Shown: piece by piece, positions 1-57,244 of the stretch
Layout of the letters: the number at the start of each line of letters is the position of its first letter
How positions within the stretch are numbered: position 1 is the first letter of the stretch
IMG/VR virus record: IMGVR_UViG_3300044838_000003
Location: 1-57,244 of that record
Direction: 5' to 3' (one strand)
Origin: a virus
Lineage: Duplodnaviria; Caudoviricetes
Length of the DNA: 57,244 nucleotides
Made by a program: the position numbers and the translations under genes
The notes under the pieces: model-generated
Told to the model about the DNA's origin: nothing
Databases searched by the model: none
The model's input: only the letters and a program-made list of their open reading frames with translations

Positions 1-148
1 CCTTGCAACCCCTGGGAGCCCAACATGGGCCATCGCCACGGTGATGGCACCACCACGTACCCGAACGGTGACGTGTTGACAGATGACGGTGAAGAGGCGT
101 AAGGTATCACTCATGGCAAAACCAACACACCAGCGGATGGCGATGCTC
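1..148. repeat. Terminal direct repeat (assembly overlap), copy 1; matches 57097-57244
   Basis: 1-148 aligns to 57097-57244 with 3 mismatches (positions 3, 19, 22); 23-148 is identical. Indicates a circular or concatemeric assembly. Confidence 0.95.
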
Positions 149-259
149 GCGAGGATTCGCGAGGAAGCTAGGCTTGACCGCTTGGCCGAAGACATGTACG
201 CTGACTTCAAAGAAGACCAAAGGGATGAGGAGTTCCACCGCTATGACGACCGCTACTGA
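113..259 (+). CDS. Small hypothetical protein (48 aa, MAKPTHQR...DDRY)
   Basis: Translated by hand; ATG 113 to TGA 259; fills the gap between the 56878-57198 gene (across the junction) and the MTase. Confidence 0.65.
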   Translation: MAKPTHQRMAMLARIREEARLDRLAEDMYADFKEDQRDEEFHRYDDRY

Positions 260-815
260 TTCGGCCGCGGTAACGACCGCGAGGCAGATCTTGGGGACTC
301 ATATCCCCCGCGTCGGTTCGCTGTTCTCCGGTGTCGGAGGCTTGGACATGGCGATCGAACAGTACTTCGGCGCCAGCACATCTTGGATGTGCGAGGCCAA
401 CCCCGAGGCCCGTAAAGTCTTGGGCGCCCACTGGCACAATGTGCCGATCTACCCCGACATCACCAAGCTCGATTGGCAGTCGTTGCCGCAGGTTGAGATA
501 CTCGCCGGCGGTTTCCCGTGCCAAGACGTGTCGTCCGCTGGACTCCGCAAGGGCATGGGTGAGGGTACCCGTTCGGGTCTCTGGCGGTACTTCGCCGAAG
601 GGATAGACGCTCTTCAGCCCAAGCTGGTCGTGATCGAGAACGTCAAGGGTCTGTTGACCCTGAAGGGCACCGATGGCCGCAAAGCCATCGAGACCGTACT
701 TGACGATCTGCACGACATCGGCTACGATCACCGCATGGGACTTTTCAAGGCATCGGATGCGGGAGCGCCGCACCGACGCGAGCGAGTGTTCATCCTCGCG
801 AGGCCAAAGGTATAA
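243..815 (+). CDS. C5-cytosine DNA methyltransferase, N-terminal catalytic part (motifs I-VIII)
   Basis: SLFSGVGG (I), GGFPCQD (IV), ENVKGL (VI), RRERVFI (VIII); GAGGAG RBS before ATG 243. Confidence 0.9.
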   Translation: MTTATDSAAVTTARQILGTHIPRVGSLFSGVGGLDMAIEQYFGASTSWMCEANPEARKVLGAHWHNVPIYPDITKLDWQSLPQVEILAGGFPCQDVSSAGLRKGMGEGTRSGLWRYFAEGIDALQPKLVVIENVKGLLTLKGTDGRKAIETVLDDLHDIGYDHRMGLFKASDAGAPHRRERVFILARPKV

Positions 816-822
816 CGGAACC

Positions 823-1317
823 GTGAAACTTCTGCCCACCACGACAGCGCGGGACCACAAAGGGTCCGCTGCTGGATTCCTAGACCGCCGTGATGGTGGT
901 CCCGATCTTGAGGGAGCGATCATGCGACTACTGCCCACGCCGTTGACGACCGACGCACAAGGTGCTGGCGGTCACGGTGATGGTGGTCGAGACTTGCGGA
1001 CCACGGTCGTCCAGGACTGGGATACAGAGGCTTGGGCTGAGTATCTGCCCGCGATCCTACGTTGGTGCAAGATCACCAACGGCGCCCCGCCCGTACCGGT
1101 CGAGCCCAACAGCAACGGCAACCTCCGGATTGCTGCTCGGTTCTCCGAGTGGATGATGGGTTGGCCCAGCGGGTGGGTTACGTCGATGATCACGACCAAC
1201 CGCAAGCTGATGCGCGAAGACATGATCAGCCGCACCGCTGGGATGCGGATGATCGGCAACGGGGTAGTACCCCAACAGGCAATCATGGCGATCGACGCAC
1301 TGATGGAGGAATGGTGA
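823..1317 (+). CDS. C5-cytosine DNA methyltransferase, C-terminal part (variable region plus motifs IX-X)
   Basis: Two LLPT(T/P) repeats, FSEWMMGWPSGW, and RMIGNGVVPQQA (motif X-like); GTG 8 nt after the upstream stop. Confidence 0.8.
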   Translation: MKLLPTTTARDHKGSAAGFLDRRDGGPDLEGAIMRLLPTPLTTDAQGAGGHGDGGRDLRTTVVQDWDTEAWAEYLPAILRWCKITNGAPPVPVEPNSNGNLRIAARFSEWMMGWPSGWVTSMITTNRKLMREDMISRTAGMRMIGNGVVPQQAIMAIDALMEEW

Positions 1318-1859
1318 CCAACGCTACCGCACTTCAGACGGACGGTATCGAGTTCGGGCAGATCACGCCCGCACCGCTCCGCAAGATGACGCAGGATGAG
1401 GCGCGTCGGTTGACGCTCAACCTGATCCACCGCATGAACCTAACCGGTTGGAAGGTGACGTTCGACAACGCCTCCCGGCGTGCCGGCGTTTGTCGTTACC
1501 GGACGGCTGAGATCTCTCTGAGTCTTGACCTGCTCGGACGGCGTGAGTACGCCGATACGCTGGACACGATCACCCACGAGGTGGCTCACGCCATCGTGGG
1601 CCACGCTGCTGGTCACGGTTGGCAGTGGCAGCGCGTCCACCAGAGTCTTGGCGGCAACGGCCACCGCGTGTTCCACGTTGACGAGCATGACCCCAAAGCT
1701 CTGTACCACGCCACTTGCCCGCACGGCAAGGCTTGGAACCGCTACAAGCGGATCACGGCCCGCACCCCCAAAGAGCAGGCTTGCAACTGCGAGCGTGGCG
1801 GGTTCAAGCCCGCCAACGTGATCACCTGGACACTCAACCCAGCTAGGAGCAGCGCATGA
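1311..1859 (+). CDS. SprT-like zinc metalloprotease
   Basis: RRAGVC, THEVAHA (HExxH), GHGWQW, C-terminal Cys/His zinc knuckle; GGAGGA RBS. Confidence 0.85.
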   Translation: MVTNATALQTDGIEFGQITPAPLRKMTQDEARRLTLNLIHRMNLTGWKVTFDNASRRAGVCRYRTAEISLSLDLLGRREYADTLDTITHEVAHAIVGHAAGHGWQWQRVHQSLGGNGHRVFHVDEHDPKALYHATCPHGKAWNRYKRITARTPKEQACNCERGGFKPANVITWTLNPARSSA

Positions 1860-2317
1860 CCAACTACAACATCCGGCCGTTCAAGGGTCGCACCATCGAG
1901 GTTGGCGACCCGATCAAGGCATACCGCAACCTCCACCAGGGTGACTGGTCGGTCGTGGCTACGTCAGGCCCGTACAGGGGCTTGGTTGTCGCTCACAGCG
2001 ACGAGCTGCCCATCTGGGGTCCACGCTTCGAGGTATCGCTTGCAGGCCGCGAGCGTGTCCTACGGGACGGTAAGAAGAACGTCCACGCGTTCATCGTGGG
2101 CACCCTCGGCGGTCACATGCCGCGGGGTCTGCTGCTCAACATCCGGAACGAGGTTACTTATAGCCCGTGGATGCGGCCTTACTTCGTCGCCCACCCGCGG
2201 AGGCTCAAGAGCGACCACGATCGCGTTCCCTACGCGATGAAGGTGACAGCCGGCGGTCTCGCGACCCTCGACGCCTACGGAAAGGCTTGGGTCTATGCGC
2301 CACGAGGGCTGTCCTGA
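1856..2317 (+). CDS. Hypothetical phage protein (YRNLH...WSV type)
   Basis: ATGA overlap with the previous stop, RBS AGGAG, phage-like codon usage. Confidence 0.75.
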   Translation: MTNYNIRPFKGRTIEVGDPIKAYRNLHQGDWSVVATSGPYRGLVVAHSDELPIWGPRFEVSLAGRERVLRDGKKNVHAFIVGTLGGHMPRGLLLNIRNEVTYSPWMRPYFVAHPRRLKSDHDRVPYAMKVTAGGLATLDAYGKAWVYAPRGLS

Positions 2318-2378
2318 CCCTGAAGTCTGCCGTCACCCCTGGTGTAAGGCTTGGTGGGTCGAGGCGTTCCGCGCCATC

Positions 2379-2408
2379 TTGACAAACTCCCACCAACTGT
2401 GCAAGGAT
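2379..2408 (+). promoter_or_regulatory. Possible SigA promoter (TTGACA-18-AAGGAT)
   Basis: Perfect -35, weak -10; ATG 2416 follows about 8 nt later (possibly leaderless). Confidence 0.45.
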
Positions 2409-2415
2409 GATCTAC

Positions 2416-2583
2416 ATGACCAAGAGCAAGCAAGAGAAGCCGCGAATCGTGTTCGCGACTGCCGCAAGTGGCGAGACGCTTCGGGAGAGGCTGGAACTAC
2501 GCCGTTCCTCGGCTGCTAGCAAGCACCGCAACAAAACCAAGTACCACCGTCCAACCGAGAAGAGGAACCATGACGGATCTTGA
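2416..2583 (+). CDS. Small basic protein (55 aa, MTKSKQEKP...LELRRSSAASKHRNKTKYHR)
   Basis: Translated by hand; absent from the ORF track because it is short; directly downstream of the promoter-like element. Confidence 0.6.
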   Translation: MTKSKQEKPRIVFATAASGETLRERLELRRSSAASKHRNKTKYHRPTEKRNHDGS

Positions 2584-2704
2584 CAGCATCATCTCTGACC
2601 TGCGGAGCAACCGCGACGAGCTGATCACCCAGCGCGTCAAGCTGAGCGAAGCGATCGACAGCCTTGACGACGCGATCAACCAGCTTGAGGACGTGTCCCG
2701 ATGA
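2570..2704 (+). CDS. Small coiled-coil protein (MTDLDSIISDLRSNRDE...)
   Basis: GAGGA RBS; stop overlaps the next start (ATGA). Confidence 0.6.
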   Translation: MTDLDSIISDLRSNRDELITQRVKLSEAIDSLDDAINQLEDVSR

Positions 2705-3006
2705 GCCATACCGACGACATGGAAGCCAAGCTGTACCGTTCGGCCATCGCGGCACGTAGCCCGCGGCCCTTGTACCAGATCGCGGCCGAGATCAAAGCCG
2801 ACTGGGCTACCGCTAAGAGCGGCGTCTACTTCGGCGCCGTGCCCTACCTCGAAGCGATGGCGTCGTTGGTCGAGATCACCGACAACTACTTCGAGGACAG
2901 CGCCGCGCTCGTCGTGATCTACTTCTTGGCTAACGCCAACACATGGCGGGGCGAGACCGCCCGCCGCGTGAAGGCCGAGCTGAAGAAGATGGCTGGTATC
3001 AAGTGA
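2701..3006 (+). CDS. Hypothetical phage protein (101 aa)
   Basis: Overlapping start/stop on both sides; good codon bias. Confidence 0.75.
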   Translation: MSHTDDMEAKLYRSAIAARSPRPLYQIAAEIKADWATAKSGVYFGAVPYLEAMASLVEITDNYFEDSAALVVIYFLANANTWRGETARRVKAELKKMAGIK

Positions 3007-3260
3007 CGCCGGAAGAGGCTTGGATCATCGCGATGCACGTCCGCTTCCAGCGGATCATGGTCGTGACCCGGATGCACGTCCCGAAGTGGCTGATGGCGGT
3101 CATCATGGCCGCCCTGGCCATCCCAGGACCGCAGGACGAGCTGTTCGTCGCCCTGATCATCCTAGGCTGGGCCGCGTTCCGGCCCGAGATGAGGGAGGAC
3201 CTGAAGTTCGCGTGGTACTCTATCTACCACGAGGCCGAGTGGATCAGACATGCTCGATAG
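3003..3260 (+). CDS. Small membrane protein
   Basis: GTGA overlap; hydrophobic WLMAVIMAALAIPGPQDELFVALIILGW. Confidence 0.6.
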   Translation: MTPEEAWIIAMHVRFQRIMVVTRMHVPKWLMAVIMAALAIPGPQDELFVALIILGWAAFRPEMREDLKFAWYSIYHEAEWIRHAR

Positions 3261-3337
3261 CGACAGCTCGGCGCTGCGCGCCGCGACCCAACGTAAGATA
3301 GAGCGGCTGCGGATGGAGAGAGACCATCACGAAAGAC

Positions 3338-3367
3338 TTGCCATGTTGGCGGGTCGTGAGCTAGAAT
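3338..3367 (+). promoter_or_regulatory. SigA-type promoter (TTGCCA-18-TAGAAT)
   Basis: Intergenic, upstream of the AAGGAG RBS of the 3410 gene. Confidence 0.6.
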
Positions 3368-3409
3368 TAGCATGCGGTCAACTCGACCGGATCTGAGAAG
3401 GAGATCAAC

Positions 3410-3952
3410 ATGAGCGTAGCAACAGCAAGCAAAGAAGCCTACGGCCGGATGCGGAGCGTCCCGCCCAAAGAGCACCCGGTCTACAAGTTCCTGAAGACCT
3501 TCGGGACGGGAACCGCCGGCTACTCAAACCGCCAGATCGCGGCGATCATGGGTCGCCCGATCAACACCATCACGCCGCGCATCTTCGAGCTGCGCGAGGC
3601 GGGGGTTGTCGTCCTCGCTGGCAAGCGCAAGGACACGTACTCGGGCATCGAGGTGTCACACTGGCGCATCGCTACCGCGGCCGAGGAGGCCGCGTACAAA
3701 GCGTTCACGACGCCACCCGTGCTGACCGACGAGGAGATCGCCAAGCTGCCGCGGACGTGGCTGCACTTGGCCGACATCCCGGAGGGTGTCATCGTCAAAG
3801 AGACCACGGGTGCTGGATGGCACTGGCTGCGCCGCGCCAACGGCGACTTCGGTCACCGCACCGCCAACGTGGAAGACACGACGTTCGGTGGCTGGCTGCC
3901 GCTCGGACGTCAGGAGCACTTCTACGGGCCGATGGTCGAGGTGCTCGCATGA
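3410..3952 (+). CDS. Winged-helix DNA-binding protein with a C-terminal accessory module
   Basis: YSNRQIAAIMGRPINTITPRIFELREAGVV is wHTH-like; C-terminal W-x2-L-x-D-I-P...GPMVEV module. Confidence 0.7.
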   Translation: MSVATASKEAYGRMRSVPPKEHPVYKFLKTFGTGTAGYSNRQIAAIMGRPINTITPRIFELREAGVVVLAGKRKDTYSGIEVSHWRIATAAEEAAYKAFTTPPVLTDEEIAKLPRTWLHLADIPEGVIVKETTGAGWHWLRRANGDFGHRTANVEDTTFGGWLPLGRQEHFYGPMVEVLA

Positions 3953-4062
3953 CCTCGTACCGGCTGTACGTCGCCTATCAGGCGCTCAAGTCTTTCGCTG
4001 TCACGATGGTCGTCTTCGACGGCCTCGTGCTGATCTACCGACTCAGGACCGGGAGCCTGTGA
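3949..4062 (+). CDS. Tiny membrane protein (37 aa)
   Basis: ATGA and GTGA overlaps; one hydrophobic segment. Confidence 0.5.
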   Translation: MTSYRLYVAYQALKSFAVTMVVFDGLVLIYRLRTGSL

Positions 4063-4367
4063 AGGGTCGAGAGCTGCGGAAGGTGTTGACGTTCATCGCA
4101 GCCATCGCCTGGGTGTGGTGGATGGTCTGGGCGCCCGCCAGCGCCCACGCCCAGCCGCTCTGTGAGCACCGTTCGGCCGAGCACGCCGCCCAGTCTCACA
4201 CCACCCGCGAGGGTGACTCACGCTGGCACGTAGCGCACGGCCAGCTCCCAACGTGCGGCCTTGATCAGAGCAGTGACGACCGGGACAAGGGACACGGAGA
4301 CGAAGGGTCTCCGCGACCCCATCGGGACCGTCCGGGTTTTCACTGCACTCTTCACGGCTGCGGATAG
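4059..4367 (+). CDS. Secreted or membrane-anchored His/Cys-rich protein
   Basis: Signal-like N-terminus ending ASAHA; Cys and His rich; GTGA overlap. Confidence 0.6.
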   Translation: MKGRELRKVLTFIAAIAWVWWMVWAPASAHAQPLCEHRSAEHAAQSHTTREGDSRWHVAHGQLPTCGLDQSSDDRDKGHGDEGSPRPHRDRPGFHCTLHGCG

Positions 4368-4454
4368 GAACCGCATGATTAACGTGTACTTAGATGATGT
4401 GGCTCCCTACTGGGAATTAGCCAACCGGCTACACGCCGAAGAGAGCGAGGAGGA

Positions 4455-4913
4455 GTGATGGGCTGGCTAGCGATCGGCAGCGAGAACGATTTCATCGACT
4501 ACATCTACAACAGCGGCCCATACCAGCGCGACCCGAGAGGGTTAGCGGCAGAACGAATCGACCGCCAGACGCGGCTCGATCAACTGAAAAGAGAGGAGCC
4601 AGCAATGGCAACTAGCATCACCCCTTCACGTATCGCACTGAAGGTTCAGGCAGAGGCGCTTCAGCGCCAGCTCGCGGAGATCCAACTAGGCTTGGCGAGT
4701 CTCACCCCCGACGAGCCGGCAGGTCAGGGCACCGTCGTCCGCTTCCGGAAGTACAACCGTCGCTACACCTACGCGGCGATCCGCGTGCTGAGCGAGTGGT
4801 ACCTCACCCAGAACCCGACCCGTCCGCAGGACCGCAAGGCTCCGAAGACTTGGGCCGAGCTGCTCGACTTCGTTGGTGAGCGTAACTGGGACACCATCGA
4901 GGTCCTGTCCTGA
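4455..4913 (+). CDS. Hypothetical protein (alternative start at about 4605)
   Basis: ORF with RBS; coiled-coil followed by a beta-rich domain. Confidence 0.65.
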   Translation: MMGWLAIGSENDFIDYIYNSGPYQRDPRGLAAERIDRQTRLDQLKREEPAMATSITPSRIALKVQAEALQRQLAEIQLGLASLTPDEPAGQGTVVRFRKYNRRYTYAAIRVLSEWYLTQNPTRPQDRKAPKTWAELLDFVGERNWDTIEVLS

Positions 4914-5016
4914 TCTAAGGCGTCGGTCCCGGTGCCCCAGCGGCGATGAGCCCAGTAGAAGCACGGTGATTGGTAGGGGTGACACTCCGTCACCGGGATT
5001 GACGCTTAGGAGTCAG

Positions 5017-5856
5017 ATGAGAGACGTATTCGGGCCACCAAAGGCCCCACGATCGGTTTCACAGCTCAACCAGTACAAGCGTTGTCCGTACAGCTACTAC
5101 CTCGCTCGGATCAAGAAGGCTTGGCAGCGTCCTGCTGCCTGGCTGCCCCAGGGAACCGCGGTCCACGAGACCGCGGAGTGGTGGGAGCGGGGAGGTCGTA
5201 AGGCCACCGTAGAAGAGATGCTGGCCTACTTCAACGCGGCGTATGACGCCGACGTGAACCGCTACCTCAAGATCACCCCGAACACCTCGTTCTGGTCGGC
5301 TTCCGGCCAGTACCACGGCGCACGGGACATTCAGCGCCGGTTCGAGAAGGGTCGGGAACAAGTTGTCGCCTACCACCGTTACTACACGGAGACGGCGCCG
5401 AAGGACGCTATCTGGATCGCTCCGGATGGCACCCCCGGTATCGAGCTGGGGTTTGACTTTGACCTAGATGGTGTTAGGATCAGAGGGTTCATCGACGCGA
5501 TGATCTCGCGTCCCCTGTCCATCCCGCAACATACAGACGAGGGAGTGATCACACATGAAATCATCGTCCGAGACAACAAAACTGGCAACAACCCCGGAGA
5601 CGACTTCCAGCTCGCCGTCTACGGAATCGCCATCACCGATAGCTACGGCGTTGAAGTACCTCTGGGGGATTACTGGATGGGCAGATCAGGAAAGCCCACA
5701 GCACCCTTCGACCTCACCAAGTGGCCCCGCTCCCGCGTTGCGGAAAGTTTCGCAGAACTTGAAGCACAGCTCGACAAGGGAGATTTTCCGCCCCTTCCCG
5801 AGACCGATCGCTGCCACTTCTGCGATGTCTCCGCAGCCTGCGAGTATCGCGTCTGA
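5017..5856 (+). CDS. Cas4/RecB-family (PD-(D/E)xK) exonuclease, L5 gp69-like
   Basis: SVSQLNQYKRCP, RGFIDA, DNKTG, QLAVY, C-terminal CHFCDVSAAC Fe-S cysteines. Confidence 0.9.
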   Translation: MRDVFGPPKAPRSVSQLNQYKRCPYSYYLARIKKAWQRPAAWLPQGTAVHETAEWWERGGRKATVEEMLAYFNAAYDADVNRYLKITPNTSFWSASGQYHGARDIQRRFEKGREQVVAYHRYYTETAPKDAIWIAPDGTPGIELGFDFDLDGVRIRGFIDAMISRPLSIPQHTDEGVITHEIIVRDNKTGNNPGDDFQLAVYGIAITDSYGVEVPLGDYWMGRSGKPTAPFDLTKWPRSRVAESFAELEAQLDKGDFPPLPETDRCHFCDVSAACEYRV

Positions 5857-5937
5857 CCGCGACCCGAAGTGCATCGAGTGCGGGCTACGCGCTAGCACCG
5901 CGGTCCTGATCGGCGGCAACGAAAGGTGTGTCTACGC

Positions 5938-6102
5938 ATGAACATCAAACTGGTCGTCCTCGGCTACGAGCTGGGACGCATACAGATAGACCTACCAGCC
6001 GGCATTACGTCCCCGCAAGAGCCAGAGAAGCTGGTCGAGGCGTTGGTTGACGGCGTGTCCGGTTGGTGGGTACAGCGCATGATGAAACGACGTTCGCGGT
6101 GA
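5938..6102 (+). CDS. Small hypothetical protein (54 aa, MNIKLVVLGYELG...)
   Basis: Translated by hand; fills the gap between larger genes. Confidence 0.5.
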   Translation: MNIKLVVLGYELGRIQIDLPAGITSPQEPEKLVEALVDGVSGWWVQRMMKRRSR

Positions 6103-6145
6103 GCGAGCGTCTGAGCGCCGCTACCGCGGCGAGACGGAGGACACG

Positions 6146-6376
6146 ATGACCAAGCTGATCAACGGGATGCTGTGGCTCATCGCCGCCCTGCTCGTGTGGG
6201 GGGCGGTGCTGAACCCACCCGCCTACCACGCGACCTCATGCGACCCCCGCTGGGAGTCGTGTCAGGTCCCTCGATGGTGCCCCTCGACCGGTAGCTTCCT
6301 GCCGCCGTTCTCGGGATACTGCCCCGTTGGTCCGCACAACTACTCACCCCCGTTCGGAGATGATGACGATGCCTAG
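6146..6376 (+). CDS. Small Cys-rich membrane or secreted protein
   Basis: GGAGG RBS; N-terminal TM/signal; four Cys. Confidence 0.65.
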   Translation: MTKLINGMLWLIAALLVWGAVLNPPAYHATSCDPRWESCQVPRWCPSTGSFLPPFSGYCPVGPHNYSPPFGDDDDA

Positions 6377-6581
6377 TCCGATAGAGCTGGGCAACGACGG
6401 CGCCTACTGGTACGTTGACCTAGGGCCAATCCCGAACAAGCCCGACTGGCACGCCCAGTCGCAGGGCACGAGCTACCGCTTCCCGACCGAGAAAGCCGCA
6501 GAGACCTTCGTGCGGGTCCACCAGCTTCAGGAGCCGAATCGAGAGATTCGAGTTCGGCGTCCTGGTGAGTTACCTACGTAG
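6369..6581 (+). CDS. Hypothetical protein (cluster-A right-arm type)
   Basis: Overlap with the previous gene; YWYVDLGP...YRFPT. Confidence 0.65.
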   Translation: MPSPIELGNDGAYWYVDLGPIPNKPDWHAQSQGTSYRFPTEKAAETFVRVHQLQEPNREIRVRRPGELPT

Positions 6582-6621
6582 GTTCTGGGACTGGATGAAC
6601 ATCATCAAACTAGGAGGACCT

Positions 6622-6876
6622 ATGGGCGGTAACATGCAGTTGGAGCCTTTTGACGAGGAACGCGACTGGTGGCTGCTAGAGAACACCACCCAAGCCGCTC
6701 ACGAGCCCATCGCTGCCCTCCGGTTCCAACGGAGAGGCATGAAGGGCCAAGCCTTGGTCAAAGCCACCGGAATCAAGCCTACGGCGCTCCAGGCGGCTCT
6801 CAAGGCCGCTCTGGACGATGAAGGTGCGGCGTTCAGCCGCGGGGTGGCGATCCACGACCAGGGCACCAAACCGTGA
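6622..6876 (+). CDS. Hypothetical protein
   Basis: AGGAGG RBS before ATG 6622. Confidence 0.65.
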   Translation: MGGNMQLEPFDEERDWWLLENTTQAAHEPIAALRFQRRGMKGQALVKATGIKPTALQAALKAALDDEGAAFSRGVAIHDQGTKP

Positions 6877-7085
6877 GCAGCGGCGGCTACCTGTCGGTAC
6901 GCGGTCAGGCCCGCGTCACGCTAGGCGTGGTCCTCGTGCTGCTCGCCGCGGTAGCGTGGATGGCGTTTCACCCCGTCAGTACGCAGGACGTAGGCCAGGA
7001 GGGTACGCAGTGCATAGTCAGGCACACGGAGCACATGCCCCGGAACAACCCGACTCACCAGTATTGGGTACCGCGAAGCACCTGA
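6873..7085 (+). CDS. Small membrane protein
   Basis: GTGA overlap; TM segment VTLGVVLVLLAAVAWMAF. Confidence 0.55.
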   Translation: MSSGGYLSVRGQARVTLGVVLVLLAAVAWMAFHPVSTQDVGQEGTQCIVRHTEHMPRNNPTHQYWVPRST

Positions 7086-7222
7086 GACGGCTGGTCCATC
7101 TGCGGGAGTCTGCTCCCGCAGACCACCACCGCTATCTGCTCCACCTGATCATCCTGTTCATGGCGAAGCCGCAGAACGCGGACGATCTGATCGAGATGTA
7201 CCGAGAGGAGTTCGGCCTATGA
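7010..7222 (+). CDS. Hypothetical protein
   Basis: AGGAGG RBS before GTG 7010; stop overlaps the next ATG. Confidence 0.45.
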   Translation: MHSQAHGAHAPEQPDSPVLGTAKHLRRLVHLRESAPADHHRYLLHLIILFMAKPQNADDLIEMYREEFGL

Positions 7223-7392
7223 TCCGATGGGGAAGCATAGACACGCTCGGCGCACTACGCGCCATCGTCCGGGAGACCGAGCACCTGCCCGACGACACCC
7301 GGACGGCCATCACCATGTCGGCCACCTCCGGTGAGTTCGCCTACGGTGGGATCGCGGTCTATGGCCGCATGTTCCCGAAGGGGGAGGGATAG
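7219..7392 (+). CDS. Small hypothetical protein (57 aa)
   Basis: Translated by hand; GAGGAG RBS, ATGA overlap. Confidence 0.55.
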   Translation: MIRWGSIDTLGALRAIVRETEHLPDDTRTAITMSATSGEFAYGGIAVYGRMFPKGEG

Positions 7393-7393
7393 C

Positions 7394-8206
7394 GTGTACA
7401 CACCAGTCCAGAGCCTATACATCCGGGGTAGCGCCGGCGACCCGCTGCCGACCGTGTTCGACGCGTTCACCGCGCAAGGCATCATCTTCCGAAGGGGGCA
7501 GCTATGCCTGATCAGTGCTGGGGCCGGGACGGGGAAGAGTGGACTTGTCCTGACCTATGCCCTGCTCGCAAAAGTCCCGACGCTGTACTTCTCGGCCGAC
7601 TCGGATGCTTTTACGCAGCTCTCCCGCAGCCTGAGTATCTTGACCGGAGCCCCGTTGGAGAAGACCGTGGACGCCGTGAGGAACGGCGACTTGCGAGGAG
7701 CCGAGAGCGTGTTCAGCGACATCCCGATCCGGTTTGTCTACGATGCCAGCCCAAGCTTGGACCGCATCGAGGTCTCGATGGCCGCTTACGAGGAGGTATA
7801 CGGTGATTTTCCCGCGCTTGTGGTCATCGACAACATTACGAACGTACGCACGGGGTCCGGTGAGGATGACCCGTTTTCGGGTCTGGAAGCACTCATGGAT
7901 TACCTGCACGGTATGGCCCGCGCCACCGCGGCGTGTGTCATTGGGCTTCACCACGTCACAGGCCCGAACAACGATGGAGATAAGCCTATCCCGCTCTCGG
8001 GCGTTAAAGGCCAGATAGGTCGTGTTCCCGAGCTGATCCTGACGGCCCACAAGGTCACCGAGACCTACGGCAACACCACGCTCAACGTCTCCCCGGTCAA
8101 GAACCGGGGAGGGAAGTCTGACCCCTCGGGAATGACTTACGCCTCGTTGGAGTTCAAGGGAGAGAGTATGTGGATTCGGGACTACGACCAAGGAGGTCAG
8201 CAGTGA
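7394..8206 (+). CDS. DnaB/RecA-like (SF4) helicase, L5 gp65-like
   Basis: Walker A AGAGTGKS, Walker B LVVIDN, LHHV, KNRGG. Confidence 0.9.
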   Translation: MYTPVQSLYIRGSAGDPLPTVFDAFTAQGIIFRRGQLCLISAGAGTGKSGLVLTYALLAKVPTLYFSADSDAFTQLSRSLSILTGAPLEKTVDAVRNGDLRGAESVFSDIPIRFVYDASPSLDRIEVSMAAYEEVYGDFPALVVIDNITNVRTGSGEDDPFSGLEALMDYLHGMARATAACVIGLHHVTGPNNDGDKPIPLSGVKGQIGRVPELILTAHKVTETYGNTTLNVSPVKNRGGKSDPSGMTYASLEFKGESMWIRDYDQGGQQ

Positions 8207-8505
8207 GCACACCAGACATCTTGGAGACCCTCGCCAAGGCGCTGTGGGAGATCGTTCCCTACGAGCGCGCCATCAAGTGGGACGACCATAACGAGACCAC
8301 CAAGTGGCACTACCGGACCCGTGCGGCCTCGCTGCTTGAGAAGTTCGACATCGGGCCGCGTCACCCCTACACCCCGCCGATCATCGACCTCTCGGACGAT
8401 GACGCCTACGAGCGGGCCTCGAAGAGCATGTTGGTCTACGGACATGCGATCGTCCGTGTGACGGCTCCCCCGGCCGGTTCCGGATACGAGTACTTCGGTG
8501 TTTAG
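8203..8505 (+). CDS. Hypothetical protein
   Basis: AGGAGG RBS, GTGA overlap. Confidence 0.6.
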   Translation: MSTPDILETLAKALWEIVPYERAIKWDDHNETTKWHYRTRAASLLEKFDIGPRHPYTPPIIDLSDDDAYERASKSMLVYGHAIVRVTAPPAGSGYEYFGV

Positions 8506-8749
8506 CCCACGGACGGAGGCCGAGTGGATGCCGCCGTGGGCGACACCGGGATGGCTGGAATGGTGGAAGAGCCTCGACCACGCTGGCTGCACGCAGGTGG
8601 CGATGGACCCAGACGTGCCAGCGTACATCCGCTGTCACTCGATGCACTGCCCGAAGTGTAACCGGTCCACCGGGGGCCAGGGTCACTTCGACTGCAAGCA
8701 GGAGCGCGTCAACGGCCTGCCATACCCGATTAGTACAGCTAAGCATTAG
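8498..8749 (+). CDS. Small zinc-finger-like protein
   Basis: CHSMHCPKC...HFDC. Confidence 0.55.
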   Translation: MFSPRTEAEWMPPWATPGWLEWWKSLDHAGCTQVAMDPDVPAYIRCHSMHCPKCNRSTGGQGHFDCKQERVNGLPYPISTAKH

Positions 8750-8786
8750 CTGAAACCCCCACGTAGCGCGGGAGAGGATTTGGGAC

Positions 8787-9626
8787 ATGAGCACAAAACT
8801 GATGGCAGCCGATTTGGTGGACCGCAGCGGGTGGTTCAACACGCCGCCGCTGGATGTGTCGGAGTGGTGGAACGTGTCCCAGCCGAACTACACCATCACC
8901 ATCGGTGGCAGCCCGGTCAAGGCCGATGGGCCTACCGGGGGTACGACGGCAGCTCCCGTTGCAACGGGAGGGACGTACAGCACCAGCAAGCTGGACCACG
9001 ATACGGGCGATACGATCCTCCGGACGTGGAACTACGACCAGACGTTGACGGAGCAGCCGATCAGCGAAGAGCGCAAGCCGATGGTCCAGATGGACACCGT
9101 GCGGCCGAGCACCAGCAAGTACCAGATGCCCGGAGCTAGGGTGATGAACTTCACCGAGACCTACATGGAAGAGGGTCACGACCATGGTCTGCTGCTGTCC
9201 TCCTGGAAGGACCTGGTAGGCAAGACGAAGGTGGACACGTTGGTGGGCACCGGAGTCTCCGGAACGATCGCGGTCGTGAACCTCGCCCGCGACCTAGGTA
9301 TCCACTACCTGATCATCCGCAAGCCAGGGGTGAATACCCACAGCTCGTGGCCTGCGGAGGGACACCTAGGCAAGAACTGGGCGTTCGTTGACGACCTCGT
9401 GTCGTCGGGCGCCACGATCCAGCGGGTGTGGGATGCTATGAACAGCATCCAAGAGAGCGGGTTCAGCACACAATTCAAAGGCGTGTTCCTCTACGCCAAC
9501 GGGAACCCGCGTTGGGTCGCACCGGGTAAGGGCCGGTACGACAAGAGTAGGTTGCACGAGTGGCTGGCAGGAGCCGAGTCATACAAGTCAGAGTTCGGCC
9601 GAGGTAGAGGAGAATCAGCATGGTGA
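8787..9626 (+). CDS. Type I phosphoribosyltransferase with a long N-terminal extension
   Basis: PRPP-binding motif FVDDLVSSGAT; VGTGVSG; IIRK. Confidence 0.85.
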   Translation: MSTKLMAADLVDRSGWFNTPPLDVSEWWNVSQPNYTITIGGSPVKADGPTGGTTAAPVATGGTYSTSKLDHDTGDTILRTWNYDQTLTEQPISEERKPMVQMDTVRPSTSKYQMPGARVMNFTETYMEEGHDHGLLLSSWKDLVGKTKVDTLVGTGVSGTIAVVNLARDLGIHYLIIRKPGVNTHSSWPAEGHLGKNWAFVDDLVSSGATIQRVWDAMNSIQESGFSTQFKGVFLYANGNPRWVAPGKGRYDKSRLHEWLAGAESYKSEFGRGRGESAW

Positions 9627-9850
9627 AACCAGTAGCGAAGGTCAACCCGATTCGGGCCCAGATCTTGGGAAGCCTGATCGAGGGCACCAAAACCACCCGC
9701 ACCCAGCACACGCTGGTGCGGAACACCGAGACCGGGAAGATCGACGTGGCCGAGGTATCGGTCCCCGCGGGCTTCGCTCTCCGCTACCCGCTCGCCCAGA
9801 ACATGAGCGAGCACAACGTCAACGTGCTGGCCGGCAAGTGGATCGCGTAG
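9620..9850 (+). CDS. Hypothetical protein
   Basis: GAGGAG RBS; good codon bias. Confidence 0.7.
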   Translation: MVKPVAKVNPIRAQILGSLIEGTKTTRTQHTLVRNTETGKIDVAEVSVPAGFALRYPLAQNMSEHNVNVLAGKWIA

Positions 9851-9991
9851 CGCAGCGGTGGGCTGAGTTCACCGAGTGGCTGCTGTGGTACACGATCGGC
9901 AGGCACCTACCGTGATGGTCAACGTGTGGTGGGTCGTCGGGATGGGCTGGTGGGGATTCCTCTGGGGATACCTGCTCGGGAAGCCCTGGAC

Positions 9992-10468
9992 ATGACCAGA
10001 TCACTAACCCAGCGGGGATGCATCGACTGTGCCTCGGAGGGGTTGCCGCTGACCCGCCCAGCGACCCCTCCGGGGCCGCGGTGCGCCACGCACAAGCGGG
10101 CACGCCGTGGCTCTACCCGCGAGCAGGCTTGGGCCATCCGCATCCTCAAGAACTACGCTCTGACGGCACTGGAATACTGGGCCATCTACCGACACCAGGG
10201 AGGCCATTGTGCCATCTGCGAAAGAGCTACAGGACGGGTCAAAAAGCTGTCTGTGGACCACGACCACGGAACCTCTCTGGTCCGCGGTCTTCTCTGCACG
10301 TCCTGCAATAAGATGCTCGGTCATCTCCGAGACGATCCGGACGCGTTTGTCCGCGCTGCCAACTACCTACTCGATCCCCCAGCCCGTGCTATCGTGGGTC
10401 TGAGGATCGCACCAATCGACCAGCTCAAGAAGGAGAATCCAGATGCCAAGAGATCTTATAGTCGTTGA
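9992..10468 (+). CDS. Recombination endonuclease VII (His-Me finger)
   Basis: QGGHCAIC...LSVDHDH...VRGLLCTSCN. Confidence 0.92.
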   Translation: MTRSLTQRGCIDCASEGLPLTRPATPPGPRCATHKRARRGSTREQAWAIRILKNYALTALEYWAIYRHQGGHCAICERATGRVKKLSVDHDHGTSLVRGLLCTSCNKMLGHLRDDPDAFVRAANYLLDPPARAIVGLRIAPIDQLKKENPDAKRSYSR

Positions 10469-10955
10469 CTTCGAGACGACCGGACTTCACGACCGCGCGG
10501 TGATCGTGGAGGCGGCAGCCATCAACGTGGAGACCGGGACCGAGCTGTACTTCGTGCCCGAGTTCCTCGGTACCACGCCGTGGTCGGACATCGAACCGAT
10601 CGCTCTGAAGATCAACGGCTACTTCGAGCGTGAGCTGTGGAAAGAAGAGCTGAGCGGCAACGAGACCCGGAAGCAGTACGCCAACTTGCTCCGGATGTTG
10701 GAGGGCAACACGTTCGCGGGGAGCAACCCGTCGTTCGACTCTAAGCTGCTGCTGCGGTCCTACCGCCAGTCGTGGCACCACCGCCTCGGGGACCTCGCGG
10801 CCTACGCCGCGGGGAAGCTGGACCTCGACCCCACAGACCTGCCTGGGCTGGACGAGGTTGGTCGTCGGCTGGAGATCGACATCACAGGACGCCACGGCGC
10901 CCTGGACGACGCTCGTGCGACGGCCAAGGCGTTCCAGATCTTGCGGACCATGTGA
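10443..10955 (+). CDS. DnaQ-like 3'-5' exonuclease (DEDDh)
   Basis: VVDFETTG, NPSFD, HGALDDA. Confidence 0.9.
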   Translation: MPRDLIVVDFETTGLHDRAVIVEAAAINVETGTELYFVPEFLGTTPWSDIEPIALKINGYFERELWKEELSGNETRKQYANLLRMLEGNTFAGSNPSFDSKLLLRSYRQSWHHRLGDLAAYAAGKLDLDPTDLPGLDEVGRRLEIDITGRHGALDDARATAKAFQILRTM

Positions 10956-11143
10956 TGGCTGCTGGCAGGGTGCTGGACTACGAACGCCGCTGGTATGCGA
11001 CGGGCACGATGTCGGTGCTCGACGTGGACGACAGGCACCCCGAAGAGAACATCGAGGAGCGCATCCATCAGGCGCTCCGCGGTGCGGGGATCACGTTCAA
11101 CGAGCTAATCGTGGTCGAGCAGTTCCCACCGGACCCGCGGTGA
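10955..11143 (+). CDS. Hypothetical protein
   Basis: TGATG overlaps at both ends. Confidence 0.55.
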   Translation: MAAGRVLDYERRWYATGTMSVLDVDDRHPEENIEERIHQALRGAGITFNELIVVEQFPPDPR

Positions 11144-11550
11144 TGCCCCCGCCCGAGACGTTCTCGATCGTTCGGGCGATCCAGCACTACCACCCTGAGT
11201 TCGAGCCACCGGAGGTGGCTCCGGGTTGGATCAAGGTCCAGTGCCCATTCCACGACGACAACCGAGCGTCGGCGGGAATCAACTACGAGATGGACGCGTT
11301 CTCATGTCTAGGATGCGGTGTCTCGGGGAACTACTACACCTTGATCGCAGGTCAGGAGGATAGCTATGCAGCGACTCAGCGAGTCACAGAGGGAGTGGTT
11401 AAGGTCAGCGACCGTCCGGTACCACCAAGCCCTCCCGAACAGTCCGGGAGAAGAGTATTTGGCGACCCGAGGCGTGCTCGGGGTGAGCGTCCGCGAGCAG
11501 ACGGACCAGTTTCGTCTGGGATACGTGGCCGAACCACTCCCTGGACATGA
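11143..11550 (+). CDS. DNA primase, zinc-binding (CHC2) part
   Basis: CPFHDD...CLGC; overlaps the TOPRIM ORF as in L5-type split primases. Confidence 0.85.
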   Translation: MPPPETFSIVRAIQHYHPEFEPPEVAPGWIKVQCPFHDDNRASAGINYEMDAFSCLGCGVSGNYYTLIAGQEDSYAATQRVTEGVVKVSDRPVPPSPPEQSGRRVFGDPRRARGERPRADGPVSSGIRGRTTPWT

Positions 11551-12016
11551 GGGGTATCGAGGGATGCTCGCACTGCCGTATATTCGCTACTCCCAGGAGT
11601 ACGGATGGGGAGTCGTCAGCATCCGGTTCCGCAAGCTGCACGCAGACGCCGACAACAAGTACCTCACCGTCGCGGGAGACAAGCCGCGTCTGTACAACAC
11701 CCAAGCTCTGCTTCGCAGGTCTGCCACGATAGCCATCACCGAGGGGGAGATAGATGCCATCACAGCCGAGCTGTGCGGTGTGCCCGCTGTGGGGGTGCCC
11801 GGAGCCACGATGTGGAAGCCCCATCACGTCGAGCCCTTCTTGGGCTACCGCGAGGTATTCATCCTTTCGGACGGCGATGACGCGGGTCGGGACTTTTCTG
11901 CGAAGGTAGCGCGTTCTCTACCTAATGGGAAGGTCATCCCCTCACCCGAGGGCGAAGATGTAAACAGCATGGTGCTTCGGGAAGGACCCGCCGCCCTGCT
12001 ACGCAGGTTAAGTTAG
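11366..12016 (+). CDS. DNA primase, TOPRIM catalytic part
   Basis: YLATRG, ITEGEIDA, DGDDAG, EDVN; AGGAGG RBS. Confidence 0.92.
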   Translation: MQRLSESQREWLRSATVRYHQALPNSPGEEYLATRGVLGVSVREQTDQFRLGYVAEPLPGHEGYRGMLALPYIRYSQEYGWGVVSIRFRKLHADADNKYLTVAGDKPRLYNTQALLRRSATIAITEGEIDAITAELCGVPAVGVPGATMWKPHHVEPFLGYREVFILSDGDDAGRDFSAKVARSLPNGKVIPSPEGEDVNSMVLREGPAALLRRLS

Positions 12017-12069
12017 TGCAACTAAGTATGAGCGGGAACCCTCCCGTAGCGGAAGAGAGGATTTGCAAC

Positions 12070-12468
12070 ATGAGCGTAGAACGTGAACACCGGGTCGTCC
12101 GAGAGGTCCGACGCCTCGTGGCGGCGTACCCCGACTTCAAGTACGAGATCCCGACGACCGTCACCGAGGACGGTCAGTCTTTCCAGGGCGACTCCTGCCT
12201 ATACGTCTTCGACGGCAAGGGCTCCTGCGGCGTCGGTCAGGCCCTGGTCAACACCGGGGACCTGAACCCCGCCAAGCCGTTCGGTAAGGCAGGCGAGCGC
12301 ATCGAGAACACCGGAGCCGGTGTCGTCGTCCAGCTCCTCGGCCTCCGCATCCCCAAGAGCCAGAAGGTCTGGCTGGAACGGTTCCAGGAGCTGCAGGACG
12401 ACGGTAAGCAGTGGTCCGAGGCAGCGGCAGACGCCGACATCTACGTCTACGGAGAGGTACAAGCATGA
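12070..12468 (+). CDS. Hypothetical protein
   Basis: GAGG RBS; CLYV...CGVGQAL...QELQDDGKQW. Confidence 0.7.
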   Translation: MSVEREHRVVREVRRLVAAYPDFKYEIPTTVTEDGQSFQGDSCLYVFDGKGSCGVGQALVNTGDLNPAKPFGKAGERIENTGAGVVVQLLGLRIPKSQKVWLERFQELQDDGKQWSEAAADADIYVYGEVQA

Positions 12469-13133
12469 CCAACACACTCGAAGAGGCACAGGACATCATC
12501 TTCGGTGCCCGCAACGCGTCCTACGGTCACCCGCGGGACAACTTCCAGAACATCGCCGACCTCTGGTCGGCCTACCTGGGAGTGCCGATCACCCCGATGG
12601 ACCACGCCAACATGATGGTCCTGCTCAAGGTGGCCCGCCTCAAGTCAGGCGTCTACCACCGCGACTCGGTGGTGGACATCGCTGGCTATGCGGGCACCAT
12701 CGAGCGCCTTCAAGAGACCCCCACAGACGCGGTGAGCTACTCGGCCACCGACATCGTGCCCGACACCGGCGCCTACGTCGTGGACGGTCGGACCTACTAC
12801 GCCCGCTGGGAAGATGTCCCGGTGGACCAGCCCGTCAACAGCTCGGACGAGAGCGACAACATATCACCGTGGTACGGCGACGGCACGCTCGGCGACTTAG
12901 GCGAGCCGCCGTGGCGTGACTGGATACACCCGGATGTGGGGCCCATTGTCTGGTACCACCTCCGCGACCTGCCCAGCGGCACGGTCGTCACCGACAAGGA
13001 CGGCGAAAAGTGGAAGAGGTTCTCCCGCGGTGTCAAGCTGTACGACCAGTACGCCGAGCGTTGGGGCGATATGCTATCGCTTCGGTCGGCCGACAGCCAC
13101 GACATGTTCGGCCCGTTCGAGGAGATCAAATGA
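12465..13133 (+). CDS. DUF6378-like (nucleotide-metabolism-associated) domain plus a C-terminal accessory module
   Basis: R-x-x-SYG-x-P-x-DNF-x-x-IA-x-LW...LKVAR...HRDSVVDIAGY. Confidence 0.7.
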   Translation: MTNTLEEAQDIIFGARNASYGHPRDNFQNIADLWSAYLGVPITPMDHANMMVLLKVARLKSGVYHRDSVVDIAGYAGTIERLQETPTDAVSYSATDIVPDTGAYVVDGRTYYARWEDVPVDQPVNSSDESDNISPWYGDGTLGDLGEPPWRDWIHPDVGPIVWYHLRDLPSGTVVTDKDGEKWKRFSRGVKLYDQYAERWGDMLSLRSADSHDMFGPFEEIK

Positions 13134-13209
13134 CGGTCACCTGGTGGGAATGGTTATTGATAGCCATCGTTATAGCGGGAGCTATTTTCATGGGACAGGA
13201 AGGCTAGCA

Positions 13210-13977
13210 ATGACCGTGACCGTAGTCATCTCGGACACCCAGATGCCCTACGAGAATCGGTCAGCCCTAGCGGGGCTGATCCGGTTCATCGGGGACTACC
13301 AGCCCGACGAGGTTATCCACATCGGAGACCTCATGGACTACCCGACACCCAGTCGGTGGTCCAAGGGCTCGGCTGAGGAGTTCGCCCAGATGATGGTTCG
13401 CCACAACGAATACGCAAAGAGCCGTCTGCTTGGCCCGCTGCGGGACGTTTATGACGGACCCATCAAAGTACATGAGGGGAACCATGATCTCCGTCCACGG
13501 CACTACCTGGCCTCGTATGCACCCGCGCTGGCTGAGTACGCGGATGACTTCCACATCAAGTCGCTCCTCGACTTCGAGGGATTCGGCGTGGAACTACTAC
13601 CTGACTTCAACGAAGTTGCGCCAGGCTGGCTTACTACCCACGGCCATGTGGGAAAGATCTCGCTCAGCCGCAATGCAGGAAGCACAGCGAGCAACGGGGC
13701 GCTGAAGTTCGGGAAGAGTGTGGTCATGGGCCACACCCACCGGATGGGTATCGTCCCGGTCACCAAGGGCTACGCTGGCCGAGAGTCCCAGATCCTCTGG
13801 GGCGTCGAGGTCGGTCACCTGATGGACCAGAAGAAAGCACAGTATCTCGCGGGGGCTACCGGTAACTGGCAGACCGGGTTCGCCATCCTGAACACCCACG
13901 AGACACACACCAAGCCCGAGCTGGTGCCGATCAACAAAGGGAGGTTCATCGCTGATGGATTCGCTTGGGAACTCTAA
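13210..13977 (+). CDS. Metallophosphoesterase (calcineurin-like)
   Basis: ISDTQ, IGDLMD, GNHD, HGH, GHTH motifs. Confidence 0.9.
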   Translation: MTVTVVISDTQMPYENRSALAGLIRFIGDYQPDEVIHIGDLMDYPTPSRWSKGSAEEFAQMMVRHNEYAKSRLLGPLRDVYDGPIKVHEGNHDLRPRHYLASYAPALAEYADDFHIKSLLDFEGFGVELLPDFNEVAPGWLTTHGHVGKISLSRNAGSTASNGALKFGKSVVMGHTHRMGIVPVTKGYAGRESQILWGVEVGHLMDQKKAQYLAGATGNWQTGFAILNTHETHTKPELVPINKGRFIADGFAWEL

Positions 13978-14875
13978 GGAAGACCTCGGGGAGCACGTCG
14001 AGGCCGCTGCGCGGCGTGCTCTCCACGACTGGGGTCACCCGATCGAGGGCCTGGACGATCTGGTCCAGGACCTCTGGGTCTGGTACCTTGCCCGACCGAG
14101 CACCCAGGAAATGGTGAACCGCCCGAATAACAACCAGACCTTCATCCGGAATCTGTTCTACCGTGCTGCTGGCCAGACCTTGGCCGGTCAGGTGCTGGAT
14201 GCGGACGTGTTCAAGGGCAACGACCTATACTCCGCGGACGCAGTGAAGGACTGGCTGGCCGGTGCATCCACCAACAAGTACCTCGGGAAGCTGATCCAGA
14301 AAGCCCTCACTAAACTGAGTGATCAGAACGCCGAGCATCGCTCAGCCATCCGAGACCGATACGAGGAGGGTGACCCTCGGTACCTGGTACCGGGTGCCCC
14401 CGCGATGCTGCTGTCCAGGGCCGTCAAGTCCCTCACTGGGCACGTCAATGCGCTCGCTATCGAGGACAAGCAGGGAGATACGGTGCGGCCGAGCCGAGGG
14501 GTCTCGGCCGGAAGTCGCCGCGGAGGCGGCGGTTACTCCGACCCCACCGCCGACATGGCACTCGGCCTGATCCGCGCTGGTGACGCACCTATCGAGACAG
14601 CCTCGGGGGAGGTGACAACGATGCGCAAGGAATTTGAAGACGCAGACAACATCATGGCCTCCCGCTACGACAGCCCAACCCCGCCCTGGTCTGGAATAGA
14701 TCTGTTTGAGGGGGAGTTGAACGATCGGACGGACATGTACAGGGCTCAGGTCTTCCCTGAGCTGTACCCCGACGAGAAGCCGATGATGGTTGGCAACTGG
14801 TCACGAGAAGACCAGGAAGCTTACTGCGGTGGTGAGTACACAGCAGGATACCGACGACTGAAGGTGGTAAGGTGA
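13955..14875 (+). CDS. Sigma-factor-like DNA-binding protein
   Basis: [12 protein letters not shown] resembles sigma region 2; syntenic position upstream of NrdJ in cluster A. Confidence 0.6.
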
Positions 14876-16956
14876 GCTACGATGAGCCAATCAACTGGGG
14901 CCCAACTGGAAAGCTGGTATATGAGAGGACGTATAGCAGGACGAAACCGGACGGCACCAAAGAAACCTGGCCTGAGACTGTCAGCCGAGTTGTGGATGGC
15001 AACCTTGCGCTGGTACCTGAGCGGTACCAAGACGAGGGGGAGCGAGAAGCCCTCGTCCGACTGATGACGGAGTTCAAGATCCTGCCAGCGGGTAGGCATC
15101 TGTGGGCGTCGGGCGTCAAGAACGCCCAACACCTGTTCAACTGCTGGGTCTCGGGGTGGACCGACAACCCGTCCGACCACTTCGAGTTCACGTTCATGCG
15201 ACTAATGGAAGGAGGGGGTGTCGGTGCAAATTACTCTAACCGTCTCATCCCGGACTATGGCCCGGTTCAACAGGATCTCCTGGTGGAGATCGTCTGCGAC
15301 GAGGAGCATCCAGACTACGAGCGTCTCCGGGACGCGGGTGTCCTCAGTAACGGATACGATCCGGATTGGTCCGGTGCTTTTGTCATTGAGGATAGTCGGG
15401 AAGGATGGGCTTCGGCCCTTGTGGACCTCGTTGACACCCACTACCGGGAAGAGGTAGAGCATGTACGCCGAGTTTATGACGTGTCTCGTGTGCGGGAGGC
15501 CGGTCGCAAGCTCCGTACGTTTGGCGGCAGAGCATCCGGTCCTCTTCCACTCGCCAGGATGCTCCTTGAGGTCAACGACATCCTCTCCGACATCGCCTAC
15601 GGATTAGGCAACCCATCTCTCGCAGGTAAATCGGGCAAGCTGACCGGGATGGACGCGATGGCTATCGACCACGCTATCGCTCAGTGCGTGGTGGCCGGCG
15701 GTGTCCGCAGGTCGGCGCGTATGTCGATGATGCACTGGCTGGACCCTCAGATCCGGGACTTCATCAGCTCCAAGTCCAGCGGGATCAACCACTGGACGAC
15801 GAACATCTCGGTGGAAGTTGACCAGGAGTTCTGGGATTCACTGGCAGGCCAGGGCGATACTAACGCCCAGGGCTGGGCAGAGAACGTGTTCAAGCGGATG
15901 ACCGAGGGGATGGTGCAGAATGGTGAACCAGGATTCTGGGACAGCAGTCTTTCAAACGAAGGTGGAAAGGGTGAGCCTAACCGGGTCGACTGCACTAACC
16001 CTTGTGGCGAGATCACCCTGGAATCGTGGGAGCCATGTAACCTTGGTCATGTCAATCTGGCGGCGTTTGTCCGGGATAACGGTAAAGTTGACACGCTGGG
16101 ACTCATCGTCGCTCACCGGCTGGTCACACGTTTTCTTGTACGAGCCACCTTTTCGGATGTCTCGGATGCAAAGAGTCGTGAAGTACTAGACCGGAACCGA
16201 CGCATCGGTGTCGGACACCTCGGAGTAGCGTCGTTCCTGTCCTTAACGGGTACTAAGTTCTCAGAGGCACCACGGTCCCAGCGGTTCCAGAACTTGTTGA
16301 CGGAGCTGGCCGAGGTTGTGGAGCGTGCGAGCGAGGAGTTCTCTCGCGAGCTGCGTATTCCGGCACCGGTAAAGACCCGGACTGTCGCCCCCACCGGGAC
16401 GATTGCCAAGATGCCGGGAGTCAGCGAGGGTATCCACCCAATCTTCTCGCGGTACTTCTTACGTCGGATCAGGTTCAGCAAGGTGGACCCCGCCCAGCTA
16501 GCCCAGCTCGACGGCCTAGAGGCCCAGGGCTACGACGTACAGGATGACCTGTACGCCGCTAACACCGCGGTGGTAACCATTCCTACCAAGGACAGCCTCT
16601 TAGAGGCTGTGGAGGCCATCTGGGGGGCAAAGCGGGCAGAGGAACTGGTCGAGGGGGCTAACGATCTTAGCTTGCACCAGCTCCTAGCGTTCCAAGAGCT
16701 GTACCAGTCTCACTGGGCAGACAACGCGGTGTCGTTCACCGCGAACATCGAGCAGGGGGTCGAGGCCCCGATGCTCGGAGAGATCGTCCAGCGTTTCGCT
16801 GGCCGGTTGAAGGGAGCTACGGTGTTCCCCGAGACCTCGATGGCTATGGCGCCTTATCAGGCGATCACCAGAGAGGTGTACGAAGCGTTCGAGGCGACCA
16901 GCGTCTCTGACGGGCTCGATGAAGAGTGCAAGCAAGGCGCTTGCCCAATCCGATAG
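14872..16956 (+). CDS. nrdJ: Class II (B12-dependent) ribonucleotide reductase
   Basis: PAGRHLW, GGVRRSA, TNPCGEI, APTGT, C-terminal CKQGACP. Confidence 0.96.
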
Positions 16957-16965
16957 GGGATACAA

Positions 16966-17490
16966 ATGACGGCAGCAGTACCAGACCCATTCGGCGCGCA
17001 GGCAGCCCCAGTGGCACCAGCACCCGAGGAAGCACAACAGCAGACCCCGCCGAGCGATCCTTGGCAGTCCGCTCCCGCCCCGGCCGTAGCTCCCCCGCAC
17101 ACGATCGTGCAGGGTGCCGACGGCAAGGTCGTCCTCACCTTCAAGGGTGGCGGCGGCTTCGAGGCACCGTGGGTGGTTGTTCACGCGAACAACCTCGAAG
17201 AGGCCCTCAGCTACGTCACCGAGAACGGTGAGCGGCTGCTCGACCTGTTCAACCGCGTCCAGGCAGCGGCCACGCTGTTCCGTGGCGGCGCCCCGCTGTC
17301 GGCACCGTCCGCTCCGCGGGAGTCCGCTCCCGCTGCGGCTGTTGGACCGCCTCCGGGCAGCCCAGCGATGCCCGCAGGCTACACCTACGTCACCAAGGTG
17401 AAGAACGGTCGGCCGTGGCACGGCTACTTCCCGTCCGACGCCCAGAAGGCGGCTGGCGAGAAGGCCATCTTCTTCGACCCGCCCAAGTAA
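16966..17490 (+). CDS. Conserved cluster-A-like hypothetical protein (Pro/Ala-rich)
   Basis: DPW...VVLTFKGG...PWVVVHA...FFDPPK; synteny after NrdJ. Confidence 0.75.
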   Translation: MTAAVPDPFGAQAAPVAPAPEEAQQQTPPSDPWQSAPAPAVAPPHTIVQGADGKVVLTFKGGGGFEAPWVVVHANNLEEALSYVTENGERLLDLFNRVQAAATLFRGGAPLSAPSAPRESAPAAAVGPPPGSPAMPAGYTYVTKVKNGRPWHGYFPSDAQKAAGEKAIFFDPPK

Positions 17491-17611
17491 ACTCTGCGGG
17501 GCCGGGGTCCGGATGATAGTCCGGTGAAAGGTCCGTGTTGATTGTGACCGCCCCGCCCGCAGCCCAACCAAGAGAGCCCGCCGTAGCGACGGTGGACCGA
17601 GAGGAGCCGTC

Positions 17612-17878
17612 ATGGCCCAACACGTCACGATCGTCCTCGCCTCCGGTGGTGCTATGCACTACCACGGTGAGGTCATGTACGACCCGTCCGAGGGTATCTT
17701 GGTGGTCGATCTCTTGGAGACCGAAGCCATCGCCCACTTCCCAGTCAAAGAGGGCTTCGTCGTCTCGTGGATCACCAGCGAGATGGACGATGAGGAAGCC
17801 CACATACGTAAGGAGCTGGCCGAAGAGGCTCGCCGCAAGTACCGAGAGGAGAACCCAGATGGTGGACTTGATCATTAA
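17612..17878 (+). CDS. Hypothetical protein
   Basis: GAGGAG RBS. Confidence 0.65.
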   Translation: MAQHVTIVLASGGAMHYHGEVMYDPSEGILVVDLLETEAIAHFPVKEGFVVSWITSEMDDEEAHIRKELAEEARRKYREENPDGGLDH

Positions 17879-18362
17879 GAACGATGGGCCGTCGCCCATC
17901 TTCACCGCGCTGCTCACCGAGCTGTCGGTCGTGTTCCAAGAGCGGGATGATTTCCGCGACGAGGTGGAGCGCCTTACCTCCGAGCAGGGGGAGCTGGCAG
18001 GACTTCGCAACGAGGTCGGCGCCTACGCCAACCGCTTGCTGGACCAGGACAGCGAGATCGCCCGTCTTCAGGAGCAGTATGCTGAGACGGCAGAGGAGAC
18101 CTACCAGCGGGGAAAGCTGATCTCCAGGCTGCGGGAAGAGCTGGCCGCAGCCAAGCGCGTCTTCGGGGATGCGTTCGGCCACGGAGAGACTGGCCCGACC
18201 CGCAAGAACCGCCCGAAGCTGACGCCGGCACAGGCCGGCGGCATCCGCAGCATGGTTCGGAATGGTTCCGAGCGCAAGCACGTTGCATGGGTGTACGGAG
18301 TTCACCCCACCACCGTCACGAGGATCGTGAACGGGACCTACCACCGAGAGGTAAGCGCATGA
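17859..18362 (+). CDS. Coiled-coil plus HTH DNA-binding protein
   Basis: RKNRPKLT...VAWVYGVHPTTVTRIVNG C-terminal HTH. Confidence 0.8.
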   Translation: MVDLIIKNDGPSPIFTALLTELSVVFQERDDFRDEVERLTSEQGELAGLRNEVGAYANRLLDQDSEIARLQEQYAETAEETYQRGKLISRLREELAAAKRVFGDAFGHGETGPTRKNRPKLTPAQAGGIRSMVRNGSERKHVAWVYGVHPTTVTRIVNGTYHREVSA

Positions 18363-18646
18363 GCATCAAGGCACACGAGATCGAGACGATCACCAACGTG
18401 GTAGCTCCTACCATCGCGTCGCTGGCGCTGTCGGCCACCACCGCCAAGTACGAGTCCACCTCCGTCTTCACAGGCGCGGAGTTCGAGGCCGAGTTCCAGG
18501 AAGAGGTCGACCGGATCGCGGACGGCTTCAAGGATGCTCTGAACAACGTCGAGGGCGCCATCGAAGAGCCCGAGGTACCGGACTTCCTGCGGGCCCTCGG
18601 CCTGGGCGACGTGCTGGCCGATCTCGAATCCAACCCGTTCGGGTGA
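18359..18646 (+). CDS. Hypothetical protein
   Basis: ATGA overlap; GAGG RBS. Confidence 0.65.
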   Translation: MSIKAHEIETITNVVAPTIASLALSATTAKYESTSVFTGAEFEAEFQEEVDRIADGFKDALNNVEGAIEEPEVPDFLRALGLGDVLADLESNPFG

Positions 18647-19245
18647 CCGACGCGGCGGCGGTTACCACCGCTAACCCGTTCTCGTTTCAACCGTGGCCCA
18701 AACTGCCACGGTTGAACCGGGAGATCATCGTCACCGAGAAGATCGACGGGACCAACGCTGCCATCCAGTTCGATGAGGATGGCAACTGGGCAACCCAGTC
18801 TCGGAAGCGGCTGATCACTCCGGGCAAGGACACGGACAACTACGGCTTCGCCGCGTGGGTCGAAGAGAACCACGAGGACCTGTTCATCGACTTGGGTCCT
18901 GGGATTCACTTCGGCGAGTGGTGGGGCAAGGGCATCCTCCGGAACTACGGGCTGGACCATCGACGGTTCAGCCTCTTCAACACCAGCCGTTGGGCGGGCG
19001 TCAACTTCATCACACCGAAGGTACGCACCGTTCCGGTCCTCTACCGAGGCCCGAACCGCACCGCGGAAATAACCCTGGTCGGTCTGATGTTGAGGATGAA
19101 TGGCAGCGTTGCCATGCCGGGGTTCGACAAGCCAGAGGGCATCGTGGTGTTCCACACCGCGGCCAACCAGATGTTCAAGGTCACCCTCGAAGACGACGAG
19201 AACCCGAAGAGCGTCCTACCAGGAGCAGGTGATCCGATTGGCTGA
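18643..19245 (+). CDS. RNA ligase (Rnl2-type nucleotidyltransferase domain)
   Basis: TEKIDGTN (KxDG motif I), FGEWWG, FSLF, PEGIVV, MFK. Confidence 0.85.
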   Translation: MTDAAAVTTANPFSFQPWPKLPRLNREIIVTEKIDGTNAAIQFDEDGNWATQSRKRLITPGKDTDNYGFAAWVEENHEDLFIDLGPGIHFGEWWGKGILRNYGLDHRRFSLFNTSRWAGVNFITPKVRTVPVLYRGPNRTAEITLVGLMLRMNGSVAMPGFDKPEGIVVFHTAANQMFKVTLEDDENPKSVLPGAGDPIG

Positions 19246-19573
19246 TCGACTGACTTGTCTCCTGATCCGTCCGATCCAGGACGACCTTCCCATCGACGTG
19301 CAGGCTGTCGGCCTGCGCGAAGAGGCGCTGCTGGCTATGGAGAAGGTAGCCGACGTGGAGCGTTCCTCGCTCCGCTACAAGCACGCCTCGGACAACGCCA
19401 CCATCCTGCTGGACAACGGTACGATGATCAGTCTGTGGCAACACAACAGCATCGGAGCACTATTCCGGGCTGATGGGAAGGTCCACAAGGAAGTGGTCCT
19501 GCCGAGCTACGAGCACGAGGAATCAAAACGGCACTGGACTACGGTGTCGTTCGAGCGCGACGGTATGTTCTAG
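19238..19573 (+). CDS. Hypothetical protein
   Basis: Fills the gap between ligase and polymerase; start uncertain. Confidence 0.6.
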   Translation: MADRLTCLLIRPIQDDLPIDVQAVGLREEALLAMEKVADVERSSLRYKHASDNATILLDNGTMISLWQHNSIGALFRADGKVHKEVVLPSYEHEESKRHWTTVSFERDGMF

Positions 19574-19581
19574 GAGGAAAC

Positions 19582-21399
19582 GTGATCGTTATCGAAGAGA
19601 CCGTTGCCGGTAGTCCGGTGACGATCAACGTCCTAGAGGACATCGAAGACATCGAGGCAGTCGAGGGGTTCGTCGCCAAGCACGGCGGCGAGCTTCTCGG
19701 CCTCGACACCGAGACCACCGGTCTCGACATCTACGTGAAGGACTACCGCATCCGTCTGTTCCAGTTTGGAACGGCCCGCGAGTCCTTCGTCATCCCGATG
19801 GACGAGCACAAGTTCGACGGGACGGCCCGCATGGTGCTCGACAAGTGCGAGCAGTTCGTGCTGCACAACGCCAGCTTCGACTTGCAGGTCCTAGCCCAGA
19901 CGTTGGAGTACCCGATGGATAAGCTGTGGCCGAAGGTCACGGACACCTACACCCTCGCTCACCTGGTGGAGTCCAGGGCCAAGAAGGAAGGTGGCATCGA
20001 CAAGAAGCTAGAGAATCTGGCCGAGTACTACATCTCGCCCGAGGACGCGGAGCGGATCAAGGGCCAGATCCCCGCGCTGGCCGCGAAGTACAAGGCCACC
20101 AGGGTCACGATCTGGAAGAAGGTGGACCAGTTTGACCGCGACTACCTCACCTACGCTGGCATGGACCCGGTGTGGGCCGTACGACTACACGAGATCCTCT
20201 ACCCGCTGGTGCCGAAGGTCTCGCTGGGTCTCCTACCCTTCGAGCGAGAGGTCGCACGGGTCTGCTCGAAGATGGAGCAAAACGGGTTCCTCTTGGACGT
20301 GGAGTACACCACGAAGTTCCGCGACGAGCTGAAAGCGGCCGAGTCGATCCAGAAGGAGATCGCCTCGTCGTTCGGGGTAGAGCGTGTCTCGGCTAACGCC
20401 GAGGTCATCGAGGCCCTAGAGCAGTTCGGGGTCACCATCGACGGTCGTACTCCTGGTGGAGACAAGCAGGTCAACGACGCATTCTTGCAGCGCGTCGTGG
20501 CTGGCGGGGGCCAGGCCGGTGAGCTGGCTGCTGCGGTCATCGCAGCCAAGCGGATCGGCAAGCAGCGTACCTCGTGGATCGAGAACTTCCTGAAGGGCCG
20601 CGACCCGAGCGATCGGGTCCACCCCCACATCCACCCGCTGCAAGCACGTACCGGCCGGATGAGCATCAGCAATCCGGCCACCCAGCAGCTCCCTAGCGAC
20701 CGTTGGGAGGTTCGGCGATGCTTCCTAGCCGACGAGGGCCATTCGATCGCCAGCGTGGACTACGCGTCCCAGGAACTACGTGTCCTAGCCGCGTTGTCCG
20801 GGGACCGGACGATGAGCACCGCGCTACTGCGCGGAGACAACCTCCACTTGCTGACCGCCCGAGCCGCTTTCGGGAACCACATCACCAAGGAGATGAACGA
20901 GTACAAGTACGGGAAGACGACGAACTTCTCGAAGGTGTACGGCGGCGGTGCGAAGAGCATCGCGGAGAAGTTCGACCTGCCGTTCCCGGTCGCCAAGAAG
21001 ATCGTTGACGCGTTCGACAACACCTACAAGGAGGTGCCGGTATTCTCAGCGAAACTCCAAGCGGAGGCGACGAAGACGGGATACATCGTGACGCCGACAG
21101 GTCGCCGTCTCGCTGTGGATGCAGATCGTGCCTACTCGGCGCTGAACTACGTGATCCAGTCAACGAGTCGGGATGTTACCGCGTCGGCGTTACTCCGTCT
21201 GGACGCGGAAGGTTTTACCCCGTATCTCCGACTCCCTATCCACGACGAGGTTTTGGCGAGCCTGCCTGCCGACAAGGCTGAGTGGGGCGCCAACCGCATC
21301 GGGGAGATCATGCGACACCAGATGGGCGCGATGCCCATCACCACCGACGCTGAAGTGGGACTCCGGTCCTGGGGCAGCCTATACGGAGCGGACTACTGA
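19582..21399 (+). CDS. polA: DNA polymerase I (family A, with 3'-5' exonuclease)
   Basis: DTETTG, HNASFD, RTGRMS, DYASQELR, KTTNFSKVYGGG, PIHDE. Confidence 0.97.
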   Translation: MIVIEETVAGSPVTINVLEDIEDIEAVEGFVAKHGGELLGLDTETTGLDIYVKDYRIRLFQFGTARESFVIPMDEHKFDGTARMVLDKCEQFVLHNASFDLQVLAQTLEYPMDKLWPKVTDTYTLAHLVESRAKKEGGIDKKLENLAEYYISPEDAERIKGQIPALAAKYKATRVTIWKKVDQFDRDYLTYAGMDPVWAVRLHEILYPLVPKVSLGLLPFEREVARVCSKMEQNGFLLDVEYTTKFRDELKAAESIQKEIASSFGVERVSANAEVIEALEQFGVTIDGRTPGGDKQVNDAFLQRVVAGGGQAGELAAAVIAAKRIGKQRTSWIENFLKGRDPSDRVHPHIHPLQARTGRMSISNPATQQLPSDRWEVRRCFLADEGHSIASVDYASQELRVLAALSGDRTMSTALLRGDNLHLLTARAAFGNHITKEMNEYKYGKTTNFSKVYGGGAKSIAEKFDLPFPVAKKIVDAFDNTYKEVPVFSAKLQAEATKTGYIVTPTGRRLAVDADRAYSALNYVIQSTSRDVTASALLRLDAEGFTPYLRLPIHDEVLASLPADKAEWGANRIGEIMRHQMGAMPITTDAEVGLRSWGSLYGADY

Positions 21400-21611
21400 T
21401 GGCTACAGATAGCAGCGAGAAGATGCTCCGCATTCCCCCCTTTCCTGGGTGGTTCGCGGAGCTGACTGACGCGGACTACTTCGGGGTCAACCCCGATTTC
21501 GTCTACCTCACCCTGAGTACCAAGATCTCCAAGCAGGAGATCGCCGATGGCAAGTGGGACATGGGTCAGATCACGGCCAAGCTGAAGGAGGTGTTCGATG
21601 GGAATGGATGA
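21399..21611 (+). CDS. Hypothetical protein
   Basis: TGATG overlap. Confidence 0.6.
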   Translation: MATDSSEKMLRIPPFPGWFAELTDADYFGVNPDFVYLTLSTKISKQEIADGKWDMGQITAKLKEVFDGNG

Positions 21612-21981
21612 CCGGGACTTCATGGACATGATGTACCAGGGCATGACCAAGACGACCCACGCCGAGACGGCCTACTGGGGGTTCGAGCCCGACCTCTCCG
21701 AGCGCGGGTTCGACATCTTCTACGTGGACCAGTCTGCGCCCGACGAGAAGCAGATCCTAGGCTGGGTCGAGCACGAGGTGGACGCGGCTTTTATCACCGC
21801 GGTCCACGGAGCCTTCCCGGACATACACCGACGCTGGCTGATGGCCCTAGACGAAGCGGAGCAAAAGGATGCGGAGAAGGATGAAGCGGAGTCTACTGCC
21901 GCCGACCTCTCGGAGCGCCTCGGCGCCTACGAGGCCAGGTACGGGATCGAGGACTGGCATGGCAAAGCAAGCGGGTCGTAA
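21598..21981 (+). CDS. Hypothetical protein
   Basis: AGGAGG RBS; acidic. Confidence 0.7.
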   Translation: MGMDDRDFMDMMYQGMTKTTHAETAYWGFEPDLSERGFDIFYVDQSAPDEKQILGWVEHEVDAAFITAVHGAFPDIHRRWLMALDEAEQKDAEKDEAESTAADLSERLGAYEARYGIEDWHGKASGS

Positions 21982-22032
21982 GCCACCTCCTGGACCGCCG
22001 TACAACGTGGTTGACCTGAAGGAGTTGGGACG

Positions 22033-22383
22033 ATGATGTTCATACCGTGGTTCGACGTGGAGCACATCGCCGGCGATACCTCTTGGATCGCCGCGCTGTC
22101 GGTTACCATCGTCAACGACGACCACGAACGCAACGTCCGAGAGATCTATTCGGGCGGTCAGGTAGTCAAGACCAAAGTCTCAGCCGCCGAGATCTTCGAG
22201 CGGATGGGCGCTGCTATCGAAGGAGCCCGCAATGCCGAACTGGAAGCTATGGCGCAAGCGGGGACTGAGATTCCCGAACGGAATCCCGAGGGTGGCAGTA
22301 CCATCGTCACCGACGAAGCCGGAATCACGCACGGTACTCTTCTCGACGGTAGACCGTTCACCATCGAGGGCACCAGAGACTAG
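22033..22383 (+). CDS. Hypothetical protein
   Basis: AAGGAG RBS. Confidence 0.65.
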   Translation: MMFIPWFDVEHIAGDTSWIAALSVTIVNDDHERNVREIYSGGQVVKTKVSAAEIFERMGAAIEGARNAELEAMAQAGTEIPERNPEGGSTIVTDEAGITHGTLLDGRPFTIEGTRD

Positions 22384-22556
22384 GTACTGGGACGAGCACT
22401 ACAACTGGCTGCCCGAGGATTTCTTCGACATCACCCCGTGGCTCGGGGCGCTGGGAATCATACAGCTCTGGGCGGTGTTAACCCTAGCAGACGCAGAACA
22501 CGAGGAGGACTACTACCGCGGAGCGGTGGAGGTTCCTCCTCTGGAAGGAGAAACCG

Positions 22557-23051
22557 ATGCCGCACCCATACTGGCCGACGACCAGCGATGGTACGATGAC
22601 GGTGGCCGAGGCGATCCAGATCGCCCGTCCGGGCTGGCATGAGTACTTCCTCGGGATCGCCCGAGCAGCAGCCGCCCGTAGCGACTGTGTTCGATCGAAA
22701 GTGGGAGCTGTTCTTGTCCGAGAGCGTCGTGTACGCTCTACCGGGTACAACGGGGCACCGGCCGGAATGGCTGGTTGTGGGACATGTCCAAGGGCGAGGT
22801 CCGTGGTTGCACCTCTCTCCGGGGGATACGATACTCCTGGGGCGGCAGGAGCTTGTGTGGCCGTCCACGCGGAAGTCAACGCTGTCCTTTACGCCGAGCG
22901 CAGCGATGTCGTCGGCAGCACTGTCTACGTTACTCGCGGGCCCTGTGCGGCCTGCACCAAAACCTGCCGCGCCGCGGGAGTCCACTTCATCGTCTGGCCT
23001 GTTGAGGACGTTGGTTCAATTGTCGTCCAAGATCTGAGGGTGAGCTGCTGA
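22557..23051 (+). CDS. dCMP (deoxycytidylate) deaminase
   Basis: WHEYFLGIA, STGYNG, HAEVNA, PCAAC; GAAGGAG RBS. Confidence 0.92.
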   Translation: MPHPYWPTTSDGTMTVAEAIQIARPGWHEYFLGIARAAAARSDCVRSKVGAVLVRERRVRSTGYNGAPAGMAGCGTCPRARSVVAPLSGGYDTPGAAGACVAVHAEVNAVLYAERSDVVGSTVYVTRGPCAACTKTCRAAGVHFIVWPVEDVGSIVVQDLRVSC

Positions 23052-23323
23052 TGTGGCCCAACAACGATCCGGAGATGATGCAGATACTCTCCGACCACCC
23101 GCTGCCCATACCGGACAGCTTCACCAAGCTGCCGATCCAGAAGATCGGTGTGGTCGTCAACGTGTCCACCGAGGTGTTCGAGCAGGCCGAGAAGGACCGG
23201 CTGGACTTCCTGTTCTACATGACCCACCGCGAGGAGATCAAGGCCCAGAACGCAGCGTTCGCCACGTACTGGCCTAACCACCCGTCCTTCGACAACCCGA
23301 ACATCGTGAGAGGATACAACTGA
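23051..23323 (+). CDS. Hypothetical protein
   Basis: TGATG overlaps. Confidence 0.65.
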   Translation: MWPNNDPEMMQILSDHPLPIPDSFTKLPIQKIGVVVNVSTEVFEQAEKDRLDFLFYMTHREEIKAQNAAFATYWPNHPSFDNPNIVRGYN

Positions 23324-23499
23324 TGAGGATCAAGAAACTACGCCGCGAGCTGAAGCAGGAGCTGAAGGACCACGGCAACATCGAGGTCGAGATGGCCCAG
23401 TACGGCGGCTACGGCAACGAGGCCCGCGTCGATGGTACCGAGCTGCTGCGGCGCTACAACTACGGTACCGAGCTGCCCCCGGTGCTGCGTCTCTGGTGA
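23323..23499 (+). CDS. Small hypothetical protein (58 aa, MRIKKLRREL...)
   Basis: Translated by hand; TGATG overlap, GAGGA RBS. Confidence 0.55.
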   Translation: MRIKKLRRELKQELKDHGNIEVEMAQYGGYGNEARVDGTELLRRYNYGTELPPVLRLW

Positions 23500-23503
23500 T
23501 CCG

Positions 23504-23656
23504 ATGAGGCCCAGTACGGACTACGAGTACCGGTTCGACATACCCTACGTGGTGATCGACTGGTACCGTCCCAACCAGGTTAGGCCCGTCTTCACCACCA
23601 TCCGTCCAAAGCCCACCAGGGGAAAGCACAGTAAACGGCCCTGGTTTCTCTTCTAG
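23504..23656 (+). CDS. Small hypothetical protein (50 aa), last gene of the early arm
   Basis: ATG 4 nt after the upstream stop. Confidence 0.45.
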   Translation: MRPSTDYEYRFDIPYVVIDWYRPNQVRPVFTTIRPKPTRGKHSKRPWFLF

Positions 23657-23712
23657 CCCTTCGCCCCACCAGGGCGAATGGCGATACGAGGGGCCACAAG
23701 CCGCTCTAACGC

Positions 23713-23756
23713 AAGAAACCCCCTCCCGGACCACATTGGTCTGGGAGGGGGCTTTT
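23713..23756. terminator. Bidirectional intrinsic terminator between the two convergent arms
   Basis: AAGAAA-CCCCCTCCCGGACCA-cat-TGGTCTGGGAGGGGG-CTTTT. Confidence 0.85.
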
Positions 23757-23768
23757 CGTCGTTCTGGG

Positions 23769-23912
23769 TTAGGAGGGGTTGGGCAGGGACGCTATCGCAG
23801 CCTCGACGGCTGCCCGTACTTGCTCGACCGTGAAGAGCTTGTTGGGGTCCGGGGCGGGAACATCGTTCTCATCCAGCGGGACGCTGGTCATCGGTAGCTC
23901 GTGAAGGCCCAT
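23769..23912 (-). CDS. Small hypothetical protein (47 aa), last gene of the structural arm
   Basis: Translated by hand (MGLHELPMTS...LPNPS); TGATG overlap with the minor tail stop. Confidence 0.55.
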   Translation of the reverse strand: MGLHELPMTSVPLDENDVPAPDPNKLFTVEQVRAAVEAAIASLPNPS

Positions 23913-26140
23913 CAGGCAATCCTGCTTACTGTGAGGTAGGTAGCGATCCCGGTACCTTCTCCGAGGAGGTAGTAGGTACCGGACCCGGAGACGGAGGGTC
24001 CGGGAGCCCAGGTCTCCGACACGCCACCGTCACCTATCGCGTTGAACTCGTAGGTGCCGCTGATGTGGATGATGTCGTTGTTGGTGAACCCGAACTGGGA
24101 ATAGGTGGATATGGTGGGGCCCGGTGTCACATGCTGCAGCACCGCCCCGGTGGTGCTCCCGGTCAGCGCCGCCCACGACCCGGAGAGGGACGAGATGCGG
24201 ATAGCGTGGGTTACCCGGTACCGACCCGGCGTATAGATCGCCAGCCCAGATGTCCCCATCACGATGTCCGGTGAGCAGTATTCCGTCGTATCGTAGATCG
24301 TGGAGCCCAAGCCTACGGCTGCGCCCTTCGAGAGGGCCACCGCGGTGGTGGAGGCGCGGTAGAACCGAGCCGACGTGCCGTACGTGGTAGCCGTAGCGTT
24401 GGAGTCCTGCAGCTTGAACTGGGTGATCCTGGCCGGGGGGAACGTGTCGTTCGCGATACCCTTGGTAGCCAGCATGTCCTGACCGCCGCCTCGGTATGAG
24501 GCGCCCATCTGGGATGAGGTACCGGACTCTGTGTAGTCGATGACCACCGCGCCGTTTACCCTGACCTGGTACTTGCGGTGTCCTGCTGCTGTACCGCAGA
24601 CCAGCTCCACCAGAGCGCCCGCGGGCACCGTTAGGGAGCTGGCCGTAGCCCACGCCGTCTGTTCTACGCCGGATACGGCGTAGCCTAGCTGGACCGAGTT
24701 GTAGTTCACCCGAGCGTAGACGTAGTTGTTCCCGGCCGAGTCCATCCGGCTCTTGATCGTGTTCTTTGGACCCGTACCACCGGCCATGCTCTTGGCCGCG
24801 TCCTGGAATACCGCCGACACTATCTGGTCGTCGGTGAGGGTAACGCCAGCGGTGAACCGGCCCGTCAGCTTCAGGTCGATGGTGCTGGTCGCTACCAGCG
24901 TCATGTCGAAGATGCCGAGAGAGGACTTGGTGGCGATGTTGCCGTTGGTGGCTGCGACCGTCCACTGACTCCCCCAGGTGGAGCCCGAAGTACCCGCCGT
25001 GGAGACGAACTTCTGACCCGCGACCGATGGGTTCGCTGTGATCAGCGAATCTACGGCTGCCTGTACGGTAGCCAGCGTATCTTGGTTGGTCACCACGGTG
25101 GTGTGGGTGTCTATGGCAAACGTACCCACGTCGCCGCTCACCGCGGCCGGGGCCGTGGTGCCCTTGGTGTCGTTCCAGAGCTGCTTCCAGTCTGCCTGAG
25201 CAGAGTACCAGGTACGACGCGCCGGCCCGTAGGCCGTCGAGGTAGTCGTCGCCGTATCGCTCGGGGTACCGAGCGGGTAGTACAGGTGCAGCCCGTCCCC
25301 GTAGATGATCCAGAGATCCTCGGCCATCCTGGACCACCACGCCTGTTGCGTGGTGATGCTGGTGTTGTTGCCCGCTAGCTGGGCACCTGCCGCGGTAGCG
25401 GACCCCAGCCCGATGGAAGCTAGGAACGCGTTCCACTTGGCCTGTGAGGCCAAGGTAGCCGCCGCTACGTCGGCGGGCGTACCGACACCCCAGGACGCCA
25501 TGAAGGCGGTCCAGTTGGCTGCCGCTGTCTTGGCCCAGTCGTAGTTGCCCGAGATGATGTTGGCCACCGTAGCCGATAGGGTCGGGTCGAGGCCGAGGTC
25601 TACGAACAGCGTGGACCACCAGGTGGCGACCGTGGCAGCCGAGCTGCCAGCAGTCGGGTAGGAGCTGAGCTGGGCGAACAGCGTGTCCCACCACGCCTTA
25701 GCGTCTGCCCACAGGAACGAGTTCGGGTTGAATATGTCGTCCAACCACTGCTGGAACGCTTCCAGCGACATCATAAGCTGGATGTTGAATTGGCCCAGCA
25801 CGGTCTCTACCGCGGTCTCGGTGTCCACGAAGTCCGCGTTGGTAGATCCGGGGATGAACGGCTGAAGCAGCTTGAGAGCGTCCAGCGACATCGTGTTGAG
25901 GAACGTACCCAGGTTGGTCAGAGCTGACGCGATCGTGCCGTCACCAGGACCCATGTTCATAGCGGTCGAGTAGACGAACGACTTCACGAAGTCCTCGCCC
26001 GTTATGTCCTGACCGAAGTTGGTCCCGGACCCCGAGCTGGCGTCGTCTATCTGGTAGGCACCGATGCCCAGCAGGGCAGACATGTTCTTGATGTTGCCGG
26101 CCTGCCCCGGCGCGTCCGGGTAGGGAGTATCGGTGACCAT
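23912..26140 (-). CDS. Minor tail protein / putative receptor-binding protein
   Basis: 742 aa; helical N-half, beta-rich Gly/Thr C-half with YRGGG motif; position at the end of the tail module. Confidence 0.8.
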   Translation of the reverse strand: MVTDTPYPDAPGQAGNIKNMSALLGIGAYQIDDASSGSGTNFGQDITGEDFVKSFVYSTAMNMGPGDGTIASALTNLGTFLNTMSLDALKLLQPFIPGSTNADFVDTETAVETVLGQFNIQLMMSLEAFQQWLDDIFNPNSFLWADAKAWWDTLFAQLSSYPTAGSSAATVATWWSTLFVDLGLDPTLSATVANIISGNYDWAKTAAANWTAFMASWGVGTPADVAAATLASQAKWNAFLASIGLGSATAAGAQLAGNNTSITTQQAWWSRMAEDLWIIYGDGLHLYYPLGTPSDTATTTSTAYGPARRTWYSAQADWKQLWNDTKGTTAPAAVSGDVGTFAIDTHTTVVTNQDTLATVQAAVDSLITANPSVAGQKFVSTAGTSGSTWGSQWTVAATNGNIATKSSLGIFDMTLVATSTIDLKLTGRFTAGVTLTDDQIVSAVFQDAAKSMAGGTGPKNTIKSRMDSAGNNYVYARVNYNSVQLGYAVSGVEQTAWATASSLTVPAGALVELVCGTAAGHRKYQVRVNGAVVIDYTESGTSSQMGASYRGGGQDMLATKGIANDTFPPARITQFKLQDSNATATTYGTSARFYRASTTAVALSKGAAVGLGSTIYDTTEYCSPDIVMGTSGLAIYTPGRYRVTHAIRISSLSGSWAALTGSTTGAVLQHVTPGPTISTYSQFGFTNNDIIHISGTYEFNAIGDGGVSETWAPGPSVSGSGTYYLLGEGTGIATYLTVSRIA

Positions 26141-26143
26141 GTT

Positions 26144-26815
26144 TTACGCTCCTGGTCCAGGTAGAGGCAGTGGGATCTGGTTCGGGGTGAACTCTGGGTC
26201 GCGCTGTGGGTCCGCGGGGTCCGCGTCGTGGATACCGGGGGCCAGCGGAGGGCCGGGAGGTGGAATCACAGCATCTGGGGGCGGGGCCGCGGTCGGGTCA
26301 GGCTCCCCGGGAGGGAGGATCTGGTTGACCACCACGATGATGTTGGGGTCCACCGGGGGCCACGGCGCGTTCAGCGCCAGCGGCGCGCGCTCGGTGGCCG
26401 GGCACTTGACGCCGTTGAAGTTCAGCGGATCACGCCACGCACCGATACCGTTGGGTGGTGCTGCGATGTACCGCTCGTCCGGACAGCGCCAGCTCTGTGA
26501 CCACAGCGACATGCCGATGCCCAAGTGGACACCCAGCCCGCCCGTGGGCAGCAGTCCGGGGGAGTACGTCGACCCACCCGTCATGTAGGAGCCAAGCTCG
26601 GCGTGCAGGTGCTGCAGTCCACGCTCGATCGGGTAGTTGCAGATGTACCCTACCGCCTCGCCTATGAGAGGCTGCACACGGGCCTGAAAGCCCGTCGCGG
26701 GGTAGGGACACTGCATGAGGTCCGCTCGTGCGGGAGCGTTACCGACAGGACCCACCAGGAGCATCCCCAGTGCGGTCGCTATCAGGATGAGCACACGCTT
26801 CAGCTTCATGGTCAT
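26144..26815 (-). CDS. Secreted Cys-containing protein with a Pro-rich C-terminus
   Basis: Signal peptide MKLKRVLILIATALGMLLV...ARA; four Cys; poly-Pro tail. Confidence 0.7.
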   Translation of the reverse strand: MTMKLKRVLILIATALGMLLVGPVGNAPARADLMQCPYPATGFQARVQPLIGEAVGYICNYPIERGLQHLHAELGSYMTGGSTYSPGLLPTGGLGVHLGIGMSLWSQSWRCPDERYIAAPPNGIGAWRDPLNFNGVKCPATERAPLALNAPWPPVDPNIIVVVNQILPPGEPDPTAAPPPDAVIPPPGPPLAPGIHDADPADPQRDPEFTPNQIPLPLPGPGA

Positions 26816-26987
26816 GGCGAACCTTCCAACGATCGACTATTCCCCGACCGTACAATGCTATCGAGGCCGAGGCGAACGAAGTCGCACCCAGCCAGAGGAC
26901 GTTTTCAAGAAGTGGATGCCCGAGATGTGGGACCGCGGCGCCCGAGAACGCCGCGATCATCACAGTCAGGTTGGTCATCTCCCGCAT
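26739..26987 (-). CDS. Small membrane protein
   Basis: Two hydrophobic stretches; fills the gap; overlaps its neighbours. Confidence 0.45.
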   Translation of the reverse strand: MREMTNLTVMIAAFSGAAVPHLGHPLLENVLWLGATSFASASIALYGRGIVDRWKVRHDHEAEACAHPDSDRTGDAPGGSCR

Positions 26988-27325
26988 CGGATGTCCGGTA
27001 GGGGAGTGGGCTTCTCCTGGTAGAACAGGTTGAGAGCCCTGTTGGATACACCTTGCAGCCACGCCAGCCGTTCGGGGCCGTAGACATCAGCCCCCGGAGG
27101 CGGGGTGCTGAAGTCCTTGATCCAGGACGCTATAGCCTCGCGTTGGTTCTCGGTAGCCTGAGCACGGTCGATCAGCGCGGAGCGGAACTCCTCGTCGCAG
27201 GACGCTTCGCGGTAGTTGATGAACATCGTGTAGCCAGATACACCGGCTACCGTAATCCACACCGCCGCGAGAGTCCTAGCCGTGGGGCTGGTTATCTTCC
27301 GGAGCCACGTCTTCATCATCGTCAC
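26975..27325 (-). CDS. Single-pass membrane protein with a helical ectodomain
   Basis: Basic N-terminus, TM LAAVWITVAGVSGYTMFI, two Cys. Confidence 0.7.
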   Translation of the reverse strand: MTMMKTWLRKITSPTARTLAAVWITVAGVSGYTMFINYREASCDEEFRSALIDRAQATENQREAIASWIKDFSTPPPGADVYGPERLAWLQGVSNRALNLFYQEKPTPLPDIRCGR

Positions 27326-27536
27326 CTGCCTTAGCCTTTGGTTCCCTGGTCTTGCCCGCTTCGAGTGCCTTGCTGGTGCCGAACCAGCCCAGGACGCCCA
27401 TCACCACGGTGCCTAGATCCTTGGGCGGGGGTGGGCCACCGTGCATCGCCCACCAGGGCCAGAACGCGTAGACACCGATGGTAGCCGGGAAAATAACATC
27501 GACGGTCTTCAGCCGTCGCCAGTGCTTGAACACCAT
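27276..27536 (-). CDS. Two-TM membrane protein
   Basis: VIFPATIGVYAFWPWW and VVMGVLGWFG segments. Confidence 0.65.
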   Translation of the reverse strand: MVFKHWRRLKTVDVIFPATIGVYAFWPWWAMHGGPPPPKDLGTVVMGVLGWFGTSKALEAGKTREPKAKAGDDDEDVAPEDNQPHG

Positions 27537-27577
27537 CGTTGCCCCTACTCATCGTGTTGCCCCGAGGGACTTAACTG

Positions 27578-27892
27578 CTAGCCGCGTGCGCCGCGCTCGT
27601 CGTGTACGGTGACCGGTAGAACCGGCTCTGGCTCGGTGAGTGCTTGGATAGCCTGTACACCGGCCGTGGTGGTGCTAAGCGCCGCGGTGACGGCCTGGGA
27701 CTTGGCGCCGTAGGCGACTACCGCGATCAGGATCGAGACGATGGCCGAGCCTCCGGAGAGGCTGATCAGCGTCTCCCAGTCGATACCGTACAGGTGGGCG
27801 GCGTTGCCTCCCAGGATCGGGATAGCTACGGTAGCGGCGTGCTGCGCCGCGGATAGCAGGGTCGCTTGGACCCAGGTCAGGTTAAGAGCCAC
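27578..27892 (-). CDS. Holin (r1t-type)
   Basis: W-x2-AT...A-x3-AA-x...IDW-x3-SLS-GG-x-AIVSIL pattern of r1t holins; two TMs. Confidence 0.65.
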
Positions 27893-28343
27893 GAGGGCGT
27901 TCTCCTTCGACTTGTGCGGTATCCCGCTTGATCTGCTGAGGGATACGGAATCCCCGTTGCTCTAGTTGGTAGAGCAGAGCCCAGTTCTCCTGGTCGGTCA
28001 GCTTGTCGATGTTGACGACGCGGAACGCTTCGGGATCTGGTACGTCGGTACCCACCCATCGGGCGGCGTTGTTGTAGTGGTGTCCGGGCCCGCGGAACGC
28101 CGGCTGGAACTTGATCGTCTGTTCGGGCAGCTTGGAGACGTGGATGTTGCCATCCTCGTCGGCCAGCTTGCGTATCCAATCGACGTGCCGGAAACCGGCC
28201 TGCCAGATGTGCTTGGACCACGACTTGAGGAACGCGGGGTGGGTGATGGCACCCACGCCCGCGATCGTCGGTAGATTACGCAGAGCCCAGACAACGTGCT
28301 CTTCTGGCTCGTTGGAGTTGTGCTCTGCCTGGGATGGAATCAT
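27882..28343 (-). CDS. Minor tail protein, DUF2744 / L5 gp29-like
   Basis: PEEH..WAL..LP, WSKHIW..GFRH. Confidence 0.8.
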
Positions 28344-28370
28344 AGCGGGCCTTCCGTCACTGTGACGTTA

Positions 28371-28661
28371 CTAGACTGAGGGAGCCTCTTCAGCCGGAAC
28401 GGCTGACTCGGCGCGAGCGATCTGCGCGTCCACCGAGCTGAAGTCCAGCGGGGTTTCCACCGGAGCCTCTGCCAAGCGGGCCTCGATGCGGTCTACCGCA
28501 GTCGAGAGTCGAGCCGCACGGTCGTTCAGTTCATCTTGATTTGCCAAGATACTGTCCAACTTTCTGTTGATTAGCTTGAACCAGGGATAGATGTCCCCGA
28601 CCCCTTCGATGAGCCACTCGATCTTGCGATCGAGTGTATCGTTACCGAAGATGATTTTCAT
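28371..28661 (-). CDS. Hypothetical coiled-coil protein
   Basis: GGAGG RBS. Confidence 0.65.
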   Translation of the reverse strand: MKIIFGNDTLDRKIEWLIEGVGDIYPWFKLINRKLDSILANQDELNDRAARLSTAVDRIEARLAEAPVETPLDFSSVDAQIARAESAVPAEEAPSV

Positions 28662-28668
28662 GTGCCTC

Positions 28669-31266
28669 CTATAGGATGCCGAAGGTGCTCAACGCCTGGT
28701 TGACCATCTTCACCTCGTCCAGCGCCTTGAACGCTGGGTCTTGAGGCTCAGACCATCCGACCGTGAACGTCCAGCCTCGGGAGCCGTCCTTGCCCCAGCC
28801 GTACTTGGCTCGGGAGACTCGCTCCATGAAGATGGTGTTCGCGACCGGATACTCGCGGAACGTGGTACCGATCCGGTCCCCGATGCCGAAGTCACCGTAG
28901 CCCTTCTCACCGAAGATGTAGGGTGCCGCGTCCGCTACCGTGATCTTATGCACGGTGCGGGCGCGGGTAGCCCAAATCTTGGCTCGAACAGCCATGAATG
29001 CACTAAGCGTAAATGCACGATCCGCACCGTCAGCCCAACCCTCGTAGTAGTGGAGGTCACCCAGAGAGGTGGGGTGCCCTTCCAATCCTGCGACGGGTAG
29101 CGTCAGCCCGCCGGGGCTGGCGCGCAGCGTGGGTACCTCCATGAAGGCCATGAAGGTGTCCTCGTAGAGGATCTTCGCTACGGCGTCCATGATACCGCCC
29201 AGGGGCGGGATGTCGATGGACGGTATGTGAACGTCTACGTTACCGCCTAGCCCGCCACCAACACCTACGGCCCCTGCTTCGGAGATGATGGTGTTGATTA
29301 TGCTGGTCAGGAAGTCGCCTGCCATGTTCACGCCCGCCGAAAACGCCTCGTTGACTCCGGGCATACTGTGTCCTCCGACGAGGAAACTGGTGTCGGTAGA
29401 CTCGAAGAACGTGAACTCAGACTCGGATACCCCGGTGAACATGCTGTCAGCGTATACAACGTGCGGAGCCTGCGGACTTGTTCCCAGGTAGTTCGGGGTG
29501 TAATACTCCCCAGGATACGTCGGGTCACCTGTGAAGATGTCGATGCCCTCGGTAGTGCCGTCGCCCGCTATGTTGACGACGGCCCTGAGCAACCCGGTGA
29601 GGAGCGAACCCCCAAAAGCGGTTTCCGTGCCCCAGCCTGACTTGTCCACGATGTCCCAGACCAGCACGAAGTGCCGAAGCGGGACCAGCGAGAACAGGTC
29701 TTCCACGAAGTCCAAGTTCAGCTCGCCTTGCAGGTCGCTGAACGGGTGGGGATCTTCGCCCTCGATGTAGCGTCGGCAGACCACGGTGAGCTGAGCGTCC
29801 TGTAGGTCCTTCTTGGCGACATCGTGCCACGACTTGAACCGCGAGAAGATGATCGTCAGGTTGGAATTGTCCGCTAGGAACGGGAACGGCTTGGTGATGT
29901 TGCGCCAGGTCGAGGTGTCAAAGGAGAACGGAATCCAGGATCGGATGTCCATTGGGTTGTCGGGCAGCGTCCAGAGGGACGTTTCCAACCTCATTAGGTT
30001 GACGAACAAGGTAACTAGGAGGCACCATTTGGCCGGTCCAAAGATTACCCACAGCTTGGGAAACTGCACTTCAGGGATAAGAAACGGGTTTGCCCAGACT
30101 AGGATGTGCTTTGCTTGCTCGTAGTCGTGCTTGAAGGTGATCGTCAGATAACGATCGCCCTCTTTGGTGTGGACGACCTTGTAGTTGTCCATGAACCCCG
30201 ACCAGCGATACCCCTGCTTGTCGATGGTGATCAGCACGTTGCGCTTCTCGCGGCCACGGAAGTCCATGACCCACTTCGCGAGGTAGTGGTCGAGCGACAG
30301 CTCTAGGGCTGCGGTGCCCGTATCGTTCTCCACGATCTCGTAGTCGATGTCCCGCCAGCCAGCGACCTCGCCGCGGAGTACGCCGTCTCCGTCCCACAGA
30401 CGAATCTTAGGGGGAGCCAGCCGACGACGCTCCTTCAGAGCGCGCTCGGCCATCGCGATGTTCCAGAGGCGTTCTGAGTCCTCTAGGCTGGTGATACCGC
30501 CGAGGGGGACGATGTTGGGTACGCCCTCGATGCGGTCGTACTTGATCTCGATCATCGGCCGCACCTTGGCGTCCATCGTGGACTGGTACGAGCTGACGAA
30601 GAAACCAAGCGGGTACTTGAAGTCGGTGATCGGGCAGGGATACGTGGTGTAGACCCGGTACTCGACCTGACCCTCGGTGTGCGAGAAATACTCGTCGGCC
30701 ACCACGTCTACGCCGTCGTAGGTCGGGTGGATCAGGTTCATCCCGAGGACAGCATTCTGACCGGCCAGCGTGCCTGTGCCCGCTAGGGTCTGGAGGATGT
30801 TATCCCAGGTCAGACCGGCCAAATCCGAAAGGACCGCGCTGCGATCCGGCCAGTCAGACCACCCGTCGTACTGCCTTTTGATGTCGAGCGTGGGGTGCGT
30901 CCAACTCGTCGGTTGATCCACCAAGTTGCGAAGAACGCCACCGTACTTACGGCCTGAGTTAGCAACCAGCACGATGTTAAGATCGCTCGCTGTTTTGCTG
31001 CTTGTCGGACCATAACGCTTCTCCCAGCTCTGGATCATAACCGCGCCGAAGCTGGCGCCGAACAGCGTGACGTGTCCTGGCGTGGCGATGATCTGCGCGT
31101 TGAGGTCGTCCACCAGTATGTCGAAGGCAGCCCCGTCCGGGAACAACTGCCAGTCGTTGTAGTAGTACGGCGTCACGGTGTTGCCGTTGGTGACCCAGCC
31201 CTTGAGCTTGTGGGTCATGTCCTGGGAGCCGAAGGCGCCGTCTACCGTGATCACCGTCGTAGTCAT
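28669..31266 (-). CDS. Minor tail (hub) protein, L5 gp28-like, with an N-terminal PE-PPE serine hydrolase domain
   Basis: C-terminal about 600 aa: PPKIRLWDGD, RWSG, WANPF..P..QFPK, GDFGIGDRIG; N-terminus: GASFG, RQYDGWSDWP, NAVLGMNLIHPTY. Confidence 0.88.
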   Translation of the reverse strand: MTTTVITVDGAFGSQDMTHKLKGWVTNGNTVTPYYYNDWQLFPDGAAFDILVDDLNAQIIATPGHVTLFGASFGAVMIQSWEKRYGPTSSKTASDLNIVLVANSGRKYGGVLRNLVDQPTSWTHPTLDIKRQYDGWSDWPDRSAVLSDLAGLTWDNILQTLAGTGTLAGQNAVLGMNLIHPTYDGVDVVADEYFSHTEGQVEYRVYTTYPCPITDFKYPLGFFVSSYQSTMDAKVRPMIEIKYDRIEGVPNIVPLGGITSLEDSERLWNIAMAERALKERRRLAPPKIRLWDGDGVLRGEVAGWRDIDYEIVENDTGTAALELSLDHYLAKWVMDFRGREKRNVLITIDKQGYRWSGFMDNYKVVHTKEGDRYLTITFKHDYEQAKHILVWANPFLIPEVQFPKLWVIFGPAKWCLLVTLFVNLMRLETSLWTLPDNPMDIRSWIPFSFDTSTWRNITKPFPFLADNSNLTIIFSRFKSWHDVAKKDLQDAQLTVVCRRYIEGEDPHPFSDLQGELNLDFVEDLFSLVPLRHFVLVWDIVDKSGWGTETAFGGSLLTGLLRAVVNIAGDGTTEGIDIFTGDPTYPGEYYTPNYLGTSPQAPHVVYADSMFTGVSESEFTFFESTDTSFLVGGHSMPGVNEAFSAGVNMAGDFLTSIINTIISEAGAVGVGGGLGGNVDVHIPSIDIPPLGGIMDAVAKILYEDTFMAFMEVPTLRASPGGLTLPVAGLEGHPTSLGDLHYYEGWADGADRAFTLSAFMAVRAKIWATRARTVHKITVADAAPYIFGEKGYGDFGIGDRIGTTFREYPVANTIFMERVSRAKYGWGKDGSRGWTFTVGWSEPQDPAFKALDEVKMVNQALSTFGIL

Positions 31267-31457
31267 CGGAATCCTATCCTCTTGCCTTCTTCGTAGTAGG
31301 GTTCCATGCGATCGGCTCTGAGAGGCTCTGTGTCGCGTTCAAACGCGCCGTTGGTATGAGTAGACCCATTCCACTCCGCTGACGAGTCAGCGTAGAGCGT
31401 GGGGGCTAGTTCTATACCGAACACCTCCGTCCCGAGGACGGAGATGCTCAGCCTCAC
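31263..31457 (-). CDS. Small hypothetical protein (64 aa) between the tail genes
   Basis: GTGA and ATGA overlaps with both neighbours. Confidence 0.55.
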   Translation of the reverse strand: MRLSISVLGTEVFGIELAPTLYADSSAEWNGSTHTNGAFERDTEPLRADRMEPYYEEGKRIGFR

Positions 31458-33445
31458 TTCTTTACACCCCACGGACGAGAATACGGCCGGGGAATCCGGA
31501 GGGTCACCATCTGACCCTCGACGGCCCCCGTCACCCGGATGTGGAAGTCCATCGCTCCGGTCCACTTGGGGATGTGGTTCTTGAACCTCACCCCGTTCAT
31601 CCGCGCCCACAGGGCGCTACCGGACTCTGACTTGACCTGCTCGACTCTGGGATCAGAGTCGATGAGGGCGTTCTCCGCGGGCGCTGTCGCGCCGTCGCGG
31701 ATCGTGATAGCCTCGATGTTCACCCCAGAGCCACCGGTTAGGGTGGAAGAGTCGGGAATGACCAACGGTACATCGAGACCGGAGATGTTCTGCTGGAACT
31801 CGATGATGTACGGCCACTCGCCCTGTACGTCGGTCAGGATCGTCGCACTCGGGCTGACGCCGCCGACCAGCGAGGCCGGGTCGATCGTGAGCTGCGGGAC
31901 GTTTACGCCCGCCTGGGTGCCGCCGAAGCGGATCGTGTACTTGGTGTTACCCTCGGTCGTGGTGTTGACCTGCATCCCCACCATCGCCCCGCCAGTAAGG
32001 TGGGTCGTGTCTACGGTGACCTGATTCTGGTTGATGCCCGCGACGTTGCCGCCGACGAACGTCAGCCGGAACGGCTGGTAGAGCTGGAAGAATCCGTCTT
32101 GGGTGACCACGATCTGGAAGACCCCGACGTTGGACAGCGCGCTGAGCGCGTTGCTGATGTCCAGAGCCGAGCAGTTGTAGGCTAGATGCCCGGTGGTCTG
32201 ACCGTTGAACGTGATGGTCCAATACCCGCCTGATGGCTCGCCAGTAAAGCTGATCGTCTGGACCTCGTTTGTAACCTCCGTCGCCTCGACGGAGATGTCG
32301 AAGAATCCCAGGTTGGGGAGCAGGCCAAGAGCGAGCTGAACGTCGTAGGGCCCGAGCCACGGCACGATCGGCGCCGTGAACTGACCATCGAAGCCCAGCT
32401 TATACGAGCCACCGGTAGGACCTCCTGTGAGGATGTACTCTTGTACCTCGTTGACCGGGGTACCGCGGGTGACGTTCACGTCGTTCACCGTCAGGTTGGG
32501 CAGAGCCTCTAGGGCCGTCTTGAGCGCCGCGTCGGTGATCGTCGGGCTGAGGTGGCCCGTAACCTCTCCGTCGAAGTCCAGAGTCCAGTAACCACCGGTC
32601 GGGTGGGCGTCACCCTTGATGGTGACGCGCTGGACCTCATTCGTCCGCAAGCCACCAATCAGGGAAGGCATTTTCAGCCTCCGGTCCACCGTACCGTTGT
32701 CCGGGAATGTCTCCGTATCGAGGTTGTAGTCCGGAAGTGTCCAGGTCACAGCAGGGCTGTTGGGTGCGCCTAGCCACGGGATACCGGGGACATAGGGCTC
32801 GGCAGGAGGGAGGGTACTCCCCGGTGCTGTCCACTTCGGGAATACTCCGTCCTGGTCGGTCGGGTTAGCGTGCGGTACCGAGATGGTCAGCTCCTCGAAA
32901 GGGAGCGTCTCCTGCGGCCACGGCCACGGTAGTGGGTTGGGGTCGAACGTGGTGTCGGTCGCCGTCACGGCCGAGAAGATAGCATCCTTCTCGTACCAGA
33001 ACGGGTCGCCGGCGATCAGGTGGATCGTCGCCTGATTGATCAGCCCGAGGTTCGGGTCGGTCTTCAGGTCCACTTCGTACTGCTCGCCCAGCCGCGCCTT
33101 GAGGACGCGCTGCGGCCACTCGGGGTGGGTGATCTTGATGAGCGAGTCGCGGTTGTAGTCGAACATCATCCGCAGCTCGGAGTCCCGGTAGGCCCAGGAC
33201 TCGTCATCGTCGTCCAAGATCCAGATCGGGAGTATGATGTCCCGTCGTAGAATCCTGTGTGACAGATAACGAGCCCCAGGCCAGTAACCGGGCTCTTCGT
33301 AGACAACCTTGGCCTGAGCGTCGTAGAGCTGCTGCGGGTCGGTGGCGAGGACGTAGCCCTCGTCACCCCAGCCTTCACCAGCGATGGTGATGTGCTTCCC
33401 GTTTGAGCCGACGATCTCAACGATGGTGTCGCGATTGATCGACAC
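31454..33445 (-). CDS. Distal tail protein (L5 gp27-like) with three inserted NEVQ...TGG domains
   Basis: Follows the tape measure; YEEPG..PGARY, AGDPFWY, IDSDPR..Q, LRIPRPYSRPWG; about 320-aa insertion. Confidence 0.88.
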   Translation of the reverse strand: MSINRDTIVEIVGSNGKHITIAGEGWGDEGYVLATDPQQLYDAQAKVVYEEPGYWPGARYLSHRILRRDIILPIWILDDDDESWAYRDSELRMMFDYNRDSLIKITHPEWPQRVLKARLGEQYEVDLKTDPNLGLINQATIHLIAGDPFWYEKDAIFSAVTATDTTFDPNPLPWPWPQETLPFEELTISVPHANPTDQDGVFPKWTAPGSTLPPAEPYVPGIPWLGAPNSPAVTWTLPDYNLDTETFPDNGTVDRRLKMPSLIGGLRTNEVQRVTIKGDAHPTGGYWTLDFDGEVTGHLSPTITDAALKTALEALPNLTVNDVNVTRGTPVNEVQEYILTGGPTGGSYKLGFDGQFTAPIVPWLGPYDVQLALGLLPNLGFFDISVEATEVTNEVQTISFTGEPSGGYWTITFNGQTTGHLAYNCSALDISNALSALSNVGVFQIVVTQDGFFQLYQPFRLTFVGGNVAGINQNQVTVDTTHLTGGAMVGMQVNTTTEGNTKYTIRFGGTQAGVNVPQLTIDPASLVGGVSPSATILTDVQGEWPYIIEFQQNISGLDVPLVIPDSSTLTGGSGVNIEAITIRDGATAPAENALIDSDPRVEQVKSESGSALWARMNGVRFKNHIPKWTGAMDFHIRVTGAVEGQMVTLRIPRPYSRPWGVKK

Positions 33446-33486
33446 TCTGCCTCCTGCTCTGTGCGTGGCTGTTACCACGGCCTCGC

Positions 33487-36400
33487 TTAGTTGCTACGCT
33501 GCGTGTGTTCCATAGACTCGCGAGTCTTCACCCGCTCGTAGTTCTTCATGGTCCCGTCGTGGTCCATCGACTGGAAGTTGTAGGTGTTTCCACCTTGACC
33601 GCCACCGAAAGCACCTTGGGCTACGCTGTTCACCGCCGAGGACAGGAAGCCGATGCCGTAGTCGGCCAGCTTCTCTACGGCTCCGTTGCCGCTCATCCCG
33701 AGGTCGGTCTGTAGCTGACTGACGTTGGCCATCGCCATGCCCTTCAGCGCGTCCAGTCCGGACGCAAGAGCCTGCGTGATCATCGAGGCAGCCTGCGAGG
33801 TCGAGTCGGAACCCGAACCCTTGCCGCCGAACTGCGAGTTGTACTTGGACTCCTTCGAGTCCAGGCCCAGCTCCGTCCGGAGATCCTGAAGCTGCTTCAT
33901 CTGGGCTTGGATACCCGCACGGCCGGTCTTGTCCTTGGGGTCGAGAGATTCCTTTGACTGCTTCAGACGGTCGTACTGGATACCGATCGCCTGTAGCTCA
34001 CGACCGATCTGACCCTTCAGTTCGGGCGACACTACGCCGCTCTCCTGCATGGTCTCGGAGACCCGCTGAGCAAGCTCCTGGGCCTTGGAGACGACGCCTT
34101 GGAAGCCTTCCGACATCCCGTCGTCAAACCCCTGAGCGAAGTCCTGTCCGGACTTGTGCGACTTCTTGGAGGGCGAGTGTGCGTCGATACCAAACGGACC
34201 CGCCAGGGCCGCAGCGACACCGCTACCGAGGGCCTGAGCCGCCGCTAGAGCGGCTGGCGCCGAGGCAGCTATACCGCCAGCCAGACCAGTACCCAGAGCA
34301 ACACCAGCGGCGTTACCCGCTGGGCCGAGCCCTTGTAGGCTAGCCTGAATCTGTCCGACCATCGCGGAGATGCTGCCGTTTACCTGACCCGCCGCCGCCT
34401 GCGTAGAGGCGATCAGCGGCTCCCAGATCTTCTCGCTACCCGGAGGTAGCTTGGGGACCTCGATCTTCGGTGCTTTTATCTCGCCCTGAGAGCCCCCAGG
34501 AGCGATCGGAGCGACCGGTGCGGGTGGATGTGGCTGGATCGGGTTACCAGGGCCTCCTGGGAACAACCCGGCCGTACTAGGACCCTGTACAATCTGGACG
34601 GGGACCGGTGGTGAGCCGGGAGCCAGAGGCTTACCGGCGTTGAACGGCTCGGGGGCCGCGTTAGCGGTCGGCGTACCGCCGCCTAGCAGCATCGAGATCA
34701 GGTTTCCACCGATGGTCTGTTCGGTGACGAACTTCTTAGCTCCGTCGAACATGTGGCCGAGGAAGTCCTTAGCCTTATCACCGATCCACTGAACCGGGTC
34801 GTCTACGAACCCGACCTTTTGGTTCATCGCCTCCTCGTGGGTGACGGGTACCGCGGGAGAGCCAGCAGTAGGACCGGGCTTGGTACCGTAGGGGGCGTTC
34901 GGGTCGGGCTTGTCCGAAGACGGGATCAGCTTCAGTATCGTGGCTAGACCCTCGAAGACCGGACCCATCCGAGCGACCTGCTCGGCTAGGTGCTCTAGTC
35001 CCGTCAGGAAGTCGGTGATACCGCGGATCAGGTTGGGATCGCCCGCGAGCTGCAAACCCTTTTCCAGCAGGTTTCCAACGAAGTCCTTGATGCCGTTCAG
35101 CACCGGCTTCATGTTGGAGATCGCGGTATCCAGCTCCGAGCTACCGGGGACCTCCTTGCCAAACCAGTCCTGCTTCGGCTTGGAGATCTTGCCGACCCAG
35201 TTCTGGAACTGACCAGCCCACTCGGTCATGGTGTTGGCTAGACCGGGGAGGTGGTCTCCGACGTTGACGATCAGGTTCGACATAGCCGACGTGAACAACT
35301 GCAACGCGGGGGAGAGGTTGGTCAGCATCGTACCGACGCTGTTCGTGAAGCGGTCGAAGCCTTCGGTGAACGCGGGGGTAGCTAGGACGTTGCCCAGACC
35401 CTCTGCCATCTTCACGAGGCCCTGTGCTACGAACGGCAGACCGCGGGTAAGCTGCGGGATGACGCCGGCAATCTGCTGGAAGACCGGCTTCAGGCCGGTC
35501 GCGAAGACATCCGAGACGTTGGTCTGTAGCTCGCTGAGTACGGAGCCTAGGCCCTGCTTGGCCTTGCCCTTCGGCTTGCCGTCCTTGTCGAACTTCTGCT
35601 CATCCTTGAGGATACCAGAGTCGTCCAGTGCCTTCTTCACGCCCTTGAAGCCCAGCGCGAATACGCCAAGCGGTAGAGCGAAGCCAGCGACCAGCGCGGG
35701 CAAGCCGACTAGGGCCTGCGATACCAGAGCTAGGGCGGGAGCCAGCAGCGACAGACCGGCGACGATGATGCCGATCGAGCCGAATGCGCCCAGCCCACCG
35801 ATGTTGGGTACCAGGTCGGGGGCCTTGAAGTTGCTGATGGCGTTACCGCCGCGGTCCATCAGGCGGCTGAGGAAGTTGCCCTGCTTTTGGTCACCCAGGT
35901 GCTTGTTGAATATGCGGTCTAGGTCACCCTCAGCGGACTGCATCAGGTTGTGGAGGGACGCCTCATCACGCTGCATCTTCACCTTGATGGTGAAGTTCTC
36001 GTGGGCCAGGCGCAGCCGCATCTCTTCGATCTCGTGCTCATCCATACGTGGCTTGAGCTGGATACGCTGCTCCATGTCCGCGAGGTCGCGGCGTGCTTGG
36101 GCCTGCGGCGACCACTCCCGCATGGTGTTGGCTAGGCGCTGTTGGGCGCGACCGATGTCCAGCGACTCGTCGGTCAGGAACCGGTCGATACGCTTCTTGG
36201 CGAGGTCGAGCCCGAACGTGTCGGCCTCAACCTTGATCTTGATCTTCTCGCCCAGCTCGGCCTCTTTGGCTAGAGCGTGGACCTTCGCACGGAGACCCTT
36301 GCCATCGGCGTCGAGGTCGATCCGCATGTCGTACTTCTCGTTGGTGACCTCTTCGATCTTCCGACGAGCCTTGCTGGTATCCGCGTCAACAGGTACCTCG

Positions 36401-36519
36401 ATGTCCTTGCCAGCGCCTAGGGCGCCAGCCCGGACCTCTTCGCGGAAACCCGTCATGTCCGGGACAACGCGAATCGAAAGGCGTCCTACTTCCTTGTCGA
36501 TCCCGGCACCACTAGCCAT
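33487..36519 (-). CDS. Tape measure protein
   Basis: 1010 aa; EVGRLSIRVVPD..GFR start; helical, Ala/Gly-rich; HSPSK motif; follows the chaperones. Confidence 0.93.
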   Translation of the reverse strand: MASGAGIDKEVGRLSIRVVPDMTGFREEVRAGALGAGKDIEVPVDADTSKARRKIEEVTNEKYDMRIDLDADGKGLRAKVHALAKEAELGEKIKIKVEADTFGLDLAKKRIDRFLTDESLDIGRAQQRLANTMREWSPQAQARRDLADMEQRIQLKPRMDEHEIEEMRLRLAHENFTIKVKMQRDEASLHNLMQSAEGDLDRIFNKHLGDQKQGNFLSRLMDRGGNAISNFKAPDLVPNIGGLGAFGSIGIIVAGLSLLAPALALVSQALVGLPALVAGFALPLGVFALGFKGVKKALDDSGILKDEQKFDKDGKPKGKAKQGLGSVLSELQTNVSDVFATGLKPVFQQIAGVIPQLTRGLPFVAQGLVKMAEGLGNVLATPAFTEGFDRFTNSVGTMLTNLSPALQLFTSAMSNLIVNVGDHLPGLANTMTEWAGQFQNWVGKISKPKQDWFGKEVPGSSELDTAISNMKPVLNGIKDFVGNLLEKGLQLAGDPNLIRGITDFLTGLEHLAEQVARMGPVFEGLATILKLIPSSDKPDPNAPYGTKPGPTAGSPAVPVTHEEAMNQKVGFVDDPVQWIGDKAKDFLGHMFDGAKKFVTEQTIGGNLISMLLGGGTPTANAAPEPFNAGKPLAPGSPPVPVQIVQGPSTAGLFPGGPGNPIQPHPPAPVAPIAPGGSQGEIKAPKIEVPKLPPGSEKIWEPLIASTQAAAGQVNGSISAMVGQIQASLQGLGPAGNAAGVALGTGLAGGIAASAPAALAAAQALGSGVAAALAGPFGIDAHSPSKKSHKSGQDFAQGFDDGMSEGFQGVVSKAQELAQRVSETMQESGVVSPELKGQIGRELQAIGIQYDRLKQSKESLDPKDKTGRAGIQAQMKQLQDLRTELGLDSKESKYNSQFGGKGSGSDSTSQAASMITQALASGLDALKGMAMANVSQLQTDLGMSGNGAVEKLADYGIGFLSSAVNSVAQGAFGGGQGGNTYNFQSMDHDGTMKNYERVKTRESMEHTQRSN

Positions 36520-36520
36520 G

Positions 36521-37006
36521 TCAGGCTCCTGTCTGCTGCTTTGCTTCCGCTGCTGCGGCTAATCTCTTGCGCTTGTTGCGCTTAGCCTGCTGCAACATAT
36601 CGCCGAACGATCCGGCCTTGAACGTGGTTTTCTGGTCATCCGGTAGGGTACCGGGGTCTGGCTTGTCACCAGGGCGTGGGTAACGCTTCGGGGGTGACGG
36701 TACTGGCTTGTTCGGGTCGCGGTGGGCCATGATCAGGATGTAGGCTAGGTCCTGTAGGCTGTCCACCATGTCGGCCGCTGTGTAGCGATCCTGGTCCCAG
36801 CCGCGGTACTGGATGCCGCCGCGTTGCGCCGCCACGAACGCCGAAGCGATCGGGAGGTTAGCGACGTGGAGCAGAGCCCACCGTGGGTCCAGCGGGTCGT
36901 CCTCCGAGAACAAGTCCCGGAGGTCGATCCGATAGTAGTGCATCAAGTCTGGGACTAGGTGCTGGCCGTACTCGTCTATGAGACGAGCCAGCTCTAGGCT
37001 TCCCCC
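36521..37006 (-). CDS. Tail assembly chaperone, -1 frameshift extension (G-T product)
   Basis: LARLIDEYG..L..DL..YY..DLRD; reached through the slippery site. Confidence 0.85.
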   Translation of the reverse strand, partial: GGSLELARLIDEYGQHLVPDLMHYYRIDLRDLFSEDDPLDPRWALLHVANLPIASAFVAAQRGGIQYRGWDQDRYTAADMVDSLQDLAYILIMAHRDPNKPVPSPPKRYPRPGDKPDPGTLPDDQKTTFKAGSFGDMLQQAKRNKRKRLAAAAEAKQQTGA

Positions 37007-37380
37007 GCTTGGGTGTTCTCCATCCACTTGCCCAGGATCTCTCCGAGCAGGTTGGCTGTGTAGAGTGGGTCATCCGACGCAACGGCGTCCAGGATGAGCT
37101 GTGCGTCGTCGGTGATCTGCAACAGCACCGCGCTGATGGTCTCAACCAGCAGCTCGTAGCCAGCGATCTCGTCGCCGTCGTCGCCGTCACCGATCTCGTC
37201 AACCTGCTTCAGCGTCTCCCAGACCTTCTCTCGGGTCTTCTTTGGCAGCCGGAAGATCGACGGCAGCTCGACCTCGATGTCCTCGCCCAGCACGAAGCGG
37301 GTGGGACCGAGGCGGCGCCGCGTGGCGGTCGCTAGGTCGTTCAGGGTGTAGGTGTTCGACGGTGTTTCAGTCTTGGACAT
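36994..37380 (-). CDS. Tail assembly chaperone
   Basis: GGAAAGG RBS; ends W..NTQAGEA, typical of cluster A. Confidence 0.88.
   Translation of the reverse strand: MSKTETPSNTYTLNDLATATRRRLGPTRFVLGEDIEVELPSIFRLPKKTREKVWETLKQVDEIGDGDDGDEIAGYELLVETISAVLLQITDDAQLILDAVASDDPLYTANLLGEILGKWMENTQAGEA
37000..37006 (-). other. Programmed -1 frameshift slippery site GGGGGAA
   Basis: GCG GGG GAA GCC TAG at the end of the chaperone; the -1 frame is open to 36521. Confidence 0.85.
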
Positions 37381-37450
37381 GACGGGCCTTTCCTGTAGGT
37401 GATGATAGCGGCGGGCGTTATTCTCACTTGTGGGTCTAAGTGAGTACATG

Positions 37451-37495
37451 AAAAGGGGGAGCCTCCCAGGCCCGCCAAGGTAAGGAGGCTCCCCC
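37451..37495 (-). terminator. Intrinsic terminator after the major tail gene
   Basis: GGGGGAGCCTCC...GGAGGCTCCCCC-TTTT on the minus strand. Confidence 0.85.
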
Positions 37496-37505
37496 GGTCT
37501 GGCGA

Positions 37506-38399
37506 CTAGCTCGGCACGGGGCCGATCAGGTCGTTGGAGATCCAGTCGTACAGACGCCGAGTCCCCAGGTTCAGGAACGCTGCGCGGATCGGTAGAGACG
37601 AGAAGTCATCAATCGGGATTTCCACCGCGGCGTCACGAGCGATGCTCGCCTTGCTCGCGTAGCAACCCAGGTTGACTTCCTGGTCCACGAGGACCGTCAG
37701 GAAGCTCTTCTCGACGGGGGTCCAGTCTCCGGAGACACCGAACACGCCATCGGTCTCTGCGACATCTGCACCGAAGTACAGTTCCAGAGTACGGCGGTTC
37801 CACTGCTCAAGCTGAGCCTTCACCGAGTCCTCGATGGGCTGAGAGCCCCAGACCTGACGCAGACGCTGCTTTTGCCAAGAGCCCTTCATCTCAAGCTTGC
37901 CACCCTCGTAGCCAAACTCAGGAAGCTTGGTACGGCTTGAGTGGCCGAGGTTGATCCAGCCGTTGGCGGCGGTGGGCGTGGTGATCGCGACTGCTGGCGT
38001 GGTGCCACCAGTCAGGCTGGCCGCGGACCCGGTGACCACAACGGTCTCTCCGAGCAGAGCGCCAGCGAACGCGATGTCCAGCCCAGATCCGTCGCTGAGC
38101 GACGTTCCGGTGACCGTGGTGTTACCAGCCCCGACCGAGGCGAGAGCCTCGACAGCGGCCTGCACAGCGGCCTTGCTGGCGTTGTAGGCAATTCCGGCCG
38201 TGGTGTCTCCACCGACCGTCAGGGTGAACGTGCCACCCGTTGGTGTTCCGGTGATCTTGACCTTCGTGACCTGACCACCGAAGGTGGCGGCGTCGAATTC
38301 GTCAATCTCATCGGGAGTCGGTGCAACCGCTCCGAGGGTATCGTTGATGTAGAGATACCCAGTAGCGGCGACAACAACTTCGCTGTCATCGAGCGACAT
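37506..38399 (-). CDS. Major tail (tube) protein with one inserted TGG domain
   Basis: MSLDD..V.VAATGY, GW.NLGH.SR..LPEFG.EGG, KGSWQK; about 100-aa insertion. Confidence 0.92.
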   Translation of the reverse strand: MSLDDSEVVVAATGYLYINDTLGAVAPTPDEIDEFDAATFGGQVTKVKITGTPTGGTFTLTVGGDTTAGIAYNASKAAVQAAVEALASVGAGNTTVTGTSLSDGSGLDIAFAGALLGETVVVTGSAASLTGGTTPAVAITTPTAANGWINLGHSSRTKLPEFGYEGGKLEMKGSWQKQRLRQVWGSQPIEDSVKAQLEQWNRRTLELYFGADVAETDGVFGVSGDWTPVEKSFLTVLVDQEVNLGCYASKASIARDAAVEIPIDDFSSLPIRAAFLNLGTRRLYDWISNDLIGPVPS

Positions 38400-38408
38400 G
38401 CGCTCCTC

Positions 38409-38834
38409 CTAGTTTCGTGGTTTGCGCTTGACACGAGTGCCAAGCAGTATGAGGCCCTGAACTCGCCAGGAGTCCTGGAATGGTGAATCGAACTGCGTCA
38501 TGCCCATGTTCTCGTGAACGAACGAGAGCGATCCGTAGTCCGTAACTTTCTGCTTCCACCAGGCGTTATACAGCGCCTCAAGCGCATCCTGATAGAGATC
38601 CTCGGTCGAGGGCAAATCTTCCGTGGCGTACACCGTCATTTCGATGACGGGCTTTCCCAGCAGCAAAGGCTGAGATGTGGAGGCGGTGCCTCCGACACGT
38701 CGGACGTTGATCATCGGGAAGTCCCGATAGTCGATGTCCTCGACCCAGGAACCGATCTTCAGTCCTGGGTATTGGGTAAGACCATCCTGCAAGATTGGGA
38801 GGACGATCCGCTGCACGCGGGGCATCTGCGGCAT
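38409..38834 (-). CDS. Tail terminator
   Basis: MPRVQ.IVLPIL, WVEDID.R.FP..NVRRVGG, QF.SPFQDSWRVQGLI. Confidence 0.85.
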   Translation of the reverse strand: MPQMPRVQRIVLPILQDGLTQYPGLKIGSWVEDIDYRDFPMINVRRVGGTASTSQPLLLGKPVIEMTVYATEDLPSTEDLYQDALEALYNAWWKQKVTDYGSLSFVHENMGMTQFDSPFQDSWRVQGLILLGTRVKRKPRN

Positions 38835-39271
38835 TAGCCGTCCTCTCCTACCGGCCGACTGCGGCCTGTCTTGACTCGGAAGTCTCGACCCATACGCGGG
38901 CGGTTCTCCGTGCCGGCCAGATCTGCTGCCCGGTGTAGTATGTACGTGCCCGCGGGGGCTTTTGTTTTGGTTCCGGCGAAGTGGCCGGAAGGCTCGTGGC
39001 CGTACTCCAAGGCCATCGGGTTATCCCCGACCAGCGAGACGTTGTAGGAGCTGGCGGGATACTTCCCGCCGCCCTTGGTCAGCTCGATCTTGTGCGGCTT
39101 GTGAGGCACAATCCGGACGTGGTGGTGAGCGGCTGCGAGGTTCTGGTTGGCCCGGATCTCCACCGTCAGTGCTGCTTGGTGGGTAGCTCGGTCAACCTCT
39201 CCGAACCTCGCGATCGTGCCGTACATCAGGGTCCGGTTCTTACCGATACCGGTCCACTCAAACCTCGCCAC
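38834..39271 (-). CDS. Head-tail region protein (HK97 gp10-like position)
   Basis: ALEYGHEPSG.F, G.YIL; synteny. Confidence 0.75.
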   Translation of the reverse strand: MARFEWTGIGKNRTLMYGTIARFGEVDRATHQAALTVEIRANQNLAAAHHHVRIVPHKPHKIELTKGGGKYPASSYNVSLVGDNPMALEYGHEPSGHFAGTKTKAPAGTYILHRAADLAGTENRPRMGRDFRVKTGRSRPVGEDG

Positions 39272-39273
39272 GG

Positions 39274-39663
39274 CTAGTACCGGCGTATGGTGTAGATGTT
39301 GTGCCGCGTACGGCGGGAGCCGGTGTACCGGATAGCGTCACCGAAGATCTCGTACATCTTCGGCCGTGCCCTATCGTCCAGACCCCACGAGAGTCGGGCC
39401 TGAGCCCCTAGGGGGCCGTGGTCGGCCTCGAACTTCCTGGTGAACCGGACGGAGTAGACCATCTCCGTCGAGTAGCCCTCGTCGTTGCTCTCTTGGAGCC
39501 GCGAGCTGGTACCCGACTGGTTGAAGATCTGGAAACGTCCGGTGGTGGGGATGCCTGCCGCTAGGTTGGCTTTGGTGACGATGTTACCGTCAGCGTCCAT
39601 GGTGTGCATCTCCGGGTAGACGATGCAGGGCTCGTAGCCCTGACCCCGGTCTAGTAGGCTCAC
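39274..39663 (-). CDS. Head-to-tail stopper
   Basis: MSLLDRG, DADGN, GDA.RY.GSRRT.H..Y...RY. Confidence 0.85.
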   Translation of the reverse strand: MSLLDRGQGYEPCIVYPEMHTMDADGNIVTKANLAAGIPTTGRFQIFNQSGTSSRLQESNDEGYSTEMVYSVRFTRKFEADHGPLGAQARLSWGLDDRARPKMYEIFGDAIRYTGSRRTRHNIYTIRRY

Positions 39664-39705
39664 GCTAGTATCCCTTCGGGAGACGACGCTTTGATGCTAC
39701 GCATC

Positions 39706-39903
39706 TCAGATCAGATCCGACTGGGCGTTGCCCGTCTGCTCGACGTTGCCCCAGAACTCCGGTGCTGAACCGTCGAGGTTCTTGGCTCCAACGGGACCGG
39801 CGATACGCCAGTCGTGGATGCAATGGGTGGCGTTCTCGCCGCCCTCGGTGTGGTCGCACTTGGTGGCATCGACCTCGTAGGGCCCTACGATGATGACGGC
39901 CAT
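39706..39903 (-). CDS. Small hypothetical head-tail region protein
   Basis: KCDH...CIHDWRI...WGNV. Confidence 0.7.
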   Translation of the reverse strand: MAVIIVGPYEVDATKCDHTEGGENATHCIHDWRIAGPVGAKNLDGSAPEFWGNVEQTGNAQSDLI

Positions 39904-39904
39904 G

Positions 39905-40297
39905 TTAGCTCCCTGGGGCTAGGTTGGGTACCAGGACGAAGAATCCGTCCGAGTCGGTGATGCCCAGCGTGTACCAGTCCTCCGGGGGTATCTCTAGCTT
40001 GCCGCTAGCGAGGGCCTGGATGACCTGGTAGCCGTAGTTCCCGTCGTTCTCCGACAGATACCCGTCCATGTTCCGGATGATCCGGAGGACGGCATCTGAC
40101 TCGACTTGCTCTACGTCTTCGGTCTCGAACTCGTTGGCGGTGATCTGCTCAGCGATCGTGCCTACGCCCTCGTCGCGGAACCGGCGTTCGATCAGCCGTT
40201 CTACGTCTCCGAGGCGCTTGTTTATGGCGGCGGTCATGGCGTCGTCCGCGGGCTGGCCCCAGCGGTCAACCACGTCCTGCACTGTGGCGATAGCCAT
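39905..40297 (-). CDS. Head-to-tail adaptor
   Basis: AT.QDV..RW, VESDAVLR..RN.DGY.SE.DGNY.Y. Confidence 0.85.
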   Translation of the reverse strand: MAIATVQDVVDRWGQPADDAMTAAINKRLGDVERLIERRFRDEGVGTIAEQITANEFETEDVEQVESDAVLRIIRNMDGYLSENDGNYGYQVIQALASGKLEIPPEDWYTLGITDSDGFFVLVPNLAPGS

Positions 40298-40369
40298 TCG
40301 CTCTCTCCTAAGTTTGGACCCGGCCCGAGGCGCCCGAAGGCGCCCCGGAGCGGGGTGAAGCAGTTGGAA

Positions 40370-41554
40370 CTACGCAGCCGCAACCACGGCGTGAGGTGAA
40401 GTTCCACCGGTCAGGGTGTTGTCCACGCCGAGCGAGATGGTCGCAGGCGACACGATGAGCCCGGAGGTCACGGTAACGTCGGCAGCGAGGATGCTGTCGT
40501 CCACGGCGACGATCGCGGCCTTGATGGCAGCGTCGTTCGCGTTGAAGGCGATCGCGGCAGTCGAGACGCCGTTTACCTTCAGGGTGTAGGTACCACCGGT
40601 CGGTGCGCCAGTGATCGTGAGCTGGTAGCTCAGCGGTCCATCGACCAGCTTGTAGAACGCGGCAACGTCGTTGATGAGCAAACCGAACTCAGCTTCGACC
40701 AGGACCGCGACCAAGTTGTGCTGCCAGAGCGAGATGAACTCGGGGGTGTCGAGAGTCCCGAAGTTCAGGGTGGCCTGATCGGAGACCGAGTAGCTAAGCC
40801 CGCCGACCTGTCCCCAGACGATCTGGTTGAAGTCACCAGCGAAGCCCAGGACGTTGCCAGAGGCAACGGTCTCGGCCAAGATGGACGGACGGCCGACGAT
40901 GCGGCCTTCGCGGTTGACAGGGTTCTCCTGCGAGAACGGGCTGTCAATCCACAGAGGGCGACCGTTGTTGTCGTAGGACCCGTTCAGGATCGGCTCAACG
41001 GTATCGTCCAGCAGAGTCGCGGTCCACTTCTTGTGGTCATCAGCAAGGGCCCGTAGACCGCGCACCGCGGTGGCGTCGTACAGGTTGTTGTTGATGGCGA
41101 CCGTCTTCGTGGTCTCCGCGAGGTAGTGAGCGAACGGGCTGTCCACGCCGTACAGAACGGCCTGGTCGAATGCCTGACCGATCGCCGTGGCGACCTTGGT
41201 CCGCATGACGTTCAGGTAGTTGGCAGGGTTCGCCCGCACAACTTCCGAGGACGCCGTGAAGATGGTGGCAATCTTGTGGGGGACCACAGTCTGCTTGCCG
41301 AAGTTACCCTTGGTGAGGGGCTTCATTTCACCTTCGCCGACCCATCCGGCACTGACATCGCCAGTCCAGTGGGGGATCTTGACGCCTGTAGCGCCCATCG
41401 GGATCTTGCGAGCGAAACGCTGCACGATCGAGGTCTTCTCCGCGAGAGCGAAGTAGTCCTGCGCCTGCTCGGGGTCGAGGTAGCCCTCGAACATCGTATC
41501 CCCAGTCTGGGCGATACGGCTGTCGTTGGCACCGGCCAAGTGTCCGGTTGTCAT
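40370..41554 (-). CDS. Major capsid protein (HK97 fold) with a C-terminal TGG-domain extension
   Basis: AEKTSIVQ, WVGEGEMKP, PHKIA, LWQHNLVAV..EAE.G; extra about 85 aa at the C-terminus. Confidence 0.95.
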   Translation of the reverse strand: MTTGHLAGANDSRIAQTGDTMFEGYLDPEQAQDYFALAEKTSIVQRFARKIPMGATGVKIPHWTGDVSAGWVGEGEMKPLTKGNFGKQTVVPHKIATIFTASSEVVRANPANYLNVMRTKVATAIGQAFDQAVLYGVDSPFAHYLAETTKTVAINNNLYDATAVRGLRALADDHKKWTATLLDDTVEPILNGSYDNNGRPLWIDSPFSQENPVNREGRIVGRPSILAETVASGNVLGFAGDFNQIVWGQVGGLSYSVSDQATLNFGTLDTPEFISLWQHNLVAVLVEAEFGLLINDVAAFYKLVDGPLSYQLTITGAPTGGTYTLKVNGVSTAAIAFNANDAAIKAAIVAVDDSILAADVTVTSGLIVSPATISLGVDNTLTGGTSPHAVVAAA

Positions 41555-41582
41555 GTAGTTCTCCTAGTTTGAGAGTGGTTGG

Positions 41583-42104
41583 TTAGCGGCGATTCGCTGC
41601 GGCGGTCAGAGCGACCAGCAGCGGATCTTGAGCCGGGTTAGCGAGTCCGCGCTGTCCCGAGCCCTGGGTGGGGTCCGTAGCACCGACCTGCACCGTTCCG
41701 GTCAGGCCGAAGAGGGCCTTGAGGCTCTCCGCGCTGGCCTTGATGGATGCGGGGTCAACACCCTGCACGGCACCAGCGAACGAGGAGACCTGAGCGGCCT
41801 TCTCTTCTCCGATGATCGCCACGAGAGCTGCTTCCAGCTTCGCAGCACCGACCCACGCGCTGCCGAGGTCATCCTGAAGCCGGGTGGCGTCAGCCTTGGC
41901 CGCGTCGATCACGGGCTGGACTTCGCCGAGGACCGCGGTGCGGACCGATTCGGCGGCGTCCCGCGCCTTGATGCGGGCTTCTGCATTCTCCGCGCGTAGT
42001 TCCTTCACGTAAGAGAGAGGGAACAGTTCCTCAGAGGTTCCCGCCGGGGGAGCTGCTGGGGGTGTAACGCCGAGGGTGCTGGTTGTGTCTGGTGCTTCGG
42101 TCAT
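41583..42104 (-). CDS. Scaffolding protein
   Basis: YVKELRAENAEAR, ATDPTQG; directly upstream of the capsid. Confidence 0.85.
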   Translation of the reverse strand: MTEAPDTTSTLGVTPPAAPPAGTSEELFPLSYVKELRAENAEARIKARDAAESVRTAVLGEVQPVIDAAKADATRLQDDLGSAWVGAAKLEAALVAIIGEEKAAQVSSFAGAVQGVDPASIKASAESLKALFGLTGTVQVGATDPTQGSGQRGLANPAQDPLLVALTAAANRR

Positions 42105-42150
42105 TATTTCGACTCCTGGTCGGTTGGAGCCCACCGGGGGCTCTTCGGGG

Positions 42151-43170
42151 TTAACTCGCTAGCCGTAGGCCGGCGAATTCTTGGGGGGAGATGGCGCCGG
42201 TATTTAGCTGGCGCCGCAGCGCGTTTATAGCGCGCTGGTTGCGGGAAACAATTTGCCCTTTGTTCTTGCCCGCGGTGTAAACTCGGTCGGGATTGTCTTC
42301 GAGGTCGGCGTCAGCCGCCTTGGAAGCTTCGATCCACAACTCCTCGGCACGCTGCTGGGCACGTTCCCCAGACCACGCACGCTGCTTGAATACGGGGACC
42401 ACGATGCAGTCACACCCGTCGTGCCACTCTTCCATAGCTCCGGAGATGTCCTCACCGGCTGCCGTCAGGTTGATGGCGTTGAGGTCGTCTAGGTCTAGGC
42501 CCGCGTTCTCCGCTGAGCGGTAGACCGGCCCTCTTGAGACGAGCATCAGACACCAAGCGCAGGTTTCCCTGCCCGTAGCGACCCGAGCCCAGCCGCGGAT
42601 GTTCTCAACGGTGTCGCCCTGGCCCCCAGTCGCCTCCTGCGCGGTTTTCACCAGTTGCAGGGGTGGACGGGCCACCGGCACGTCTTTAAGCTCTGAGGCG
42701 GGCGCTGAGGCGATGTTTACGAGCTGAGCCACGCTGGCGTGGATCTCGTCTATGATCGGGTCGTTGTCCACCATGTGGATGATCTGCTGGCGTCCCGCGT
42801 TGCCCACCTCCCGAGCTGTCCGGAGAGCGAGGGTCTGTACCGCGTGTTGCGGGGAGTCCTGCTGGGACAGCTTCAGGCGGGCGGGTTCCATGTTGCTGAC
42901 GAACTCAGCCCAGTCCGTACCCTCCAACGGTCTGAGATTTACCGGTAGGGAAGGGTAGGACAGGTGACGCTGAGAGTCGTAGAACTGGCGGGCCAACCTA
43001 GCCGAGCCGTCCCGGTGCGATTGCACGATGGGGAACAGCGTCCGGAGGAGGCCCATCCAGTCCTGGGGGGATAGAGCGGGTCGGGTGACCAGCGATCCGA
43101 GCTGAAGAGTAGATGAGATCATCTGCTGTACGATGACTAGCTGAGCCGCGTCATACTCTTCGGGGTTCAC
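42151..43170 (-). CDS. Capsid maturation protease / MuF-like protein (L5 gp15-like)
   Basis: GWARVATGRETCAWCLMLVSRGPVY, WHDGCDC. Confidence 0.85.
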   Translation of the reverse strand: MNPEEYDAAQLVIVQQMISSTLQLGSLVTRPALSPQDWMGLLRTLFPIVQSHRDGSARLARQFYDSQRHLSYPSLPVNLRPLEGTDWAEFVSNMEPARLKLSQQDSPQHAVQTLALRTAREVGNAGRQQIIHMVDNDPIIDEIHASVAQLVNIASAPASELKDVPVARPPLQLVKTAQEATGGQGDTVENIRGWARVATGRETCAWCLMLVSRGPVYRSAENAGLDLDDLNAINLTAAGEDISGAMEEWHDGCDCIVVPVFKQRAWSGERAQQRAEELWIEASKAADADLEDNPDRVYTAGKNKGQIVSRNQRAINALRRQLNTGAISPQEFAGLRLAS

Positions 43171-44840
43171 TTCTTGGCGCCCTTACTGGGAGGCGGGGAT
43201 GCCGCCTTAGCGTCCGCGGCTGCTTGGGCTGCCTGGGCGCTTTGGTGAGCGCCTACTGCTGCCGTCGCGTCAGCCTTGTTGGCGGGATTGCCACCGGTCG
43301 GGGCTGAGCCTGGTGCGAACGCTCCCAGCAAGTTCTGGGCGTCCTGTCGGTCGAACTCCTGCATCATCAGCCGAGCCTCGACGGAGTAGCCCATGTCGAT
43401 ACGAGCCTGTTCCTTCGGGATCGGACCCATGCCGTTCGCGTAGAGCTTGGTCGCGCCGTCTGCCTTAGCGGCATACGTCGGGGTGCTCGGGTCGGCCCAC
43501 AGCATCTCTAGCCGGTACAAACCGGGGTCGATGCTCTGTAGCCCGCCGCCCATGACGGCGGTGGCGATACGCATAGCCTGCTCCCAAGCGCCTCCGAAGA
43601 GGACGTTCTTACGCTCACACAGCTTGACCAGACGGGCTTCGGACGCCTTGATTGCTTCGGCGCTGGCCGGGTTCTGGCTGCTGTAGCTGAGGTACTGAGG
43701 GGGCAAGCCTGTGTAGGCTGCCGTCTTCTTGTCGATGGCATCTAGTGCCGCGACGAAGTTCATCAGCTCGGCAGCCGAGAACTGGCCTGCCTTGCCGTTG
43801 GGGTCCTTGAACGCGAGGATGCGACCGAGGTACGCATCCCAGTTCTTCAGGCCGGTCTCGGGGTCCACGCCGACCTCCGCGGCGTTCACGCCGAAGAAGT
43901 ACCGCTGCGGTACCGCGAGGATCTCCGCGGCGCCCTGCATGTCCATCATAATCCGGGCAGCGGCGTCGGTAGCCGAGCGCAGCTCGGGGGTGATCTGGGA
44001 AGTGCCCAGTGTGTCGGAGAGCAGGGTGCGGTTGGTGATCGGGACCACCGGTACCACGCCGAGGTTGTGGGGGATCGTCTGTAGGATGGCGAACTGGTTT
44101 TCCTGCTTGATCCACACGGTGGTGGAGAGCGGGAGGTACAGTGTCGCCGAGACTACGTTCGATCCGGTGTCGTCGTAGATGACCCGGATAGCCTGACGCA
44201 CCGCGCCCGTGCGGGGCTCGGTGATAGCGAACAGGGTGTTGGCCGACTCGACCTTGATGATCGGTACGGTCGGGTCCCAAAACACGTCTACCGCGGGGTC
44301 AGCCTGCGAGATCGTGATGTAGGCCCGTCCGTGGACTAGGGCCTCGGTGTGGCCGAGTACGGAGTACACGTCGAGGTCGTTGTACTGCCACCAGTCCCAC
44401 AGGACGCTGGCCGGGTCGGTCGCTGCTCCGGTCGTGGACGGGGGGCTACCGGCCGCAGGCGGCGTGGTGCTACTCGCACCAGCAGCGGGGCTGGTGCTCA
44501 CCGTGGTCGCCGTCTGGGCGGCTGCCTGCATCGTCTTGACCCGGAAGCCCTGGGCCTCCTGGCGCTCAGCGATCGAGTCCACGTAGAGACGCGGGTATCC
44601 TACGTTCGCGAGCAGCTTCCGCATAGCGGGAGGTACCGCCAGCCCGATGGCATCCGGCCGCTTCTCGGCGTTGTAGTAGTCGAGGTTGTCCTTCAGCGAC
44701 GAGATGTTCTGCTCGAACAGGTTGATCATGTCGTCGCGGGTGGCCTCGATGTCCGTCGAGATGGAGCCGTCTTGCAGGTACCCGACCGGGGCCGGCTGGA
44801 TGGTGGCGGTCGAACCGCCGCCTCCACTTGGGGAAGTCAT
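43167..44840 (-). CDS. Portal protein
   Basis: GYPRLYVD.IAER, HGRAYI, HNLGVVPVVP, W.DPSTPT. Confidence 0.95.
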   Translation of the reverse strand: MTSPSGGGGSTATIQPAPVGYLQDGSISTDIEATRDDMINLFEQNISSLKDNLDYYNAEKRPDAIGLAVPPAMRKLLANVGYPRLYVDSIAERQEAQGFRVKTMQAAAQTATTVSTSPAAGASSTTPPAAGSPPSTTGAATDPASVLWDWWQYNDLDVYSVLGHTEALVHGRAYITISQADPAVDVFWDPTVPIIKVESANTLFAITEPRTGAVRQAIRVIYDDTGSNVVSATLYLPLSTTVWIKQENQFAILQTIPHNLGVVPVVPITNRTLLSDTLGTSQITPELRSATDAAARIMMDMQGAAEILAVPQRYFFGVNAAEVGVDPETGLKNWDAYLGRILAFKDPNGKAGQFSAAELMNFVAALDAIDKKTAAYTGLPPQYLSYSSQNPASAEAIKASEARLVKLCERKNVLFGGAWEQAMRIATAVMGGGLQSIDPGLYRLEMLWADPSTPTYAAKADGATKLYANGMGPIPKEQARIDMGYSVEARLMMQEFDRQDAQNLLGAFAPGSAPTGGNPANKADATAAVGAHQSAQAAQAAADAKAASPPPSKGAKK

Positions 44841-46525
44841 CGGATGATCACCACCCCGTCGCCTCGGTTGTTCTTGCTCATCAGGTAATCCTGTCTGCTA
44901 CCGAAGGCGAGCACGGCGCACACCGCCGCGTCGATCTTGCGGGAGGAGTCCTTCGTGGCCTTGCGTATGGCTACTGCATCGTAGGTTGTCATGTGCATCT
45001 TGGCGTTGGTGACGTGCTGCTTCAGCGTCGGGTTACCGTCGTGGGAGACTGTCCGCTCGATAACCGCGTCGTGGAACTTCTCGCAGTTCAGGGCGAACGT
45101 CTTCTGGTTGCCTCGCATGTCGAACGCGACGGGGTTGGCTGGGGACGCGTTCACCTTGAGGTCGAGCCTGAATAGCTCGCCCCACTGGTCAACGTATGCC
45201 TCGAACTCCTTCACGTCGGCGCGGAAGCCGACTACCTCGTACTTGTCCTTGGTGTTGCGAACCACCGCGTCAACCTGCTCGCGGTCGATCTCACCGGACG
45301 GGGTGTCCTTTGGATTCCACACCCCGAGGACGAACAGCATCCCGTCGCTCACGCGGCAGGCTACTAGAGCGGTCCAGTCGTTGGACTTGCTGCCGTCGAA
45401 GCCTAGGGTGATCTTCTCGCCCTTTTGCAGGACGGGCTGGTCTCCCTCGAATGCACATAGGTTCCACTGCTGTGGGCTGATCCACGAGTCCTCGGACGCG
45501 TTGATCTGGTTCAGGAACTTGCGTCGGGATTCGGTGATCGGGTTCCTGGTATCCAGTATGAGCTGGACGATGGTGTCGATGGGCAGCCAGTAGGAGTCGC
45601 CGCGGGCGATGACTACGCCCTCGCGGAGCTTCTTTACTCCCAGCTCGTGGCCTTCGGGGTCCTCCTTTAGGGAGGGAATCTCCGAGACCGGGGTGTCTGC
45701 TGGCGCTTCCAGCGCGTCGTACAGGATGCCGGTATCGACGGCTTTGCCGCCCATGACATCCTGGTAGTTGTCCCACGCTGCCTCCGCTACCGATTCGGTA
45801 CCGGGGATGTGGGCGTTGAAAATCGAAAGCGAACGGGCGTGGGGCGTCTTACCGAGGTTACCGGTGATGACAGCCGCCATCTCGTGCCCGTCGTTCGCCT
45901 CCCCTCCGGGTCCGCGACCCCACCACTGGATCTCGTTTTGGATCACGAAGGTCGGGCGGTTGCCCTCCATGCTCGCGGGGGAGCTGGTCACGGCTTCGAT
46001 GACCCCGCCATCGCTGGCGTAGATGACGAACTTGTTCACGTCGAGGTTGTAATCCCGCTTGAGTGCCTGCGAGATCATAATCGGGAACAAGCGGAACGTG
46101 TTCTTGGTTTGGTCCTGACTGACCGCCGCGATCTGAACCCACGCGGCGTGGCGGCGCTTACCAACGGGCGAACCGTCAGCGCCCCAGTGTGAGAAGGCTA
46201 CCGGGCCGACCAGCTCAGCGAGAGCTAGAGCGGCGGCGAACGGGTCCTTCCCCCAGCCCTTCAGGCGTCGGAGCATCCCCTCGCGGTACGTGTAGTTGCC
46301 ATCGGCGTCTACAGCGTACCACCAGAGGGTGAAGCGGGCCTGCTCTAGCGTGGGCATGAAGCCCTCGCCGGCGTGCTCGCCTCCGGGCGTCCGAACGTAT
46401 GTTGCCCACCAGTCTAGGATTCCCCACCCGAGTGAGAACTCGGGGAGGAACCAATGTCCGTCCAGGGTGCGAGCCCACGTTGGGCCTATTACGTGCGGGG
46501 GTGAGACTCGCAATTCCTGGGACAC
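44837..46525 (-). CDS. terL: Terminase large subunit
   Basis: RLKGWGKDP, AVSQDQT, LGFDGS..NDWTA, RKIDAAV. Confidence 0.96.
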   Translation of the reverse strand: MSQELRVSPPHVIGPTWARTLDGHWFLPEFSLGWGILDWWATYVRTPGGEHAGEGFMPTLEQARFTLWWYAVDADGNYTYREGMLRRLKGWGKDPFAAALALAELVGPVAFSHWGADGSPVGKRRHAAWVQIAAVSQDQTKNTFRLFPIMISQALKRDYNLDVNKFVIYASDGGVIEAVTSSPASMEGNRPTFVIQNEIQWWGRGPGGEANDGHEMAAVITGNLGKTPHARSLSIFNAHIPGTESVAEAAWDNYQDVMGGKAVDTGILYDALEAPADTPVSEIPSLKEDPEGHELGVKKLREGVVIARGDSYWLPIDTIVQLILDTRNPITESRRKFLNQINASEDSWISPQQWNLCAFEGDQPVLQKGEKITLGFDGSKSNDWTALVACRVSDGMLFVLGVWNPKDTPSGEIDREQVDAVVRNTKDKYEVVGFRADVKEFEAYVDQWGELFRLDLKVNASPANPVAFDMRGNQKTFALNCEKFHDAVIERTVSHDGNPTLKQHVTNAKMHMTTYDAVAIRKATKDSSRKIDAAVCAVLAFGSRQDYLMSKNNRGDGVVIIR

Positions 46526-46540
46526 CGTGAGCCTCCTGGG

Positions 46541-47590
46541 CTAGGGTAGAATACCCCGTAGCCAGTTGAGACCTCCGTCGATGTTGAACGGACTGTAGTG
46601 GGGGTTGTTGCCCTGCTGAGCGAGGAAGCCGATACCCGACACGATCGCCAGGAATGCGGCCCACACGAAGTCCAGCGGGACAACGAATGCTGAGGCGATC
46701 TGCGCCACCAGCGACGTGGGGTTGGAGAAGAGGTCAAATCGAGCTACAGCCTGGTAGATCGCGGCCTTGACCTGGCCTTCTTTGTTGGGCTCGTTGTCTG
46801 AGAAGATGTCCCCCTTGCGGTAGACATCCTCGATGAGGTAGGGCGGGAGGACCGGGTTATTGGGTAGCCCGAACCCTCGTAGAGGGTCCAGTCCACCATT
46901 CGTGATTGGACCACCCTGTCCGATCGACCAAGGAGCAACAGAACCACGCTGACGAGTAGGGTTGCCATAGGCTAGCCTCCCGAGGATGTCGGGCGTACGC
47001 CAAGCCAACTCCTGTCCGGGCATGAGGTACTGCGTGGTGAAGTCGTAGACGACGATGCCGCCCTGACTGAAGTCCGCGAGGACGCTCTTCTTGCCGCGGG
47101 GGAACGGGGTGCCGTCATCAAGACGGTCGCTCCGGTAGAACCGCGCCAGCTCATCTACACCGGACTGATTATCAAACGGCATCGCGCCGTTGTTGTAGCC
47201 GGTGGGCTGGTGGTGCAGACGCTTCTCGTTAGCGAGAATCGTGAGCGTATCGGCCGCGGGGCCGCGCCACATGTCCGACATGTGGCCTTCGACCGAGAAT
47301 CCGATGACCGCGGGCTCGACCGGCTTGGGGGCGACCTTGACATAGCCCAGAGCTACCTGGGTGTCGTAGTTCAGCACACCGTTGGCTTGGCCGTGGTACT
47401 TGCCGCTCGCGATCAGGTTCCGCTGTAGCTGGGCTACGGTATCGGCGGTAAACTGGTCGTACGTCCCAGTAGCCACAAGGCTACCGGCTGTTGCATGGTA
47501 GGTTCGGGCGAGGAACTTTTGGATGTCGGCAACCTTGGGGTCAACGTCTCCGAGACCCCATCCGACCCACTTGCCGGTTGCGTCCTTCAA
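46541..47590 (-). CDS. lysB: Lysin B (peptidoglycan-binding domain plus cutinase-like esterase)
   Basis: N-terminal PG-binding helices; DFSQG nucleophile elbow, YGNPTR, GDIFS, PHYSP. Confidence 0.85.
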   Translation of the reverse strand: MKDATGKWVGWGLGDVDPKVADIQKFLARTYHATAGSLVATGTYDQFTADTVAQLQRNLIASGKYHGQANGVLNYDTQVALGYVKVAPKPVEPAVIGFSVEGHMSDMWRGPAADTLTILANEKRLHHQPTGYNNGAMPFDNQSGVDELARFYRSDRLDDGTPFPRGKKSVLADFSQGGIVVYDFTTQYLMPGQELAWRTPDILGRLAYGNPTRQRGSVAPWSIGQGGPITNGGLDPLRGFGLPNNPVLPPYLIEDVYRKGDIFSDNEPNKEGQVKAAIYQAVARFDLFSNPTSLVAQIASAFVVPLDFVWAAFLAIVSGIGFLAQQGNNPHYSPFNIDGGLNWLRGILP

Positions 47591-48954
47591 GGTGCATCTC
47601 CGTAGAATACTTGGTCACGCACCGTGCGGCCCGACGAGGGCCAGTCCGGGTGACCTGGGCCGACCTGTAGCACCAGGTATTCGAGCAGGTCGCGCTCGGT
47701 GGTGTTGTTGCGGTCGGAGACCCACTTCAGGAAGGCGACCGCCATCTCGTGGCGAACGTCTACCGCGGGAGGCGGGACTACGACGGGCGGCGGGGCTTGC
47801 GACTCTCCACCGGCTAGCCAGTAGAGGAACCGCTCGGTGAAGTAGTCGGCCGGGAAGTTCGGGCCAACGTCGGTGTGAGATCCCCATCCGAAGACCTCGG
47901 TCACCCACTCGTGGTCGGTGATGCCGCTGTCGTCGGCGGTGCTGTCTCCGTAGTCGCCACCGAAGCCGATGACCTTCGCCTTGATGCTCGGGTACTTCGC
48001 GATGTCTTGTACCGCGTACCAGGCGAACACGTCGATGACGTTGCCCGCATACTTCAGCCACTCTTCGCGAGACCAGCTCGCGTTGGAGCCAGCGAAGCAG
48101 TAGTTGATCGCGATGTGGTTCGCGTTGCCGACAGACCACGAGGCCACGTCGGTATCCACGCCGTCAACGATCGTCACGCCGCCGTCGCGGGCCTGAGAGC
48201 CGTAGAGGTGGTAGGAGACCTCGACCGAGGGGTTGGCGCAGTAGTTCCCGAGACGCTCCGCAGCGTCGTCGGGCGGCGGGACCGGGTTACCCTCTTGGGT
48301 GTGGAGCGCGATGATCCGCGGGAGGTTGCCGTCGCGGCTCTCGTTGTTCGGGGACCAGATCGGGAACTCGTTGAAGCTGGGGCGCTTGCTGCTAGCCATA
48401 GGAGGCTCCTTGGGTGGATCGGCGGGCTGGGGTGCTGGTTCCGGGGGCTGTGTGGGCGCTGGGGCCTCTGTCAGGACCCCGACCAGTAGAGCGTATGCGT
48501 CGTCCCATTCCTCGGCGTAGCGGCCTCTGTAGGCCGGGGCGCACTGCTGGACATCTGCTACGCGCTGTCCTAGCGCGTCCCTGCCCATCGAGTAGTCTAG
48601 CCCGTCCGGTAGCCGGGAGAGGAACACGTCGGTAGACTTTTCCAGCGACATGCGTGATTCCATCGTGCCCCACCAGTCGTTCTGTGGTGAGGGGACGGGG
48701 CCTGCGACCTTGTTCTGCTGCTGGTAGTAGCCTACCGACCGGCCGTCGTCGGACTCCGAGTCGTAGTCGAAGTTCTTCGAGGACGGGTCCGAGGCGTTCC
48801 ACGGACACCAGTATCCGGACTCGACCGCCACGCAGGATAGCGCGGCGTTCGCGTAGACCAGTCCCAGTCCGCGGGCCACGGCCACGTCGTAGATTACCTT
48901 TGCGACCTGTTCCGGGGTGCGGAGGGGCGTGTCGGCCTTCCAGATGAAGTTCAT
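47587..48954 (-). CDS. lysA: Lysin A (lysozyme-like N-domain, amidase-2 domain, C-terminal binding domain)
   Basis: VESG...DGRSVGYYQQ; LHTQEG, VSYH, WSVGNAN, DH...HTDVGPNFP. Confidence 0.9.
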   Translation of the reverse strand: MNFIWKADTPLRTPEQVAKVIYDVAVARGLGLVYANAALSCVAVESGYWCPWNASDPSSKNFDYDSESDDGRSVGYYQQQNKVAGPVPSPQNDWWGTMESRMSLEKSTDVFLSRLPDGLDYSMGRDALGQRVADVQQCAPAYRGRYAEEWDDAYALLVGVLTEAPAPTQPPEPAPQPADPPKEPPMASSKRPSFNEFPIWSPNNESRDGNLPRIIALHTQEGNPVPPPDDAAERLGNYCANPSVEVSYHLYGSQARDGGVTIVDGVDTDVASWSVGNANHIAINYCFAGSNASWSREEWLKYAGNVIDVFAWYAVQDIAKYPSIKAKVIGFGGDYGDSTADDSGITDHEWVTEVFGWGSHTDVGPNFPADYFTERFLYWLAGGESQAPPPVVVPPPAVDVRHEMAVAFLKWVSDRNNTTERDLLEYLVLQVGPGHPDWPSSGRTVRDQVFYGDAP

Positions 48955-48974
48955 GGTGATCCTCTCGGGTTAAG

Positions 48975-49047
48975 CTCCCTACCGTGGACTCGAACCACGA
49001 ACCGCGAGATTAACAATCTCGTGCTCTGCCAATTGAGCTAGCGGGGA
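48975..49047 (-). tRNA. tRNA-Asn (GTT)
   Basis: TCCCCGC/GTAGGGA acceptor stem, AGCTCAATTGGCAGAGC D-arm, CGAGA-TTGTTAA-TCTCG anticodon arm, GGTTCGAGTCC T-arm. Confidence 0.93.
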
Positions 49048-49075
49048 TGAGCCCCTTGCGGGGCGAAGTGGGGCG

Positions 49076-49147
49076 CGGGGGATCAAGGACTCGAACCTCG
49101 TTCTGCGGCTTTGGAGACCGCGGTCTTACCGGGTAAACGAATCCCCC
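49076..49147 (-). tRNA. tRNA-Trp (CCA)
   Basis: GGGGGAT/ATCCCCC acceptor stem, GCGGT-CTCCAAA-GCCGC anticodon arm, GGTTCGAGTCC T-arm. Confidence 0.92.
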
Positions 49148-49215
49148 TGGCCCCCAGCCATCACGACCACGGCGCTCTCACGCGCCGCCGCTGCGGTCTG
49201 GGGGTTTGGAGCGGT

Positions 49216-49341
49216 CTAGAGTGCAGCGCGGATCAAGTTGGCTGCGTATTGCTCAGTCAACTGTCGTGGCGTCTGCTCGCGTGCCTGCTCGGAGAGCTCG
49301 GCGTACTCTTCATTGCTGAGAGAAACGAACACTGGACCCAC
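49216..49341 (-). CDS. Small ribbon-helix-helix-like protein (41 aa)
   Basis: Translated by hand: VFVSLSNEEYAELSEQA...YAANLIRAAL; AGGAAGGAG directly upstream. Confidence 0.5.
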   Translation of the reverse strand: MGPVFVSLSNEEYAELSEQAREQTPRQLTEQYAANLIRAAL

Positions 49342-49351
49342 CTCCTTCCTA

Positions 49352-49774
49352 CTATCCTTCGGGTACGTCGATCGTCGCGCTGGTGATAGCGACGGTCGAT
49401 CCCGCGGTGATGGCCGTGGTGTTGAGGATCAGGCTCGTGGCCGTGGTCCCAACTAGGCCCTGTGCGACGGCGGTGCCACCGGTCTGTGTCTTGATCCGGA
49501 AGTACGCCGCGGTTCCTGTTGCGTCTGCGCTGGTGTCGCTGGTGATCGCCGCTGCGGTGATCCGTCCGTTGTTACCGGACCCAGCGACCGACCCGAAGGT
49601 TGCCGAGCATGTCAGCGAGGCCAGCAGCGTCGGAGACGATGGTGTGGCGTCACAATCTGCGGGTACGGCGCCAGCGTAAATCTCGATGACCGCCGCGGTG
49701 CCCGCGTCGATCTGCCCTTCCAGTGCGGTAGCCAGAATCTGCGCCACAGCGTTGGAGATGTAAAAGTCGCCCAT
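49352..49774 (-). CDS. Virion structural protein (fibre-associated)
   Basis: Ala/Thr/Gly-rich beta protein: IYAG..PA...ADATGTAAYFRI. Confidence 0.65.
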   Translation of the reverse strand: MGDFYISNAVAQILATALEGQIDAGTAAVIEIYAGAVPADCDATPSSPTLLASLTCSATFGSVAGSGNNGRITAAAITSDTSADATGTAAYFRIKTQTGGTAVAQGLVGTTATSLILNTTAITAGSTVAITSATIDVPEG

Positions 49775-49778
49775 TGGC

Positions 49779-50123
49779 CTAGCTCTCTACGTTGTAGGGG
49801 TAGCGAACGTCAATGAAGACGTGTAGCATATGGTCGGCTGTTTCAACGGATGGTACATAGACCGATCCACAGTAGCCCCGGGCGTTGTAGGGGGCCGAAG
49901 GCAGCTCTACCGAGGATGGGGTGGCCCACACTGTGGCCGGAACCTCGTCAAACCCTATCAGCACCTCGTTTACAACTCCGGTGACGATGATGGATTCGTC
50001 TCCGTCGAACACCGCGCTGCCGCCACCCGCTGGGGCGAAGCTGTGCGGTACGGTTGTAGCGTAGCCATAAATCTCGTCTGTCTCTTCTGCCGGGATCGTG
50101 ATCGTGTACGCCTTGACTGGCAT
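49779..50123 (-). CDS. Hypothetical protein
   Basis: TAATG overlap; within the late operon. Confidence 0.6.
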   Translation of the reverse strand: MPVKAYTITIPAEETDEIYGYATTVPHSFAPAGGGSAVFDGDESIIVTGVVNEVLIGFDEVPATVWATPSSVELPSAPYNARGYCGSVYVPSVETADHMLHVFIDVRYPYNVES

Positions 50124-50404
50124 TAGGAGACCCTCACCTTCGGCTCGGCGTTGCCGCCGATGTTCTGCGGCTCAAAGTGATGCCACAGCCATACGTCGAT
50201 GCGCTGTACGGAATCGGTCAGGCCCGCGGCGCGGAATACGTCGATTGCCTTCACCAGGTCTTCGAGAGACAGGCTGGACAGCTCGGTGAACTCGTCCGGG
50301 TTCTCGGAGACGTAGGCGTCGGCGAGTGAGCGGGTAAGCTCCTCGTCCCGTCCTTCGCCCTCCGTCTTGTCCCACGCGGCGTGGACTTCGGCTAGGGTGG
50401 TCAT
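50123..50404 (-). CDS. Hypothetical protein
   Basis: GAGGAG RBS; W.WH.FEPQNIGG. Confidence 0.7.
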   Translation of the reverse strand: MTTLAEVHAAWDKTEGEGRDEELTRSLADAYVSENPDEFTELSSLSLEDLVKAIDVFRAAGLTDSVQRIDVWLWHHFEPQNIGGNAEPKVRVS

Positions 50405-50728
50405 CTACTGCTCCTCAAAGGTGAACTGGTAGGACCGATCCTTGGCCCTGTCTTGGTTGGTTTCGACGTGGTTCGTCAGGAACCGCGTCTGGCCGCGGAT
50501 TGCGGCGTCGTCGTCGGCAGGCCCGAAGAATACCGTCGTGGTGGTGCTGGTGCTGGTGTCGTCGTCCACCGTCACGTCGGTTACCACGTTCCAGTCCTCG
50601 TCGTACAAGGTCCAGGTGGAGGTCGATAGGGTCTCCCCGTCCGAAAGGAACGGGTCCTTCGGATCAGCGTACCAGAAGCCGTAATCCAGCCTGTCGGCCG
50701 GATCTACCTTGAACTTGGTGAATGCCAC
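50405..50728 (-). CDS. Fibre adaptor-like protein
   Basis: K.DPA.RLDY...L..GET.STSTW...NHVET...R..DRS. Confidence 0.65.
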   Translation of the reverse strand: MAFTKFKVDPADRLDYGFWYADPKDPFLSDGETLSTSTWTLYDEDWNVVTDVTVDDDTSTSTTTTVFFGPADDDAAIRGQTRFLTNHVETNQDRAKDRSYQFTFEEQ

Positions 50729-50729
50729 G

Positions 50730-52586
50730 CTATCTCCCTACTGAGGTCGTGCGTGGCTCGGATGGCACGCTGGTGAATCTGGACGTTCCGGGAACGGTGG
50801 TATTCCGCTGGCTCCCGAACACGCTGGTTTCCCGAACGCTGTCCAGCACCGAGGTGAACCGGGATGCGCTGCCTACCGTGGTCATCCGCTCCGGGGGAGG
50901 CGGGCTGACCTGCAGCAACAGACCCGCAAACAGCGCCGGCACGGTTCGTGCCGCGATGTGCGGCACGATGTTGGTCAGGCTGGCCGTGGCCGGTCGCGTG
51001 GTGCTCGCGATCAGCCCGGTGATAAGTTGCGAAGCCGTCAGGCTGGCCTGAGCTGGTCTGGCTGCAGCTGCGATAGTCCCTGTGAACGTCTGAGCGCCGC
51101 TGAGGGCCGCTGTCGCTGCTCGTAGCAGGACGGCGACTACCCCTTCGTTCGCGTAGTGCCCGGAGGCTGCCATCGTGGCCGCAGCCGCCTGAGCAGCTAT
51201 AGCGCCGGTCAGGAGCTGGTACCCGATGAACGACCCGACCGACTTCGGAAGAACCGCCGCGATCTGGCCTAGGTTAGCTCCCGAGCTGTTGATCAACGCG
51301 CCTACTAGCTGGGCGGTCGCCGCGATGGTGCCAGTCTGGGACTGGGCGCCGAGCGCGGAGAAGAGTGCCTTTTGCAGGCTGACCGTGATCGTACCGGTCT
51401 GGGACTGGCTTCCGATCAGGGAGGCCACCGTCTTGGCCAGCGTGGCGCCGACAGTACCGGTCTGGGACTGAGCGCCTGCTGCCGCTAGGATCGCCGTCTG
51501 CAAGGTGGCTGCTAGGGTGCCCTGGTAGGACTGGGTGCCCGCTGCTGCTGCGACGAGCGGCTGAAGCAGAGCCGCTATGGTTCCCGCTATAGTCTGGGTA
51601 CCGGCTAGATCCGCTGTCGCTTTTGTGACCGTGGCCGTCATCGTACCGTCCACCGACAGCAGTAGGCTTGACCCCGAGCCGTCGAAGACGGCCATGCGGG
51701 TTGTGGCCCCGACGGTGCCGGTGTATGTCTGCCCGCCGTTCAGTGCGGCTACCGCCTTCAGCAGGGATGCTGCCACGGTGCCGTTGAATCGCTGCGAGGC
51801 GTTGCCCGAGAACAGGCCCTTTTGTAGGGTCGCTGCTATCGTGCCGGTGTCGAGGTCGATGAATGTCAGTGCTGCGTATCCTATGGCACCAGCCCCGCCG
51901 ATACCAGCGGTATCGCCGCCGTTGCCGCCGCCTCCGCCAGCTCCGTACAGACCGCCAGCGCCGCCGTTGCGGGCTACTGCCGAACTCCACCCAGCCCCGC
52001 CGCCGCCTCCGCCGGGCTCTCCTGCTGATCCTGCTGTGCCGGCTGTGCCGTTGGCCGTTCCGGTGCTGCCTGCACCACCGCCAGCGAAGTTTGAGTCTCC
52101 ACCTTTGGCGCCGTTGCCGCCCGTGGTTACCGAGTTACGCCCGCAGCCGCCGCCGCCGCCTGGGCAGCCACCCGATGAGTTGGCTGCCGCGTTCGACGGT
52201 AGAGCGCCACCGTAGCCGCCGCTTGAGCCGTCTGTCCCGGCTATCGAGGTCAGACCGGTGAAACCGGAGACTGAAGCCGTCCCGCCCAATCCGCGGTTGG
52301 TCGTGACCGTGGTACCGCCCGCTGTGGCGGTGGCCCCCGCCGTGGCGGTTGCCGTGTTGGACCCTGTGACCAGCGTGGAGTTGGTAGCCGCTGCGCCAGC
52401 GGTGAGTGTGTACGTGCCGCTGAACTGGGCTATCGGGATGAACTGGTTGTAGAATCCAGCGGCTCCGCCGCCTCCGCCCCCACCTTGGCGGTTGCTGAAC
52501 GAGCCTGCGGACCCTGTGCTACCGTTACCTCCACCACCGATGAGGGTGACGAAGGCTCCCGCCTTGCCGGTCGGTGTGGTGGTCAT
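50730..52586 (-). CDS. Gly-rich fibre protein with about 21-22-aa tandem repeats
   Basis: N-terminal GGGGGG-rich domain, then about 13 GT(I/V)xA...(G)xQ repeats. Confidence 0.75.
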   Translation of the reverse strand: MTTTPTGKAGAFVTLIGGGGNGSTGSAGSFSNRQGGGGGGGAAGFYNQFIPIAQFSGTYTLTAGAAATNSTLVTGSNTATATAGATATAGGTTVTTNRGLGGTASVSGFTGLTSIAGTDGSSGGYGGALPSNAAANSSGGCPGGGGGCGRNSVTTGGNGAKGGDSNFAGGGAGSTGTANGTAGTAGSAGEPGGGGGGAGWSSAVARNGGAGGLYGAGGGGGNGGDTAGIGGAGAIGYAALTFIDLDTGTIAATLQKGLFSGNASQRFNGTVAASLLKAVAALNGGQTYTGTVGATTRMAVFDGSGSSLLLSVDGTMTATVTKATADLAGTQTIAGTIAALLQPLVAAAAGTQSYQGTLAATLQTAILAAAGAQSQTGTVGATLAKTVASLIGSQSQTGTITVSLQKALFSALGAQSQTGTIAATAQLVGALINSSGANLGQIAAVLPKSVGSFIGYQLLTGAIAAQAAAATMAASGHYANEGVVAVLLRAATAALSGAQTFTGTIAAAARPAQASLTASQLITGLIASTTRPATASLTNIVPHIAARTVPALFAGLLLQVSPPPPERMTTVGSASRFTSVLDSVRETSVFGSQRNTTVPGTSRFTSVPSEPRTTSVGR

Positions 52587-52677
52587 GGGACTCCTTCGGG
52601 AGGGTCAAGGCCGGGGCGGGAGCGCATGGAGAGGGCACGCGCTCAGAACCGCCCCGACCGACCACCGCGGTTTCCCG

Positions 52678-53163
52678 CTAAGCCTGCTGTTGAGCCCGCA
52701 GGCGGTCTTCGTAGACCTTGGAGATTGGGATGACCTTGGCTTCTTCCCCGACTTCTCCGGTGCTACGATCGACTTCTATCCGCAGTCGGCGTCGTTCTCC
52801 CTCTGTTACAGCGATCGAGGTTAGCATCTGCCAAACTGCGGCGACCATCGTCGGGGATACCTGGCCGACCTTCATCTTCCCATCTTTGTCCTCGTACGGC
52901 CGAAGCTGCTTATCGAGGAGGTGGAGAGCGGTGAGCGCGGTCATCCAGTCCGAGGGCTCGTAATACTTGGCTTGGCCGGATTGTCCGAGGGACTCCCAGA
53001 ACGCTTTGGTGATGTTCTGGGTCAGCATGTTCGGGAATTGTCGGAGGCTGGGCTGTTTTACTTCGCCCTCCATCGCGACCTTATCGACGGACTCGATTTT
53101 GTCTTTCGCGACGTGACCGGCTAGTTGGTCTACACGCTTCGGAATGGGTCCGGTGAGGTTCAT
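52678..53163 (-). CDS. terS: Terminase small subunit (L5 gp5-like)
   Basis: GPIPKR, SGQAKYYEPSDW, TEGERRRLRIE. Confidence 0.85.
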   Translation of the reverse strand: MNLTGPIPKRVDQLAGHVAKDKIESVDKVAMEGEVKQPSLRQFPNMLTQNITKAFWESLGQSGQAKYYEPSDWMTALTALHLLDKQLRPYEDKDGKMKVGQVSPTMVAAVWQMLTSIAVTEGERRRLRIEVDRSTGEVGEEAKVIPISKVYEDRLRAQQQA

Positions 53164-53179
53164 AATGGGACTCCTGGTC

Positions 53180-53470
53180 CTACATTCGGCCTGGGTGTCT
53201 TTCCACTGGACGGAGAGCCCGTTGCCGTTTCTGGGTGCGGGCATTTACGCCCTGGGCCGACGAACGATCGTCGTGGCACGGCTTGCAGGCCGCGCGTAGC
53301 TTGGTGTGGTCGTCTTTATCGCCGTAGTGGTCGATCTGGGTCGCCCGATGGATACACCGGGGTCCGCGGATCTGACACAACCCGCGAGCTGCCTTCATCG
53401 TAGGCTTTCGGTAGGCCGACTCCCAGTCGGCCGGCAGCTCGCTGTGACGACGGCTATCGGCCTCCCACAC
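53180..53470 (-). CDS. HNH endonuclease (packaging-associated)
   Basis: LPADW, CQIRGPRC...IDH...DDH..L...CKPCH; GGGAGG RBS; adjacent to cos. Confidence 0.88.
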   Translation of the reverse strand: MWEADSRRHSELPADWESAYRKPTMKAARGLCQIRGPRCIHRATQIDHYGDKDDHTKLRAACKPCHDDRSSAQGVNARTQKRQRALRPVERHPGRM

Positions 53471-53842
53471 AGCAGACCTCCCTAGGCGGCGCCTCGCGCC
53501 GCATGGAGCGATGCGCAGCATCGCGACCTTCGCTTCGCTCCGGTCTTTTATTGCCCATCCAATAGAACCTAACGACCGACCCGCGAAAAGCGGGTCGCGA
53601 CGGGAGGAGGTCCGAAGGACCTCCGACCTTTGGGGTCTCCGGTCCTTCGGAGGGGTTCACCAGAACCCCGACTGGTAGGTCGTTCGGTCGCTTGTCGCTC
53701 CCTCACTCCCTCAATGGTTAAGTACGCGTTAATAGATTTTCCAGAGCGGTGCTCTCATCTCACTATGTGGGAAGTTGCAGGTCATACCCCCCGCCTGGGC
53801 TGGGTTCAGTAGACCGAACCCAGGGGGCCAGGGTCAGGCGCA

Positions 53843-53852
53843 TAACCGACCG
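53843..53852 (-). other. cos site (predicted 3' overhang CGGTCGGTTA)
   Basis: Minus strand reads CGGTCGGTTA-TGCG, matching the L5/cluster-A end sequence; lies between the divergent arms, upstream of HNH and TerS. Confidence 0.85.
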
Positions 53853-53859
53853 GTCAGCC

Positions 53860-54180
53860 CGCAAGCGGGTAAGGGATACCCCCCGTGGGGTACTGCCACC
53901 CCCATACCCCCTCCGACCTGCGCTTATGCTCTGCCGGCTACTCCGCCTGGACACTGCCCACCCTGCCCCACCAGGGCATACCCCACCGAAGGGGTATGCA
54001 CCAGCAAACAACCCTGCATACCCCCTGCCCACCATGCCTACCCCTGCCACCAGTGCATACCCTGCCCATACCCCCTGCTACCAGCACCGATACCCCTGCC
54101 ACTACCCCCTTGCCCTGCCCTGCCACTAGCCGAGGGCGGCTACCCCCGACCTAGCACTACCCCCTATGCAAGGGGTATCT
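53860..54180. repeat. Degenerate (A)TACCCC(C)TGCC repeat tract
   Basis: Many TACCCC/CTGCC units; extreme C skew on the plus strand. Confidence 0.8.
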
Positions 54181-54342
54181 GTAACCGAGGGGTAAGCGAA
54201 AAATTCCTACCTGGGAATATACCCCGATCTATGTGTAACCATGCTGGTCCAGGCCCCGTCGTTGGGAACACCGAGTTATCTGTAACCGACCATTACAAAA
54301 CCACTTCCCACCAGCGTCTTTACCCCAATGTATCCGATAAGC

Positions 54343-54371
54343 TTGCTTAGCTGGCCATGGGGGACTACCTT
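54343..54371 (+). promoter_or_regulatory. SigA-type promoter P1 (TTGCTT-17-TACCTT)
   Basis: Correct 17-nt spacing; TANNNT -10. Confidence 0.55.
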
Positions 54372-54377
54372 GGTGAT

Positions 54378-54612
54378 TGTTCGACCAGCACGGCACAACT
54401 TCACAGAGGCAATCAAGACATTCCCTGAGGGCATGTTCCGAAGTGCGGCCGAACCTAGCGCAACACAATGGCTAGGCAGAGTAGGCAAGGGCGAGGTTCG
54501 ACCTCGATAGCGCGGAACGGCAGATGGTACCCGGATGGGAGCGTCGGATCAGGTGAGACCTTCGCAACGCGGGTCTTAATGGGCCGCTACGCACATAGCT
54601 ACCAGCCACAAT
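54378..54612 (+). ncRNA. Candidate structured ncRNA 1
   Basis: No credible ORF; GCGGCC/GGCCGC long-range pair enclosing CCTAGC/GCTAGG, GAGG-TTCGA-CCTC and GAGACC/GGTCTT hairpins. Confidence 0.5.
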
Positions 54613-54619
54613 CCCAAGT

Positions 54620-54648
54620 TTGACAAAACGTGAAACGGCTGGTAGTGT
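54620..54648 (+). promoter_or_regulatory. SigA-type promoter P2 (TTGACA-17-TAGTGT)
   Basis: Near-consensus elements and spacing. Confidence 0.8.
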
Positions 54649-54654
54649 TCTCCA

Positions 54655-54995
54655 CAGATCGAAAGTTTCCACCAGAACGGCGGCAACGCGGAAAGGCGAT
54701 CCGGGAAACCGGTGATGGCCCGTTCACAGTTAGACCTTTGACAATTGAATCAACGGATACCGGCTAGGGTTGGCGCCCAATGATCCGGAGTAGTCTAGCA
54801 ATGATCGGCCTAGGTCACGGCGTGGTAGTGAGTACCGAGAGGGAAAACACGCTTCCGTGGTAGGACTGGATCGCAGCCGCGAGAGCGGAGTAGCTAGGGT
54901 TGATTCATACATACGCTTGACGGTGCAAAGGTTGGCGTGGCTTAACCACGTCATTCGGAAGTATTCGCGACAGGTTCGATTCCTGCGGCACCTCT
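54655..54995 (+). ncRNA. Candidate structured ncRNA 2 / leader RNA with GNRA hairpins and a tRNA-like 3' module
   Basis: GAACGG/CCGTTC domain, TGAATCAAC/GTTGATTCA domain, four GNRA loops, CAGG-TTCGATT-CCTG T-arm. Confidence 0.65.
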
Positions 54996-55000
54996 CCCGC

Positions 55001-55029
55001 TTGACAAGATGTCAGGCACTAGGTAAGGT
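55001..55029 (+). promoter_or_regulatory. SigA-type promoter P3 (TTGACA-17-TAAGGT), leaderless
   Basis: ATG 55036 lies 7 nt after the -10. Confidence 0.8.
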
Positions 55030-55035
55030 ATGGGA

Positions 55036-55248
55036 ATGGCACAACGACAGATAATCGCCCGCATTCCAGGTATGTCCACTACGGGCCAGCGTCACGATTT
55101 GCTGATCGAACGCACGGCGGATGACATGATCATGGTGACCGTTCTAGGTGCTGATGGTAAGAAGCGTCACGCTTCGGCCATCATTCTCCCCGGAGCTTTG
55201 ACCGACGAAGTTCAGGCAGAGAAGTATCGCACGGACAGGAACCTGTGA
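55036..55248 (+). CDS. Small early protein (70 aa)
   Basis: Leaderless start at the predicted TSS of P3. Confidence 0.7.
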   Translation: MAQRQIIARIPGMSTTGQRHDLLIERTADDMIMVTVLGADGKKRHASAIILPGALTDEVQAEKYRTDRNL

Positions 55249-55265
55249 TACCTCGATAGGTACTA

Positions 55266-55332
55266 GCGGATGCTGGCTAGGCGAGCGACTGTAAGAGCGC
55301 ATACCCTAGAGGGTTCGACTCCCTCATCCGCA
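55266..55332 (+). ncRNA. tRNA-like element (pseudo-tRNA)
   Basis: GCGGATG/CATCCGC acceptor stem, AGGG-TTCGACT-CCCT T-arm, CTGTAA loop, no canonical D-arm, 3' ACGA. Confidence 0.55.
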
Positions 55333-55448
55333 CGACGGCCAAACGGCCGGCAATTGATGGAAATTAGGTGGTACCATGCTCTGGATACTCTACGCGTTCG
55401 TAGTTATCATGGTCTCTGGCGCCGCTTACCTGAGTGTGAGGTAGAGGG

Positions 55449-55694
55449 ATGGCGTATTCGCCAGATAAGGTAACGATCGAGATCGAAGCGATCGTTGATC
55501 ATGTCCAGGAATTGCAGCACCGTAGCGATCGCTTGGCAGCGATCATGCAGCGTGCATCGCGAGGGTTGGACTTCTCGCTGTCTCAGCAAGAATTGACCAA
55601 AGGCTTCCCGAACAGCGAGTACTGGACCGGTAAGGTTGACGCCTACACGGCGTTACTCGAAACCGGGTTCGGCTTGACAAGCGATGAGAACTAG
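55449..55694 (+). CDS. Small early protein (81 aa)
   Basis: GAGG RBS; fills the gap before P4. Confidence 0.6.
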   Translation: MAYSPDKVTIEIEAIVDHVQELQHRSDRLAAIMQRASRGLDFSLSQQELTKGFPNSEYWTGKVDAYTALLETGFGLTSDEN

Positions 55695-55702
55695 GCTAGG
55701 TT
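55674..55702 (+). promoter_or_regulatory. SigA-type promoter P4 (TTGACA-17-TAGGTT), leaderless
   Basis: ATG 55709 lies 7 nt after the -10. Confidence 0.8.
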
Positions 55703-55708
55703 AGGGTT

Positions 55709-56287
55709 ATGAAATCACACACCGAAGCGTTGGCCCGCCAAGGGCTCACGATGAACCAGGTCCGCAACAACATCCGCGCATACCTCAACCACGCCTCACC
55801 CGAGGACATCAACGCCGGCATCGGCTGGTATGAGGACGCGATGAGTCTTGGCGAGTGGATGGCGAAGACGTGTCACGTCTCGCTGGACCACGCCGCCGTA
55901 GCTATCGCTCACCTGTCACCACGTACTCGCTGGTCTGAGAATGTGCGTCTCGCCAAAGACTTGGCCGAGACGGGTGACGCATTCGGCACGATCCGAGGTC
56001 ACGTTACTCGGGCCAAGGCGGCTCTGGCCGCTGACGACCCGTGGTCCACGTTCGGTAAGGCACCGAAGACACGATCCTTCGCGGCCAACATCCGCGGTGA
56101 CCTGTCGGCCGTTACGGTTGATGTTTGGGCATCGAGAATCGCAGGTGTCTCGGAACAACAGCTCGGAAGGGTTGGCGTCTACGAAGCCATCGCCCACGCT
56201 TACAGGCTTGAAGCACGCCGTGCAGGTATCCTACCCGCACAGCTCCAAGCAATCACATGGATAGTAATCAGAGGAGCAGCGAAGTAA
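55709..56287 (+). CDS. Conserved early phage protein (DUF7178-like, possible HhH/glycosylase-related fold)
   Basis: GWY, LSPRTRW..N, PKTRSF..NI, VTVDVWA, PAQLQAITW. Confidence 0.75.
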   Translation: MKSHTEALARQGLTMNQVRNNIRAYLNHASPEDINAGIGWYEDAMSLGEWMAKTCHVSLDHAAVAIAHLSPRTRWSENVRLAKDLAETGDAFGTIRGHVTRAKAALAADDPWSTFGKAPKTRSFAANIRGDLSAVTVDVWASRIAGVSEQQLGRVGVYEAIAHAYRLEARRAGILPAQLQAITWIVIRGAAK

Positions 56288-56457
56288 TGGCACGCACATA
56301 CCAAGGCATGAAAACCGATCGGGCTAATGCCCGCCGGCAGTTGGCCAACCTACGCACCACGAGGATTGACGCTAGACACGAGAGTGTGAGCGATGTCCTC
56401 TCGATTCACGATCGCTATATGCGAGAGGATTGGGACGATGAAACAGATAGCGCGTGA
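56287..56457 (+). CDS. Small hypothetical protein (56 aa)
   Basis: TAATG overlap; GAGGAG RBS. Confidence 0.55.
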   Translation: MARTYQGMKTDRANARRQLANLRTTRIDARHESVSDVLSIHDRYMREDWDDETDSA

Positions 56458-56539
56458 TACGCTGAAGTTCGTCGTCATGTTCACTTGGCCCTACTGGGTC
56501 GAACTACCACTATGGCTCTACAACGATGAGAATTGAGGA

Positions 56540-56881
56540 ATGACCGTGATTGAAGCACTGAGAGCGATAGACAGGCCGATCGTGATGGCATCCGAGCTTG
56601 CTCCGATCTTCGGGATTACTGCAGACGCGATGAAGTCGCGCTTGGATACCGCCCACGCCCGTGACGGCCTGACTCGTTTCAAGATGCCGTGGAACAATCA
56701 AGCCAAGTTCACCTGGACCTATTCGGTTGACGACGTGATCGCTGCCGTTGAGTCGGGGACTAGCGCGCTAACCCCTCGTAAGGCATCTCCCAAGCCTCCT
56801 GTCTCGGGAGTCACAGAACGCATCGAGCGTAAGCTTGACGCGATCCTACGTATCCACGGTATCAACCCGGAAGAGGTATGA
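56540..56881 (+). CDS. HTH DNA-binding protein
   Basis: MASELAPIFGITADAMKSRL HTH-like; W.YS..DV. Confidence 0.65.
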   Translation: MTVIEALRAIDRPIVMASELAPIFGITADAMKSRLDTAHARDGLTRFKMPWNNQAKFTWTYSVDDVIAAVESGTSALTPRKASPKPPVSGVTERIERKLDAILRIHGINPEEV

Positions 56882-57198
56882 TGAGTAAACTCAGCACAGC
56901 GGTCTATGTAGGCCTGGCTGCCGGCATTCTTGTCGGAGTGCCGTTGGCGATCGAGGGAACACCGATCGAGAACATCACCGAAGATAGTCCCGACTGGGAT
57001 TGCGTGATGGACGGTAACCACGTCTGCGGTCCAAACAACCCCCAGGGCAAGCCTGCCGCTTGTTACGACGACGGAGGGGTTATGGTCCAGGTTTGGCCGT
57101 GCAACCCCTGGGAGGCCGACATGGGCCATCGCCACGGTGATGGCACCACCACGTACCCGAACGGTGACGTGTTGACAGATGACGGTGAAGAGGCGTAA
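56878..57198 (+). CDS. Membrane-anchored Cys-containing protein
   Basis: N-terminal TM; EDSPDWDCVMDGNHVCG. Confidence 0.7.
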   Translation: MMSKLSTAVYVGLAAGILVGVPLAIEGTPIENITEDSPDWDCVMDGNHVCGPNNPQGKPAACYDDGGVMVQVWPCNPWEADMGHRHGDGTTTYPNGDVLTDDGEEA

Positions 57199-57244
57199 GG
57201 TATCACTCATGGCAAAACCAACACACCAGCGGATGGCGATGCTC
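57097..57244. repeat. Terminal direct repeat (assembly overlap), copy 2
   Basis: Matches 1-148. Confidence 0.95.

What the first reader, a model, noticed from the sequence alone, without database searches (positions are those of the whole stretch)
31691..32641. Russian-doll nested domain insertions in the distal tail protein
Seen: three consecutive N-half repeats (NEVQ...P(T/S)GG.(W/Y).(L/I).F.G..T...AL..L.N....(I/V).V) are followed by three consecutive C-half repeats ((F/Y).(L/I).F....G.(N/D)...D...L.GG). The single copy in the tail tube contains one N-half plus one C-half. The order is therefore best read as N1-N2-N3-C3-C2-C1, each domain inserted into a loop of the previous one. Inference: a rigid, doubly tethered telescoping arm projecting from the baseplate, whose length changes by recursive insertion. 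The tip loop (QDGFFQLYQP) is aromatic and could bind receptor.
Basis: partly seen in the sequence, partly recalled or inferred. Interest (0 to 1): 0.75.

Follow-up and report, generated by a model that had tools for sequence, protein, structure and literature searches.

The report
Nested decoration domains in phage Dit
The distal tail protein of this mycobacteriophage-like virus carries three copies of a small surface domain nested one inside the next like Russian dolls, an arrangement already present in the solved structure of the related phage Bxb1 protein gp23.

Summary
Residues 280-596 of the 674-aa protein (window 31454..33478, minus strand) hold three N-half repeats followed by three C-half repeats. 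N-N alignment z-scores are 15.6-23.8, C-C 6.6-11.2, and N-C 2.0 or less.

The protein is the distal tail protein (Dit). It sits after the tape measure gene and is a full-length homolog of Bxb1 gp23 "Tail tip cage" (PDB 9D93, E 7.8e-164).

AlphaFold2 models, made without templates, show each N-half pairing with its mirror C-half to form one roughly 100-aa "CTE-like" domain:
- N1+C1 spans model residues 278..596, with 90 residues aligned at rmsd 2.1 A.
- N2+C2 spans 343..554, with 85 aligned at rmsd 2.3 A.
- N3+C3 spans 403..510.
- The N2-C2 fragment fits the Bxb1 cryo-EM chain at 1.9 A over 210 of 214 residues.

The nested reading is therefore supported. [quoted passage not shown]

Among the Dit relatives examined, 0, 1 or 3 copies occur. 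By sequence order, nests of 2 and 4 occur in unrelated proteins. Receptor binding by the tip loop is untested.

The parts
31454..33478 (-). Distal tail protein (Dit) gene, homolog of Bxb1 gp23 'tail tip cage'. The long ORF is 674 aa. The probable true start is the GTG at 33445, giving 663 aa.
   Evidence: ORF. (9d93_Ma, E 7.8e-164; Douge Dit 8zdo_m, E 2e-21). (phrog_106 minor tail protein, E 1.7e-75). (VIA: 9d93_Mc Z 31.2; Douge Dit Z 24.6; SPP1 Dit Z 12.7). (start codon).
32642..33478 (-). Dit core, N-terminal part (residues 1-279), up to the insertion point in the C-terminal Dit domain.
   Evidence: Douge Dit residues 7-163 and 182-219 align to residues 20-177 and 241-277; 278 of 290 Douge Dit residues align over model range 15..674.
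32453..32641 (-). N1, the N-half of the outer nested domain D1 (residues 280-342).
   Evidence: It pairs with C1: rows 4 and 5 (ranges 278..596 and 280..597).
32270..32452 (-). N2, the N-half of the middle domain D2 (residues 343-403).
   Evidence: It pairs with C2: rows 3 and 6 (fragment ranges 1..212 and 1..209).
32072..32269 (-). N3, the N-half of the inner domain D3 (residues 404-469). Its last 10 residues (32072..32101) are the aromatic tip loop.
   Evidence: row 13 and row 2 (ranges 403..508 and 403..510). Loop conservation.
31940..32071 (-). C3, the C-half of the inner domain D3 (residues 470-513).
31811..31939 (-). C2, the C-half of the middle domain D2 (residues 514-556).
31691..31810 (-). 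C1, the C-half of the outer domain D1 (residues 557-596).
   Evidence: The C-halves of single-copy Dit relatives score best against the C1 class in 9 of 9 cases.
31457..31690 (-). Return of the chain into the Dit core (residues 597-674).
   Evidence: Douge Dit residues 217-287 align to residues 600-671.
37974..38270 (-). Single N+C copy of the same domain in the tail tube protein gene (37506..38399). Here it is an insert near the N-terminus.
   Evidence: the core is homologous to Bxb1 gp19 residues 45-192, E 3.2e-44. The domain matches gp19's C-terminal extension (203-264) and gp23.
40373..40624 (-). C-terminal copy of the same domain on the major capsid protein gene (40370..41554).
   Evidence: N-half, iE 5e-16. 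(Bxb1 major capsid protein, E 5.9e-143; its tail also matches gp23 and gp19).
33487..36519 (-). Tape measure protein gene, directly upstream. This gives the synteny tape measure - Dit - hub.
   Evidence: The name rests on the 1010-aa ORF's position and Gly/Ala-rich composition, so it is an inference.
28669..31266 (-). Baseplate hub gene, directly downstream.
   Evidence: 9d93_Oa 'Baseplate hub, gp25', E 1.4e-267, residues 254-865. (PF14594, E 1e-117).

Best explanation
The gene encodes the distal tail protein (Dit) of a siphophage related to cluster-A mycobacteriophages. It is an ortholog-like relative of Bxb1 gp23.

A 317-residue module is inserted at one point of the Dit C-terminal domain. 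The module consists of three copies of a roughly 100-residue 'CTE-like' decoration domain. The same domain sits once on the tail tube protein and once on the capsid protein of this virus.

The copies are not in tandem. D2 is inserted into the loop between the N-half and C-half of D1, and D3 is inserted into the same loop of D2. The chain therefore runs out through N1, N2 and N3, turns at an aromatic tip loop, and runs back through C3, C2 and C1 into the Dit core.

Shown here:
- the repeat order;
- the pairing N1+C1, N2+C2, N3+C3 in AlphaFold2 models;
- the 1.9 A fit of D2-D3 to the Bxb1 cryo-EM chain.

Inferred:
- Six such two-stranded, doubly tethered rods hang from the hexameric Dit ring and form the bars of a cage or barrel around the tail tip, as named for Bxb1.
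- The exposed domains probably add weak adhesion to the cell envelope, as decoration domains of this kind are generally thought to do.
- The tip loop is either the contact that closes the cage or a binding site.
For: Identity as Dit and gp23 homolog:
- 9d93_Ma E 7.8e-164, colinear across all six halves. Douge Dit matches only residues 20-177, 241-277 and 600-671, so the repeats are an insert.
- Foldseek 9d93_Mc E 2.8e-74, TM 0.65. Douge Dit TM (target) 0.81.
- Z 31.2, 24.6 and 12.7 to Bxb1 gp23, Douge Dit and SPP1 Dit.
- gene order tape measure - Dit - hub.

Nested pairing:
-, rows 4-5: N1+C1 as one domain. 90 and 88 residues aligned at rmsd 2.1 and 2.6 A, ranges 278..596 and 280..597.
-, rows 3 and 6: N2+C2. 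85 and 88 residues aligned, ranges 1..212 and 1..209 of the fragment.
- row 13 and row 2: N3+C3.
- row 1: the fragment model fits Bxb1 gp23 residues 330-567 at Z 24.9, rmsd 1.9 A, over 210 of 214 residues.
- The AlphaFold2 runs used no templates. From my recollection, its weights predate the 2024 release of 9D93, so the agreement is independent.

Covariation. Of the 103 N-C pairs among the top 200 MI-APC pairs, 56 fall in N1C1, N2C2 or N3C3. The other five possible pairings take 18 to 37.

Comparative evidence:
- 7 long non-Dit proteins carry the same halves as ordinary tandem NCNC arrays, so N+C is the domain unit.
- Dit relatives carry 0, 1 or 3 copies at the same site.

Literature. [quoted passage not shown]
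Against: - I had no coordinates or contact map. The structural aligner reports only the first and last aligned residue, so the split alignments are inferred from range, aligned length and rmsd.
- The whole-protein fit to Bxb1 gp23 is loose (rmsd 7.6-8.4 A, TM 0.65). The direction of the arm relative to the Dit ring in this phage is therefore not established.
- The covariation signal is modest (effective number of sequences 68). It also shows off-diagonal blocks: N2C3 15, N1C2 11.
- No test of assembly, cage formation or binding was possible.
- The function of the CTE-like domain is not established in anything I could read. The Bxb1 paper itself was not held. Paper supplements are closed.
Confidence: 0.85

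Rival explanations
1. Two tandem arrays. Three N-type units and three C-type units each fold on their own, giving six small domains in a row with no nesting.
For: - N and C halves share no detectable similarity.
- In one unrelated protein (P0125), N-type units occur without a matching return C-half, so an N-half may be able to exist without a partner.
Against: - Single solved domains of 85-93 residues superpose at 2.1-2.3 A on N1+C1 and on N2+C2.
- The Bxb1 cryo-EM chain fits the nested model at 1.9 A.
- In the tail tube, the capsid and the tandem arrays the unit is always N followed by C.
Confidence: 0.03
2. The halves do complement each other, but in another register. Either the pairing is crossed (N1 with C3, N3 with C1), or halves are swapped between neighbouring subunits of the hexamer.
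For: - The halves are similar enough that any N could in principle fit any C.
- Covariation shows some off-diagonal signal: N2C3 15 and N1C2 11 of 103 pairs.
Against: - Ranges 403..508, 343..554 and 278..596 each give a complete domain within one chain.
- One chain of the cryo-EM model (9d93_Ma) covers D2-D3 at 1.9 A.
- The linkers between successive halves are 2-6 residues long (secondary structure). That is too short for crossed pairing.
- The nested pairing collects 56 covarying pairs, against 18-37 for the other five pairings.
Confidence: 0.04
3. Same nested topology, but the main role is receptor binding. The arm is an adhesin, and its aromatic tip loop or domain faces bind a mycobacterial envelope glycan or lipid.
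For: - The tip-loop aromatic positions are conserved in 61, 71, 84 and 98 of 100 relatives.
- The fold is shared with exposed decoration domains of capsids, tail tubes and sheaths, and with flagellin and FliD outer domains.
- Dits with inserted binding modules are known in phages of lactic acid bacteria (recalled; no call).
- 5 of 100 relatives in alignment A1 carry a further 45-50-residue hydrophobic, glycine-rich insert in D3.
Against: - No binding test was possible.
- Two of the conserved positions (P469 and the aromatic at 470) begin the first strand of every C-half, so they are structural.
- In Bxb1 the protein is named as a cage, and a preprint describes it as shaping the barrel. The tip could simply dock on another tail-tip protein.
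Confidence: 0.3

Closest known systems
Mycobacteriophage Bxb1 gp23, 'Tail tip cage' (PDB 9D93 chains M; Freeman et al., Cell 2025, cited, not readable here)
   Same: - Full-length homolog: E 7.8e-164, about 41-43% identity.
- Same N1N2N3C3C2C1 order.
- Same position after the tape measure gene.
- The D2-D3 model fits it at 1.9 A over 210 residues.
   Different: - Bxb1 has about 20 extra residues in D3 after the first C3 strand (alignment gap).
- In Bxb1 the tail-tube copy of the domain is a C-terminal extension. Here it is an insert near the N-terminus.
- The hub downstream here carries an extra N-terminal domain of about 250 residues.
Classical siphophage Dit (SPP1 gp19.1, 2X8K; Douge gp17, 8ZDO)
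   Same: The Dit core fold is shared: Z 24.6 with 278 of 290 residues aligned (Douge), and Z 12.7 (SPP1). Gene order is the same.
   Different: These have no insert. Douge residues 217-219 correspond to the point where 317 residues are inserted here.
'Evolved' Dits of lactic-acid-bacteria phages with carbohydrate-binding modules inserted in the C-terminal domain (recalled from the literature; not searched)
   Same: A Dit whose C-terminal domain carries an inserted, outward-facing module.
   Different: - The inserted fold here is the CTE-like decoration domain.
- It is present three times and self-nested.
- Carbohydrate binding is not shown.
Flagellin (D0-D1-D2-D3) and the cap protein FliD
   Same: - Works alike. 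The chain goes out and comes back, so outer domains are insertions in inner ones. That this is how flagellin is organised is recalled.
- The domain fold resembles FliD D2-D3 and flagellin D2/D3, at Z 5-7 with 84-100 residues aligned. Two-domain alignments cover 154-172 residues at Z 5.2-5.5.
   Different: - No sequence relationship was detected.
- The Z values lie in the range the tool warns may reflect only a common arrangement.
- In flagellin the nested domains are of different kinds. Here one domain is nested in copies of itself.
Decoration domains on the Bxb1 capsid C-terminus (9D9X), the Bxb1 tail tube extension (9D94), Patience gp22 minor capsid protein (8GIU), and insert domains of myophage sheaths (A-1(L) 8KEE, Milano 8FOY, Mu 9KHY)
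   Same: Same roughly 90-100-residue fold. Z 10-12.2 at rmsd 2.1-2.6 A to the mycobacteriophage examples, and Z 7-8 to the sheath inserts. Sequence matches.
   Different: Those are single copies, terminal or inserted once.

Membership tests
Siphophage distal tail protein (Dit) | Gene lies directly after the tape measure gene and before the baseplate hub (Tal) gene. | tested here: met
   (1010-aa ORF ends 9 nt upstream). (the downstream gene matches Bxb1 baseplate hub gp25, E 1.4e-267).
Siphophage distal tail protein (Dit) | Dit fold: an N-terminal ring-forming domain plus a C-terminal domain. | tested here: met
   Douge Dit Z 24.6, rmsd 3.7, 278 of 290 residues aligned. SPP1 Dit Z 12.7. Lactococcal phage p2 Dit Z 11.2; phrog_33 Dit, E 1.3e-4.
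Siphophage distal tail protein (Dit) | Forms a hexameric ring between the last tail-tube ring and the hub trimer. | not testable with these tools
   Stated for Bxb1 and others in preprint PMC13252515. No assembly prediction was run here.
Bxb1 gp23-type 'tail tip cage' Dit | Full-length sequence homology to gp23. | tested here: met
   E 7.8e-164. Two stretches cover residues 14-483 and 476-672.
Bxb1 gp23-type 'tail tip cage' Dit | Three CTE-like domains inserted in the Dit. | tested here: met
   (NNNCCC order). (each N/C pair superposes on a single solved domain). (the preprint's description of Bxb1).
Bxb1 gp23-type 'tail tip cage' Dit | The arms enclose the tail tip as a cage or barrel in the virion. 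| not testable with these tools
   Only monomer models were made. The whole-chain fit to 9d93_Mc is rmsd 7.6 A.
CTE-like decoration domain (no Pfam model) | A roughly 100-residue fold shared with the Bxb1 tail tube extension and capsid C-terminal domain. | tested here: met
   (Z 12.2 and 11.7 to the Bxb1 capsid domain; Z 10.0 to Patience gp22). (Z 11.6, 11.0 and 11.0). Pfam finds no family.
Evolved Dit with carbohydrate-binding module | The inserted module binds host saccharide. | not testable with these tools
   No binding assay was possible. The family was not searched structurally by name.
Flagellin / FliD outer domains | Homology of the domain, not only a similar arrangement. | tested here: inconclusive
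   Z 5-7, 7-15% identity. This is within the range the tool flags as possibly only a common arrangement.

The most novel reading that the evidence does not exclude
The CTE-like decoration domain is a recursively self-inserting module, not a one-off in the Bxb1 Dit.

By sequence order it forms nests of depth 1, 2, 3 and 4 in unrelated proteins:
- Depth 2: P0134-like proteins and the RHS-repeat protein P0254.
- Depth 3: the Dits.
- Depth 4: P0189, with four N-halves at 50-51-residue spacing followed by four C-halves.

The split is at two different loops. In the Dits and P0254 it follows the last N-half strand. In P0189 and P0134 it lies one strand earlier. Nesting would therefore have arisen at least twice.

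This would be a general, evolvable way to build stiff, doubly tethered rods whose length is set in steps of one domain. I found no description of it in the searchable literature (0 papers), but I could not read the Bxb1 paper.
Probability: 0.45. Interest if true: 0.55.

Novelty: new member of a known kind. Interest (0 to 1): 0.35.

Why it matters
Self-nesting of one domain to three levels is a rare and tidy example of domain insertion as a way of building length. It explains why a plain repeat search sees 'half repeats' in a puzzling order.

For this window it changes little. The protein can now be annotated as a Bxb1 gp23-type tail-tip-cage Dit, and the same domain can be marked on the capsid and tail tube proteins.

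The wider pattern would interest protein-evolution and phage-engineering groups if confirmed by structures. That pattern is nests of depth 2 and 4 elsewhere, two insertion loops, and Dits with 0, 1 or 3 copies. It suggests the cage bars can be lengthened or shortened in whole-domain steps.

Tried and rejected
- Pfam on the protein: no family at E up to 1.
- Megablast against phages: only a 111-nt match at about 81% identity in 5 records.
- DNA-level repeats in the gene: only 15-19-nt matches. The copies are therefore old, and no recombination scar is visible.
- Reading the Bxb1 Cell paper by PMC id, DOI and PubMed id: not held. The Jabs preprint and the PNAS perspective say nothing on gp23 domains.
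- Literature searches. 'Bxb1' + 'tail tip cage': 0 papers. 'nested domain' + 'distal tail protein': 0. 'mycobacteriophage' + 'nested' + 'domain insertion': 0. 'CTE-like' + 'mycobacteriophage': 1, the preprint already used.
- Asking which of N1, N2 or N3 the N-half of single-copy Dits resembles: ambiguous. N1 scored best in 3 of 9, N3 in 5, N2 in 1. Only the C-half is clear (C1 in 9 of 9), and that may partly reflect flanking Dit sequence.
- Two-copy or four-copy Dits: none among 133 Dit-core proteins or among the 40 rows sampled from 1105 phage records. Both sets were retrieved with the three-copy query, so they are biased.
It was rerun in faster form.
- I considered using the complex predictor on the window's own halves or on arm-arm contacts. 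I rejected this as adding little beyond the monomer models and the solved homolog.
Full report
**Observation**

The finding's coordinates, 31691..32641 on the minus strand, are residues 280-596 of a 674-residue ORF at 31454..33478. NEVQ begins at residues 280, 343 and 404. Three shorter units begin at 470, 514 and 557, each ending in L(T/V)GG at 494, 537 and 580.

Local alignment against 300 shuffles gave these z-scores:
- N-halves among themselves: 15.6-23.8.
- C-halves among themselves: 6.6-11.2.
- All nine N-versus-C pairs: -0.4 to 2.0.

There are therefore two different half-types, three of each, in the order N N N C C C.

Half-specific HMMs were run over every six-frame ORF of the window. 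Besides these six halves they found:
- one N and one C in the tail tube gene (37506..38399, minus strand);
- one N at the C-terminus of the major capsid gene (40370..41554, minus strand).

The likely true start is the GTG at 33445, which lies 4 nt after an AGGAGG. The 94%-identical relative P0002 begins there. I keep the long-ORF numbering.

**What the protein is**

It lies 9 nt after a 1010-residue tape-measure-like ORF. It lies before a gene whose product matches the Bxb1 baseplate hub gp25 (E 1.4e-267) and Pfam PF14594.

By sequence it matches three solved chains:
- PDB 9d93_Ma, 'Tail tip cage, gp23' of mycobacteriophage Bxb1: E 7.8e-164, colinear through all six halves.
- The Douge distal tail protein gp17: only residues 20-177, 241-277 and 600-671 match.
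- The Bxb1 tail tube gp19: only at N3.

The repeats are therefore a 317-residue insert at a single point of the C-terminal Dit domain.

PHROGs gives phrog_106, minor tail protein (E 1.7e-75). It also gives weaker hits of the repeat region to tail sheath and major tail protein families. Pfam has no model for the protein.

tblastn against the phage collection found 1105 records, nearly all from Mycobacterium, Rhodococcus and Gordonia phages. All were below 60% identity, and 478 covered at least 80% of the query. DNA similarity to any deposited phage is negligible.

**Topology**

I aligned the protein with 99 full-length relatives (A1) and folded it with AlphaFold2 without templates. Mean pLDDT was 85.9, with 85-97 across the insert. 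Foldseek and the structural aligner place the model on Bxb1 gp23 (E 2.8e-74, TM 0.65; Z 31.2) and on the Douge and SPP1 Dits (Z 24.6 and 12.7).

The decisive rows are the single-domain targets:
[quoted passage not shown] The first and last aligned model residues are 278 and 596. A second entry gives 88 residues at 2.6 A over 280..597.
- Ninety residues at 2 A cannot be spread over 319 residues unless the N1 and C1 halves sit together as one domain.
- The Patience gp22 domain aligns with 85 residues at 2.1 A on 403..508, which is N3+C3.

To see the middle domain I folded residues 343-556 alone (alignment A2, in register by its invariant columns). Mean pLDDT was 93.6 and pTM 0.82. The results were:
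- The Patience domain aligns with 85 residues at 2.3 A, Z 11.0, over fragment residues 1..212. That is N2+C2.
- The capsid domain aligns over 61..168. That is N3+C3.
- The whole fragment fits Bxb1 gp23 residues 330-567 at Z 24.9, rmsd 1.9 A, over 210 of 214 residues.

From my recollection the AlphaFold2 weights predate the 2024 release of 9D93, so this agreement between prediction and cryo-EM is independent.

Secondary structure shows only 2-6 residues between the last strand of one half and the first strand of the next. This fits a tight two-stranded crossing between domains.

A covariation count on A1 gives weak but concordant support. The effective number of sequences was 68. Of the 103 N-C pairs among the top 200 MI-APC pairs, 56 lie in N1C1, N2C2 or N3C3. 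The five alternative pairings take 18-37.

Limits of this evidence:
- I never saw coordinates.
- The aligner gives only the ends of a range.
- The full chain fits Bxb1 gp23 loosely (7.6-8.4 A), so the set of the arm on the ring is uncertain.

**Comparative evidence**

In the first set of 121 proteins (the query plus 120 hits):
- 104 have NNNCCC.
- 9 have NC. These are 445-462 residues long and include proteins named as minor tail proteins of Mycobacterium phages.
- 1 is a truncated NNN.
- 7 long non-Dit proteins carry ordinary tandem NCNC arrays, some with C-halves missed by the model.

N+C is therefore the unit everywhere else, and only nesting can reconcile that unit with NNNCCC.

After the exhaustive representative search (2819 hits at E up to 0.001), 133 of the 265 proteins in hand carry the Dit core:
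- 105 are NNNCCC.
- 9 are NC.
- 16 have no copy.
- 2 have N only.
- 1 is a truncated NNN.
- None has two or four copies.

These sets were found with a three-copy query and are biased. The C-half of the single-copy Dits scores best against the C1 class in 9 of 9 cases. The N-half is ambiguous. This suggests, weakly, that the outer domain is the one retained in one-copy Dits.

**Function**

The depositors call Bxb1 gp23 a tail tip cage. [quoted passage not shown] I could not read the Bxb1 paper, and supplements are closed. I therefore cannot say whether the nesting itself has been described.

My reading is that six nested rods hang from the Dit hexamer and form the bars of the cage. That is an inference by homology.

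The fold is that of exposed decoration domains: the Bxb1 capsid C-terminus, the Bxb1 tail tube extension, the Patience minor capsid protein and myophage sheath inserts. More distantly (Z 5-7) it resembles the outer domains of flagellin and FliD. An adhesive role is plausible but untested.

In the tip loop, aromatic residues are kept in 61, 71, 84 and 98 of 100 relatives at positions 463, 464, 467 and 470. P469 is kept in 98 of 100. P469 and the aromatic at 470 open the first strand of every C-half, including in tandem arrays, so they are structural. The two aromatics before them are specific to the D3 loop. They could serve either docking or binding.

**Beyond the Dit**

Spacing between successive N-halves in non-Dit proteins is mostly 80-120 residues, as expected for complete tandem domains. 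In 36 cases it is under 80. Inspection showed the following:
- P0189 (1280 aa): four N-halves at 50-51-residue spacing, followed by four C-type units.
- P0134 and its like: N N C C.
- The RHS-repeat protein P0254: N N C C.
- P0125: units of an extra N-type piece plus a full domain, with no return half. This remains unexplained.

In P0189 and P0134 the split lies one strand earlier than in the Dits.

I tested whether the N-block and the C-block of P0189 are predicted to associate. The verdict was weak support.
- Score 0.60 (runs 0.58-0.61). The best of 3 controls scored 0.00.
- The runs agree in at least 99% of contacts, and the partner's pLDDT is at least 85.
- Calibration: the mark was reached by 51 of 78 solved complexes and 2 of 108 mismatched pairs. 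A score of 0.60 or under was reached by only 5 of those 78 solved complexes, and by all 4 mismatches that passed (of 180).
- Each block's pLDDT fell from 86-91 to 36-51 when the other block was replaced.
- A like arrangement is solved (gp23), so the pass may reflect likeness only.

**Verdict**

The modestly new element is the suggestion that self-nesting of this domain recurs at other depths and at another loop in unrelated proteins.

Noticed in passing
window 37506..38399 (-), residues about 37-146 of the tail tube protein: The decoration domain sits as an insert near the N-terminus of the tail tube protein. In the homologous Bxb1 gp19 it is a C-terminal extension. The core aligns 146-294 to gp19 45-192, and the domain aligns to gp19 203-264. 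The same module has therefore been placed at different sites in orthologous proteins.
   Followed up: partly
window 40370..41554 (-), last 85 residues or so: The major capsid protein (Bxb1 major capsid homolog, E 5.9e-143) ends in a copy of the same domain. Capsid, tail tube and Dit of one virion therefore all display it.
   Followed up: partly
window 28669..31266 (-), residues 1-253 of the 865-aa baseplate hub: The hub has an N-terminal extension that Bxb1 gp25 lacks; the match starts at residue 254. The extension hits the Pfam PE-PPE domain (PF08237, E 4.9e-7, residues 53-144). It contains a G-x-S-x-G-like motif (read from the translation). This may be a virion-borne serine hydrolase at the tail tip.
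   Followed up: no
relatives P0016, P0022, P0023, P0041, P0087 (also P0029); corresponds to window residues about 476-484: Five of the 100 aligned relatives carry a further 45-50-residue hydrophobic, glycine-rich insert inside the innermost domain, after the first C3 strand. P0029 has a different insert in N3. This is a further level of insertion at the far end of the arm. Bxb1 gp23 has about 20 extra residues at the same place.
   Followed up: partly
P0189 residues 134-545; P0134 residues 131-330; P0254 residues 1777-1976: Nested order of the same halves occurs outside Dits. NNNN followed by four C-type units in P0189. NNCC in P0134-like proteins and in an RHS-repeat protein. P0189 and P0134 are split at a different loop from the Dits. 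For the complex prediction of the P0189 N-block with its C-block, (weak support, 0.60 versus 0.00).
   Followed up: partly
P0125 residues 1031-1487: Repeating units of an N-type piece, then a complete N+C domain, with no return C-half for the first piece. An N-half may sometimes stand without a partner. This is unexplained.
   Followed up: no
window 33445 versus 33478: The longest ORF starts at the GTG at 33478. A GTG at 33445 lies 4 nt after an AGGAGG and matches the start of the closest relative. Residues 1-13 have pLDDT under 50.
   Followed up: yes
window 36521..37449 (-): Two overlapping ORFs (151 aa and 168 aa) lie between the tail tube and tape measure genes. This is the usual place of the tail assembly chaperone pair made by a programmed frameshift. 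Not examined.
   Followed up: no
phage record NC_028914.1 (Sheen), hit H6: The best phage-collection relative of this Dit (47.9% identity) lies under a feature annotated 'tail sheath'. This is probably a misannotation caused by the shared decoration domain, which also hits a sheath PHROG.
   Followed up: no

Follow-up and report, generated by a model that had tools for sequence, protein, structure and literature searches.

A putative structured module of an early non-coding RNA in an uncultivated Cluster-A-like actinophage

The mycobacteriophages L5, D29 and StarStuff make an abundant Pleft RNA of about 500 nt, which contains no ORF longer than about 30 codons and is processed into species of 100-400 nt that share a common 5' end (Dedrick et al. 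2017, PMC5712189; for D29 also the preprint 10.1101/2025.11.21.689395). As described in the main text of the former study, the RNA of L5 and D29 is stable, toxic when cloned and partly essential, and neither a structure nor a mechanism is given for it there. The same text reports that about 90% of the L5 Pleft transcripts stop before gene 89, and that in the equivalent region L5 clones and relatives of D29 have deletions arising through stoperator recombination (PMC5712189).

Here we analyze the corresponding place in another phage. The window, namely the whole stretch of 57,244 nt under analysis (IMG/VR record IMGVR_UViG_3300044838_000003), is a complete 57-kb actinophage genome from soil with Cluster A (L5-like) resemblance, known only from metagenomes. 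A sequence-only reading had pointed to a deeply nested RNA domain at 54746-54907. On balance we lean towards the view that this domain of 162 nt is a structured, lineage-specific module of a + strand early non-coding RNA of a Cluster-A-like phage, which corresponds to the L5/D29 Pleft RNA. The structured module is probably real and of a known, poorly understood class of RNA, and the function proposed below is putative.

Position of the domain and its neighbours

Several features of the window are those of an L5-like right arm. The ORF scan found L5-like genes for Pol I, RNR, DnaB, primase and endonuclease VII, positions 53845-53892 align with the genome ends of Cluster A relatives, and in Veracruz, HINdeR, Timshel and Sheen the right genome end is 1.2-1.6 kb away from a homologue of ORF 55709-56287. 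The domain is located about 90 nt 3' of a promoter-like site (P1), and directly 5' of a weak tRNA-like element (TLE1) and the first early gene, as follows.

54620-54648, + strand: P1, promoter-like TTGACA (54620-25), 17-nt spacer and TAGTGT (54643-48); predicted start at about 54654-54656
54655-54737, + strand: predicted 5' leader with a CCGG-GAAA-CCGG hairpin at 54701-54712 (sequence, fold)
54738-54745, + strand: TTGACAAT, −35-like, left edge of the conserved block (motif list; matches in metagenome run X3 begin at 54732 and 54738)
54746-54907, + strand: the 162-nt domain, in which helix H0 encloses H1, H3, H4 and H5 (RNAfold)
54917-54992, + strand: TTGACG (54917-22) overlapping TLE1 (54922-54992) (covariance model, fold, pattern)
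55001-55248, + strand: P2, TTGACA-17-TAAGGT (55001-55029), and the first early ORF (listed as 55030-55248) (promoter scan, coding score)
55266-55331, + strand: TLE2, whose acceptor-like stem has 7 bp (GCGGAUG/CAUCCGC) and which also has an internal hairpin and the T-arm AGGG-UUCGACU-CCCU (strict pattern, fold)

The window has six promoter-like sites of the form TTGAC[AG]-16..18-TANNNT, every one on the + strand, against 0.68 expected, two of them being the same site of the terminal repeat. In four of the six, corresponding to three unique sites, an ATG follows the −10 element after 6-7 nt. P1 has no downstream ATG or GTG and its transcript is thus probably non-coding; judged from its motifs, P1 would be the site from which the region is transcribed. 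The first early ORF, which scores +0.18 per codon and matches phrog_2246 (E 1.7e-14), is probably leaderless from the ATG at 55036. No TANNNT stands 16-18 nt from the TTGACA at 54738. Within 54600-55100 no terminator-like site was found, the single one being at 53288, and no U-tract terminator follows the domain transcript. A further promoter candidate for the structured RNA, TAGGGT at 54765, was rejected because covariation at 54769 (see below) means that the transcript must start before 54767 and because TAGGGT is common in the window (17 on the + strand, 5 on the − strand). Similarly, L5-type stoperators were rejected, as no 10-13-mer is over-represented and the flanks of the TTGAC sites share no 13-bp consensus.

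The domain is non-coding. The ORFs overlapping it, of 45-74 codons, have coding scores of −0.28 to −0.32 per codon vs +0.15 to +0.21 in the neighbouring genes, they are frameshifted by one 1-nt insertion and two 1-nt deletions in the X3 variants, and a PHROGs search with the 74-aa minus-strand ORF found no match. As a separate observation, CTAG occurs 13 times in 54400-55750 vs 2.4 per kb genome-wide; since other 1-kb bins reach 7, no conclusion is drawn from this enrichment.

Predicted fold and natural variants of the domain

On the + strand, RNAfold gives a single nested fold of 51 pairs at −53.4 kcal/mol, vs −44.4 kcal/mol on the − strand, and six G-U pairs favour the former. Only the + strand accommodates both these G-U pairs and the GNRA loops, and the RNA is assigned to it. 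Checked against the sequence, the helices and GAGA loops that had been listed are all present at their positions, and nearly all of them are nested by RNAfold.

54746-54754 / 54899-54907, + strand: H0, the clamp, a perfect 9-bp helix TGAATCAAC / GTTGATTCA (sequence)
54760-54788, + strand: 5' sub-domain, H1 CCGG/CCGG (54760-63/54785-88) around H2 (sequence, fold)
54767-70 / 54775-78, + strand: H2, GGGU/GCCC with loop UGGC (RNAfold and X3 record 6)
54795-99 / 54893-97, + strand: CTAGC / GCTAG (sequence)
54803-54872, + strand: H4, long irregular central hairpin with apical CC-GAGA-GG at 54835-42 (fold)
54803-12 / 54861-72, + strand: GATC..CCTA / TAGG..GATC (sequence)
54816-20 / 54855-59, + strand: CACGG / CCGTG (sequence)
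54877-54888, + strand: H5, CCGC-GAGA-GCGG with a GNRA tetraloop (fold and X3 records 5 and 6)

Densely nested helices with GNRA loops had been taken as a mark of functional RNA, an argument that our tests do not bear out. The domain fold has z = −0.61, with 47 of 200 dinucleotide shuffles folding equally well or better, the 341-nt transcript has z = +0.83, and perfect 9-bp inverted repeats with loops of 20-200 nt number 58 in the window, vs 42-80 (63 on average) in the 20 shuffled sequences. By such composition-based measures the fold is not above chance. The mean helix probabilities are 0.51-0.96 for the isolated domain and 0.05-0.5 in longer transcript contexts, and the global nested architecture of 160 nt is a thermodynamic prediction. 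The domain also holds internal repeats, GCTAGGGTTG twice (identical decamers, family D8) and GGAGTAG twice.

Regarding natural variants, the comparison set consists of contigs of the soil metagenome run X3, a data set independent of X1, from which the window probably comes. These contigs match the window only from 54732 or 54738 to 54916 or 54923, with unlike flanks, and at least two different kinds of right flank follow the domain; left of 54732 or 54738 they diverge, and the predicted 5' leader is not common to them. The shared block of 179 nt has about 92% identity and is the longest in the 1.1-kb region, whereas its flanks are below 80%. A block with differing flanks fits a self-contained unit better than the leader of one gene. 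Two further stretches are identical in some of the records, namely 54887-54916, which holds TAGGGT, in records 7 and 8, and 55023-55053 in record 5. Record 6 has no P1 module upstream of the domain, so the assignment to P1 may fail in some relatives.

The compensatory evidence comes from two short contigs of this one run, records 5 and 6, and the listed differences exclude about 30 nt at the ends of each piece, a region that includes the clamp H0. Compared with 54738-54916, record 6 has 13 differences, of which 10 are listed: H2 and H5 account for six of these, as three compensatory pairs; a further three are at unpaired positions, and the tenth opens the G-U pair at the end of H3. In H2, G54769C together with C54776G turns a G-C into a C-G pair, and G54773A falls in the loop; in H5, both G54879C with C54886G and C54880A with G54885U are compensatory. 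In record 5, 54879 and 54886 are deleted, which is exactly one base pair. The GAGA loop of H5 (54881-84) is invariant in both records while its closing stem covaries. In simulations, the probability of at least three compensatory pairs is 1.5e-5 with random and 5.5e-5 with clustered placement of the changes. Pairing-preserving changes in both arms, together with a paired deletion, are the signature of RNA structure.

This comparative support covers two of about ten helices, H2 and H5. H1 has no variation in record 6, record 5 carries 67 other letters in place of 54769-54823, and the clamp H0, CTAGC/GCTAG and the long central hairpin are invariant in the informative part of the X3 data. The proposal of a functional structured RNA is hence upheld for H2 and H5 by the compensation, the paired deletion, the invariant GAGA, the conserved block, the negative coding scores with frameshifting indels and the upstream promoter-like site lacking a start codon, and as to the global nested fold it stays a prediction; across the X3 contigs pairing is kept by the three pairs and the paired deletion, with the H3 substitution going the other way. 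One detail had to be corrected: TTGG-cgc-CCAA (54770-73/54777-80) is in the wrong register, as G54773A would break its pair, whereas the linked G54769C and C54776G fit GGGT/GCCC.

Searches outside this run gave little. With 53400-55400 and 53500-55100 as queries, megablast and blastn found nothing at 1e-5 in a phage database of 50,697 records, 54732-54923 searched at E <= 10 gave five of these records, all with E >= 2, and an exact 21-nt stretch of the domain had no match in IMG/VR. Using ORF 55709-56287 as a protein anchor, 32 IMG/VR, 70 metagenome and 3 genome loci were collected, with a best identity of 60% (L057, a short contig) and of 58% in the best full-length relatives; the domain was in none of them. 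With blastn and nhmmer on the 105 loci, nothing was found over 54746-54907, the weak matches (E 0.26-0.91) being in the flanks only. A covariance-model search for homologues, which had been suggested, was run with the single-sequence model R1 on the window and L002-L099 (98 of 106 loci), and it recovered just the window itself, the next best having E 0.36. ORF 52678-53244 and ORF 55030-55248 have no relatives in IMG/VR. No family of Rfam 15 (riboswitches, ribozymes, 6S, ROOL, GOLLD and others) overlaps the domain at gathering score or E <= 10. Of the three sequencing runs found for the stretch, none is of RNA, and the compared contigs are all DNA.

tRNA-like elements and comparison with known RNAs

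TLE1 consists of a 5-bp acceptor-like stem GGUGC/GCACC, a hairpin GGCGUGG-CUUAA-CCACGUC and a T-arm CAGG-UUCGAUU-CCUG with a 4-bp T stem. It scores 17.3 bits with the tRNA-Sec model (E 4.6; gathering score 47), its fold has z −2.13, and its relaxed pattern is expected 0.375 times per window. For TLE2 the strict pattern is expected 0.065 times per shuffled window and the tRNA-Sec model gives 16.2 bits; the coding score of ORF 55270-55473, which overlaps it, is −0.55 per codon, and TLE2 is identical in contigs of run X2, whose homology resumes exactly at 55266. Neither is called as a tRNA by ARAGORN or by Rfam RF00005 at gathering score, which call only tRNA-Asn and tRNA-Trp at 48974-49147. The idea that the domain itself is a large tRNA-like structure was rejected, as no T-loop adjoins its closing helix.

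A tRNA-like element also forms the 3' end of the L5 RNA (L5 51,135-51,226), and it was found in 44 phage records. This L5-type element is our own grouping and not a published family, and its model, R2, features a 6-bp acceptor-like stem, a D-like hairpin with a GGAAUG loop and a T-arm with a UUCGAUU loop. The acceptor stem and the D-like hairpin covary, and R2 recovers all six L5-type records outside training (E 1.9e-7 to 8.1e-6). The T-arm counts on alignment A2 (98.6% paired; four of five pairs changed on both sides) are not independent evidence, since its 14 rows were picked by a script for T-stem pairing, which makes the count circular. On the window, R2 gives 54929-54993 with 15.3 bits and E 1.2, which is not significant, and does not list TLE2 at E <= 10. 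The GGAAUG loop is absent from TLE1; in the X3 relatives, a GGAAUG-loop hairpin as in the L5-type element lies in the letters after the domain. We found no description of the L5/D29 element in the literature, and the term 'tRNA-like' does not occur in the main text, supplements aside, of PMC5712189.

The likeness to the Pleft RNA is one of place and layout. In both cases the RNA is on the strand of the early genes, flanked by an early promoter close to the right genome end and by the first ORF of the right arm, in a region with no credible ORF and with interspersed TTGACA-type sites; L5 also has a GAGA-capped hairpin near the 5' end (L107 1350-1336); and a tRNA-like element, weak in the window, stands at the 3' side, in L5 and D29 46-50 nt before the next gene. 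From this element to the genome end there are 1,071 nt in L5, and TLE1 is 1,077 nt from the genome-end homology of the window. In contrast, the domain resembles none of the Cluster A loci searched, either in sequence or by covariance model, the predicted transcript has about 340 nt vs about 500 nt, and expression, abundance, toxicity and essentiality are those shown for L5 and D29 only. The names 'gp88/gp89-like' for the neighbouring ORFs were dropped (BLASTP E 7.4 and 0.067), and because these ORFs lack homology to L5 gp89 and D29 gp88, the equivalence to the Pleft RNA is positional and not by descent. The function, earlier called unknown, is narrowed by place to the site where Cluster A mycobacteriophages make Pleft RNA, while the function itself is what we propose rather than observe.

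An acceptor-plus-T-arm mimic placed immediately after a structured RNA is also seen in MALAT1/mascRNA (Rfam RF01684), where RNase P cuts the 3' tRNA-like structure and thereby sets the 3' end of the upstream long non-coding RNA. That system is however eukaryotic and without homology, and the below-threshold Rfam score, with mascRNA-menRNA as best match (26.5 bits; gathering 42.5; E 0.18), belongs to a 42-nt element of the relative L006 and not to the window. Another comparison is YrlA, a bacterial Y RNA with a tRNA-like domain that is reported also from M. smegmatis and some mycobacteriophages (PMC4201824), hosts and phages of the group concerned here. There, too, a long closing stem is joined to a T-arm-bearing tRNA-like module, which lies within the closing stem, whereas that of the window comes after the domain; YrlA (RF02553) has no match in the whole record at E <= 0.001 and none in 53300-55500 at E <= 10, and no Ro60/Rsr gene is among the 35 ORFs scanned. 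Finally, HK022 put and lambda nut are phage leader RNAs which act in cis on RNA polymerase. They likewise place a structured RNA just 3' of an early promoter, whereas the downstream gene of the window has its own promoter-like site, and we know of no sequence or structural match between them and the domain.

Competing explanations and a possible role

In the reading as part of a Pleft-like RNA, host RNA polymerase would initiate at P1, at about 54655, and the transcript would comprise the 83-nt leader, the 162-nt domain and TLE1. The host tRNA-processing machinery would recognise the tRNA-like element, with an RNase P cut 5' of TLE1 at about 54921/54922, and the released leader-plus-domain RNA of about 265 nt would accumulate and act in trans early in infection, probably via protein binding. 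We propose that the closed GNRA-capped helices would give nuclease resistance and so let the RNA accumulate. All of these steps, from transcription and the global fold to RNase P cleavage, stability and action in trans, are what we infer from the locus.

It is conceivable, though we doubt it, that the domain is no free RNA and works as a cis-acting leader, which folds co-transcriptionally and sets the read-through or processing of P1 transcripts into the early genes, as an attenuator, a put-like antiterminator or a processing platform. Its place, with a promoter-like site on the 5' side and the first early ORF on the 3' side, would suit this, the stop of about 90% of the L5 Pleft transcripts before gene 89 makes read-through control plausible (PMC5712189), and the repeated GCTAGGGTTG and GGAGTAG permit alternative, switch-like pairings in a fold that depends on context. 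However, P2 is a strong promoter-like site belonging to the first ORF itself and suits a leaderless transcript, so that read-through is not needed, the domain is joined to differing flanks in relatives, and 54600-55100 has no terminator-like site. An ordinary spacer without function, whose fold is at chance level and whose compensatory changes arose by palindrome template switching or by chance, seems improbable to us. The fold energy and the number of 9-bp inverted repeats are indeed those of chance, the two covarying stems are 4-bp local palindromes seen in two variant contigs only, and quasi-palindrome correction is an established mutational mechanism that can homogenise short local palindromes. 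Against this stand a P of about 2-6e-5 for the three compensatory pairs, a fourth event (the paired deletion) in a second contig, an invariant tetraloop, and the contrast in identity between the 179-nt block and its flanks.

The differing flanks may also be read at the level of DNA. We give little credence to a reading in which promoter- or operator-like sites (TTGACA 54738, TAGGGT 54765 and 54895, TTGACG 54917) form a cassette exchanged by recombination, as between stoperators in L5, and the hairpins would be palindromic protein sites or by-products. The conserved block does start at a TTGACA and end at or just past the next TTGAC, the equivalent region in L5 and D29 relatives undergoes deletion by stoperator recombination (PMC5712189), and both the TAGGGT-holding stretch shared by records 7 and 8 and the doubled GCTAGGGTTG decamer would fit. 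Nevertheless, changes of both arms with pairing kept, plus a paired deletion, mark an RNA structure and not a protein site, the G-U pair of H2 exists in the + strand RNA only, the TTGACA lacks its TANNNT, TAGGGT is unspecific, and no repressor or integrase is among the 35 ORFs scanned, a subset of those in the window. A miniature mobile element, MITE-like or like the mycobacteriophage MPME, would explain the perfect 9-bp inverted repeats at both ends as well as the differing flanks, and is nonetheless highly improbable, as homology extends 8-14 nt past the left and 9-16 nt past the right repeat, the flanks (..CAAT / TACA..) have no target-site duplication, 9-bp repeats are at chance frequency, and the element is single-copy in the window and in none of 98 related loci.

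Returning to the early RNA module, a more general proposal, which we offer as speculation, is that L5-like early RNAs are modular, with interchangeable structured cargo domains, the 162-nt domain being one, and a tRNA-like handle for the host tRNA machinery. The handle would be the abundant, toxic and essential 'leftmost peak' RNA of L5 and D29, and it may be recognised by RNase P, possibly by CCA-adding or modification enzymes or Ro60/Rsr; the cargo would be set free in stable form and either sequester a host protein or block a defence. At the level of the locus, the variants suggest that at least two hairpins of the module are held by selection and that it is shuffled between phages as a unit. 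An uncultivated relative appears to carry a different RNA module at the position of the L5 RNA, the comparison has also revealed a tRNA-like 3' terminus in the RNA of L5 and D29, and the modular proposal, if true, would provide the first mechanism for the Pleft RNA.

Predicted fold and natural variants of the domain

All helices named in the sequence-only reading are found at their coordinates within the domain (54746-54907, plus strand), which RNAfold predicts to form a single nested structure with 51 pairs (-53.4 kcal/mol). As a sign of functional RNA, however, the density of helices fails statistically: the fold has z = -0.61, with 47 of 200 shuffles equally stable, perfect 9-bp inverted repeats with loops of 20-200 nt number 58 in the window versus a mean of 63 in 20 shuffles, and the predicted full transcript folds at z = +0.83. 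Mean helix probabilities are 0.51-0.96 for the domain folded alone and 0.05-0.5 within the predicted full transcript. The minus strand of the domain reaches -44.4 kcal/mol (z = -1.08), and it lacks the GNRA loops and the six G-U pairs of the plus strand. Under a model trained on the long genes of the phage, per-codon scores are -0.28 to -0.32 for ORFs over the domain versus +0.15 to +0.21 for adjacent real genes; a 74-aa minus-strand ORF has no PHROG match, and variants of the domain carry frameshifting indels in the metagenome run X3.

A search of public runs returned three with window sequence, namely X1, the probable source, in which every sampled word occurs, and X2 and X3, other metagenomes with small shares; none of the three is an RNA run. 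Contigs of these runs were aligned to the window at 80% likeness, and those of X3 are relatives of precisely the domain block. Across 54738-54916, record 6 (295 nt) differs from the window at 13 places and has an additional 1-nt insertion; leftward it runs into 115 unlike letters. Record 5 (460 nt) matches at 54732-54768, 54824-54923 and 55023-55053, having 67 other letters instead of 54769-54823 and 99 divergent nt between 54923 and 55023, while records 7 and 8 match exactly over 54887-54923 and 54887-54916 and then enter two differing rightward sequences.

Changes of record 6 relative to the window (ten of its 13 differences, those within about 30 nt of the piece end being excluded)
G54769C with C54776G: compensatory, hairpin H2
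G54879C with C54886G: compensatory, hairpin H5
C54880A with G54885T: compensatory, hairpin H5
G54773A: hairpin loop
G54793A: linker
A54875T with an inserted T: linker
T54794G: breaks the G-U pair at the end of one helix

Placed on the fold computed from the window alone, these ten changes preserve the proposed pairing at three compensatory pairs, fall three times on unpaired letters and break one end pair. By simulation, the probability of at least three compensatory pairs is 1.5e-5, or 5.5e-5 with the observed clustering retained. In record 5, positions 54879 and 54886 are deleted, exactly one H5 base pair, and the GAGA loop at 54881-84 is the same in records 5 and 6. The variants thereby support the two hairpins H2, GGGU/GCCC (54767-70/54775-78), and H5, CCGC-GAGA-GCGG (54877-88), a support that comes from two short contigs of a single run (X3) and whose reach ends short of the 9-bp clamp, CTAGC/GCTAG and the long central hairpin. 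The TTGG/CCAA register of the sequence-only reading is contradicted by the changes of record 6, and the global fold stands as a prediction.

Genomic setting and the Pleft RNA of Cluster A phages

The window is a complete IMG/VR virus record of 57,244 bp whose ends repeat (1-148 vs 57097-57244, 145 of 148 identical, mismatches at 3, 19 and 22). This makes the unit genome about 57,096 bp long; judged from relatives, the physical ends would lie at ~53,845, so that the record is permuted. It has the genes and the layout of an L5-like (Cluster A) actinophage, including the following.

Minus strand: tRNA-Asn and tRNA-Trp, adjoining the lysis and structural genes
Plus strand: DNA polymerase I, ribonucleotide reductase, DnaB helicase, primase and endonuclease VII

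No DNA-level relative of the window was found among 50,697 phage records. For 23052-23911 and the record as a whole, none of the 35 ORFs compared with PHROGs gave an integrase or repressor family; the phage may be lytic, or it may have immunity genes among its other ORFs. An RDF-like domain was seen at 3786-4367.

The domain lies in an ORF-poor region of about 1.5 kb (53522-55029), with the HNH gene that heads the minus-strand arm on one side and the first plus-strand early ORF on the other. In Veracruz, HINdeR, Timshel and Sheen, the homologue of the ORF at 55709-56287 (phrog_3842; 54-58% identity) is separated from the right genome end by 1.2-1.6 kb, and the ends of three genomes with such a homologue align to window 53845-53892, which together place the domain at the equivalent of the L5 right end. 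Just inside this counterpart of the Cluster A right end, a pyrimidine-rich block (53893-54170, plus strand) holds many short direct repeats (CATACCCCCT three times, CCTGCC(A/C)..ACCCCCT three times, CACTGCCCACCCTGCCC-like three times), which may be packaging or DNA-binding sites; a 191-codon ORF across it is non-coding by score.

According to PMC5712189, phages L5, D29 and StarStuff make from Pleft, between the right end and the first ORF, a highly abundant and stable RNA of about 500 nt, the Pleft RNA, which is without an ORF of more than about 30 codons, is processed to species of 100-400 nt sharing a 5' end, and is toxic on cloning, its gene-proximal part being undeletable. For D29, a preprint (10.1101/2025.11.21.689395) gives a sharp RNA peak directly upstream of gene 89. 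The domain resembles the L5/D29 Pleft RNA in place and context but not by homology: a single-sequence covariance model searched over 98 related loci, and blastn and nhmmer over 105, gave no homologue, and no Rfam family matches it. YrlA as an identity of the domain was ruled out, there being no Rfam match.

Promoter-like sites and tRNA-like elements

The pattern TTGAC[AG]-16..18-TANNNT occurs six times in the window, all on the plus strand, versus 0.68 expected; the four unique sites are of the form TTGACA-17/18-TANNNT.

54620 (+): P1, TTGACA-17-TAGTGT, without a start codon
55001 (+): P2, ATG 6-7 nt past the -10 element
55674 (+): ATG 6-7 nt past the -10 element
76 (+), repeated at 57172: ATG 6-7 nt past the -10 element

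The ATG spacing at the last three sites would imply leaderless early mRNAs, and leaderless mRNAs are common in mycobacteria. P2 and P3 both have CTTGACAAG and ACTAGG ahead of the -10 element. From P1, transcription would begin near 54655 and give a non-coding RNA that reaches the domain after about 90 nt; given the covariation at 54769, the RNA start must be upstream of 54767.

tRNA-like elements of the window and of L5/D29
54922-54992: TLE1, beginning 15 nt past the domain
55266-55331: TLE2, after the first early ORF
L5 51,135-51,226 (L5 locus L107 836-927, minus): L5 element, read from the L5 sequence
D29 47,976-48,084: D29 element

From the sequence we find that the L5/D29 Pleft RNA has a tRNA-like element at its 3' end. 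In L5 it has a 6-bp acceptor-like stem (GGGUAG/CUACCC), a hairpin resembling a D-arm (GCGAU-GGAAUG-AUCGC), variable hairpins and the T-arm CGGG-UUCGAUU-CCCG, and its computed fold is as expected. The L5-type element occurs in 44 phage records, mostly without annotation; among nine BLAST-retrieved copies aligned, both sides changed at one acceptor pair and three pairs of the D-like hairpin, and a model trained on three short copies finds all six long copies tested (E 1.9e-7 to 8.1e-6). The element has no Rfam family of its own; tRNA-Sec comes closest (22.1 bits, E 0.29). The D29 element ends 46 nt ahead of gene 89. In position, the L5/D29 element coincides with the "leftmost" RNA peak, which appears to be essential, and with the zone in which about 90% of the L5 transcripts stop. 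No description of the element was found in the literature searched; a supplementary alignment of the L5-type region in PMC5712189 might already show it.

TLE1 has an acceptor-like stem of only 5 bp and a T stem of only 4 bp (loop UUCGAUU), reaches 15.3 bits (E 1.2) under the L5-type model, and belongs to a relaxed pattern expected 0.375 times per window, for which reasons its support is positional: its distance from the genome-end homology is 1,077 nt (1,071 nt for the L5 element), and it sits, likewise as in L5, directly ahead of the next TTGACA site and ORF. Past the domain, the X3 relatives have GGAUGGAAUGAUCC and GAGUGGAAUGA, both motifs of the D-like hairpin of L5-type elements, so that the order of domain and then tRNA-like element recurs, though the element differs. 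TLE2, with a 7-bp acceptor-like stem, the T-arm AGGG-UUCGACU-CCCU and a strict pattern expected 0.065 times per window, is by these features a much better candidate tRNA-like element than TLE1; neither ARAGORN nor Rfam calls it. In X2 contigs TLE2 is identical, the 89 nt ahead of it are replaced by 81 other letters, and homology restarts exactly at 55266.

Shorter elements of 41-57 nt (most 41-46 nt) recur in Cluster A phages and in Salinispora, Actinoplanes and Catenuloplanes prophages, where they lie between early genes, each with a 6-7-bp acceptor-like stem, a short linker (often ATGGTCGYAG) and a T-arm.

Minihelix-like elements in the related loci compared
L006: 2683-2724
L007: 2672-2713
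L010: 1743-1783
L098: 2479-2523
L105: 4064-4106
L106: 4105-4161 and 4655-4698
L107: 128-173 (minus)

They look like tRNA "top-half" minihelices and could serve as punctuation of early transcripts; for one copy, the Rfam family that comes closest is mascRNA-menRNA, with a score under the threshold.

Proposed role of the domain and its rivals

The domain RNA would be transcribed from P1, and a cut by host RNase P at the following tRNA-like element would set its 3' end; RNase P recognises acceptor/T-arm minihelices, which is the basis of MALAT1/mascRNA processing. Closed and capped by GNRA loops, the fold would protect the released RNA, about 265 nt long, from decay. Since no extended complementarity worth reporting was found, our guess is that this RNA would bind a protein rather than mRNA.

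The rivals of such an early non-coding RNA are chance, regulation in cis, a cassette acting as DNA, and a mobile element. The shuffled-sequence statistics speak for chance and the simulated probability of the compensatory pairs against it; regulation in cis has in its favour the place of the domain between P1 and the first early ORF, and against it that this ORF has P2 of its own. Against a cassette acting as DNA stands the G-U pair of H2, present in plus-strand RNA only. The differing flanks of the block in the variants speak for a mobile element, and homology running past the 9-bp repeats speaks against it. Left of the domain, the letters of record 6 resemble window 54378-54399 (region compared 54377-54408), by which likeness the window has about 340 extra nt (54400-54737), including P1 and the GCGAGGTTCGACCTCG hairpin. 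The early non-coding region appears to be made of shuffled cassettes. The domain is probably a self-contained structured module of an early non-coding RNA.
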